DNA of 57,339 nucleotides, counting the filler, from Basidiobolus ranarum (lineage: Eukaryota), in assembly GCA_040143965.1 (NCBI GenBank). It is 2 parts of 2 records of this genome, joined end to end, with 100 filler letters (N's around TTAATTAATTAA, not from the genome) between each part and the next. Parts side by side here need not be neighbours in the genome. Positions count along the whole stretch, not along the records: positions 28,765 to 57,339 come from JASJQH010000113.1; 1 more part is not named here. One strand, given 5' to 3'. Every line of letters begins with the position of its first letter. The first letter of the stretch is position 1. The notes below the pieces were generated by a model. That model had not been told where the DNA came from, did no database searches, and saw only the letters and a program-made list of their open reading frames with translations. The translations under genes and the position numbers were made by a program. Shown here in pieces: positions 1-57,339 of the stretch.

Positions 1-1
1 T

Positions 2-169
2 GGTGTTGCTATGAACCCCGTTGACCATCCTCATGGTGGTGGTAATCATCAACACATTGGTCATGCTTCCACCGTTGCCCGCGACTCTTCCGCTGGTCAA
101 AAGGTTGGTCTCATCGCTGCTCGTCGTACCGGTTTGCTCCGTGGTACCAAGAAGATTGCCGACAAATAA
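2..169 (+). CDS. RPL2: 60S ribosomal protein uL2 (L2/L8), C-terminal part; runs off the window start
   Basis: Frame 2 reads [55 protein letters not shown], the uL2 C-terminal signature. Not in the ORF track. Confidence 0.97.
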
Positions 170-496
170 ATTCATACTATTTGATCTGTATTTTCAAATG
201 TCTAATTCAAATAAAAATGATCCGGATAAGCCATTCTCTAGAAAGATAGGTTTATTGTTCCCAAATATTTATCGCAATGAAGTATATGCTATCTGCATCT
301 TATTGTTCAAACATACACTGACCACGACCAAAATCTTCTCGATGATTCGTTGATAGCATTGTTTTTTTTATAGAAGATATAAAAGTGTCAATTCTATTTC
401 GAAATGCCATTCATCCTAGGCTTCACGAAACATGTCTGGTAATATCCTACAGAGTAGACTAAATTTCGAAAACCAGAGTACTAAAGCTATAGTGAC

Positions 497-1552
<1,056 letters not shown>

Positions 1553-1802
1553 TGCTTGAATAGTTTAATTACCTCCAACCAAAAAAGAGCAAAGTTGACT
1601 TATTTACTAAAATGAGAAGATCATTCAACGTTGGTTTGATACACAAAATAAAAATTAACATTGAAAACTTGGATATAAACAATCAATAAAACATCAGAGT
1701 TTGAAATAACTAAACTAGCGAATAAGCAAGCAAGAATATGAATGCAATTGAAATGGTACAATAAATTAAAGATATATGCTACAAATATATGTAGAGTGGC
1801 AG

Positions 1803-3334
1803 TTATACAGGTGGTAAGGGAAACGCATCCAATAAGTATTCCCAGTTGCTTTCCGTCTCTTGAAATCCTTTCAGTTGTAATTCGTTAGTGTGATACAAGG
1901 AATCCGAATTTCGTCTGCTAGTAAATCCACTCGAACTCTCTTCGTCAACATCAGAGTTACTAGGACTTTCTACTATGGATGAAGCAGCACTGCTTGAGAG
2001 TGAGTCATCTATATCAGTTATTTCTTCTAAAAAATCTGGGTAAGGATTAGCTAGTTACTCAAAGGCCTTTCAGTGGGCAAAACTTACCTGGGGAATAGAG
2101 AATAGAGGAGAAAGGGGCTAATCAGGCAGAAAAAAGGGTTAAAGAGTATCAACATATAAGCTTAGAGGTTTGAAACTTACGTTCAGAACTCTCAAATGTG
2201 GAAGTCAGACCATGACCACCAATATGGAAGGAGCTTAAGCGCTTTTTGAGATGCTTTACTGTTTTGTGGAGATCTTCATTAGTTTGTACAAACGGAATCA
2301 GCAGATAAGATATGGTTTAGAACGATAATTACCACTGTCTAATTCAAAAAACGTTTTGGAGATTATTCCAGAGTTGGTATGCGGTGGATGACTCAATGGG
2401 GAGGCAGTATTGCTTCGATAAGTTCGACTATTGAAGCTATCCAACGAGCTGTAGTGTCTTGGGGAGCGTAACTTTTGTGCAAAGTATTCAAAACATTCAC
2501 CCCACCTATGAAAGATATGAACACCAGACCAATCATTTTAGTTTGTGTACTTCTATATGTTAAGAGACAATACTTACCAATTCTGTAAAATGGAAGAGCC
2601 AACTTGAATGTATACACTCGACCCATTTCTGGAGAGAGCAAGAATACAGTGACGACCTTTGTGCTCTGATATGTAATCTAATTGAATATCATTCAGCATG
2701 ATTTCGCCAATGAGCTGGTAAGTTGATTAGTGTTCCGACAGCCTACATAGCAATCCTTTTATGAGCATACCTTATGTTGAGCTTCTAAGTTCGATTCACT
2801 TTGAATATCGTAAAACCTGATCCAAGAACCAGACAAGACCGCTAAAGCCTTCTCCCAGACGCCACCTAAAAATCTTAGATCATTTCGAATTTTCTTAGAA
2901 GGTCTCTTCAGTAGTGACGAAGAACCGGGCTTCTCTCTAAAATGGACGAAACCAAAGCGAGCTGACGATGAAGCTAAACTTGAGCCATGGTTGTATAAAA
3001 AAGCACCAATATCCACCGGCTTGTCGAATTTGAAGTCATCAGTAATGGTGGGATCCAAAGTGGTACAGGCGTAGGATGAGTGAAGTGGTGTAATGAACTG
3101 CATCCCACAACCGGTACAGCGTAGGTTTTTAAATGGTTGAGGACCAACAATCATGTTCTGTCGACAACGAACGCATATCACTAGAGAATTTATTCAGAAG
3201 TTAGCGAATATTACAGTTGTCTTTGAAGTTGAGGACATACCCTTGGATGCGCTCAGAAACTGAACATGAAAGCCCACTCTGTCACCAGTCACTCGGTCCG
3301 GAAAGGAAACCTTTAGCCAGGATACACTTGACAT
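1803..3334 (-). CDS. Hypothetical protein with CxxC..CxxC zinc ribbon, PH-like domain and acidic tail; multi-exon
   Basis: Splices in frame from ATG 3334 to TAA 1803 with GT-AG introns. CVRC...CTGC, then WEKALAVLSGSWIRFYD...LIGEIMLNDI...VYIQVGSSILQNWWGECF (PH-like), ending WEYLLDAFPLPPV. Confidence 0.7.
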
Positions 3335-4429
3335 TTATGAACAAAAGAAAGAGATTTTGCTGAATTCTAGATAGATAGCTCCAGAAAGATTGATGTGTCA
3401 GAATAGATTTTTCCTCAAATCCGCCGCTCTATCTCAGCTCCTTTTATACTCAGGGGTGAGGCGGTAGTGTTATATAACAATTAGTGTGACGATGAAGGTG
3501 TATACAATGCAGTTCAGGTCAAACTGAACGAGATCTCAACGATGTGAGTACATTATTATTAGGATGTTCAACATTGAAACCGGAGATAATCCGATCCCAA
3601 CGAGAGAAATCTGTTCATTTATACCGCATATTGAGAACTTGTCAATACTGGAGATAGATTCAGGCTGATTTCGCAAGAAACGAATCGAAGTCACCGTCAA
3701 TCATTTGAAAACGATGAACTAATTCTAAACCAAGCTTTATCCGGTGCCTGCTACTTGGTCTTACTTCATGCAGCATAGCAAAGGGAAGTTTCTTGCTCGA
3801 CTCATGCTGTACTCTGATGTCTATGGAATACTACAGCAGCACATGATAATGTTGTGGATTCTTTTTACTGAAGACCGTTGAGCCTAACACTAGGAAATCC
3901 ACAATTGATGTGTGCGGAAACAAATCATCTATTATCTCAAGTATGTGTTGTGCCGTAAATTATCCGCTTGTTCAGCTGGTACAGATACTATTAAGGATGG
4001 ATCGAAGAGATTCCACTAGTATTCAATAGATTCGATGGATTCAATATAATCTATTACACATCTTTCCCCCACCATTTTATTTTGTTATAGCTTCATCATT
4101 ATATTATATATATTGGTTAAGTGATGTGTCAGTGACATACGATCCACATTGTAGCCAAATATTCCAATCCAATATTAATAGAATAATCGAATCCAATCAA
4201 TCAATCTCTACTTATAAGGCCAGTTCCGCCAGTCCGACACTCCTTTTATTATTATCTATTTCCAGCGAAAGGTGGGTGAACGAAGAGTAGATACTGCTAG
4301 AAGTGATCTTAAAGATAATGCAAAGGAGCCACAAGAAGCGGTGGGATTTCTACAATGGATTACAAGTTTTGGTATCATGCGTAACAGAAATGGTAATATT
4401 AATAAGTGGTAGTTGCAGTGGAATTATCT

Positions 4430-5078
4430 CTATACTAATGCACTGATAGTGAAGGTGCATATAGTGATGGCCATTAGTGCGATTACTGGTATAACAACTT
4501 TGAAGTTCTGCAGAGGTGCTCGAGATTTTACATATCTTGTTTGCATAACAAAATAATTGATTATACAAAAGAACGTTAATAATAGTCCCAATGCGACCCA
4601 GGCTATTCCTGCCCAGTCGGCGTCAAGTCCAACGACTTCAGTAACTTCGGTTGTGTCTTCGAATCTGAACTTTCCAAGAATCGACATACCCAAAGCTATC
4701 ACTACTAAACAAAAGCGAAACTCGGCTAGGTAGGTACGCTCATTAGCTAAGAAAAAATGTATAAACATTACTAAACTCTTACAATAAAAAATTCACATTC
4801 ACCTTACCCAAATGATCTCGAGCAGTGCTACCACTATTTGGGACTACAACTATGGATTTGAACCATCGAGTATCTATCAACGGTGATTCCTTAATTTCCT
4901 TTGGCTCGCAAGTATTTGGAGGCTCCTCGGTAAGTTTGGGACTCTTAGTTGGCTCATCCTTAAGTACCTCCACGCTGGCTTGCTCAGCAGAAACTAGGGC
5001 TACATCTCCTTGAGAAGCATCTGCACTGGGTTCTCGTTTCTCTCCCAGATCAATGGACTTATTTGATATTGTGGGCAT
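4430..5078 (-). CDS. DUF202 (YidH/VTC-like three-TM) membrane protein, 2 exons
   Basis: Intron 4747-4807 joins NSGSTARDHL to ANERTYLA; three hydrophobic segments follow. Confidence 0.88.
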
Positions 5079-5688
5079 TAGTGTGAATATCTAGATCTAC
5101 AATCTGTCTCAACCTCTACTTAAATAGATTCTGTATCCTATAGGAATGCTAGAAGGATATGATATTACCTCACCAAATCAAGGTGAACACAGACTCTAAA
5201 TGGCGCAATAGCACGAATGTGACTCTGAATATAGCTACGAGATGGCAAAATACGCAACAAATAAATATCCAAAGCACCCTAAACCTAGCTTCTGTGTGAA
5301 AGTGACCAAGTAGACAGTATCCCAATTAGGATAATTTTACGACAGGGGAAACCCTAATAAGGGAAATTCGGGGCCAAATATTATCCGTAATGTCCGAGTT
5401 AAGGTCAAAGTAGTAAGGATGGTTGAGATTCTGATGAATAACGATTACTAAGAAGATGGTAAAAACGATCAAATAATGTTTACTAAGATATTACTCTAAG
5501 TAGCCCAATAACAAAATGAAAGAATTGTCGTTGGTGAGGATGTTTATATAAAGAGAAATGGATCATAACAAGTCAGAAATTCAATATGTAACCAAAGTAA
5601 AGAAAAATTGCCCAAGAAATTCTAAATTCCCCATGAAGCGAGGAGTCTATATACAAGGTTAGGAGTAAGCCTTCTTTCCGGACGTGAA

Positions 5689-6108
5689 TTAGTTGTCCAC
5701 TGGAAATAGATCGTCATCCTCTTGTTCACGGCGTTTATTGTACTCCTCGTCTTCTTCATCACTATCCTTCTCATTGTCGAGATCGCTGTCGTCTTCCTCC
5801 TCTCCGATAGGAAGATATGATTGGTAAGGATATGGTGTTTTAGGAGGGTGGTACTCGTGAGCCTCAGTATTGACGTCTTCGCTGAACTTCAAAGTCATGC
5901 CAGGTTTCTTGGGGACTGGTCGTGTAGCAGGAGGCAAAGGTTCTCTTGAGGTGTTGCGTATACCTACCAATGGCTTTCCGAACTCTCCATTTGACTTTCC
6001 GATGGAAGAGATGTTGTGAAGTTCACTGGGTAGATTGGAAAACTCCACGGTCATCCGTTTTGAAGAGTTCCCATTTACGAAATTCGAAGTGTTGTTTACG
6101 TCGCTCAT
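5689..6108 (-). CDS. Small disordered acidic protein with PKTPY motif (possibly PP1 inhibitor-2-like)
   Basis: 139-aa ATG-initiated ORF; MTLKFSEDVNTEAHEYHPPKTPYP followed by an Asp/Glu tract. Confidence 0.65.
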   Translation of the reverse strand: MSDVNNTSNFVNGNSSKRMTVEFSNLPSELHNISSIGKSNGEFGKPLVGIRNTSREPLPPATRPVPKKPGMTLKFSEDVNTEAHEYHPPKTPYPYQSYLPIGEEEDDSDLDNEKDSDEEDEEYNKRREQEDDDLFPVDN

Positions 6109-6693
6109 AGTAAGAAGCTAGTTTAAAAGACGAAAATTTCTTGGATATAAAAAATTTCGAAATTTAATATAGATCTGTTAAATATTTTTTTATAATGACT
6201 CAGCGGTTATAAGATATATTCATGTGGTTTCGTAATGAAAATGACGAATATCGGTATTTTTGAGGTCATAAATGATGTGATTTCATCACCACACTAATTT
6301 GTAAAGAGCTAGTGTCACAGCCGATCCTACCTTACATTGAAGCTGAACTAAGTAGGTCAAGGAGCTAGGGTGCCTCGCCACTAACCCCAATAAACCACTG
6401 CAACAATAAAGTCAGTAGGCAACATATGATCAGGTGAAACCACTTTATAAAACCCTTAATACGCCCAAGTATATTGGATGTTTTAGCAATCACAGCAATC
6501 AGTCAGATTTGATTTATCGTGTAACGTGACTATTTCAGAAGCTCCTTTGTTCTAGCTACTCGTGCTTTTTCATATGCTTGATGTTTTGACTTGTCTTCCT
6601 TATCTCAATTATTAAATATAATCATCCATCCTCCGCTTCTTTCCGAATAATAGTTCTTGCTTGGATATCAAAAGGGTTTATAATTCCTTCAAT

Positions 6694-8172
6694 ATGGCAC
6701 AGGTGGCTTCAAACTCTATTTACGAAATCACGAATTCCCCAGTATCAACAGACTCGACTGGTTCTTCTCTGAATAATCAACCGCCCCTCAATAGCCCCGA
6801 AGTTGAACCCTCGACCCATAACAAGAGAAGAAAAACGTCCCGCGCTTGTTCTCATTGTCAAAAGGCTCATTTAACGTGTGACGATTGTAAGTAAAACCTT
6901 ATTTCCTGAAGACAATAAGATAGATGTACTTATAACTTTGAACAATTGAAGCACGCCCTTGTAAACGTTGTATAAAGCGTAATCTAGCTACTACTTGCCA
7001 AGACGGTCAAAGAAAAAAAGCCAAATATTTACTAGATAATAATACTGAAGGTATTCATCCAGATCCTTTAAAATTTTGGAGTTTAATTCCCATTTTCTTA
7101 TAGAACTAATGTTACTCTATTGTAGTTGCATCAGAAGTTAATTTTTCTTCTTATAACCTACCACCTACACCGGGTTGCGGATTTGGTTCGAAAGCTCTCA
7201 ATCTTGAATATTCAGTCTTAAGTAACATGCTGGCCAATCCAGCAGAAAATATCATTGATTCAACTTGGAGCTCCACTCTGGAACAAGGTTCTGATAATAG
7301 TTTATTGTCCATCGGTACTTTGGTGCAGAGAAGCCCAAATCTAATGAACGTTGTACCTGCCGTAAGTGCTATATACCACAACCCTACGGCTCCATATAAC
7401 TATATCGAAGGATACCATTATCTGTTTCGATATATTAAAGAAAGGTACGTTTTATGAAAAAAAAGATACTTTTGAAGAGTCTGACACTTTATATTGGTTC
7501 CAGAATGTCCAAAGAAGAGATCATCCGTGTATGCAAAGCATTTACATCATTCCGGCCATCTTTTATCGCATTGGTTAAGAACTTGACTGAAGAAGATATG
7601 ATATATATGGAGAAAAGCTTTCTAAGAATTGTACTAGTTAGTAGAGGTTTTTCATTGTTGAAGTGTAATTGTAGAAGAAATTAATCGGATTTGTTTTGGT
7701 AAGGAATTTGAGAAATTGATTAGCTTTTCTGGAACTCCAACGGTAGTATGGCGACGAACAGGGCAACTCGCTTTGGCTGGGAAAGAATTTTCCTTGTTAA
7801 CACAATGGTCTAAAGAGGATTTATTCAGCAAGCCGACTTATATCTATGAGGTACTGGCTTCCTCTTGTTAATTGTTGCCTACTCCTGCTAATCTCTATCT
7901 CATAGTTAATGGATAACAAATCGGCGATAAGTTACTGGGATCACTTTGCCACACATGCCTTTGACAACTCTGAGCTGTCAGTCAAAACCAAATGCAACCT
8001 GGTTACGCCTACAGGGCGAATCGTCCCTTGTGCCTTTTGCTTCACCTTCAAACGAGATATATTTGACATCCCGCTTGCTATAGTCGGAAATGTGAGGTTT
8101 AATTCTAGTGCATTGTTGATCGACTTATACTTATGTTTCGTTGCAATCTAGTTTTTACCAATTCTCGGATAG
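6694..8172 (+). CDS. ERT1: Zn(II)2Cys6 + PAS-domain gluconeogenesis transcription factor (ERT1/AcuK/RDS2 family)
   Basis: [43 protein letters not shown] after splicing; RPSFIA, SGTPTVVWRRTG, and C-terminal RDIFDIPLAIVGNFLPIL. Confidence 0.9.
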
Positions 8173-8497
8173 GTACGATTGGCGCGATTGGGTTCCGTTC
8201 TAGTTTACATGTAAATTAGTTGCTCCCCTTATTCCCAGTTTTATTTAGTAACGAATGAGTGTATTAGGGTGTGTATTTTAGTAGGCAATGGTCCAACTCT
8301 TGTGTACATATTACATAATCATGTGAATATTTCTTAAGAACACTTCTTAACCGAGTAAATATAATCTTAATCTCAAGAATGGGTTTCAGTCAAAGGTGGC
8401 CAAGTACTTGAACATCTTTAATTATCTATTGAGGCATTCTATGTTTGTTTTCTTTACAAAAACCCTGGTGATTAAAATACATAAACACAACTACATG

Positions 8498-9974
8498 CTA
8501 GGCTTCGTTGGCCATTTTCTTTCTCCTTATTTCTCTTCGATTCAAGATCTTGGTCATTTTTTCGGCGAACGCTGCTTTCTTTAGTTGATGTCTACTCTTT
8601 TCTACTTTGAAGATAGATGGTTCGGTGAAAAACTTGTCCAAAGCTTTGGGATCACAATCGTCCAACGTGTATCTACCAAATTTACCATCACGGTATTGTT
8701 TAATAAAATAGCGAGCACCGGCAGTTAAGTCTGGCTCAGCTCCTTTATGCAATGCCCCAATTCGTTTGGCCACCGCCGGCAATAGTTCAGAGATATCGTC
8801 GGTAGGCTCGGACATCTTGAACATTTCAACGTAACTAAACGATCATCTCAGTTAGTTAAAGCTTCGAGTTGAAAATTCTTGCAATACTATTCACCTGAGA
8901 TTTCCAAACTTGTTAAGACGATGGAGCAAATAATCCGCCATAATCTCCTCGTCGGCAATGTGATCACGGATGCCACCTGGAGAAAGGTGAATGTCAATCA
9001 GTATCCAACTTTGGATGTTGTAGCCAGTCTAGAAGAAGCTTACCTGTTAACGCAACCTTTAAGGAGGTTAAGGGATCGGGAATGTGCGGGATCATGACAC
9101 CGGGGGTGTCAAAGAGGTATACGGCTGGGTCATCCCATACTTTGACCGTTCCAACAACTTTACGTGTAACGCCTGGCATTGGTCCTGTTCTTGCAGCTTT
9201 ACCTAACGATTTCAATAGTGTCAATACGAATTACAGAGTTGCTAGCATAAATATAATTGAGGCACCTTTGTTTAAGCCTACTCGACGCATTGAATTGATC
9301 AACGAGGATTTTCCAACATTTGGCATACCAACAATCATTACATTAACAAAGGGATATTCGAGTGGACTTTTCTTGGATTTATCTGTAAAGATAAGACATG
9401 TTATTATTACAAACAGATACACAGGTACCAAACCATAGAACCAACCTGCTGCCATTTTGATGATTTTTTTTACGTTCAGGTCCTGGTTCGCGTTGGTAAA
9501 TAGAACTTTATGTCCATGATACTTCTTTATGGCTTCAGTGATAGACTGAATAGAAATTTTAGTGGGTTTTCTACTTTTCAATTCTATACTAAGTATAGTA
9601 TACTTTCTGTGAACTGGGGTCAGCCAAATCGGCTTTGTTATATACGATAAGACGTTCTTTCTTTCCAACAATCTCCTCAAATCTTGGGTTAATTGAGGAT
9701 ACTGGAATGTGAGAGAGGAAAAAGAATTCAAGTCAAGGGTATTTGGAAGAAAAAAAATATTTCAATAAACAGCCGTCTATATGAACAGTTATTTCTATCG
9801 ATAAAGCAAACAAAAGGATATTCTTGCATCTCTGGCTTCTACTATAATATCAATCGAGTTCAACTTCTCCTGGATAATTCTCAAACCCTTAGCCATATGT
9901 CCAGGGAACCAATTGATTTTTCGGTCATACAAAAAAGCATCTCTTAACTTTGGAATAACCGTTTTACTCGCCAT
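8498..9974 (-). CDS. MTG1: Mitochondrial ribosome-assembly GTPase (RbgA/YlqF family), multi-exon, with an AT-AC intron
   Basis: [50 protein letters not shown]. Confidence 0.95.
9709..9821 (-). other. U12-type AT-AC intron
   Basis: 5' ATATCCTTTT, branch CCCTTGAC (9739-9732), 3' ...CTCTCAC. Removal restores DAR-IP; read-through hits TAG. Confidence 0.92.
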
Positions 9975-10245
9975 GTTTATCTAGTCAATAAGTCGTCTAC
10001 CCTATTCTCTATGAACTTGAGAAGGACGGTTTTTTCACTTTATTTCCCCAAGTGGCTCAGTCGAGTAATTGGAAAAATTCTCATCAATTTCTATTCATCA
10101 ATCATTTCTGCATAAGCCAATGACTAAAACAACACTTGGAAAGAGGGTATGATCCCTATATATCCTGAACTAAATTAATAGGTAAACAAACGATTCTAAA
10201 CAAGTTACAAACACTCCAAATACTTCAGCTTCTACAACTTGCGAA

Positions 10246-10585
10246 ATGGAAGATCTTCGTAGCCGTGATATGCGTGAAACCTTTGAAAGTACGTAAGATT
10301 AAAGGGATGGCTTCTCATCTTTTATTACGATTTATGATGACCATTTTATTGACCTTTACTTGCAGTTGTGAATGACATTTCAAGATTATTGGGAACTGGT
10401 TTGGACCGTGAAACTCTTAGTCTTTGTATGACTCTACTTGAAAATGGAGTGAATCCTGATGCTTTAGCAGCAGTTATAAAGGAGCTTCGACGAGAAGGAA
10501 AGAAATTACAGGTACTTTTTTTCAAACAGAGAATACCAAGTACCTTTTTACTTACCACTCTATGAAATAGGCCAGCGAGGAATAA
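10246..10585 (+). CDS. MZT1: Mitotic spindle organizing protein 1 (MOZART1), 3 exons
   Basis: ISRLLGTGLDRETLSLCMTLLENGVNPDALAAVIKELRRE is the MOZART1 signature. Confidence 0.95.
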
Positions 10586-10970
10586 TAGATAATTCATCTA
10601 CGCAATGTACTTTATTTAACTCTTGTCTTGTGTATATGCGCTATGGAATATCTCACTCTCACCCTCACCCAAATCAAGATTTAATACTATTTGACCCATT
10701 GTATCATAATAAAGAATTGTTGGTTAAATAATACCAAAACTTCACCAATCTCATATCCTCTAATTACCCTGATTTTATGGTGAAATATGTGAATTTATTC
10801 TTTTTTTTGATCCGTTTAAGAAAATCATAAATTGCCTCGATTCTTTTTTTTCGTCGACTCTTGATATTTTTTTCTGAACAGAAAAAAGTGAATTCTTTCA
10901 ACACGCGTGGTTGACTATTAGCTTCAATTTGCGTAAGCTTAGTACAAAGCTATCAGTTTCTTATTTCAAA

Positions 10971-12700
10971 ATGGAGAACGTTAACACTATCTTTGTTGAA
11001 GGAAGTCCTGATGTTCAGGTATGAGATATGTTCTAGTGATATGACCATACTGTTGTATTGAACTTTTAGTGAAAGTTTCCCAACTATTTCCTTGATGATT
11101 CTTTTAACGTTATATTCATGTGATTTAGGCTTTGGATTTTGCTTCTTATGTTAGTGACATCAAGGGCGAAAGCGGTGAGACTTCTCCTTATTTCGTAGAA
11201 ATCAAGGCTCTTGTTGAAGCCGAAAAATTCGACGAAGTTTACCAAAAATTTGTCGGTGAAAGTGACCTCCTCCTCAGCATCGAAGATCAAGGTACCTGAG
11301 CACAAGTGCCCAAGTCATTTCAAGTATATATAAATGCTAACTAAATATGTCTAGAAATCGAACTTGCTTTCAACCATCTTTTGGCTGTTCTTATTGGAGG
11401 ACAATCTACCACTTCAGAATCACTCCTTCAACAACTTGTTGATGCTTTGGTTAAGGCTGAGGGAAAAGCTAACATTAGATTGCAAATGTACCCACTTTTC
11501 TCTGAGTGTTTCTATCTTTTGGCGCATTTACCTAACCGAATTTGTTTACCCTTTTAGTCTTTCCAATTTCTTCAATGTTTTACCAGTTTCTTCCCCTCTC
11601 CGTTACAACATTTTTGTTGCCGTCATTAATGTTGCTTCCCAAAACAACCGTATGGAAGCTGTTTCCACTCAGCTGAAGTCTATCAAGTCTTGGCTTCAAG
11701 AGTGGAACTCCTCCAAGGAGCAAACCCGTGAATTATACCGCCTTTTGAGCGAGAAGTTGAACGCTGCTCAATACTAGTAAGGCTCATTCTATATAATTGT
11801 GATGATTATATCCTTACTAAACAAACTCATCTTTTTTTAGTAAGCAATCTTACGAATTCACTCTCAAGTATCTCACTTCTTTCGAATCTGAAGCCGAAGA
11901 AGGCAAAGAATTTGCCAAGAAAGCTATCGCCGAGGTTATCAAAATGCCCGGTGTTTTCCAATTCGAAGATTTGGCCAAATTACCCTCGGTTCAACTCCTC
12001 AAGGATGAAACCATCTTCTCTCTTTTGAGCATTTTCTTGAGCGGAAACCTCAAAGAATACCGTAAATTCATCTCCGAGAATGCTCAACTTTCTCAAGAGC
12101 TCGGTAAGTACCGTGGTTCTCTGATTCTTTTCTTTATAATAGATCATTAATTAAATTGAATTCGGATTGTTAGGTTTTAATGAAGAGGACAACGTTAGCA
12201 AAATACGGATGTTGACATTGGCCTCCTTGGGCTCCGAACATCTCGGAAAAGAGCTTTCTTACAGTGCTGTCTGTGAGGCTCTTGAAATTGACGCTGAAGA
12301 GGTTGAATTCTGGGTAATCGATGGTAAGTGCTTATAGAGTCTAGCGAACCATGAGAATATCCATACTAACGCACCAATAATAGTTGTTCGTGCTGGTTTG
12401 ATCGAGGCTAAGCTTAACCAACTCAATGAAACTGTTACTATCAGGTAAATTCAATGTCATCAAATGGTCGATTTTCTTAGGAACTTCACCTAACTATTGA
12501 TCACTTTTAGTCGTTCTACTCGTCGTATCTTCTCTACAAATGACTGGAAAGAGCTCAGCACTAAGATGAAGGGTTGGAAGCAGTCATTGTCGGACATCTT
12601 GAAGGTGATCTCAAATGCCAAGGTTATTGCTCAATCTAGTGTAAATGCTAATGGCAACGCCTCCGTTAGCATCACCACTAACGCTACCACTAATGCCTAG
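10971..12700 (+). CDS. eIF3m: Translation initiation factor 3 subunit M (PCI domain), multi-exon
   Basis: LSNFFN, KIRMLTLASL, VEFWVIDVVRAGLIEAKLNQ and STRRIFSTNDW across GT-AG introns. Confidence 0.9.
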
Positions 12701-12968
12701 ACATATGTCCCCTATCACATGACCCATCTTCCTTTATCTCCTCTACGCAAAATGAAACATAATACATTTCCACGTATATCCACATAGTGTTGTATTTTTG
12801 ATTGATGATTTATGAAGCGATCATATCCCGCTAATATCCAATGGAAAGATCTTTAAATAGCTAATTTTAGTTGGATTTTTTGATAATCTAAAATCTCGTA
12901 AAATTTCCTACTTATTAGAGGAGCAGATAAAATAGTTGTGGGTTGGAAAATAATTCTCTAGATTTTGA

Positions 12969-13748
12969 ATGTATTGTTCTCGTTTATTCGCCAACACCAA
13001 ATCATGTTGTATTATAATCCCTAATTATAAAAGATTTCAGTCTACTCTACAAGTACAACCTCAGTTGGCAGCTAAACGAGAGACTCGTCGTTGGACTGAA
13101 GAAGAGAAGAGCAAGTTAATAGCAGAGGTAGAGAAACATGGTACTGCTTGGCGAGTTATTCGGAATTCTTTTCCTGAGCGTTCCACGAATTCCCTAGCTA
13201 GGCTTTGGTACCGTATGCAATTGGAAAAGAACGTTCATAAACATGGTCGTTGGTCTAGAGAGGAAGATGAATCCCTTTTAGAATTGATGGATATGCCTGA
13301 GTATAGAAGTCGTTGGAAAGTTATCAGTGAAGCTCTCGGTCGTACACCCGAAAGTTGTATGATTCGGTGGCGCTTTAATTTAGATCCAAAACTTCGAAAG
13401 GGTAAGTGGACTCAGGAAGAAGATGCGACCCTTCTTGATTTAATTAAAGAACATGGTAGACGTTGGAGTGTTATAGCGAATAAAATAGAGCGCTCAGAAC
13501 ACTCTTGTTTAGTAAGGTATTACGATCACCTTGATCCCAATATCAAACAAGGTAGATGGTCAGAAGAAGAAGATCAAAAACTGTTGGAAGGAGTCCGCCA
13601 ACATGGCTTTAGGTGGTCAGAGATTGTTAAAGATATCCCTGGTCGCTATGCTGTTGGTGCCATCGCTCGTTATCGTTCATATATTCACAAACAATCTCAA
13701 ACAGAAGCTAAGCGAACTCCAACAATAGACTCTAATAAAGATAAATAG
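12969..13748 (+). CDS. Four-repeat Myb/SANT protein with presequence-like N-terminus, intronless
   Basis: Four W-T/S-xEE repeats (RWTEEEK, RWSREED, KWTQEED, RWSEEED) with regularly spaced Trp. Confidence 0.9.
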   Translation: MYCSRLFANTKSCCIIIPNYKRFQSTLQVQPQLAAKRETRRWTEEEKSKLIAEVEKHGTAWRVIRNSFPERSTNSLARLWYRMQLEKNVHKHGRWSREEDESLLELMDMPEYRSRWKVISEALGRTPESCMIRWRFNLDPKLRKGKWTQEEDATLLDLIKEHGRRWSVIANKIERSEHSCLVRYYDHLDPNIKQGRWSEEEDQKLLEGVRQHGFRWSEIVKDIPGRYAVGAIARYRSYIHKQSQTEAKRTPTIDSNKDK

Positions 13749-14136
13749 GTTTTACCATTTCATTCCCGACTCTACCTATCAGTGCATGAGCATTTAAGCT
13801 AATATGATGATTTTATTTAAAAGCATCAATTTATCGGAGCAGAGCGGAACAGAGCATAGTGACCCAGAGTGATTGATTCACTTGTGCTGCTATGATCATT
13901 CACCGTCAGGGTTAGCAAATTGCCAGAGCCAAGCTAAATTTAGCAAGTGCATGTTCTAAGTGACTGTATAAGATGGTCAGTTGTATGGATCGAATTCCAC
14001 CAACCAAGTGCTATATGTTCCAGGTCATCACTCCCACTCTGGTGTGTATAGAATGCGTCATCCCTTGAACGCTCTAAGGATTTGATTGCGCAATTTCCTG
14101 GTTTGTTGATTTATTTTGGGACAAGTTTTGTGAGTC

Positions 14137-14146
14137 TATATATAAA
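14137..14146 (+). promoter_or_regulatory. Candidate TATA box
   Basis: TATATATAAA about 40 nt upstream of ATG 14187. Confidence 0.4.
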
Positions 14147-14186
14147 TTCAGTTCTTGGCTCACACATCTCCAACACTCTTTCCAAA

Positions 14187-14777
14187 ATGAATTTTTTAAG
14201 AACTACTTTCTCTCCAGGAGTCATCACCAGGCCCATTTCACAAACAAGATATGTTTGTACTCAGCTAGGCTTTCGTTACTATTCTGGTAAGTCTACCAAC
14301 AACAAGCAAAAGGAAGATTGGATGGACGCTGAAGATACTTCCTACGTTCAAGAAGCAATCCGTTCTGTCAACGAAGAGACCATTAATATCCCTGGAGAGA
14401 CTGTCGTTCAGCCTATGGGTGATAGAGAGACTACCATAGAGGAAACTGATGAAATCCGTCAACCAGTATCACATGAAAACGTTCAGAAAGATTGGATGAG
14501 CTCTGATGAGGACAGTAGCTACGCGAAAGAAGCCATTCGTGCAGCATCACAAGAAACTTTCAGCGCTCCTACCCAATCCAATGTTCATAGTATTCACGCC
14601 CAGCCTCTGGAGACATCCCAAACCAAACCTTCGTCCCTCCCCAAGTCAGCCAAGCAAGATTGGCTTGGTGATGAGGATTCTGGCTTTGCGGATGAGGCAG
14701 TTCGTGCAGTAGAAAATGACACCATTAACGTTTCAGAAGGAACCAACGTTCAAAAGACTTCAGGAGAATCTAAATAA
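14187..14777 (+). CDS. Uncharacterised hydrophilic protein with three internal repeats and a presequence-like N-terminus
   Basis: First ATG at 14187 in AAAATG context; three DW..ED(S/T)S(Y/F)..EA(I/V)R repeats. Confidence 0.8.
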   Translation: MNFLRTTFSPGVITRPISQTRYVCTQLGFRYYSGKSTNNKQKEDWMDAEDTSYVQEAIRSVNEETINIPGETVVQPMGDRETTIEETDEIRQPVSHENVQKDWMSSDEDSSYAKEAIRAASQETFSAPTQSNVHSIHAQPLETSQTKPSSLPKSAKQDWLGDEDSGFADEAVRAVENDTINVSEGTNVQKTSGESK

Positions 14778-14906
14778 GCCTATTAACGCAGCCTGAATTT
14801 GTGTATTATATCATAATGTATTTATTTTTAAATAAATCCAACTTCCATTTTCTAGATCTAGACAACGTCACACATTGAGACTGGTTATTTAAATATTATT
14901 TACCAC

Positions 14907-16306
14907 CTACTTTTTCGCAACCATTCGCTCTAGAACGCGAGTGATTTTCTCCACCGCATCTTGAGGAATTTGGTGATGAAATACGACTCTAGCTCGGTTT
15001 TTCCCATAATCCATGATACGAATCTTGTGATCGTATAGCTCTTTAATGATATCACTCATGTTGATTCCAATCGATTGGCTACTGAAAAACACCATATTTG
15101 TGTGCACAGGACAGACCAAATCAAATCCCATTTCCGTAAGTTTACCAGCTAGACTACTTGCATTCTGGTGGTCCATTGACAGCAAGGGTAAATGTTCAGT
15201 TAAGCAGTATTCTCCAGCAGCAGCCAGAAATCCCGCCTGTCTCCATCCACCACCGAATAGTTTACGAAAATGCTTTGCTTTTTGAATGAATTTCTCATTT
15301 CCCACCAATACTGATCCGATGGGTGCACCCAGTCCTTTTGAAAAGCATAAAGACATCGAGTCAAATTGTGCACCATATTCATAAATGGGTAGATTCGAAG
15401 CAACTGAAGCATTCCACAAACGAGCACCATCCAGATGTAATTTTATTCCTCTCTCTTTAGTTAGAGCCCTGATCTTTCTAATTCAACATATTAACCAACA
15501 GTCCAAGAATATAAAATACGAGGTTTGACTTACTTGATTTCTTCCAAAGGAAAGATCATCCCGTTGCAGGTATTCTCAAGAGAAACCACTTTAGTCGGAG
15601 CATTATGAATATCCTCGTCTATCAAATTCTCTAAAATTTCTTCTGAAGTTAAATGGATTCCATTTTTAGCCACCACTGGGGTGACACCAGCTTGTGAATG
15701 AAAGGAGATACCGCCAGCTTCATAGACATATACATGTGCTCTATTATCACATAATACTGATTGTGGTGGGTCTCTCAAGTGTGTACGAAGACCCAACTGG
15801 TTAGTTAAGGTACCTGAGGTACAAAACAGTGCTGCTTCATGTCCAGATAATTGGGCCACTTTGCGCTCAAAGTTACGGATACTTTCATCTTCCTAAAAAT
15901 CCAGTTACCAATAAGTACTAAGTTTCTCTACCGAGAAAAGGTATTATCGTTTAATTGGGTTATTTTCAAGAAAGTACCCCGAAGACGTCGTCTCCAACAG
16001 AAGCGTTCCTCATAACTTTAAACATCGCTTCGGTAGGTTTAGTTACTGAATAGAGTGGTGAAAGTGAAGCATTAGTGGTTTTATTCTAAAAAGCAAAAAA
16101 CATACCCGAATCCAAAGGTTGACTTTACCTGTATCACTTCTCAAGTCCAAGTATTCCTCTCCATTAGTCACTGCTACCTTACCACTACCATAGTATTGTC
16201 TTATTTGAGCTTTTCCAACCCGTGTATAGGTTTGCTTCAAAGTAGTTGAACTACCAACAGTAGCTTTGTAGAGTAAGTTGGAAAATTTTGACAGGTTGGA
16301 CTTCAT
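14907..16306 (-). CDS. GLY1: Low-specificity L-threonine aldolase, 4 exons
   Basis: DLRSDTVTKPT, VGDDVFGED, SGTLTNQ, LENT, HLDGARLWNA, CFSKGLGAPIGS (PLP Lys), GGGWRQAG. Confidence 0.95.
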
Positions 16307-16464
16307 GGTTGATAGAAACCATACCAGTCCAGTCAATTTATATCGTAAATAGACGAGAAGCGTGAGAACAGTGTTGAGATTGATTAGGTCATGTGAATGG
16401 ATATTTATTATTAAATGAACAATCACAGTCAGATATCCTCAAAGTAGAAGGCAAGTAGATTGAT

Positions 16465-19400
16465 TTAAGCTAGATAATTATACACATTGCCATCAGATTT
16501 GTCACGTTCGAGGTAATCTCGGTCAATCAAAGATTCGATGCGCTTCTTCAAGTCAGTGGCCTATAGTTCAACGCTATGAGTGATCTAAATAGAGAGTGCA
16601 TGGTCTAGCATATATTAACTTACCTTAACTGGAAACTTCAGCTGTTCCAATAGTTCGTTTATCAGTTGTACATGATTTAAGGAACTGCGGAATTTCATGA
16701 TCCTAACAATGGCAGCATCGACCTGGGAAAGTAAAAATCATTCCGGGTAAATTAAAGTTCAAGAAAGTAAAAATCATTCCGGGTAAAAGTTCAAAATAGC
16801 GAGTAAAGTGAAGAAAGCCTACTTGATATTGTCGGTCTTGGAAGACCTTTTCGGTGGTAATGTTATTATCCTCTACAGCTTCCTCCAGTTGTACTGCATT
16901 AACCTTGATACGAAGTAAGGGAGCAGTGAATTCTTCATTTACTGTAAACAAATCGGTCTCGTTGATATGCGGATTCTTTTAAAAACAAAAGTCAATACTG
17001 TGGTTTTATGAGGGTATAGATGGCCGTGGTCTTACACTTGGATATTTCAATAAAATCTGCGTTTTCCCACATATCAATGAGGTAAGTGTTCTGTCGAGCT
17101 CGGACTTTTCTATTTGGCGACAAGAGATAAAGGTTTAGCTTGATGGTAGATGGGGTGTGAAATAACGTAATCCGTACCAATATTAGTGGCATTGAAAATG
17201 TCAAGATAGCTCAAACGATGGGTTTGGGTGTTGTTAAACAAAAACAGTATTATGGCCTGATGCAAAGATACCACCAGCTCTTTGTTACCCTAAAAGACAA
17301 ACTATATTAGCTATGCGATTCTCGTGGAGATATTGCGATAAACCACAACCTTTGGAAAGTACCCTTTCAACACACAATAGCCTAAAGACGACTGCCACAT
17401 CAAATGTCTGCCATTGTAGCGCTTATTGTAGAAATCTTTAAACATCTCTTGGTATTGTATCATCTAATATTAGTGGTGTTAGCACTTGTAAATATCTGTA
17501 GCAAACGCACGACTGAGTGTACATACTTGTGGTGGTAAATTCACGGCCATCGGTCGATACACCGGCCAAAATCCTTGGGTTAAAACCGAAACGTGTAGTT
17601 CAATATCCTTGTAAGTATCCTTATACTTCTTGGTCTACAATTATTTCCTTTAATTAGCTACGGAAGAACAAGAATCCACTGAGTATGAAATCTAACCTGG
17701 CGAAAGGAATTCATAAGATCTCTAGAGAGATTCATGTCTTTAAACATTCCTTCAAGTTTACTTGTAAATCCAGGACCACATTCTGAGTTAAAGGATATTA
17801 TATTAGAAGTGGATATGATCAATAATACCCATGCGTACTTTACCAGCTTTGAGCTTGGAAATGAATGACTTTTCCATGTCCAGCGAGATACTTTTGTTAA
17901 GTAATAGGCGTTTCGCTAGATCCCGTTTATAGAAAGCCTCGAATACGTCCTTGCCCTGAACGAATCGGAAAAGCACCAATGTTCGATTGAGCATCATATC
18001 AACCTCTGGTTCAGATAACTAAATTACAACTCTCAAGTTAATCAAACAAATCGATCATATGGTTAGTATTCGGTAGTAATGACTCACCTTATTCGTGGAA
18101 CGAAGCTTGGAGTCGATGTACTTTGCTACAAATGAGTACTTCGGGTTAGAGGTTGTCACACATGTACACTGCTTGCATACGCTTACCAATCATTTCAGCT
18201 GGCTTGTGCTGTCGGATGTTGAGGAATGATTCAAAGCTATCCTTTAACGTATTAGAAAAGCCTTCATTCTTCTGAAAAGAAGTATCGAGAATCATATCTA
18301 ATTTCTCTTTAAAGTCTACAAGATCTTGTATCATCGTACTATCTCTATTCTGATTAGTGACAATCTGCAGACCCACGCGCTAGTTATAGTGAAGTAAGTC
18401 ATAGGTTGAGAAATTACAAAGAGAATGTAAATCAGGTATACTTTGGTATAGAAGCCGAAGAAAAGACGAAGCAAATCTAGTTCACCAACTCGATCCAAAA
18501 GAATGTACAATCTAGCGAGATCAGCTCTAGCATCCGCATTAACGAGGCTTTCAAATCCTAGAGAATTTCATCAGAGCTATACCATACAAACAGGGCCTTC
18601 AAAAGAATCAATACCTTTCTCTAGTAGAGCTTTACTATGCTTTTTGACAAGTTCATGCTCAACTAGTTCGATTAGAGGCTTTCGCGTTTTTTCGTCTAAA
18701 TAGAGGGAACAGCGCTCTCTTTCCTTTGCGAGCCTCTCTTCTACGTACATCAAATATCTTGGAATTTCCATAGTGTTGATACAGTCTGATGCTACTCTTC
18801 GGTAAATCACGGTAGTGGCTTCAAGGAATGGTCTCTCAAATCCGTTGAGATAAATCCCGAGATCAGAGTACATACAAAGAAGTGACTTGAGCACTTGCGG
18901 TATACTATTAATCCATACAACAGTTATTTTCAGTAGAAAGAGAAGAATATGCTCAGCCACTACCTTTCTTTTTCAATAGAGTCAAGAATCCCTGACAAAG
19001 ATTTCTTACGAATCTCATTTGAAGTCATTAGGAACTTATTGAAAAGGTTTAATCCCATATCCCTAAGGCAGAAACAGTTATGTTTTGTTGTTATTTATCA
19101 GGGTATCTTAAAATATCATATGAATTACCATGAAGTGACCATCCCTGGTGTGTGTAGTGCAAATGTTCTATCAAGATAGAGAAAGATACTACGAATCAAA
19201 TGCTGACATAAACTCTAGTTAATGGTGATGCTAAAGAGGATAATATACTTGAATATGTTACCATCTGGGAGCGATACTGAGTCCAGCACTCGTTTAACGC
19301 TATTAAGAATGCTTCATTTGTGCTAGGGTTCCTTCATTGACATAATTACAGATTCATCAGTATTTTCTCTTCGTTTACTCTTTAGTTAATTGATTTAAAA

Positions 19401-20103
19401 ACATATTAACTCACTGCTCAAGTCGGATTCTCTCACTTGTTATGTAATTCTGACACTCCAATTCAAGATTGTCATAAAGAAAAGAGGCTTTCTTTTGAAG
19501 GCAAAGGTTTTCACACACCTAGAATAAATACATTGAAGAAGTTTAGGAAAGTTGATTTAGAACTGAGCACGATGCTAAGATAATACTTGATAAAGGTCTT
19601 CTAATGTATCCGAGATTGGTAGATTTTGTTGAATCTCATTGATTGCACGTTTTAACTTTCCCCACTGTAATAGAATGAATTCGTTTGAAACTTGAGGTGG
19701 AACTGTAAAAGCAAAAGTTCAAAAGTGAGTTCCAACTCAAAAAAAGGCGATAAACCTTTCAATATCTCGCGTAAAAAACAAGAATTTTTTCACTTTTAGA
19801 CACAAACACATACGCACCTTTTAAGGCCTTAATGGTCAATTTTTTGGTGTCTGGTTTACTACTGAGTGTGATCTGTGAGGAAGAGATCCAATTTCCTGGG
19901 ATCTGTTTGGTTGCTGAAGCCAACACCTTTAAGTCAAATTGACCGACACTCTTTCGCTTTGGTGAGGTTAAGAAACCATCATTATTATGAGCGTAAAATT
20001 GTTCGGTTTCTTTCAGAATTAGCTTAGCATTTTGTTTAGCACATTGTTCGTATTCATCATATAACTTTAATCTCTTGGATTGAGGTTCTAAATTAGTCTC
20101 CAT
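16465..20103 (-). CDS. CUL4: Cullin-4, many exons
   Basis: [35 protein letters not shown], neddylation motif [15 protein letters not shown], and C-terminal [23 protein letters not shown]. Confidence 0.93.
16727..16794. repeat. About 36-bp imperfect tandem duplication inside a CUL4 intron
   Basis: GAAAGTAAAAATCATTCCGGGTAAA occurs twice. Confidence 0.9.
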
Positions 20104-20712
20104 TTGAGATTTTGTGGTTAATAAAGCCTCTTGTCAAGGTCTATATCTATGGATGATTTTAAAGGGACTGGATATTGTTTACGTGTGGCTAAGATTGGCC
20201 ATCACTGTACCAAACAAGAGTCAAATTCTGGTAGATAAATTTTGAAAATGGTCACTTTTTGCTTGCCAAATAAAAAATCAGATTAATACAGAATACACGT
20301 GCTATGACAGATCATTTATTTTGATAATCAGCGCTATTCCTGTTCCATTTATTTTGTATGAGTTCTATCCCCCTTCCCCTTCCTTCACCGGTTTGGTTTG
20401 GTTTAGGTCAGAGAGTAGGGATTTCTGTGTAGAATGGTTGATGCGGTTGATACAGTTTAAATTGGATTAGCAGGTTGGCCAGAGCAGGTTAAATGAAACA
20501 TCTACACTGATAACCTGAAAGATTTTAACTAAAACGGGAGAATCTAATAGCCGCCAAATTGTATTACCTGGATTGATTGTAACTGAACCTCAAATCAGAT
20601 CCTGTGCATCAGGATAGCTTACAAAACCCAACTCGTGATTAATAAGCGATACGCCGTGCCGTAAGCTATGTACCAGAATTTTATGTTTTCTTTCTCACAC
20701 CTCATTGATAAG

Positions 20713-20800
20713 CACTATGTCATTCACTAATCTTCACTATGTCATTCACTAATCTTCACTATGTCATTCACTAATCTTCACTATGTCATTCACCAATCTT
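20713..20800. repeat. 22-bp minisatellite, 4 copies
   Basis: CACTATGTCATTCACTAATCTT x4 (last copy has 1 mismatch); no spacers. Confidence 0.95.
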
Positions 20801-21799
20801 CACCATTCAGACCAAGGTGGATTTGCTAATAATATCGATCATTGAGGATGCAAATGCGAGTGAGGGCGAGAGTGGATTTAACCCGGAATATTTCCGATCT
20901 GCCTAGTGATATCTAAATTAAATGCTGGTTTCTGGTTCAGCATTTCTGGTTCGTCATTTCCGCTTCAGCCTTCGCAACCTTGGCATTGGCCTATACATAT
21001 ACTCATGCCTATGCTATGCCCACACCCATACCTATGCTTGCACCCGAAACCCTCATCCTGGATTACATGATCACAGTTACTTCCTGTCCCGTAACTTTAG
21101 GCCTTAACTTCTGACCCGCCTTCATTTGTAACATCACAGGTTTTAGTGTTTCAGGTGAAATCAACGTAAACAGTTTTTGAGTTGACTCACTGAATTAATC
21201 TAACGAGGGGTGAATGATGTGGAAAGCCAGGTGGTTTTAAATGTGGTTTTAAATACATTTACAGAACATGTATTGGTCTGACACCACATCCATATCTATG
21301 TTTCACAATGGGTTTCATTGAGCGGTGGGCGGAATACAGTAAATCTAATCATGGATAGCAGTTGTAATAGAACGATTGTGCACTTGAGTTAGCGCTTACC
21401 ATTGATGATTTGGTGTTACGGGCAAGTGGGAGTTCAGTATTACACCGGACCAAACTTAATTTATTGGTCGGCTATTTTGAGCGCGATGATAATAAAACAA
21501 TGCATGTAGTTGGAGTGGTAATGAGAAATAACGTATACAAGGAAGAAATGTCTATCCGTAGGGATGACCTATTTACATTACATATCAAAATGAGAAATCC
21601 CGGCTTTGGGTCCTCAACTAGAAGGGAAGGGATATGGACCGAAGCATATCAAATTATTACAGTAGGAGCAAATCAAAGATTATAACGAAAGGGTAGTACT
21701 GGAAGTTGAACGTCCATGGATTACTTTTGAAAAGCCAGCTTAAGGCTTAGGAGTCGCAAGGGAGCGAGCAGGAAGTGTTGTCTGGGCTTGATGTTGGAC

Positions 21800-22901
21800 C
21801 TAGTTTAAGAAGACACTCTGATAGGTCTCTTGGTTTCCAGGTGAGGGCACGTACGGTGTGAAATGATTGAAATTGGAGTTGGCAGTCCGGTCTCTTGAGT
21901 TACGATGAACTCTAATGTGTTGATTCAAGTTGTCTGACCGCGAGAAGCGTTTTGTGCAAGTAGGATGTGGGCATGGAAAGGCTATGAGAAATGAAATCTA
22001 TAAGTATTTGGTGACACCAGATGATCTATTTCTTCAACTTACGTTTCTCCAGAGTATGGATCGAACGAACGTGGCGCTTCAGATGTTCTGATCTTTTGAA
22101 TACCTTTCCACAGTTTTTGTATTCGCAAGCGAAAGTTTTGTTGCATCCCTGATTCTCCTGTTTGGTAGATGCTTTGCGTCCTCTAGATCTCTTTGGGCTT
22201 TCAGGAACAGTCTGTGTATTTCCATTGTAATGCTCAATGGGAGATGAAGATTTGGTATGGGCGTCTAACACTGAATCCGCTACTGGTGTGCTTTTTACGC
22301 AGGAAGTAATCTGTAAGGAGCCTAGATCATTTGGAGAAACACAGGAATCTGATGAGGAATTGTTGCAGTTTTGTGACAACCTAGCATCGTAATACTCTCT
22401 TGAGGGTTCGATGAATCCCATGGAGGACATGTTGTCAAGAACCAAAGGGTTCTCCATTGAGAATGGGATTGGTTTCTCTTCATAGTTGCCGTAGAGGATG
22501 GAGTCACTTTCTTGGCTGTAAGTACTCGCGGGTGGGGAGGAGAGAGGAGATTCTCTCCAGAAATGGGTAAAGTCACGATTGATTGGCTCCACGAGATGAT
22601 TTGAAAATATATCATCAGGCATGAATTTAGTTGGAGTTTGAGGAGATGGTGTAGGTAAGTGGGCGAAGCCATCATAGGGGGGGATTTGGGCATCTCTAAA
22701 ATCAGATACATTGACACCAGAGAATAGTAGAGGCTCAAAGTCCTCACAAAAATTGACAAAATCCATGTTGCTTTCGAAATGAGAAGAGTGTGAATCGAAA
22801 GGACAAGACATCGGAGAGATCAGCAAAGTGTTGTCGAAAGAAGGAGAAGTACAATTGGTATGGAGGAAATGGTCGGGCATGGTTTTTATAGGCAATCGCA
22901 T
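21800..22901 (-). CDS. Two-finger C2H2 transcription factor (Msn2/Com2/Seb1-like fingers), 2 exons
   Basis: CEYKNCGKVFKRSEHLKRHVRSIHTLEK|PFPCPHPTCTKRFSRSDNLNQHIRVH; start could be 22901 or 22880. Confidence 0.9.
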
Positions 22902-24536
22902 AATGGCAGAGGCGGGATATGTAGAATGATTAAATAGATGGAGTATATTGAAAGGAATGTATAGAATAGATGTATTGAATGGGTATGTGGATGTATTGAA
23001 TGGGTATATGGATGTATCGAGTGGATATATGGAATAAGTAATCTAGTTATTGTAACGAGCATGTCGATTAGATCGTATTATGCCAAAAATCTAATATACG
23101 CTAATTCGTGCACTCTAATTCGTGTAGTTGGCCTGCTATACTTAGATCCATTTTTCTCTATTATTTTTAAAACATGCTCAGATCAATAATCTATTGTTGC
23201 TCTATAGGTTGCACAACCTAAGACCTGCTTGTTTGAGTGGCTATGAAGGTCACTTAGGAGAACATTACCAAAGATTACTTGGATCCGTACAGCTTCTGAT
23301 CTGAATTTTCCTAAACCCCATAGAGCCGTTGTTACCTAAGCGAACTTACGTAGTAGACTCACAAAGTCTTGAAAGGTAAGTAAACATTTGTCTTGATTTG
23401 GCTGTGTCACTGATTCTTTCTCTACTGAGTTGGTAGCTGTGTTGAACTGTGTTGAGCTGTGTTGTTAATGCATCTTGACTTTGCTCAATCTAAAGAGACT
23501 TCTATCGATTAACATGAACACCGGTGAAACCTTGGTATTAGAACGAGAGACTGCGTTTATCAAACCTCTGGCGCTGCGTCATGGCAAGCGTCTTCCTTGT
23601 TAACGGCTCTACCACTTAACTCTCTAACTGATTGCCATAAATGGTATGGGTGTCGCTTGCTCACTTGGCTCTCTACGAGAATCGAGAGATTGATTCCATG
23701 ATTCACTCAAATCGAATTTTGCATCAGTATGTCATAGGTGGTTTCACGCGATAGACTGTCACTACGAAGAGCATTGGATGCCAAGAAGTATCGAGATGTG
23801 CCACTTGTTGGCCAACTCTGATAATTCCCATTTCAGACATTGCGACCATTAATCTACCAAATTGGCCATTTTGTCCATATTGAGGCTGGTCCAACTTCCC
23901 ACCACTTGGTTCCATCAAGGCAATACATGTGATTTACATTGGAAAGATCTCGATATTTTAGATGGATGTTTTCCCAGTGATGAGTGGATAATATGCTAAA
24001 CTAAATTTGGAACTCCAGTTTACCCGAATGTCCAGTGTGTGCAAGGACTATTCGCTATCATGTGCTAGCTATGCAATGTATTCGAGAGAAAGGGGGAACA
24101 GGCTGTAAACCATGCATGTCAGTAGGAGAATATTCCTTGGGCTGAACGTATCCCATTGTCATGAGAATCGCATTTGCGTATTTTCATTGTCCAAAAACCC
24201 TTCTGCACGCAGAGATTTCCGACAGTTTGGATATAGATATAAATATAAAAGCAGTCACAAGAGACTATATGCTTCCTTCCAAATCAATCATTTGTTGATT
24301 TAAAGTTTGTGTAAGCATAGTACCTGTCGAGTAATACTGGACGCAGAAAGTACTTTGCAGTTTCAATACCAAATTTATATATGATAAATCTCCTGAAGGC
24401 ATCATCATTTGAGCACCTAATAACTCTTCGAGCACCCCTACATCTAAATATCCCACTTATCCACCCAATATCTCCCTTTAAATGCTAAACTGGTTTCAGC
24501 GACAGATAATGCGAAATCATTCATCATTCTTTTTAG

Positions 24537-24625
24537 AAAAGTAAATGACATAAGATTAATTGAATCCATGTTTAAAAGTAAATGACATAAGATTAATTGA
24601 ATTCATGTTTAAAAGTAAGTGACAT
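24537..24625. repeat. 37-bp tandem repeat, about 2.4 copies
   Basis: AAAAGTAAATGACATAAGATTAATTGAATYCATGTTT x2 plus a partial copy. Confidence 0.9.
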
Positions 24626-25254
24626 CCATGTTTTACAACTTTTCAAGTCAGGTTTGGTAACTATTCGTGATAATATTTGCCCTTGCTTCCCTATCAATAT
24701 CAACCGGAATTGATCATATATTACTGGAACTTGGTGTAACTGTGTGCATTCTTTTAGAGAGAATGACTCCGAATGAAGCATTAGCCCTATGATACCATTT
24801 TTGCATTTTGGACTGAGTGAAGCCGATTTATCAGCTGCTGGATTAGGATAGCATGATTGAGGCTGAAGCTGAGCTGTGGATTACTAATCTGACTTGACGT
24901 ACCACTTGTAAAAAGTATTCCGAAGTCTGACATTATGTGGAGACTTTCTTAAAGAGAAATTCGTTGACTTCCTTAGTGACATCACTTGGGTGAGAAAACT
25001 CTTGTTGGCTTAGTTAATGGCTTAAGTAATAAACTCAATGTTTGATCTGCGCAGAATATAGCAAGGATAAGCGTATGCCCACGCTTTATGATTTAATTTA
25101 GATTAGGTCAAGAATGATACCAATCTTAGGGTTTATTAGGGTTGCTACTTTAGTGGGGTCTGGGGAGGGGGATGAGAACATACGGATATGGGACAACGGA
25201 GATATTGTCTAAATCTACGAATTGGGAGTGTATTGGTGTCAGTCATGAAAATAT

Positions 25255-25995
25255 TCACAATCTTTCTGCGATTTGGTCCCAACCCCAAGTGATTTGTACA
25301 CGATCTCTATTGAATCTTAATATATCATTCCATTGGGTTGAATCTGAATATAATACCATTGAAGTCAAGGTGGCGATGAAGCCATGGGAATCGAGGAATT
25401 GGCTCAGTACAAGACAATAGAGTAGCTGATCACCAATCATTGAATTGTATCTTTCTTTGGCTTTGGTTGAGTTGAGAAATTCCTCAGCCAAGGCAAATCC
25501 AGTTTCTGATCTCCTACAGATACAGATGTTAACGAAAATCAACATCGGGGGGGGGCCAAGTGATAGAAACGATATTGGTGAATGATATCGGTAAACTGGT
25601 GGAATATTGAGTTTTGTGTCCCAGAATAGTATGCTGAGTCCAAGCGACAATGGATGATTGAAGTCCTTTTTCCCAGATTCCACTATCCTTCCCTGCGCTT
25701 GTAACTGATTCTCGACAAAGTCACGTTACTTCCATCCACGTGATCTTCATCCTAGCATACATTATTTGTATCTTTATGAAGCTCCATATGAAACTAATAT
25801 AACTCACCTTATCTTAGCAAAGTTCGTTGAATGCCAGATAAAAGCAGAAAGGATCTTCACATCGGATATTGTACCAGTAACATCCAATACCTTCTCTAGA
25901 ATTTTGCCACTTTGGCTAGTATCCGATCCCGATGCAGATGGATGGTAGAGGTGTTACGTAGATTTTAACACCTTTACTGAACTTGGAGTCTTCAT
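25255..25995 (-). pseudogene. Possible degraded gene of unknown family
   Basis: Coding-like segments with a GTGAGT...TAG intron; joining them to the 142-aa ORF needs one in-frame stop and one frameshift. Confidence 0.3.
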
Positions 25996-27789
25996 CGGAT
26001 CTATTGGGACATTTATTAAATCCTAAGGTAAGAAATATGGTTGACGTAACTCCATTGCCTACAAAGCCACTGATATGGTGCTACATCGGCAGCTCCAACA
26101 CCGTAAAGTATATATGTAGTGTTGATCAATCTCTCCATAGAAGGGCAGAATGTAAGCATAGATAGGGATAGGTGTAAGCGTTGATGTAGGTGTAGGTATA
26201 GGATCCTGATATTATGCTATTGTCCTGCAGGATTTTCCCACTTACGGCACGAAAGTTTCACGTATCGCATAGGTAAAGTACATTTTAAGCATCAGTCATT
26301 GCACTTGCTGCACTTGGGGTCACTCCATTCGTAATCCTACTTTGACCATTATAGTATATCGTCCATTGATTGGTTCAATCCATTTGTTGTTATTTATTCT
26401 TCTCACCGAGACAACCAATCATAAAGACCTTTTTAAAATTACTCGATCATGATTGGATGGTCGATTGTATGACTGAACAATATTTGGTAAGATAAATAAT
26501 GTTTCATGTTTCTTTTCTCAAAAGCTGATTATTTGTTACGATTCTAGCGAATCATGTAGCATTCTATTCTTTTTTATAGATGGTTTCTTCAGCTATGCAA
26601 TTCCTCATTCTCTATTCTTGATCCATCGTTGTCTTAGTATTACATTGCCTGTTAAATACTAGGCGATGGTGTAATGCTAGTCATCATGTGTTGACACCGC
26701 TTGCTCCAATAGTACCGTCCTTCTAGAACCCCCCTAAAACCAATTACTTTCTATTTGGGCTCCAAAGCCATGAGGTCAACATACTGGTAAAGCGTATTTG
26801 GATAAGGCGAATAATCAGCCAAATAATCAGGGCAAACAGATTCAAGGCTATCTTTTAGTGGATGGGGTTAAGATGTTAATGTATCTACTTTCAAATGAGA
26901 TACACCGTGAAACAGTAAGCAAAACCATGGAAATTATCGATATTGGCTCACTCAGGTTTGATTCAGTTGAACAATTGATAAACACCCTCACACTACCTTC
27001 ACATTCCCCAGTTTGACGGTTGAGAAAAATGTCCAAATTTAGAGGGGAATGCTCTCCATATAGAGCAATGGTTAATCAAGTAGCATTCGAGTTTGAGCAG
27101 TAATTGTTTCGATTGTGAACAGAAGGTTCATTGGTTGTCAAATATTCGGGTCCTTTCTTGGAGCAGGTTGGACTACTCATACGGAGCTTAGATATCAAGC
27201 TATGCAAATAACTAGTATTTTAAAGGGGATTTTTGGTAGGTAAGTGGTTATATAATATCGTTGGTAGGTGAGTCAATATAGTTGTTACATAATATTTGCT
27301 ATATCGTAGAAAAGTGATAAAATAAACTGAGAGGGAATTTTTGGTCAATCGTCAGAGCGATGTCTTTCTTGCTTGTCATCAACTTCAACCAGTTGAAATC
27401 ACTGTGGTAGACTGCAGATTGATGGAGATGGCATAGATTACTAATAACTCTGTAACATCAAGATAGCAACGAGGCATTCAATTAACTATAGGCAATATCT
27501 AACTGGTAGAGTTACCTGGAACTAATCCCCTAACCCTCCCCACCTTTTTGAAACTGTTGAGTGATACTTAGTAAGAAAAAGGTCGCAAAGAGATACAAAG
27601 TATAATGAAATCCATCGGAAATATACTGGAGTCTTAGATTCAAGGTATATTGATTGAGCTTATTCATAGAAGATAAAGTTTTGTTAGACAAAGTTTGTAT
27701 TTACATTCACTATATCGTCAATCATATTTTAACTAAGATCTCAAATATCTGATGCTCAAGAGATCGAGTGACTAGTAAGAAAGTATATA

Positions 27790-28664
27790 TCTAGAGTGGT
27801 CTACGAAGCCTTTGTGGCGTACTTCACTTGCTCTATATTAGCCAGGTTAGCTTCAAGTTGTCGTGGGGGTACATCATTACACCAATGGTTATCCGGTGAC
27901 AATTCAATGATGAGTTGTATTGTATATCACTACTGTGTGGATCAAAGAAGTCGTGAGCCCACCATTGTCCGTGACGTTGAGCAGGCAACATAGACAATAG
28001 ATTCCTTGCTATAGTTGGAATAGCTTCAAGAATCAATTTTCTTCAGATTTCCATCGAGAATTGAGCGATAGCTATACAATGGTGAAGTTACAGGAATCCG
28101 ATATATGGCACCAGTTGAATTTGAGACCAGGTACCTCTAGATATTCTACCAAAGTGGAAAGATCATTTACCTATTGAAATTAGCACTTTAAAAGTTGTTA
28201 CTAGTATTTTGGTAAATAACTGGCAAGTAGATATCAAACCCCACCCATACTCACCTATGAGCCAACTTTATAAGCCTTCCTTAGTTGTTACTGATAGGGC
28301 AGACTCAAATCAAGGATATCTATTGGTGCTTTCTTGACTTGTTCTACTTTTAATAATTTAGGAAAAATCCCTCTACTGCAATCTTTGAACTGACAGTCTG
28401 ATTTGTTACAGTACTTACAGATCATGGATTTTCTATTTGTATAACTGATATTCAGGCTGAAAAGATATCTTACAGCTAAAGAAATCCTGATTTACAATAT
28501 CTTGCCAAGAATTAATTTTTTGTAAATTCCTTTTATCAGTTTTGCTTCAACATAATATTGGGAAAATATGGGCTGTTTGGAGGAACTTTTGAAAAGTGGA
28601 GTTGTGAATAGCTTTGTGAGATAATTATTTATTGACCAGAAATTAAGCATTTATACATTTTGGT
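27790..28664 (-). pseudogene. Degraded spliced gene or transposon remnant with nonsense mutations, at a contig end
   Basis: MICKYCNKSDCQFKDC...LPYQ*QLRKAYKVGS*|VNDLSTLVEYLEVPGLKFNW stays in frame across a phase-0 GT-AG intron at 28171-28254. Confidence 0.4.
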
Positions 28665-28764
28665 NNNNNNNNNNNNNNNNNNNNNNNNNNNNNNNNNNNN
28701 NNNNNNNNTTAATTAATTAANNNNNNNNNNNNNNNNNNNNNNNNNNNNNNNNNNNNNNNNNNNN
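28665..28764. other. Artificial contig-join linker
   Basis: 44 N + TTAATTAATTAA (stops in all six frames) + 44 N, exactly 100 nt. Confidence 0.97.
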
Positions 28765-29471
28765 CCCACAAAATCGAGTAAAGATTTCGTTCTAGAATAG
28801 GATTTCAAAGAAATCAGTTGGTCGTCATAACAATGTTGCGTAGTTATGATAAATGGGAATTTACCGATCGGCCCATTGAACCCAAACACTTGAAGAGTAT
28901 TGAGGGAAACGTCCATCTGGATGTAAATAATGTACCAACATTAAAGGGATCCCAAATCCATACTTGAACACATTAAGAGCGAGAAATGAACGCAAAGGTC
29001 TATCACAATCTTGGTTGCGAGTGACAATCAACACCACTATCATGGCCGTGACCTGAATAGATAGTTTAGAAGTTAAGTTAGTGCCTTCAACTCAATTCTT
29101 TAAACTACATTAACTATACTCACCATTGAGAACGAGAAAACAAAGTTAGTAATGAGTAAAATCCGATTTGTTCGTGAAATGGTCCGATAATTATCGCGTA
29201 TATGTGAAAGTAAATTCCTCCTGGCTAGTACAGCGTTATGTACTGAGGGGGAACGTGAAGAGTCATCGTTTGTTGGTGGCGTGAGTAAAAAAGGATGGGG
29301 TGCTTCCGTCGGAGGATTTGGAGTGACGTTACTTTCGGTAACTTCCAGTATTGCTGTAGATGGCTCAGTATCATAGGCGTTTGTGGCTATTTCGGAAGGT
29401 AAAGGCACTGATTCTTGATTAGTTTTTGAGATTGGAACAACAGCGAGAGTACTGAGTTTGTTTGAATCCAT
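28765..29471 (-). CDS. Multi-pass membrane protein, probably the N-terminal half of a transmembrane RING E3 ligase; truncated at the gap
   Basis: Disordered N-terminus, TM segments, CDRPLRSFL motif, then RTKSLLDFVG into Ns. The RING domain is not visible. Confidence 0.65.
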
Positions 29472-30124
29472 TTAGCAGATCCACAGTGTATATAGAAGAT
29501 ATATAAAGAGTAATTCTACAGTTGAAGGCACCTTGGGCCTATTTGTTAGAGGCGAAATAAATGAAATCAATGGAGAGCACGGTTGAAAAATGATTTTTAA
29601 TCTCAAGGAAACCGAATTCGAAAGCCGTCCCGTTACACGAAGTAATTAAAAAGGCTCGATGCATGGGATCTCCATCTGGGCCAATTAGAGAGAACTTTAT
29701 TTCCTATCTACACGTATACCAATACTCAGTCATTACTTACTAGATCTGATGAGTTGACATTGTTATAAATAAGTTGTGTAAGATTTAAACTAAATATTCA
29801 ATACAAATAACCCTAACCCACCATTCCTGATTGATCTTGCTTTTACTCGCTTGTAGTTTTCATACTGAATACTCTTTTTAATATTGACATTGTATTTGTG
29901 CTTTTTAGCATGCAGTCTTATCTGATAGTTTCTCTAGGTCTTATCCATCCCTTGTTGATTGTTCAATATATGCTTGTTGAAAGAGTAGACAAATAATTAT
30001 TTAATCTACTTCAATATTAGAAATCGAATAAAGCTAGTGGCGCAGTCACCTTATGTAATTCGATTAGTTCAGCTATATAAGAGTCATTTTATATTTATAG
30101 TCAACACTTGACGATATTACACTA

Positions 30125-32206
30125 ATGGATAGGAACAACGAAGATAACTTAAGTATCGATGAATCAGGAAAGACCTTCAACCCTGATCCTTTATTAAGCG
30201 AGTTAAAAGTGAATTTGGAGAACGATAATTACTCTAAAGCACTGGGAATATGCCAAAGACTAACTCGACAAGCACAACGCGAAGTTGCTCAAGCTGACCT
30301 GGTAAGAGAAGTTGTCAGAGAAGAATTGGTATGCATTGACGCTCACTTAGCCACTATTTATACAACCCAACCTCTTGAGGAGTCTTCTGTAATCGAAAGC
30401 CAAGTAGTAGATGCGGATTCCAAACCTAGTAGTTTAATCAAATTTTCTAAAAAACTTATAACTGAGTATAGCTTTGAGTTATCCTCTTTTCCCAACATCT
30501 ATTTAGCTCATTTACACAGTCGTTTTCGGTGGCTTTTATACTCTCGTATGACAGCCAAGACCAAGACTACGGAAAACTGGGACACTCTAATTGAGTACGC
30601 TTTAAAAGAACATCCCGAACTTGCTCGTACTGGTATTCAACAATTACTAAAGTATAAAGATCTAAAAGGAATCTATCAATTTTTTGGAAAGGAGATCGGG
30701 GACAAGTATCAGAATCAGATTGCTCTCGATGTTGAATCTAAAGAGGTAGAAAGTAACGAGGAAATCCCTTTAGTGACATATTATTGCAAACCTAAAGATG
30801 TTGAAATCACTTTTGTTGCTGACGAGAGGACACTTGGCGAATGTCAAACTAATGTTTTACATTCCTCCGTAACTCGAGTTGGATTAGACTGTGAATGGAG
30901 ACCTCTATCTTTCTCAGACACCACCAGATGTGCTCTTATACAAATTGGAACTGCAAATCACATATATTTATTAGATGGGATTAACCTTCCAAGAGATCTA
31001 GTAACTCAATTTCTCGTAGCATTGTTTGGTTCCAAGGAAATCATCAAGTATGGATATGATTTTAGCTCTGATATCTCGATCCTTTGTCAGACTTATCCTG
31101 AAATTGAAGGCAAAACTCTATCTCAATACGTTAACTTGGCACGACCTCAGCCGTTAATTGTAAAGCTGCTCACCTCCACTGGAACTGGAACTGGCCTAGC
31201 TGCTCTCGTCAAATCTGTGCTTAAATGTGATCTCGACAAGAAATTTCAAATTTCTGATTGGGAACGTAGACCCCTATTAGACGATCAAATGCTGTATGCA
31301 GGTAAAGAGATAGAACTGTATACTCTCATTTTCTCATACTAAATGGCAATTTGTACCTCAGCCAACGACGCATATTGCTTGTTGGATTTAGCCAACGGTT
31401 TGAATGGAATCATCGAGGATGTCACCACCGAAGTATCTGCACTGCTTAAAAAATCCATTGAGCCTACAACTATTACGCTAACCATGAAGAGAGAAAAACC
31501 CAAGAGATCATCAGCAAATAAGTTGATAGTACGACCACAACCAGCTTCTGACAATGGTTCGAAACAATCTGTATCCGAAGTTCATACATTGATTGATCCA
31601 AATCTACCAAAGCTTGCACGAAAACTTCGACTTTGTGGAATCGACGCATTGGTACCATTATCTTCCAACACACAGTCCATCTTAAACCTCATCACCTCCA
31701 AAGAATCCCCTCGAATTTTCTTCACAAAAACCAAGGCATTATTTAACGCTCTCTCCTCTCATTTGCAAAATGTTCAAACGAACCCCGAAACCGGGGAATC
31801 TACATTCGACACCGTTGGGCTACATCTATTGCAATCTAATACGACACTTGAGCAAGTGACTGAGATCGTAGAGAAGATGAGCATTCGAGTTACAGTAAAA
31901 GACCTATTAAGCAGATGTACCGTATGCAATTCAAACCGATGGATCGGAAGAACATCCAAGGAAATTCAAGAAAGACAAAACTTTGGTGGAGTCAGATATC
32001 ATGAATTCGTTCGCAATAGTTCGGCTGAGTTGGAATCAACCGAAAACTCCAGTCACATCAAAAGAAAAGATTGGATTCCAGAAACCATTTGTGAAACAGT
32101 GGAGAGGTTTATTGAATGCGAAGAATGTAACAAGATTTATTGGATTGGAGGGCATGCGAAGAGAGTTATAAAGGGTATGGAAGGGATACTTGATACCTCC
32201 ACCTGA
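30125..32206 (+). CDS. MUT-7/EXD3-like DEDDy 3'-5' exonuclease fused to Mut7-C (PIN-like + Zn ribbon), 2 exons
   Basis: VGLDCEWRP (ExoI), GYDFSSD (ExoII), QISDWERRPL..Q..YA|ANDAY (ExoIII, intron 31302-31361), DPNLPKLARKLRLCGID, SRCTVCN...CEECNKIYWIGGH. Confidence 0.9.
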
Positions 32207-33160
32207 ACTTTGCCTTTGTGTATATTCTTAACTCAGATGACGAGAATTATACCCTAACCCTAACTCTACAATGCCACAAATCATAATACGTATTTCACTG
32301 TAGGTTAGTATTCATCTCATGTATGTAACGAACTTTGATGTAATTAACGTCAAGATATAAGTAAATGATCAGGAGTGCCTAGGTCCTTTGGGGATTTCCA
32401 AGCATCCTTACAAATGTTCAGTTCATTGTGGCTTATAATACACATTAATTAGTCTATCTCTAGTTAACAAGCGGGTAAGTTTTTTTTCTCGATTCATCCA
32501 ACCCACTCAATCTTTCTAAAACAAGTTATAAAGTAAATCTGATTCATTGAGGAGTATTATGTTCAAATAAACTTCAGCCACAGATTGAATAAGGCAACAT
32601 TCATCCTGGCGAAGAGATCCAATACCTGAGGTTGTATCGTGGTAAAAGGTCCTTGGAAGGAGTCGGTATCACCACCATATTACGTAAAATGAATTAACAA
32701 TTGCGGTCTTAAAGAGCGTGCGAGACATTGACATTTAATGAGTTAAGGGTACGGTTAAGGATATGGTGTGTGGTACCAAGTGTTCGTAAATAGAAACTGG
32801 CTAGTGGAGAGATAATACCAAATGTAGCCTTACTTAACCCAGAGAATATTGTTCTCATTAATTAAGTCCAACCCTAACCCTTTTCCTAATTCTAAAGATT
32901 TCCGAGGAATTCGACTGAATGTTTCCTAATCAGTATCATTGGACCAATTCCTCAACCCGAGTAGTCGTGGCCAAATTTTGTGAGTTAGTATTTGTCCAAC
33001 CCCAATCAGACCTCCAAGCGTCATAGGCTGTGATCGAGACCAAATCAAAAGAAATTCCATTCATTGGTCAGATGGGTCTTTGGCAGAGAGTAAACAACAG
33101 TATTTAAATGATTCCTAGCTACCGAAACATCATCTACTCAACTCATCTTCAATTATCATT

Positions 33161-34951
33161 ATGACCACCCCTACTGTTCAGGAATTAGCTCAAGAATGGA
33201 TTCGTCTTGACCGTAATCCCAAGACTCGTGATGAAATTGAATCTCTTTTAAAGGAAAATAACTTGGTCGAGCTTGAGAAGCGTCTACGTAATAGAATCGC
33301 CTTTGGTACTGCTGGACTTCGCTCAAGTATGGAAGCTGGTTTCGCCCATATGAACGATTTGACCGTAATCCAAGCTACTCAAGGTCTCTGCCAATATGTC
33401 CTCGATACTGTCCCCAATGCTGCTGAACGCGGTGTGGTCATTGGCCATGATCATCGTTATAACTCTGAAATGTTCGCTAAACTTACTGCTGGCGTTTTCC
33501 TCTCCAAAGGTATGAAAGTTTACTTTTATCGCAAGTTGGTGCACACTCCTCTCGTACCTTTTGGAGTGAAAACCTTGAACGCTTCATGCGGTATCATGAT
33601 CACCGCCTCACATAACCCTAAGGAGGACAACGGATATAAGGTATACTGGGAAAATGCTTGCCAAATCATTCCTCCCCACGATAAAGGAATCGCCCAAAGT
33701 ATCGAGGAGAACCTTGAGCTCTGGACATGGGATAGCGAGTTGGTCAACAAAAGTGAACTCTGTATCGATCCAACTGAGGAGATGACTAACAAGTACTTGG
33801 ATGCGTTGGAAAAGCTTAGTCAGAATAAGAGTAAGAATGGCGAGTGTGATGTGAAATTCGTCTACAGTGCTATGCACGGTGTAGGTGGTGATATTTCTCG
33901 TAGAGCCTTCGAGAAGTTCGGTTTCAAACCATTCGAAGTAGTCAAAGAACAATTCGAACCTAATCCTGACTTCCCTACCGTTAAATTCCCTAACCCTGAG
34001 GAGTATGGTGCCTTAGACCTCGCTGTTAAGACTGCTAGTGAGTGTGGTGCCACTCTTGTGCTTGCTAATGATCCTGATGCTGATCGTTTGGCTTGCTCCC
34101 AACTCTTGGCTGATGGTTCATGGTATACATTTACCGGAAATGAGCTTGGTACTATCCTTGCCTCTAAAGTCTTTGCCGATAGAAAGGCTTCAGGCAAGTT
34201 CAACAACAAGTGTGCTATGTTAGCCAGTGCCGTATCATCTAAAATGTTGCAAGCCATGGGTGATGCTGAAGGGTTCTATTTCGAAGAAACTTTGACCGGA
34301 TTCAAGTGGCTTGGAAATAGAGCTATTTCTCTTGAACCAGAAGGTTATGACACCATGTTCGCTTTCGAGGAAGCCATCGGTTTCATGGTAGAGGATGTTG
34401 TACGCGACAAAGATGGTGTATCAGCACTTGTTGTCTTTGCTGAACTTGCTGCTCAGCTTGCCGAAAAGGGACAAACTGTATATGATCACTTACAAGGATT
34501 ATACAAGAAGTATGGCTACTTTGTATCAAACAACTCCTACTATATCTGCCGCTCCAAGCCTACCATTGACACCATTTTCAACAAGATCAGATTTGGTAGC
34601 AACCCAGTGGTAGCCAACAATGATTACGGTTATGAATTGGCTTATCCCACTCATTTCAATGGTGTCAAGGTTACCTACATCCGTGATTTGACCATTGGTT
34701 ATGATACCAGCCGTGATGACAAGAAGCCACTTCTCCCAGTGTCTGCATCCTCTCATATGATCACTTTCAAGTTAGAGAACTCCTTGGTAATTACACTCCG
34801 TACTTCTGGTACTGAACCCAAGATCAAGTGGTACTCCGAAATGACCGGCACCAATCCTGATGAAGTTCGTAAGGAGCTTGATGCATTGGTCAAGGTTATT
34901 ACTGACGATCTCTTGGAGCCCACAGTTCATAACCTTGAAGCACGTGCTTAA
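33161..34951 (+). CDS. PGM2: Phosphoglucomutase-2 / phosphopentomutase (PGM2/PRM15 type), intronless
   Basis: FGTAGLR, TASHNP phosphoserine loop, DPDADR metal loop, FEEAIG, RTSGTEPKIK. Confidence 0.95.
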   Translation: MTTPTVQELAQEWIRLDRNPKTRDEIESLLKENNLVELEKRLRNRIAFGTAGLRSSMEAGFAHMNDLTVIQATQGLCQYVLDTVPNAAERGVVIGHDHRYNSEMFAKLTAGVFLSKGMKVYFYRKLVHTPLVPFGVKTLNASCGIMITASHNPKEDNGYKVYWENACQIIPPHDKGIAQSIEENLELWTWDSELVNKSELCIDPTEEMTNKYLDALEKLSQNKSKNGECDVKFVYSAMHGVGGDISRRAFEKFGFKPFEVVKEQFEPNPDFPTVKFPNPEEYGALDLAVKTASECGATLVLANDPDADRLACSQLLADGSWYTFTGNELGTILASKVFADRKASGKFNNKCAMLASAVSSKMLQAMGDAEGFYFEETLTGFKWLGNRAISLEPEGYDTMFAFEEAIGFMVEDVVRDKDGVSALVVFAELAAQLAEKGQTVYDHLQGLYKKYGYFVSNNSYYICRSKPTIDTIFNKIRFGSNPVVANNDYGYELAYPTHFNGVKVTYIRDLTIGYDTSRDDKKPLLPVSASSHMITFKLENSLVITLRTSGTEPKIKWYSEMTGTNPDEVRKELDALVKVITDDLLEPTVHNLEARA

Positions 34952-35342
34952 ATCCGGTTGACTCCAAAGAACCCCTTTTATGTATATTTTCAAACGCCAA
35001 TTCCAACACCGACTCCCACGTACCTTCACTAAAATAGAATCAATTTGTCGCAGATGATTGTTTCATTTTCATAAGCTAATAAATACCCAGATGTAAACAT
35101 CAACGTGTATTATTTATGTTTGTGGCTGAAGAGTGAGTTTATCTAGTATATTTTGTTAATCTGATCTATATGAAAGTTGTATATGAAACGATCATTCCAA
35201 ACATCATGACAATGGGTACTGCGATGTGGAATGACAGAGTGACTGCACTTTCGGAGGGTTGATCACCTTGTCTAATGAGGAGTTAGGGTTAGGAGTAGAG
35301 TTAGAGCTAGACTTGAATAATACAGTCATTTCAAAGATAGAC

Positions 35343-36288
35343 TTACTTTGCTGGATATTGTATTGTAGTGGGACACTGAGAACTACCTCTGTATTTCTGA
35401 GCGGGGACATATTGATTTCTACCTTTGACATTGAGATAGATCCACACTTCTTCAAGGGTGCCATTTTTACAATGAAACCAAGGGTCGACATTAAGTGATT
35501 TCTTCACTGCGTTGATCATATCCTGTCTCTGGTAACTTTTTCCTGGTGTGATTCCAGCACTATTTAAAGCGGAGTAAATATTATATTGTTGACGTAATTG
35601 AATCACTGTCTCAAAATAGTCCATCATCTCTTGATATTTTCGATAAGTATTGCCATAACATTGAGGTGCTAGTGTGGTCACGCAAGTTCCATGTTTATCC
35701 CATTCATGAGTCCTATTCCCATGTACATTAACTTCATTAATCTATGTTAATTCTCAGAATTCCATTGAATTTTTTTTTCGTTTACCAGAAACCACTATTA
35801 TCTCCATTATAAGATACCCAATATGTATTCATCTCTTGATATAAAGTGGTGTTTTGTTGTTCTACAATTTTTCCCACGTTAGAATATTTTCGAGAAGGGT
35901 CACAACCCGTTGAAGGTGCGTAAGAGCCGTTACTGATAATAAGAATAAAGTGAGTATAAGAAGGGTCAGTTGAATAATTTCATAAAAAATCTTTTCTTAA
36001 TTACCAAGAATTAGGCCATAAACCATGAATGGTAAAAGATTTAGGAGGTCCTTGTTTTGTGAGCCACTTTTAACTGGTTTAGTTTTTTAATTAGTTAAAG
36101 TCAAAGTGAAATATTCTTTTTACCTGTTGAGCAAATACTATTAAACCATAAGAGGGGGCGCAACAGGTGTTTGAGGAGGGTGTGCTTGGTAAAGAACAGG
36201 ATATTCCGTCTAAAGGACAGCTCGGTGCTTGTGCTGATATTACAGCAATATAGCAACACAAAAAACTTAAGCCTAACTTGAATTGCAT
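35343..36288 (-). CDS. Secreted/vacuolar ribonuclease T2, 4 exons
   Basis: Signal peptide; CAS I FTIHGLWP; CAS II FWTHEWDKHGTC. Confidence 0.95.
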
Positions 36289-36835
36289 TATTAGAGGAAG
36301 GGCCAGTATTTACTCGTAAAATACTCTTCCAAGTGACTTGTTGGAAACTAAGTATTCAAACTCAAATCTCTTTCCAATCCAATGTCACGTGATAACATTA
36401 TTTGATTTTCGATGGGAGTTTAAGACGTTCCAATAATCGCAAGTCACTAATTCTAATACGTCGATCAGCTTTAACATGAGTGTACAATCAACTTTTGTGT
36501 ACCTTGGAAGATTCGAAACAACATAGCTTATTCCTACCAAGAGATGACTGGTGGAAGAGAGAAGTCCAATAGACTAAAGATTAATCGGAAATATAATCAA
36601 ATTGTGATCAAGAGCAGAGCACCTCATTGATTGTCGTTTCTTAAATCATATTTGTCCTACTTGTGGTGATTTTGTGTAAGTAGTGAACTTTAATCACGTA
36701 TTATCCCGTCAATTATCGTTAGAATGACGTGACCGTTCATTCACCACAGTCGATATGACTTAACTCGATGTGGATAAAAAGTACCTTGCATACCCTGCCT
36801 TTTCATTCATTTTTCTTAAGAGTTACAGTGAGGAA

Positions 36836-38182
36836 ATGACTAATAAACAAGTAGGAAAAGTACAGTTGGTTGAGGGTTGGAAGGATTTTTTGGCTGGAAG
36901 GTAAGTACTGGTGTCGTTCTATATACTTTTTTTTACTAACTTTATGACTTTCATATCTGCATAGTTTTGGTGGTATGGCGCAAGTTCTTATTGGTCACCC
37001 GTTAGATACCATTAAAGTAAGTTACTCCATTACCTGGGCGAGTCCTGGTGCTTCCATACACTAAAGTTCATACAATTCTCGAGTCAAGAGAGTGTTCTAA
37101 CTTATGAATATCTGTTCATAACAATAGACTCGACTTCAAATTGAGGGAGCTAGTAGCCGCTTCAAGGGCCCACTTGACTGTTTAGTTCAGACAGTTAGAC
37201 ATGAGGGTTTCTTAGGATTGTACAAAGGTGATTTATCACTAAATGAAACGTCCTTACGTCGACTCTTGGAGGTTTTCATATTGACCGTCCAATGATTTTT
37301 TTATAGGTATGGCCTCTCCTCTAGTTGGAATCTCTGCTGTAAATGCTCTACTCTTCGCGGCCTATTCTCGATTAAAGACGGTTCAACTAACCAACCCTGA
37401 AGACACGCTAACAATTGGCCAGATCGCAATAGCTGGGGCTGGAGCAGGTGACAAGTAATTTAATAATTTCATAGAAATAAGGAGACTAAACAAATTCATT
37501 GAGTAGGAGCTATCAACAGTATTCTAGCGTCACCAGTAGAGCTTTTAAAAATTCGACTCCAGGGACAATATCATGGTAAAGGGGACTCAAAGAGATTATA
37601 TTCGGGGCCAATTGATTGTGCACAGAAGTTGATCAAAGAAGGTGGATTGAGAAATGGACTATTCCGTGGGTTTTGGATCACAGTATTAAGAGAAATACCT
37701 GCATACGCAGGATTCTATGCAGGCTTCGAAACGGCCAAACGTGCATTAACACCAGCTTCTGGAAATGTAAACGAGCTTCCTGTGTGGAAATTGATGATTG
37801 CTGGTTCGTGTGGTGGTGTATCTTACTGGTGTGTCAGTTACCCGTTAGATGTGATAAAATCCAAAGCTCAGAACTCCAACTCACTGCTAAGAAAAGATTA
37901 CGTGATTAGCATTGGTAAGGATATCTATCGTGAGGGTGGATTAGGAGCATTGTTCAGAGGATTTACTCCAACAGGTATGTTTAAGTTTGTCTGAAGATCT
38001 CATTATAATCTGATCTAACCACCTTGAATCCATCACTTGACGTATATTAGTTATCAGAAGGTAAGTTTTACTTTAGATCATTGCGACGATCACTTGGTTA
38101 ACTGGCATTTATTTTTAGTATACCTGCCGCCGCCGCTACCTTTACTACTTACGAGCTGGTGATGCGCATTTTAAACTTATAA
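36836..38182 (+). CDS. Mitochondrial carrier (carnitine/ornithine/YMC-like subgroup), 7 exons including a 10-nt microexon
   Basis: Three PxDxxK-type motifs: HPLDTIKTRLQ, SPVELLKIRLQ, YPLDVIKSKAQ; GLYKGMASPL; REIP. Confidence 0.92.
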
Positions 38183-38220
38183 ACAAATATAAAATAATAA
38201 TACATTGAGACTCCAATAAA

Positions 38221-39048
38221 TCACTGATCTTCACTAGTTTTCTTGAGTGATCTCGGTTTTCGCACTTTACTTGGGGTACTTTGTAATTCGGTATGAAGAT
38301 GGAATCTCTCTGGTGTATTAAGAGATGAAGCGTTCATTCCAGAAGTGAATTTTCTATAACAAAGGTCCTTCTAAGATATTCTTAAATAATTGTATCAATA
38401 ACATACAAAAAAGTATACCATCTGACATAAGATTGACAAAGTCAAGTTAACCATGTAAATGATGATTTTCCCCAGTTCCTTTGTGTAACGAATGAGATAC
38501 GTTGTATACTAATCAAATATTTAGTCAAGGTAAGATTGAAAGTGGTGAATATCTTCGTACATTATCTTTAAGGTTTTCAATGTCTTTCTTATGTCGTTTC
38601 ATAAAAGGTTGGAGGAATTGTTTGTATAAAGTTTCTGCTCCCTAATAATTTTTCGAAATTAGAAGTAGAACAAATGTTCGAGTCTAAATTTAACTTTTAC
38701 CCAAGGCTGAGTGATTAACAAAAATCCTACTAGCAGTAACTTGATGTATGTATATAAAGGCAACCTGTATTTAAAAAGAGTTTAGGTAAAATTTGGCTCA
38801 AAATGTGAACAATTGCTACACTTACCACCATTCTAAAAGTAAATCACAGACAGCCTCGACAAGACGATAAGTAACCATAACTATCCAAAAGGTGACCCAC
38901 TGGATAAGGGCAGTTCTTCTTCTCGACTTCACTGCCTTATAAGAGCGATAAAGACCTATCGATAAGCTAAAAGCAAAGTGAGAAAAGCTGACTTCGTAAC
39001 CATAAACCTCGAGGAGTGTTACCAGAGGAATTTTGCTAAGGTGTACAT
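38221..39048 (-). CDS. TB2/DP1/HVA22 (REEP/Yop1-like) protein, 6 short exons; absent from ORF track
   Basis: Spliced model MYTLAKFLCLSIGLYRSYKAVK...QWVTFWIVM...WWLPLYTYIKL...GAETLYKQFLQPFMKRHKKDIE, open to TGA at 38221. Confidence 0.85.
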
Positions 39049-39349
39049 GTCGTTAAGGTGTGGTGACTTGTTCGTGTGGTAATGATGTATTATATGTTAC
39101 TTTTGTAGAGGAGAGGAACCTAGTTAAAATCCGCACAACAAAACACCAATAGTGGATCTATCAAGTAACACATAGAGCGAATCTTAAACATTGTGACAGT
39201 GATTAGCCATCCATTGTTTTCATGAGCACCGAATAGTGAAAAAAACAAATATGTGAATCCGGAGTGACATTCTGAACCTTCAAAAAAAAATCATGTTTAT
39301 CTTATTAATTGATTTAAACTCATAAAATAGCTTCCAAGTTTATTCCGAA

Positions 39350-39886
39350 ATGACCATAGAGCAAAAGATCGAGTACACTGTTCTACCTTCAAAAAACTCC
39401 CCTTTGAGTAGACAAAAGTCGGAAGTGATTGAGAAGATCCAATTAATAGAAAAGCGAACTTTTCCAAAAAATGAATGTATGCCGATTGAACACGAAGCTA
39501 AGAAGCTTACCAATACTTTAATTATTGCCTATTATTTCAAGACCAGCACTACAAGTGATCAAAAACCAGTTAAACCGCAAAAAATTCTTTGTATCGTTGG
39601 CTACCTTATATATACCTTTTCAAAGGTAGATTCCATGGTGAAAATCATCAAAGTTGCAGTGGACAAGCCGTTCAGAGGTCACGGTATAGCTACCAATTTG
39701 ATGAACTCAGCATTGGAAAAGGTCAGAGAATCATGTACTCAGGAAATGAGATGTCAACTACACGTAGACCCGACTCGTACCGAAGCAGTTGGTCTATACT
39801 TGAAAATGGGTTTTGTGGTTGAAAAAAGAATGGAGAATTACTACGCCGAAAACAGACATGCCGATTTGATGTATTTGAAACTATGA
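39350..39886 (+). CDS. GNAT N-acetyltransferase (RimI-like), intronless
   Basis: VAVDKPFRGHGIA acetyl-CoA motif; LHV...AVGLYLKMGF...NYY. Confidence 0.9.
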   Translation: MTIEQKIEYTVLPSKNSPLSRQKSEVIEKIQLIEKRTFPKNECMPIEHEAKKLTNTLIIAYYFKTSTTSDQKPVKPQKILCIVGYLIYTFSKVDSMVKIIKVAVDKPFRGHGIATNLMNSALEKVRESCTQEMRCQLHVDPTRTEAVGLYLKMGFVVEKRMENYYAENRHADLMYLKL

Positions 39887-40031
39887 AAGACAACACCTGA
39901 ACTGAAAAATAATTGTGTATCTATAATAGAAGAGAGTATATATATTGCTTTTGTAATTAGTTCTTTTACTCAGAGAACACAGCTATATATATATATATCT
40001 AAAGGAATAAACCAAGGATAGCTCCCAGAAA

Positions 40032-41570
40032 TTACATGGTTTGGGTAAATATGAAATTAAAGATGTTTTGAGACCGCTTGGGAATGAACCTTACTTTGTA
40101 TTCCAGTGGATAATTAGCTAAGCCACGAGTCATATCTTCATCCCGTAATAAATCTCCCACAGGTGTTTTTGAGCACTCTACAACATTAAACGCCCAAATG
40201 ATTCCAGCAACCGCTACCCAAACTTGTTGATCCGCGAAATGAGACCCTGCACAGATACGCCTGCCAGCTCCAAATGCGTGATGATCCCAGTCTTCTAAAA
40301 TTTTACTTTCATCGCCTTCTTTGTTCAAAAAGCGTTCAGGCAGGAATTTTTCTGGAGATGCAAACCTCTCTGGATCAAAATGGATAGCGTGGGAATTAAG
40401 GATAATGAGGGTGTTTTGGGGGATGACATACTGCTCATATACATCGTCTTCTGTACTTGCATGAGGAATGCCTAGAAAACTGGGCGTACGAAATCGAAAA
40501 AGCTCTTTTAAGAAAGCATTCAAGTACACCAGATTCTTGGAATCTTCTTGGTAATTGGGAGGTCTACTTGACCCAACTATCTGCTCCATTTCAAGTTGGA
40601 GTTTCTCCTGAACCCGAGGAATCCTAGCTAAAATCAATGTAGCCCAAGTAAGAAAGCATGCGGAGCTGTCGAAGCCACCACGAAGTAAACTATCACATAG
40701 ATAGATGATATCCATATCATCTAGACCGTCTTTTTCTGCATGCTTTTGAATGGTTTCCAGTACAGTCTCCGGGCGATTGGGGCTTTCGAGGTGCCCGTTC
40801 AAAGCCCCTATGTTCTGGATTTCACGTACGATTTGCTCTCGTTTCTCTCTTATGTCATATCCCTTTTTGAAGATTGGGTTGTTCGGAAATTTGTTGAGAA
40901 ATGGAAAGTAAGAAAGGAAGCTAGCGCCTACATTATTGATCCCATGAAGGTCATCGGTGGCCTGGACAAACTCCTTCATGATATATTCTTCAGAGGGCCG
41001 TAAACTACGACCAACCAATAAGGCCACAACTGAGTTAAAAGAAAACTTCTTCATTATGTCTTCTGGATAAAAACCATCATCGGCACTTTTATCGGATGCT
41101 TCTACCAAGTCGAGCAACAGATTGTTCGTCTGTAGATCCAATACAGGTAGATAGCTCTGCACTGCGCTTGAGTTAAACGCTCTATATATGGCTTTACGCA
41201 TTTTTCTCCATTGATTTCCATATGGTAACACTGACACTCCTTTGTCAGCACGAAAGCATACTTCATTAATCAGATATGATTGGTTACGTGAAGAATATTT
41301 GGAGCCCCTTTTGACAAATATCTCCTTTACCGACTTTGTATCGTTTACGACTACGCAGAGTCTGACACCTAACCTTATACTGAACACTGGGCCATACTTG
41401 CGTGCCCACTTGGTAAGTGTCAAATGCGGCAGACGACCTAGCTGAAAGAAGTTTCCTACTAATGGAAGCCCCAATGGTCCCGGCGGTAAATACTTGCGCG
41501 AGTAAGATACATGGTAGAAAAGTTTCAATAAATACATCAAGATCACTGCAGAGATTAAGATCCCAATCAT
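40032..41570 (-). CDS. Cytochrome P450, intronless
   Basis: TM anchor from ATG 41570, PPGPLGLPLVGN, WRKMR, ELFR (ExxR), PERF, heme motif FGAGRRICAG. Confidence 0.95.
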   Translation of the reverse strand: MIGILISAVILMYLLKLFYHVSYSRKYLPPGPLGLPLVGNFFQLGRLPHLTLTKWARKYGPVFSIRLGVRLCVVVNDTKSVKEIFVKRGSKYSSRNQSYLINEVCFRADKGVSVLPYGNQWRKMRKAIYRAFNSSAVQSYLPVLDLQTNNLLLDLVEASDKSADDGFYPEDIMKKFSFNSVVALLVGRSLRPSEEYIMKEFVQATDDLHGINNVGASFLSYFPFLNKFPNNPIFKKGYDIREKREQIVREIQNIGALNGHLESPNRPETVLETIQKHAEKDGLDDMDIIYLCDSLLRGGFDSSACFLTWATLILARIPRVQEKLQLEMEQIVGSSRPPNYQEDSKNLVYLNAFLKELFRFRTPSFLGIPHASTEDDVYEQYVIPQNTLIILNSHAIHFDPERFASPEKFLPERFLNKEGDESKILEDWDHHAFGAGRRICAGSHFADQQVWVAVAGIIWAFNVVECSKTPVGDLLRDEDMTRGLANYPLEYKVRFIPKRSQNIFNFIFTQTM

Positions 41571-42032
41571 ATTGTCTATTGCTATTAGGATTTGAGTCGT
41601 GTAAATAGAACAATTGCAATGGAGTGGCAATCCTAGTGAAGCCTTTGATAGATAGCTTCTTCTATCTTGCCTTATATTTATAGGGAATCTATCGGACACT
41701 TATAGAAACACTTTCACTCACGCTACGGTCGTACGAGACGAGTTTCAACTAAAACTCTCCTAAAATCTTATCGTTCCAAGCAGGGAAGATTCCTGCAATC
41801 CTACGATGTTCTGTCACATCATATCCGAAACAAATCATACTTGATGGACGTGGCTTTAAGGATTTTAACTGAATCAAAACAAGGCTGTATGAATATTAGC
41901 ATTAGTAAAGGGTTGAGTAGTGCATTTTCCAAAGAGTGGTTTATTATCCATAATTCTACATACAAAAGTGGAGATTCAGTGAACAGCAAAGATTTCTTCT
42001 AAATAACTAGATTTTCTTCTACTCGCATTCGT

Positions 42033-43514
42033 CTAATCGATACGATGATGTCTAATAGGAATATCCCGATGAAGGTCATATAATTCATATTCCGCATTCT
42101 CCTCGGATTTCTCGACGGATTCTCCTACTAGATTGTCTCTTCCTTCAGATGTGTTGGGAGTATCATTGCTCCTTTGAGGATAACCACGGAGAATTTGATA
42201 GAGTATCACTGCTGAGATGGTAGATACTCCGATTCCATCTAAAGCAATAGGACCAAATGTAACTTTGAGATCACCAGTCATGCCAGTCCCTAAGAGAACG
42301 GAGATACCTGCGGTAAGGAGGTTTCGTGGGTTGGTGAAATCGATTTTGTTCTCAATCCAAATACGTCCACCACTAACTGCAATCAATCCAAATAGTATAA
42401 TACTTAATCCACCAAAAACCCCCGCTGGAATTGTATTGATGATGGCACCAAACTTGGGTAGAAATCCAATAATCAATGCAACTGTAGCGGCCGTAACAAA
42501 TACCAATGTTGAAAAGATCTTTGTAACTGCCATAACACCTATGTTCTCTGCATAGGTAGTAACTCCGAGAGATCCTAAACTACCGGCAATGATTGTAGCC
42601 AGAGCATCCCCCATAAACGCCCTTCCGATATACTGCTCAATGTTTCGGCCGGTCATAGCGGAGACTGCCTTGATGTGACCAATATTTTCAGCCACAAGAA
42701 TAATAACCACTGGCGTGATCAAGCTTATAGAATGACTGTCAAACTTGGGAGTATGAAAAAGTGGCAAACCTATCCACTTTGCATTACCAACACCAGTATA
42801 ATCGATTTTGGTTCCAGCACCAGCATAACCACAAATCAAATTGATTACATAGCCAACAATGGCACCCAGAAGAATAGGTACACGTCGGGTAAATCCTGGC
42901 CCATAAACAGAAAAGAATGAAACGGCAAGAACAGTTGAAAATGCCATCCAGGCGTCAAAAGAGTTGGCTGCTGCTTGGTTTACAGCAGTTCCTGCCAAGT
43001 TCAATCCGATTGCCATCACCACTGCTCCAGTGACTACTGGAGGCATCAGATATTCGACCCAACGATGTCCAACCAAAAGCACGATAATCGCAATGGCTGC
43101 ATAGACTGCTCCAGCAATAATGATTCCACCCTGGGCGAGGGGTATATTCTCATTAAGTCCAGCCCCAGGGCTATATTTGTATCCAGTAGCAGCCGTAACC
43201 GTACCAATAAAGGCAAAGGAACTACCAAGGTATGAAGGGACACGACCACCAGTAATAATGAAAAACAATATGGTTCCAATACCTGAGCAAAATATCGCGG
43301 TGTTCGAATCAAAACCACACACCAAAGGAGCAAACACCGTACTTCCAAACATAGCTAACACATGCTGTAAGCCGAGTACGATGAGCTCTATCCAAGGTGG
43401 ACGCTCATCAGGACCTATTTGACCTCCTTTGACGAGTGTGAATTTTGGGAAATAAGAGCTCAACCTAGATCTCGAGCTGTTATTTATAGAGACTCCTTCA
43501 ATTTTACTGCTCAT
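42033..43514 (-). CDS. NCS2/NAT uracil-pyrimidine permease, bacterial RutG/UraA-like, intronless
   Basis: QHVLAMFG, PSYLGSSFAF, PPVVTGAVVMAIGL, AENIGH, TTYAENIGVMAVTK (UraA/RutG-type NAT motif). Confidence 0.93.
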   Translation of the reverse strand: MSSKIEGVSINNSSRSRLSSYFPKFTLVKGGQIGPDERPPWIELIVLGLQHVLAMFGSTVFAPLVCGFDSNTAIFCSGIGTILFFIITGGRVPSYLGSSFAFIGTVTAATGYKYSPGAGLNENIPLAQGGIIIAGAVYAAIAIIVLLVGHRWVEYLMPPVVTGAVVMAIGLNLAGTAVNQAAANSFDAWMAFSTVLAVSFFSVYGPGFTRRVPILLGAIVGYVINLICGYAGAGTKIDYTGVGNAKWIGLPLFHTPKFDSHSISLITPVVIILVAENIGHIKAVSAMTGRNIEQYIGRAFMGDALATIIAGSLGSLGVTTYAENIGVMAVTKIFSTLVFVTAATVALIIGFLPKFGAIINTIPAGVFGGLSIILFGLIAVSGGRIWIENKIDFTNPRNLLTAGISVLLGTGMTGDLKVTFGPIALDGIGVSTISAVILYQILRGYPQRSNDTPNTSEGRDNLVGESVEKSEENAEYELYDLHRDIPIRHHRID

Positions 43515-44112
43515 GGTGGAAAACGAGAAGGCTGGATATAGCAGAGAGTGTAGTGTTCAGTTGCACCACTTAACACAAGATTACATTATCCTTGTTTGTC
43601 AATACTATATCCTAGAGAAGTAAAAAAAATCTTGCCTTTACTATATAAGGAGATCCCCTTTTGTAACACCAGTGAGTAACCAGATCTGCACCCTGTTAAC
43701 ATTCGGTGAATATCAAATATCGATTTTCTTTAAATCGTTTAAAAGAGACCAATTGGGAGGCTGCAACATTCAGCCAATCTCAATCATATTTCAAAGTCAT
43801 TCATTTCCAGAAATATATGTTATCTATAGACTGTGAAACAAAGTATAGGTAAGGGGCAACAGGATTTGGAATTTTGGAGGGAAATGTTGACTATTTCTCC
43901 GGCGTTTGCTTAGTGTTGGTAACATATGTTAGGATGACCCCTGGTAAAGGTGAATCCATTTAACTCAGGGAATGTTGGATTTCAGTTGTCATAGTTAACA
44001 CGAACCATTGAAGATACCATTTATCCAGCACGATGGAGGAATGAGTGAGTGAAAAAGTACGACGAAAGGAAAAATCAACCGAGAGTAGCATTGCATTTTT
44101 TCTTCACATTCA

Positions 44113-44832
44113 TCATTTCTTTAGAAGAACCCAGAATTTCTCACTTGGTGTGATCTTGGAAACGCCAATTCCTGCCAAACCAAAGCCTTCAATCTCTTTC
44201 AGTTGAAGTATTTTGTGCACTACCCTTTTGGAATCATCTCGAAACCGAAATAGTTCGTGAGCTAACTGCTCATGATTTTGAAAGCCTCCAATCTCATTCA
44301 ATAAAGTCTCTGCTACTAAAGGTGCACTTTCTATGGCATGTGTAAGTTTAGACAACGGTAAAAATTGAACCAATTCCTTATTGAAGTGGAATTCATGGTC
44401 ACTACCACTTACTACAATAACCAAGATCGCTTGTGTGGTTTTAGAAGACATATACCACGTACTTTCCTCTCTTTTTTCAATTTCTTTTTCCAATTCCTCC
44501 AAGCCAAAAAAACGTGCCTCATCGCGTAAAGCTTCAATCGAAACCGTCTGTCCGTCAACTGGTGTCGCCAACTCAAGTCGAAGTTGTCGTGTACGAAGAT
44601 AATGCAAAATTACCCGAAACAAAACTGGGTCTCGATCTATAAACGGGATCTCTTCTACCAATTCAGTAGTCTCAGTCTCTTCTCTTGAGTTGGACTGGTT
44701 TCTAAAAACCGGTGACCATTCTGGTGAGAACATAGTACATAACATGGATTCTGGTACCGAGCGCAGAGTAGTCAGGGAAGTGGTGAAATGTTGGCCACCA
44801 ACGTTTAATACTATCTTGGAAGAGTAGCCCAT
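44113..44832 (-). CDS. KCTD-type BTB/POZ (T1) domain protein, intronless
   Basis: LNVGGQHFTTSLTTL..PESML..MFS, FIDRDPVLFRVILHYLR, EARFFGL. Confidence 0.9.
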   Translation of the reverse strand: MGYSSKIVLNVGGQHFTTSLTTLRSVPESMLCTMFSPEWSPVFRNQSNSREETETTELVEEIPFIDRDPVLFRVILHYLRTRQLRLELATPVDGQTVSIEALRDEARFFGLEELEKEIEKREESTWYMSSKTTQAILVIVVSGSDHEFHFNKELVQFLPLSKLTHAIESAPLVAETLLNEIGGFQNHEQLAHELFRFRDDSKRVVHKILQLKEIEGFGLAGIGVSKITPSEKFWVLLKK

Positions 44833-45400
44833 ACTTTGGAAATTCCCTTCACTTGTACTCACTTCTAAATCACTAGAGATTGATCGAATGAAGAACAAGA
44901 ATTAAATTCTATGCCAGTTGATCACTCGATATCAATAAATACTAAATGATAATGGACTGGTGACTGGTTGAGGAAAAGGTACCATTGTTTACGTAGTCTG
45001 TTGCATGTGATTAACCTGACCTTGACCCTAACCCATTATTTGACTTGTAAATGGATTTACGTCACATTGAAAAGTAATCCTTGCTTCGATCCCTTGTAAT
45101 CTTTCGAAATATCGACTATTGCTTTGCTTGTGGTTTTAAGTTAAAAGCACACCATTAGTGCGAATGTAGCTGTGAGTGTATAATCCGCGACCTTGTGAGA
45201 TTTGAACGAAAAGTAAAGATCCGATCAAGCCACGATCCAAGTAGATGGATCATGATTTTATCTCCAGTAGTAACATAACTAAGCATATAATCTCCAATGT
45301 CTTCAAACAAGCCCCCTGCTTTTTTAGTGGACTATTTCTCTGAATTCTTGAAGAGTTTCAATATGATATTTAGTGGCTGTTCATCCTCCTCTATCCGTCA

Positions 45401-47501
45401 ATGCAATTATTCGTAAATTTACGTAAGGAAACTTTTCTCAAAGTTGCAGCCAAATTACCTCAACGATGTATCAGTCACGACCGAAATTTCAGCAGAAACC
45501 CCTTGTACCAGTTCCAACGCTCTATTTTCACTCGCACTTTAAAGTCAACCAAAACTTTACCTACCAAAGTTCCTTTAGAACTCCGACCGATAGTTGCTTT
45601 AGGTAGTACATCTTCAGAAATAAACCCCCGAACGTTGTGAAAACACAGTACTGACCATCTTGTAGGCCAAGATAAACAGCACATGGAACATTATTTAGAA
45701 AGAACTAAAAAACTGGAAGCTCGGATTCCCACAGCAATCAAACAGCCCTCGAGCGATACTAGCGGGTATGATGCCCACTAAAATAGATACACTAATTTGG
45801 AATTCTGGTTTTCTTTTCCCTAAACATTTTGTAACTCGATATCATTCTAGGGGAAGCTATAAACTTCATTGGACAGAAACCCCTCGAACAGTGTTGATTG
45901 TTAAGAAACCTAACGATCAAGGAACAGAAAAGGCATTGATAGATATGGTGAAGTAAGAAATTCTAAAGCCTATTTCTTTTCGTAAACCAAACTAGCGCAT
46001 CTATTCTCAGCTCAGTTATTATTTTTTACATTCAAGTTGGCTTCACGAGAACTACCCAAAGATGAATATTGTATTGGAGCCGAGTGTGGCGGATTTCATG
46101 CAACGTCAATTTCCGTTTGTTTATGTGATACCTGAAGGTACTTCTTGAAATTCAGATGATCCACAACCTTGACTTTATTGACATTTTGAAAACTCAAGGC
46201 TACATTCACGAATACTCCAGAGCCGTAGATTTTATAGTTACTTTAGGTGGAGATGGAACTATTCTTCATACATCTTCTTTATTTGAAGGCCCTGTTCCCC
46301 CGATCCTATCATTCTCCATGGGCACTCTTGGATTTCTCATTCGTTTCAGTATCCTTCTTTCTTTACTACATAGGAATCAGATAACGCTCAGTATATATTA
46401 TATCCCTTAATCTCCTCATATTAGATATCAAGGACTACCAAAAAGCGTTGGATCAAATGATTGCTGGAGATGTCAGCATGTTACTTCGTATGAGACTGCT
46501 ATGTTCTGTGCATTCATCCAATGGGGAGAGGATAGTGTGGAATGGCGTGAAAACTGGTAGGTACATGCGCATTTGATGAGACATATAAAATATTCATGAA
46601 AGGCATTTAGGTGATTACTTGGCAATGAATGAGGTCAATATTCACAGAGGAAGATACCCGCATTTAGCACAGATTGAGATTAATGTGAATGGTCAGCATC
46701 TAACGCACGGAGTGGTAAGCATTTACTGTCTCAACGAGTCTTTCTTCTTGCCCTACTAATGCTTTTCTACATTGATTTCTTTCCTTTAGTCTGATGGGTA
46801 GGTCACTGATCATTGCTTTAAACAAAGCTCTGTCTGATGCATTATATGATTTTAGAATACTTGTGGCTACGCCTACAGGCTCAACAGCTTATTCACTCTC
46901 TGCAGGTAGTCCTTTTCTTGACCTGATCCCAAATCCGTGAAATTTATCGAGTATCATTGCTAGGTGGTCCTATCGTCCATCCTTCGGTAAAAAGTATTTT
47001 GTTGACGCCAATCTGCCCCCGCTCCCTTTCTTTCCGACCAGTTTTGCTTCCCACCGACACCTCATTAAAGCTTAAAGTAAGAATTTTCTGCTTGATTATT
47101 ATCTATTACCAAGTATCCGTTCGAGTTGCTAAGTAATCATATCAAGCTTTCAGACTCTTGTCGGGGAAATTCCGATATCACTGTAGATGGTCGAGAAATT
47201 TGTATGATGCCCAAAGGTGGTTACCTGAACGTAAGTCAAGCCATTAGAAAGCCAGCTTTAAGAATTCCTGACCCAATATCTGGTTCTGTAGGTTTGCATG
47301 TCCCCGTATCCTGTTCCATGTGTAAACCGGTTAGGGGAAGCTAGCGATTGGGTTCGAGATATCAACGAACTGTTAAAATGGAATCAGAATTTCGGACAAA
47401 AGAGTAGTCTTTTACAAAATGACGAAACAGAATCGGAAAAATTCGAGGAACCATCCCTCGGATTTCATTATACCATAGAAGGGTCTAAGCGACTTCAATG
47501 A
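45401..47501 (+). CDS. POS5: NAD(H) kinase, probably mitochondrial POS5-like; many exons
   Basis: Basic N-terminal extension; [63 protein letters not shown]. Confidence 0.85.
46349..46424 (+). other. U12-type GT-AG intron
   Basis: 5' GTATCCTTC, branch-like TCCCTTAAT close to the AG; frame restored (F-N-I-K-D-Y). Confidence 0.85.
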
Positions 47502-47971
47502 GTTAAACTCTCGAATTAACATGTACATTTCTTCACAGCTTCCTTACATTTTTGGAGAATGTAACAAGGATATTTCTTCGAGATTAGCATAGAAGTTCTT
47601 GACAAATCGTTTCTTTCCAATTTGTCCAAAATTCTCAAGAGTGATTGGGTGACTTAGTCTGTATCTACCCATTCTATAATAAAGAAGATGTAAGCAAAGT
47701 CTACCTTGTAACCATCGGAGTTTCTCTGACCTTATGGAATTGAGCATTAGACAATATTGATCGCAGCAAATTCCCACCTGATTACATCGATAGTGATACT
47801 GGGCTATATATATTAAGCATTCTTCGCTTAGGAAATGGCTTAGAATTGGGGGGATAGGAATGGGGGTAGCGCCACACACGTGGTATTCTGAGGTTTTTTA
47901 CTCGTTATATGTTTATCCTAATATCCTTGGGTACGTGGTCAACTCTTCTTTGACTTTAAAGAACAAATAAT

Positions 47972-48701
47972 ATGAGTACTCCGAAGTGGATCGATGTTAC
48001 TACTGAAAATCTATATTCGTTAGATCATTTCGTTATCCCTTCTCACTATGAACAAGAGATTGAAAGTATCCTAATTCCGCATGGTATCATTATGGATAGA
48101 GTTGAAAAGCTAGCCAAATTAATTGCTGCTGATATTCCTGATGTTGAGGAGCCTAGCCTAGGTAAGGTTCGATTTTCTCAGTAATAGGTTCTACTTCCTC
48201 AAGGTTAAACCTCAATCTTTTTCTATAGTTGTTTGTTGTGTGTTGAAAGGTGGACACCAATTCTTTGCTGACTTGATTAATCAGATTAAAAAATTACAAA
48301 CCGCTAGTGGCAAGTCTATCAAGCTCAGTCTGGAGTTTTTAAAGGTTAAGAGTTATCATAACGAACAGTCCACCGGGGAAGTAAGCTTTTCTTTGACCAA
48401 AAACGAACTCATGTATTACAAGGGGAAGAACATACTGATTGTGGAAGATATTATTGATACTGGACGTACCATGCAGAAAATTCTGGAGAAATTATCCGAA
48501 TACGAGCCTGCTTCGGTTAAAGTCACCTCTCTCTTAATCAAGAAAACGCCACTATCTAATGGGTATATTCCAGACTATGTTGGCTTCGCTATTCCGGATG
48601 CCTTTGTAGTAGGTTATGCGTTAGATTACAATGAACATTTCCGTGACCTTGACCATATAGCTGTGATCAGTGAACATGGGAAAGAGGCCTACGCCCTATA
48701 A
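47972..48701 (+). CDS. HPRT1: Hypoxanthine-guanine phosphoribosyltransferase, 2 exons (intron 48162-48228)
   Basis: VLKGGHQFFADL, KSY loop, LIVEDIIDTGRT, FVVGYALDYNEHFRDL. Confidence 0.95.
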
Positions 48702-48918
48702 ATCGGAGGTTTGCAATGCAAAGTAGGAAAATGAGAGCAGAGAGGATATACTGTCTATTTATGGATCAAGCGAAAGATCTAACAATAAATAATAATCAGC
48801 ATATATAAAGCAAGTTGAAAGAAGAACTGTTTGTTGGAAATGAAATTTTTATATATATATTTGTTCTAATGAGAGTATATATTATTATCTAATCTGAGTT
48901 TAACAAGGAGGTGAGTGC

Positions 48919-50369
48919 TTATTTCTGCTTGCGCTTGACTCGGCCATTCTTTCGAAGCTCATTTTTGGCTATTTGCTGATCCCAACTCTTCTTGTATTTG
49001 CGATATAGCAGCATAGTGACCTGGGCATCAGTGACCTGTTAAAAAAATAGTATTAGTGGATGGTCTGCACAGTTGATGCCAGATGCATGCTATATGCTAC
49101 TTACAGATGAATGCTTTCCTTCCTGGATTTTGATGTTGAAGATCTGTTGGGCAAGTTTCTTAAGACCTGGTGTTTTTCCTTTGCTGAATTTGCGATAAAC
49201 GTGATAAACGGAGGTATCGCGAATCAAGTGCTTTGGATGATCAAGGATCAATGCCTATAACTTATCGATGAATAAAGATACAAATGTAGATGAATGTTTT
49301 ACTCGAGACTTACTTTAAGATCGTTATGAATACTGTGTCCAACAATAACTTTGTCTTTAATCAGGTCGTGAACCTCTTTCTGAGCGGCCTTGAATTCATG
49401 GGCTAACATATAAGAATGTTGGAGGTTAGCGCCGTTTTCTACATTTACAAATTCTTCTTTGCTTACCTTCTTTAAGATGATATGGCGTGATTCCACTAAC
49501 ATGAGTTCTGAAATCGGTAACTCTCTCTTGCGGTTTAACATACCTATCGAGCAGAACATGCCCATAGAAGTTGACAATACTGACACGAGCCAAAGCTGAC
49601 TCGACTCCTTCTTCACCAACTCCCACCATCTCACAATCCATAGCAAGATACTTTCCACCTCTGACAGAAAGAAAACCAGGGTTAATGTTGAATGGAAAAG
49701 TGGAAAAGAAGTTGTATCCTTAGCTACTGACTTTTCTTTTTTATCACTACTCATATGGGAGTCGTCTAACAAACGAAGAATCTTCTGATCGGTTGATTCA
49801 CCAGGAATATCGACGACCTCACCAAGTCCATCCTCAACAGCGTTGGCAATTCTCTGCTCGGTTCCTGATACCTCGGAAGCGTTGGCTTTATCCATAGTCC
49901 TGTCAAGTAAACAAACGTGTCAGAATGTTGGTTTGCAGTTTGTAGTAACCACTAAAAGTACAGTGGGTCAAATAAAAGATAAAACTATAGCATACTCTGA
50001 GACTTGTGCGGCAATAGCTAAAGACATGCTTTTCTCGTCTAAATGTACGACTGGTGCATCTTTTTTTACTTTCTTTACAGTCTTTTTTACCACAGTACTC
50101 TTGGCTTTTCTTTTGGTTTTGATAGTTGCGGACTCTCCTGTAGATTCATTTTCAATTTGCTAAGTATGGTGGGTACACAATTAAAGAAGGAAGTGTTAAG
50201 TAAAAAGGCATTTCAAGGGAACATTAATAAACGCACAATCGATAAAATATTCAATAGTATTGAAACTTTAGGAGAAAATACGCGTAAATTGAGAGAGTAT
50301 TTAAAGTTTAATCTTTACCGCTTGAAGCTTTCTCCAATTCGAAGAAGGTACTCTTACTCTACTAGTCAT
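48919..50369 (-). CDS. REX4: RNA exonuclease 4 (DEDDh), multi-exon
   Basis: SSNW N-terminus, [39 protein letters not shown]. Confidence 0.93.
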
Positions 50370-52062
50370 ATTTGTTAAAGAATACAAGTGTATAGGTTAC
50401 AACGATATAATTAACTAAACAAAAAGAAAAGATAGAATATATCAAAATAGTAATAAAAAAAAACCAAATAAATTTCAAAAAAAAAGAACATCAGAATAGG
50501 TGATTGCTTATCTCAAGTCGCTCATCGTGAATGCTATAAACATTTTTGGTATTGATTTGGGCTCTTGTTGTATTTTGCTCTGTTACTTCTGTTGAAAAAT
50601 AGTGAACTCACACGTTGACAACATGGCAATAGTCTTCTATCTCTACAGCTATCGGTTTTTGCTATTTAAGAATATCTACGTAAAGGTTCTAATTGTACCT
50701 CTCTAGCTTATTAATAACTTTAAGGCACATGTTTTTTTAAAACTTTATGGTTTTCCTTGATTCGAAGATTGCATATAGCATGTACTTAGTAGTATACATA
50801 GAAACCGTTCTTAAAGATAAGGGTTATAGAGTGATACTCAGTTTCTTCATAGTAATTTATTTCTACAGATATTTGGGAATTGGCTTCGATATATATACCT
50901 ATGCAATAGGTGGGCTCCTTTCTCAGCTTGAATGTCAGTAATACTTAGATTCAGGATTTTACGCTAGGACTTAGTTCTCCGCCGCAGGAACATCTGAAGA
51001 AGGTCGTGGTAGCACGGCTCCAGCAGGGTTTAACAACAGTACTAGACTTACAATTAACAAGTTGGCTCTATATAAGAGTACAAGTATATATAGGGGATTA
51101 ATTTTAGAGAAGTCATGAATGGATTTCATATCGAAACGCTGGGTTAGTTGTAAAGAAGATTATAAAAGTAGTGCCAAGTTCTACGAAACTAAGATTGGCC
51201 ATATATCAAGATTTTTATATCAACTACCCTATACGGCTAGACTGTAATGGTGAAATTCATATGTCGAGTTGTCGAATAAAAGCTCATCGTATTATGCAGT
51301 GGCATTGCAGGCAGTGATATCTATACCAGTAGCTGTGCCCTTATGCTGCCTTTGTATAATACCACGATATGGAGAATGCAACTTAAAACATGCGCTATAT
51401 TCTAACAGCAATTCCATTCAAAGGTCAACGGGCTGCTGTAATTCCCGTAACGTCTCGCCACCGTTCATGTAGAATGTGCATAGATGCCATCAAAATTGTC
51501 GTGAGGACTGAGCTATAGGATCAACAGTAGCGGTGCTTACATATGTGAGCGTTGACACCAATAGCTAGTGACATATGTTCCAAATACAAAGCAATTCTGA
51601 TCATCCATATGTGAGGACGTATTGCTCTGAACCTTCTTGAAATATTCGACATGAGTTCAGTACAATTCATTTTGCATGGAAGATAGCAGTGATATTGTCT
51701 ATTACTATGAGTGTGATGGTGTATTGTAGGTTCCTGCTTTAAACAATATATCGGTTGATATTTTACCGCTTGACACTGGAGATGAATCCATGTTTTTCCG
51801 TTTTACCATTCCGTTTTACCATTACCATGGAAAATATTGGTGGACATGAAATGGCTTAGGTGAAATATCATTAGTTGGTTATTTACGAACTAATATCAAA
51901 TCTGATTATATACAGTATTGTCAAAAATCGATTGGACATCATCTAACAAATAAAGACAAGAGATTTTGTTGTATTGATTCAAGTGATAAGTAAAACTAGT
52001 GGAGCAATTCATAGCCACTTGCTTCTTTGCTTTCGCTTAACCAGCAGCTTGCTTTTTTCGCG

Positions 52063-55000
52063 ATGAAAGTCACAGGCACCAGCTTGCTGATTCTTGGAAT
52101 TGTGTTCCACGCAATTTACCTATGGAGTATTTTCGACATTTATTTTACGTCTCCATTAGTTCATGGAATGACTCCTCACCAAGTTAACGCACCTCCCCCA
52201 GCTGAGCGATTAGTTTTATTTGTTGGCAAGTTACAAGTTACTATTATCTTTAATGAGACACGAAAGCCATCAAAGAGACACACGTTTCTAAATTTTTCTT
52301 ATAGCTGATGGTCTTCGTGCTGACAGATTATACCAAGTGAAGTATCGAAAGGAGGCATATACTTTCGCCCCATACCTTAGAGACATAATACAGAATAATG
52401 GAACCTGGGGTGTATCTCATACACGTGTCCCTACAGAATCTAGACCAGGACATGTGGCTATTATTGCTGGCTTCTATGAAGATGTCAGTGCAGTCACCAA
52501 AGGTACCCTATATATATTGCAAACTTGTCTCAGTAAAAAAAATTAACTTGTCGTTTTCTTGTCAGGGTGGAAGATGAATCCAGTAAACTTTGATTCAGTA
52601 TTTAATCAAAGTCGACACACTTGGTCTTATGGTTCCCCAGATATCCTTCCTATGTTTTCTCATGGTGCCTCTGATCCCGATAAGGTGGAAACTTTCATGT
52701 ATGCAGCAGAGGATGAAGATTTCTCTAGAGGTAAAAGATCAACTAGCCTTCTCCCTAGTTACAGTAGTAAAATTAACGATCATCTCGATTTAATAGACGC
52801 TACAGAACTAGACCAATGGGTATTTGAGCAATTCACGGATCTTTTTACTCGTGCCAAGAGCGATGACAACCTCAGAAAGAAACTACATGAAGATAAAATC
52901 GTATTTTTCCTTCATCTTCTTGGTTTGGATACCAATGGACACGCATATAAACCAGAATCTGACGAGTATCCTTAGTTTTTGTTCAATTGCTTGACCCATT
53001 TATTTATCATCTGTGTGAAATATGCATTCCCTTAACTCAATTGAACCGAGATACCTGAATAATATTAAATATGTCGACCAAGGTATTCAAAAGATGGTTG
53101 AAATGGTAGAGGAATTCTACAATCATGATGGAAAAACCTCTTACATTCTCACTGCTGATCACGGAATGGGAAATAGAGGTAGCGTACCATTCCACCGCGT
53201 CTTTAGCTTCGTTGCAAAGGTATTAACGTGATTAATCTTCACGTGTTTTAGGAAGTCACGGCGATGGTCATCCTGACAACACAAGAACCCCGTTGATTGC
53301 TTGGGGTGCTGGTATTAAAAAGCCCAACCATGAAAACCCCTCTGGCCATGATGATTTCTCTGCCGACTGGGATCTTGGTAACGTTCAGCGTAATGATGTT
53401 AAGCAAGCCGACATTGCTCCCTTGATGGTTCACCTTCTTATTTGCTTTTGCCTCATTTTTTTTGGATACTAATTTCCCTCATATAGGCATCTTTAGTAGG
53501 ATTGAACTATCCCGTCAACTCCGTGGGTGTTTTGCCTCTAAACTATTTGGAAAATACTGCCAAGTTCAAAGCCGAAAGCTCCTATGTCAACGCTAAGCAA
53601 ATTCTGGAGCAATATATCGTCAAAAATGGTATTTCTTCATTTAGTTTACAAAGGTTTACCTGTTTGTTAATCTTGTTTGATATAAAGCGATGAAAGAGAA
53701 AACCGAGTTTGCATTCAAGCCATTCTCCCCTTTAAGCAGTGGTGCTCATCATTATGCTACCTTGGATCTGAAGATACAAAAATTAATCGAAGAAGGAAAC
53801 TACGAAGAAGCCGAGGCTCTATGCACTGTTTTGATTGATCTTTCTCTGAAGGGTCTGCGCTATCTCCAAACGTAAGACAGTCAGCCCAACTCATATTTTA
53901 GTATGTACCCATACTAAGTTTACTCTCGCTGTTATTAGTTATGACTGGCTTTTCCTGCGATCAATCGTTACAGCTGGATACATAGGCTGGATAGTTTACT
54001 GCTTAATTTTCATCCTTGAGACTTTTGTGGTAAACCCAGAGCTTGAGCAGCATTCGTTTTCGTCACAAGGATACCAGAAGTCAAGTAGATCGGCTAATGT
54101 TATGGTTAGTTGATATGGTTTCCTTTTTACCGTTCTTTATCTAATTCTATCCAAAGATCCAAGGGATTGCTGTGTCCGGTTTTATCGGTCTATCGTATAT
54201 TTTGTTTGTCCAAGACTCTCCTATCTTGTATTATGCTTACGGAGTATTTCCGTTTTTCTTTTGGGCTGAGGTGTTCAAAAAGCAGAGAGTATTGCGTAAC
54301 ATATCTCCCAATAATAATCTAGCCTGGTACACCGTTTTCGGAATTGGCCTAGCTTTTGTAGTGACTCTTGAGTTACTGGTTAGTATTCCTCCTTTCGCAG
54401 ATTTAGGCATTCGACTATAGAAATCTAACAAATCCTTTAAATGTTAGGCATTCAGTTACTTCAACCGTGGGGTTTTAAGCTGCTTCTTTGTACTTGGTGC
54501 CACTTGGCCTTTCTTCATGCCTCACAAAGTTCAAACCGAAAATCGGAATACTCTTATTATCTGGTCCGTATTTTGCCTATGCACCGCCGTGTTCCCTAGT
54601 CTCCCAGTCGAGAAAGGAGAGGATATTCCCCTAGTGTATGTATTTCCGGTTGATAATAAGGTGTAATACATTGTGCTAAGATTCTTCTTTTAGCTTAATG
54701 GGCGGATTTTTAGTCTTGGTATCTGGATTCATTGCTTACATTAAGGCGCCTACCTTTATGAGACCAAGCGACCTTAAATTGGGACAGAATGTCATTGGAT
54801 TTCAGGTATTATTTTAACTTTTAATGAACTTGGTAGTTTTTAACATTGCTAACTCACATCTAAAAAGATGTTCATGTTAGTGCTAAGTATGGTACTTGTC
54901 CACAATACTGCTGGCCATTTACAGGCAAAGCGCGGACTTCCAATTCTTAACCAATTGCTAAACTGGCTTGTACTTGGTAATTATCATTTTTTAAGTCTGC

Positions 55001-55758
55001 TTGTAACTTGCAGCTCTCTAACGCGATTTTACTTAGCTTTGTCGTCATCACTCCCATTCTTATATGGTCGTAAAGCAAGTCATTATTATATTCACCGTTT
55101 AGTGATTATTTATTTGGCATTTGCCCCAGCCTTCGTTCTCTTAAGTATATCATACGAAGCGATGTTTTATTTCTTTTTCTCCAACACACTTCTGTTGTGG
55201 ATTACCATTGAGAAGCAACTCTATTTCAATAACGACACCAACCCACGCCTTAGTCCCATTAACGACACTGGAAGAAGTACTGTCGCATATCGAGTGCTCC
55301 AACGTGGAGATATTCGAATCGCTGCTACTTTCTTATTTTTCATCAATGTCGCATTCTTTGGAACTGGAAATATCGCTAGTATCAGCAGCTTTTCGTTAGA
55401 ATCGGTATATCGCCTTACCACTGTATTTGATCCCTTTTTGATGGGAGCATTGTTGATCTTCAAGATTTTGGTGCCATTTTTATTGGTCTCTTCCGCTTGT
55501 GAAATCCTGGCCCGTTCCCTTGATCTTCTACCGTTTTCACTTTTCTTATTAACGCTTTCATCTACTGATGTGATGACTTTAAACTTCTTCTACTTAGTAC
55601 GTGATGATGGTAGCTGGTTGGAAATCGGAACAAGTATCAGTCATTTCTGTATTGCTTCTTCATTTGTTATTTTTACCATCGTTTTATATGGAGTATCGAA
55701 TTTCATGGTTGGTTCTGTCATCATCACAAATTCCGATGGAAAACGAAAGTTCCATTAA
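52063..55758 (+). CDS. MCD4: GPI ethanolamine-phosphate transferase 1 (PIG-N), many exons
   Basis: [71 protein letters not shown]. Confidence 0.96.
52226..52304 (+). other. GC-AG intron (first intron of MCD4)
   Basis: G|GCAAGT...ATAG|CT restores LFVADGLRAD. Confidence 0.85.
52966..53050 (+). other. U12-type GT-AG intron
   Basis: 5' GTATCCTTA, branch TTCCCTTAAC (53027-53036), 3' GAG with no polypyrimidine tract; restores SDEYLNNI. Confidence 0.92.
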
Positions 55759-55834
55759 GTCTTAGGGAGTTAAGTTTCCTCTTCACCTCTAAGTTCCATT
55801 AAGTCTTAGGGAGTTAAGTTTCCTCTTCACCTCT
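55747..55834. repeat. Perfect 44-bp tandem duplication spanning the MCD4 stop codon
   Basis: AAGTTCCATTAAGTCTTAGGGAGTTAAGTTTCCTCTTCACCTCT x2. Confidence 0.95.
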
Positions 55835-56356
55835 ACTTCGATACATATTTATTTTCTTGAGATGATGAGAGTTAAAATGTGGTTAAATTAGATTAAGTCA
55901 ATTGAAGTAATAATATTTGCAAGTTCTTCCAAATATATATCTTATAGTTCAAACTGAAAGAATGAGCCATAAAATCAATTCTCATTGTTCTATTAATAGA
56001 TATCATTTTAATATGCAGTCAAGTCAACATTGGTGACAATAATCAGTTTTGCTTTACTATGTTGGGAAATATTCTTTATTAAGATATTACGCTTAATTGC
56101 CTGTCACACCTGTAGGAAAATCAATTATTTGCTAAACATTACTCTACAGACGAATGTATACTACGAACCGAGCATAAAGATAGAATCCGAGACAAAATAG
56201 TTGAGGACATTCAAGTAAGTGATACGTTAAAAGCGATTTATTGATTGTAAAACTAAATGATAGACTGCCTTAGCATATCTACATATATAAAGCAAGATAT
56301 CATAGGTATCATAGATATTATCAGCTCAGTTTAGGAGTTAAAGTCAGTTCTTCATA

Positions 56357-57283
56357 CTAAATTTCCTCACTACTTCTACGACTATAATTATTACCATACT
56401 TACTCTTACGCTCATAACCTTCGTGACCATTATAATCAATTCGAGTTTTACCATTCAATCGATTACATAATCCAAGGTCAACTTTAACTCCAGCAATCTG
56501 TGCAGCACCAAGGATGACTCGACATTTAAGACTCTCAAGACGAAGGAAATCGATGTTGATTCTCAAATTGAGACAAAATTTCATATCAATCTTGATACCG
56601 CACAATGTACGCATTTTAGCAATGATAGCTTCACAGGATTTGGGACTGCAAGGTTTTCCGGGAGTTGGTGGGTAAACTGGTGGCCTAGGAGGTTTGCATG
56701 TCTTACAAGGAGGTTTCTCAGGCTTGGGTGGATTGACTGGTGGTTCTTCGGGTGTTGGAGGGTTAACTGGTGGCTCCTCAGGTGTTGGAGGTTCAACCGG
56801 TGGCTTAGGAGGTTTGCATGTCTTACAAGGAGGTTTCCCAGGTGTTGGGGGGTTAACTGGTGGTTCCTCAGGCGTTGGAGGATAAGTAGGGGGCTTCTCC
56901 GGTGTTGATGGGTAACCAGGAGGCTTATTATGCATGATGCCCACATAATCATCACTTCTCTTTTCATATGCTTGGCTATGATTACCAGTGGTAATGCATG
57001 CATTTGCGTCGGCCTTGATTCCCATAATCTTGGCTATGGCGACGGCTTCGACGCAAGTCATTGCGGAGGGATTTTTTACACTTGCAGATAGCTTGGTGAG
57101 ATCAGCATCAAGGCAGGCCTCAGCATCTGCATAGATACCAAAGACTGCGAGTCTCGCGACAACACCGTCACAGACGGAATTCGCATGCCTAGCAACAATT
57201 GATGAGGTATCCAAGAAGGTTGGCTCTTCGGCCATTGCAAGCACAGCTGGCAATAATACTAGGGCACTTGCGAAAAGCTTCAT
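56357..57283 (-). CDS. Secreted protein with Cys-bracketed hydrophobic repeats flanking a proline-rich repeat core, intronless
   Basis: Signal peptide MKLFASALVLLPAVLA; PP(V/T)xPPTP(EE/GK) repeats with CKTC; four C-x(16-19)-C units. Confidence 0.85.
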   Translation of the reverse strand: MKLFASALVLLPAVLAMAEEPTFLDTSSIVARHANSVCDGVVARLAVFGIYADAEACLDADLTKLSASVKNPSAMTCVEAVAIAKIMGIKADANACITTGNHSQAYEKRSDDYVGIMHNKPPGYPSTPEKPPTYPPTPEEPPVNPPTPGKPPCKTCKPPKPPVEPPTPEEPPVNPPTPEEPPVNPPKPEKPPCKTCKPPRPPVYPPTPGKPCSPKSCEAIIAKMRTLCGIKIDMKFCLNLRINIDFLRLESLKCRVILGAAQIAGVKVDLGLCNRLNGKTRIDYNGHEGYERKSKYGNNYSRRSSEEI

Positions 57284-57339
57284 GATTCAGTTCAATTGGG
57301 AAGGTGTATTGGGAACTGCTAACTTGATATACTACTGGG

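Follow-up and report, generated by a model that had tools for sequence, protein, structure and literature searches.

How does an intronless gene that reads like a bacterial nucleobase permease come to lie in the genome of the fungus Basidiobolus ranarum? We addressed this in a stretch of 57,339 nucleotides (the window, two parts of two records of assembly GCA_040143965.1 joined end to end), in which an earlier note had seen a RutG-like pyrimidine permease of proteobacterial type as a candidate for horizontal transfer. The explanation that we find likely, taken as a whole, is that the gene encodes a functional pyrimidine permease of ancient, Ktedonobacteria-like origin.

A single-exon gene with eukaryotic neighbours

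The permease ORF was uninterrupted from its first ATG to the stop codon (Table 1), and its stop-to-stop frame reached only 14 codons farther upstream than the ATG. As this single ORF matched its bacterial homologues over their full length, no intron is needed, and the compact, intronless gene of 493 residues described in the earlier note was confirmed. Reading of the ~15 nt directly 5' of the ATG revealed no purine-rich, Shine-Dalgarno-like run. From their likeness to consensus, the TATATA element upstream may have a promoter role, and the AATAAA hexamer past the stop codon may act in polyadenylation.

Table 1. Positions in the window of the permease gene, its parts and two spliced genes.
Feature	Position	Strand	Remarks
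Permease coding sequence, single exon, complete	42033..43514	-	493 codons plus stop at 42033-42035; NCS2/NAT permease, UraA/RutG branch
N-terminal tail, residues 1-30	43425..43514	-	Predicted disordered, pLDDT <50
Segment with S99, F100, E276, H280, A322, E323	42174..43424	-	Foldseek against UraA 5xls and residue mapping
C-terminal polar tail, residues 448-493	42036..42173	-	pLDDT <50; alignments
TATATA element	43642..43647	-	~130 nt upstream of the ATG; consensus-like match only, read directly
Start codon, Kozak-like context CCACCATG	43512..43519	-	Read directly
AATAAA hexamer	41940..41945	-	~90 nt past the stop codon; consensus-like match only, read directly
Beta_elim_lyase gene, split	15533-15892 and 14910-15482	-	Spliced eukaryotic gene
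PigN gene, four pieces	between 53850 and 55755	+	Spliced eukaryotic gene

The base composition of the gene was host-like, as had been claimed. The permease ORF has a GC content of 0.435 and a GC3 of 0.354, which falls within the range of nine other ORFs in the window (GC3 0.30-0.435), whereas three bacterial homologues, out of four for which GC3 was determined, gave 0.65-0.77. The spliced genes reported on the same contig were also recovered (Beta_elim_lyase in two parts, PigN in four), and further genes in the window belong to the Myb, Mito_carr, BTB and P450 families. The P450 gene lies 461 bp from the permease on one side and the BTB gene 599 bp away on the other, and both flanks carry introns and families found only in eukaryotes. 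Bacterial contamination or a chimeric assembly, which a bacterial-type gene without introns might bring to mind, is hardly credible given this host-like GC3, the eukaryotic genes so close on opposite sides, and the closest proteins in our searches, which are Basidiobolus orthologues (82-86% identity) with the same C-terminal tail in two other species of the genus. These data support the integration of a bacterial-type gene into a eukaryotic chromosome, with amelioration of its composition.

Two further observations concern the neighbourhood. At 4.6 kb from the permease there is an ORF that resembles hypoxanthine phosphoribosyltransferase. A P450 gene also follows the permease of Ktedonosporobacter (L003), but with an identity of just 24% between the two P450s we rejected co-transfer of P450 and permease in favour of coincidence.

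The added polar tails noted earlier are present at both ends of the protein and are longer than their bacterial counterparts. The C-terminal tail measured 50 residues, against medians of 30 for eight named Ktedonobacteria and of 9 for 59 proteobacterial ORFs, and the stretch N-terminal to the QH motif measured 47 residues, against 35.5 in Ktedonobacteria. A conserved YFP motif begins at residue 21 in the alignments. The last ~20 residues of the C-terminal tail (EYELYDLH...R.D) were kept in all four Basidiobolus sequences and were missing in other lineages. The disordered tails would be cytosolic, eukaryotic additions, probably for sorting and turnover.

Family assignment and predicted binding site

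The permease is a member of the NAT/NCS2 superfamily, as shown by its scores with Pfam Xan_ur_permease (PF00860; 285.3 bits, cut-off 27) and NCBIfam TIGR00801 (337.1 bits, cut-off 291.8). The best NCBIfam model was that for RutG (TIGR03616), with a score of 519.5 bits that lies under the equivalog cut-off of 758.65; on the same model E. coli RutG scored 848.9, a Paraburkholderia protein 722.6 and a Dictyobacter protein 553.6 bits. The score with the UraA equivalog (NF007995) was 313.6 bits, under a cut-off of 477. A scan of 18 ORFs of the window, namely three separate ORFs and 15 of the 21 frames that measure 150 aa or more from stop to stop, revealed no rut-type family, so there is no linkage there of the kind expected for RutG. 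The RutG-like permease is thus not a RutG equivalog, and as it misses both the UraA and RutG thresholds it could differ from them in specificity.

Comparison with E. coli K-12 RutG (b1006, a pyrimidine:H+ symporter encoded in the rut operon) gave 228 identities over 431 positions (53%, BLASTP). The five runs quoted in the earlier note as nearly identical to RutG (PDER.P, LFF.ITGGRVPSYLGSS, LMPPVVTGAVVMAIGLNLA, GVTTYAENIGVMAVTK.STLVF and PKFGA.I.TIP) are indeed identical, but this closeness does not extend to the proteins overall. Both have an Ala just before E-N in the signature motif (TYAENIGVM). The permease differs in its F100 and S58, which correspond to A88 and A46 of RutG, in a loop past G111 that is three residues longer, and in its longer tails.

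The AlphaFold model of the permease (mean pLDDT 72.7, pTM 0.72) has the 14-helix fold with 7+7 inverted repeats. Its five best PDB matches in Foldseek were all UraA chains, with E values from 2e-26 to 2e-22 and target-normalised TM scores of 0.79-0.87; among them, 5xls ranked first with a TM of 0.86, normalised to UraA, and an rmsd of 3.1. Although E. coli UraA (PDB 3QE7, 5XLS, 8OMZ) is just 36% identical in sequence, its uracil-binding and proton-coupling residues are kept. Residue mapping paired S99 with S72 of UraA, F100 with F73, E276 with E241, H280 with H245, A322 with G289, and E323 with E290. The permease has, in E276, E323 and H280, counterparts of the uracil-coordinating Glu residues of TM8 and TM10 and of the proton-coupling His, whose roles in UraA are set out in passages of PMC5539350. 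The same E, H and E were present in 28/28 eukaryotic rows and 7/7 chytrid rows of our alignments.

By homology, the permease would be a homodimeric, 14-helix symporter of the elevator type, probably situated in the plasma membrane, in which E276 and E323 would bind the base while E276 and H280 would couple the proton. Such a proton-coupled pyrimidine permease would most likely carry uracil and possibly thymine; passages of PMC6308229 describe RutG as a transporter of uracil and thymine. The literature searched contained no transport assay of any eukaryotic member. The gene, which is intact, most likely encodes a nucleobase importer, probably for uracil.

Known fungal NATs are purine carriers; those of Aspergillus nidulans, UapA and UapC, share superfamily and 7+7 fold with the permease. 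The match to UapA was confined to residues 192-413 (phmmer, 77-83 bits), with 20% identity in the fold search, and the permease carries E323-N324, as in UraA, in place of the Q-N motif. The earlier choice of the uracil (UraA/RutG) branch over the purine branch of UapA therefore holds. We consider it improbable that the permease carries a purine (xanthine, uric acid or hypoxanthine) instead of pyrimidines. Database names do read 'uracil-xanthine permease', the Ktedonobacterial homologue L003 adjoins a gene for a xanthine-dehydrogenase-type molybdoenzyme, and the hypoxanthine phosphoribosyltransferase-like ORF in the window would suit such a substrate. The NCBIfam xanthine permease model pbuX also matches, but at 189.5 bits it lies far under its cut-off of 414 and far under the RutG and UraA scores. 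The E-N motif together with E276 and H280 gives a site like that of UraA and RutG, the match to UapA is much weaker, and genes of pyrimidine biosynthesis adjoin the closest bacterial copy. In Dictyobacter alpinus, that copy immediately precedes pyrB, carA and carB, which points to uracil salvage and not to Rut catabolism; no rut genes flanked the homologue in five Ktedonobacterial loci.

Bacterial ancestry and sharing among eukaryotes

The proteobacterial affinity proposed in the earlier note was not borne out. The nearest bacterial relatives are RutG-like permeases of Ktedonobacteria (Chloroflexota; Dictyobacter, Tengunoibacter and Thermosporothrix), at 57-62% identity, compared to 49-58% for Proteobacteria. 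These prokaryotic genes share S58, F100 and a lengthened loop with the Basidiobolus permease, but encode a shorter C-terminal tail and have V, not T, at position 88. Members of the family were also found in Chytridiomycota, Mucorales, Mortierellomycotina and Dictyostelia, and so span three fungal phyla and Amoebozoa; the best matches included no Dikarya, animal or plant members. The window protein had a mean identity of 53-58% to the other eukaryotic lineages and of 57.7% to Ktedonobacteria.

The eukaryotic proteins formed one clade in four of five maximum-likelihood trees, with support of 100/98, 98, 97 and 100/99 in the four IQ-TREE trees. The most careful two used LG+C20 PMSF, with 84 and 81 rows and the root placed among distant NCS2 representatives. 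In these, the eukaryotic clade (100/98; 100/99) lay within successive branches of Ktedonobacteria (nodes 98/92, 100/98 and 100/99), and removal of 10 long rows left the topology unchanged. When outgroups were sampled more widely, the bacteria formed a ladder (Proteobacteria, other Chloroflexota and several branches of Ktedonobacteria) that had eukaryotes at its tip. In AU tests, whose groups were named after the tree was known, holding the 23 Ktedonobacteria-type rows together as a clade without eukaryotes cost 89.2 lnL and was rejected (p-AU 0.0025). Since the eukaryotic clade is nested in Ktedonobacteria, and monophyly of the latter is rejected, the origin of the gene is bacterial and its acquisition ancient and shared. 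The permease is of soil-bacterial ancestry, an old and fully domesticated acquisition common to several early fungal lineages and to social amoebae. Horizontal transfer, as first proposed, is upheld as to the bacterial origin and nesting of the gene, but not as a private event in Basidiobolus; the broad eukaryotic clade that the earlier note had set against transfer does exist, yet it is nested within bacteria.

The reverse history, in which eukaryotes had the family from the outset, inherited it vertically and passed the gene to Ktedonobacteria, would fit its spread across three fungal phyla and Amoebozoa. It would also fit our first FastTree, in which 203 rows were rooted with UraA and a single distant paralogue, and eukaryotes formed a basal grade outside all bacteria. 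We set that tree aside because it bore a long-branch-join warning and because wider outgroup sampling reversed its result. With eukaryotes moved to the tip of the bacterial ladder, Ktedonobacteria monophyly rejected, and Dikarya, animals and plants lacking from the best matches, we regard a eukaryotic ancestry as very improbable.

Two characters in the alignments appear to be derived and shared among the eukaryotes. T88 occurred in 28/28 eukaryotic and 6/7 chytrid rows (34/35 eukaryotic rows overall), whereas V occupied this position in 22/23 Ktedonobacteria and T in 1/23. For the G111-N121 loop, a length of 9 residues was counted in 23/28 eukaryotic rows and lengths of 6-10 in Ktedonobacteria, compared to 6 in 19/20 rows of Proteobacteria and other outer bacteria. 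Counts of majority residues (0.6 threshold) gave six columns in which eukaryotes agreed with Ktedonobacteria versus none in which they agreed with Proteobacteria, which, with so few informative columns, is weak support.

Did Basidiobolus acquire its copy independently? It might have done so from a Dictyobacter-like Ktedonobacterium, the eukaryotic clade then being an artefact that joins fast-evolving, AT-rich recipients of separate transfers. A topology in which Basidiobolus grouped with nine inner, Dictyobacter-type bacteria, apart from other eukaryotes, was not rejected by the AU test (delta lnL 9.7, p 0.34). Identity of the permease to Ktedonobacteria (at most 61% in the trimmed alignment) at least equals that to other eukaryotes, the stems of all the eukaryotic lineages are long (0.3-1.06), and passages of PMC7466969 report that 2-5% of the genes in Basidiobolus genomes are bacterial-like. 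Against this stand the monophyly of eukaryotes in four of the five trees, including those from mixture models (support 97-100), and the distribution of T88. A separate transfer would, moreover, still predate the split of Basidiobolus species and the duplication of the gene (stem 0.48-0.59). We judge an independent acquisition to be unlikely, though less so than a purine substrate, and prefer the shared, ancient one.

In this shared acquisition, the lineage would run from Ktedonobacteria-like soil Chloroflexota, through an ancient transfer, into eukaryotes. During a long residence there the gene would have acquired host composition, been duplicated within Basidiobolus and come to occur also in chytrids, Mucorales, Mortierellomycotina and Dictyostelia, the last of which would most likely be secondary recipients from a Mortierellomycotina-like fungus; here we infer both the number and the direction of eukaryote-to-eukaryote steps. 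Branching within the eukaryotic clade was unstable, and the chytrids were placed differently in the quick tree and the careful tree. P0147 showed an affinity to chytrids in a protein search; a metagenome scan for its contig returned only two bacterial relatives of 72% GC and 43% identity (L086, L087) and was uninformative.

Dikarya take up uracil through NCS1 carriers (Fur4/FurD), a family unrelated to the permease. One possible, tentative scenario is that a single transfer, from a Dictyobacter-like Ktedonobacterium to the fungal stem before the split of chytrids from terrestrial fungi, supplied the early fungal uracil permease. The gene would have persisted in Chytridiomycota, Basidiobolus, Mucorales and Mortierellomycotina but disappeared from Dikarya, with NCS1 Fur4-type carriers in its stead, and the ancestor of Dictyostelia would have received it from a Mortierellomycotina-like fungus. 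If true, this series of transfers would constrain the timing of Ktedonobacteria, early fungi and social amoebae relative to one another, and the permease gene is a candidate marker for relative dating based on horizontal transfer.

Implications for uracil uptake and transfer screens

The data above indicate that early-diverging fungi and social amoebae possess a bacterial-type uracil permease, while model fungi rely on the unrelated NCS1 carrier Fur4, and that the donor can be traced to one class of soil bacteria, the Ktedonobacteria. Clustering of Dictyostelium NATs with bacterial clades has been noted before (Kourkoulou et al. 2018, PMC5972032), in passages that mention neither early-diverging fungi nor a Ktedonobacterial source ('mucor' has no match in the main text). 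The Dictyostelia NATs recovered here belong to the eukaryotic clade that also contains the window protein.

The locus also advises caution with screens based on best hits or an alien index. The gene resembles a fresh transfer into Basidiobolus because the other eukaryotic copies diverge from it as much as the bacterial ones do, while the trees give an old clade shared among eukaryotes. In Mucorales and Basidiobolus, a permease of this kind would control how 5-fluorouracil and other pyrimidine analogues enter the cell.

Family, fold and genomic setting of the permease

The permease gene that the earlier note had singled out is real and was correctly recognised. Its stop-to-stop frame adds only 14 codons upstream of the first ATG. 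Pfam Xan_ur_permease matches residues 44-413 of the protein (285 bits), and among NCBIfam models RutG (TIGR03616) ranks top with 519.5 bits; the general NCS2 model scores 337 bits, above its cut-off, and UraA (313.6 bits) and pbuX (189.5 bits) are lower matches. The protein is 53% identical over 431 residues to E. coli K-12 RutG, taken from its annotated locus, and 36% identical to E. coli K-12 UraA. The motif runs quoted in the earlier note as RutG-like are all identical between the window protein and E. coli K-12 RutG.

For an AlphaFold model made from 19 eukaryotic homologues (mean pLDDT 72.7), the best solved-structure matches are five UraA chains (TM 0.79-0.87, normalised to UraA), with UapA and SVCT1 far behind. 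The uracil-coordinating and proton-coupling residues listed for UraA in PMC5539350 have S99, F100, E276, H280, A322 and E323 as their counterparts, and the E/H/E triad is conserved in 28/28 eukaryotic rows, 7/7 chytrid rows and 8/8 of the Ktedonobacteria rows examined.

The contig is eukaryotic by gene content. Besides the genes flanking the permease, the window holds Myb, C2H2, mitochondrial-carrier, PIG-N, phosphoglucomutase and Mut7-type exonuclease genes. Introns split at least two of the neighbours: the match to the Beta_elim_lyase profile covers positions 30-152 in one frame and resumes, about 50 nt away, in a second frame with positions 151-283, and the PIG-N gene lies in four pieces. 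With a GC3 of 0.354, the permease falls within the span of nine further ORFs of the window (0.30-0.435); GC3 was measured for four bacterial homologues, of which three have 0.65-0.77 and that of Dictyobacter alpinus 0.37. The candidate signals around the ORF would be compatible with eukaryotic expression.

The permease ORF, its neighbours and candidate expression signals
Feature	Position	Strand	Remark
Permease ORF	42033-43514	-	single open frame, 493 codons
Cytochrome P450	40032-41570	-	intronless, N-terminal membrane anchor; 461 bp downstream of permease, same orientation
BTB protein gene	599 bp upstream of permease
TATATA element	about 130 nt upstream of permease		candidate, consensus match only
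Start context CCACCATG	permease start		candidate, consensus match only
AATAAA	about 90 nt past permease stop		candidate, consensus match only

A P450 also follows the permease homologue of Ktedonosporobacter rubrisoli (8590-10011, +), but the two P450s share only 24% identity, and their co-transfer with the permease is unlikely. An ORF fragment at 48162-48701 (+) scores 159.6 bits with the hypoxanthine phosphoribosyltransferase model TIGR01203 (cut-off 150) and also matches Pfam Pribosyltran; this places two nucleobase-salvage genes within 4.6 kb. At 30101-32206 (+), a 3'-5' exonuclease ORF and a Mut7-C RNase ORF share a frame with one stop codon between them (boundary 31342/31343), and are probably one Mut-7-like gene broken by a short intron.

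Relatives in eukaryotes and bacteria

Protein searches covered a collection of 5.8 billion proteins, in which the 8000 candidates sharing most words were scored and the best 120 listed. The window's own protein aside, the top three of these 120 are all from Basidiobolus, one from B. ranarum (85%) and a pair of paralogues from B. meristosporus (86% and 82%). Next among the matches listed, Ktedonobacteria (Dictyobacter and others) reach up to 62%, and Mortierellomycotina, Mucorales and Dictyostelia (53-60%) are scattered between them. A profile of 19 eukaryotic sequences recovered 21 more eukaryotic entries, comprising further Mucorales, Lunasporangiospora, many dictyostelids, each with two paralogues, and two EukProt entries. 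In a 50%-identity representative library the best match was a Cavenderia protein, and two divergent representatives were second Mucorales paralogues. Proteins of Globomyces, Boothiomyces and a Chytridiales isolate match the metagenome protein P0147 at 60-64% identity, so the family is also present in Chytridiomycota. No Dikarya, animal or plant members were among the matches listed (120 per search, 8000 candidates scored).

A relative is encoded by 573 of 579 candidate stretches in species-representative prokaryote genomes; the 80 kept (70 Pseudomonadota, 9 Chloroflexota and 1 Gemmatimonadota) are 49-60% identical to the window protein. Its mean identity is 57.7% to Ktedonobacteria, 57.9% to Mortierellomycotina, 53.7% to Mucorales and 53.2% to Dictyostelia. 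The window protein is thus as similar to Ktedonobacteria as to Mortierellomycotina, and more so than to Mucorales or Dictyostelia, which calls for caution over a shared eukaryotic origin.

Some database entries for homologues are irregular. P0310, a 688-aa protein of Boothiomyces sp. JEL0838, has ankyrin-repeat Pfam domains annotated alongside the permease domain and is either a true fusion or a merged gene model. Several Ktedonobacterial NCS2 permeases (among P0008, P0016, P0018 and P0026) are named 'nitrate reductase' in UniRef/NCBI, which looks like an annotation error propagated across the class. In P0006, a betaproteobacterial-type homologue of 556 aa, the first ~130 residues are repeated (APDERLPWPQT... 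twice), suggesting that part of it was duplicated in tandem or that the assembly is at fault.

Phylogeny and origin of the eukaryotic lineage

Where does the eukaryotic lineage attach? In a 203-row FastTree rooted on UraA and one distant paralogue only, the eukaryotes came out as a basal grade, and the program warned explicitly of long branches. When full-length 50%-identity representatives were added as intermediate outgroups and rows <380 aa dropped (378 to 310 rows), FastTree placed the eukaryotes as a single clade deep within Ktedonobacteria. A more careful IQ-TREE analysis (LG+C20+F+G4 PMSF, 84 hand-picked rows, 476 columns) supported the eukaryotic clade at 100/98, enclosed by successive Ktedonobacteria (nodes 98/92, 100/98, 99/93 and 100/99). 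Limnocylindrales and Longimicrobium lie further out, as do Proteobacteria, E. coli RutG among them. A quick tree without ten long rows had the same topology. With seven chytrid rows added, and the two divergent Mucorales paralogues and other long rows left out, support for the eukaryotic clade was 97 (quick tree) and 100/99 (careful tree). Within it the one stable grouping is Mortierellomycotina plus Dictyostelia (99 to 100/99), and the chytrids shift between its base and a position as sister to Mucorales.

Two discrete characters point the same way as the trees. T88 is found in 34/35 eukaryotic rows, and V occupies this site in 22/23 Ktedonobacteria. In 23/28 eukaryotic rows the loop that follows G111 is 9 residues long (8 or 9 in chytrids), compared with 6 in 19/20 outer bacteria and 6-10 in Ktedonobacteria. 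Four Ktedonobacteria-type rows have the 9-residue loop: Dictyobacter sp. and P0005 are among the bacteria closest to eukaryotes, and P0031 and P0039 lie a few nodes further out.

In AU tests, whose groups were all named after the tree had been seen, a clade of 23 Ktedonobacteria-type rows without eukaryotes was rejected (delta lnL 89.2, p 0.0025), and uniting 17 fungal rows without Dictyostelia was borderline (delta lnL 52.3, p 0.043). Grouping Basidiobolus with nine inner Ktedonobacteria, apart from other eukaryotes, was not rejected (delta lnL 9.7, p 0.34). There is good support for a bacterial origin of the eukaryotic lineage, and the permease is a eukaryotic NAT of the uracil branch that arose by HGT; the same bacterial group may have given rise to one transfer or to several. 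Most likely, a single origin accounts for the window gene and its counterparts in three fungal phyla and Dictyostelia. The window gene is not a recent private acquisition, since it was present before three Basidiobolus genomes diverged and before a duplication, and has a long stem.

The earlier note had proposed an integrated transfer of a bacterial RutG-like permease, with runs nearly identical to proteobacterial RutG. Bacterial ancestry and integration stand; the donor group is Ktedonobacteria rather than Proteobacteria, the implied recency does not hold and the RutG label is too specific. The outcome it had set against transfer, a broad, vertically inherited eukaryotic clade outside bacteria, was found in part: the clade is broad, yet it nests in bacteria.

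Published accounts touch on this history. Kourkoulou et al. (2018) describe Dictyostelium NATs as clustering with bacterial clades and possibly transferred (PMC5972032), and passages of the NAT/NCS2-hound paper give 16 NAT/NCS2 members in B. meristosporus and a uracil cluster holding 3% of eukaryotic members (PMC6308229). Tabima et al. (2020) put bacterial-like genes at 2-5% in Basidiobolus, mostly intronless and indistinguishable from the host in composition (PMC7466969). Our literature search found no account of this family in early-diverging fungi or of a Ktedonobacterial source, although supplementary candidate lists may include the gene.

Likely substrate and terminal tails

In Dictyobacter alpinus (5968-13284 of its locus), the RutG-like permease gene is followed directly by pyrB-carA-carB, encoding aspartate carbamoyltransferase and both carbamoyl-phosphate synthase subunits; pyrP has the same arrangement in the Bacillus pyr operon. 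This gene order points to uracil salvage. None of the five Ktedonobacterial loci examined has rut genes beside the permease homologue. RutG model scores of the window protein and all eukaryotic and Ktedonobacterial relatives are 454-554 bits, below the equivalog cut-off (E. coli RutG, 849). We therefore read the window protein as a putative uracil (pyrimidine):H+ symporter for salvage or nitrogen scavenging. RutG itself is presented in PMC6308229 as a transporter of uracil and thymine with a specificity broader than that of UraA.

The tails of the window protein (residues 1-30 and 448-493) have low confidence in the AlphaFold model and exceed those of Ktedonobacteria by about 12 (N) and 20 aa (C). 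The last 20 residues are conserved in both Basidiobolus paralogues, and a C-terminal EYELYDLH...R.D tail is common to all Basidiobolus homologues (B. ranarum and two B. meristosporus). By analogy with the tails of fungal transporters, this suggests a lineage-specific sorting or turnover signal.

Both Dictyobacter loci, from D. alpinus and D. aurantiacus, carry an FKBP isomerase and an Eco57I/MmeI-type methylase upstream of the permease homologue. In D. aurantiacus a small TIR-domain ORF (TIR_2, E 1e-12; 7740-8084, +) lies immediately downstream, in the place of the D. alpinus pyr genes.
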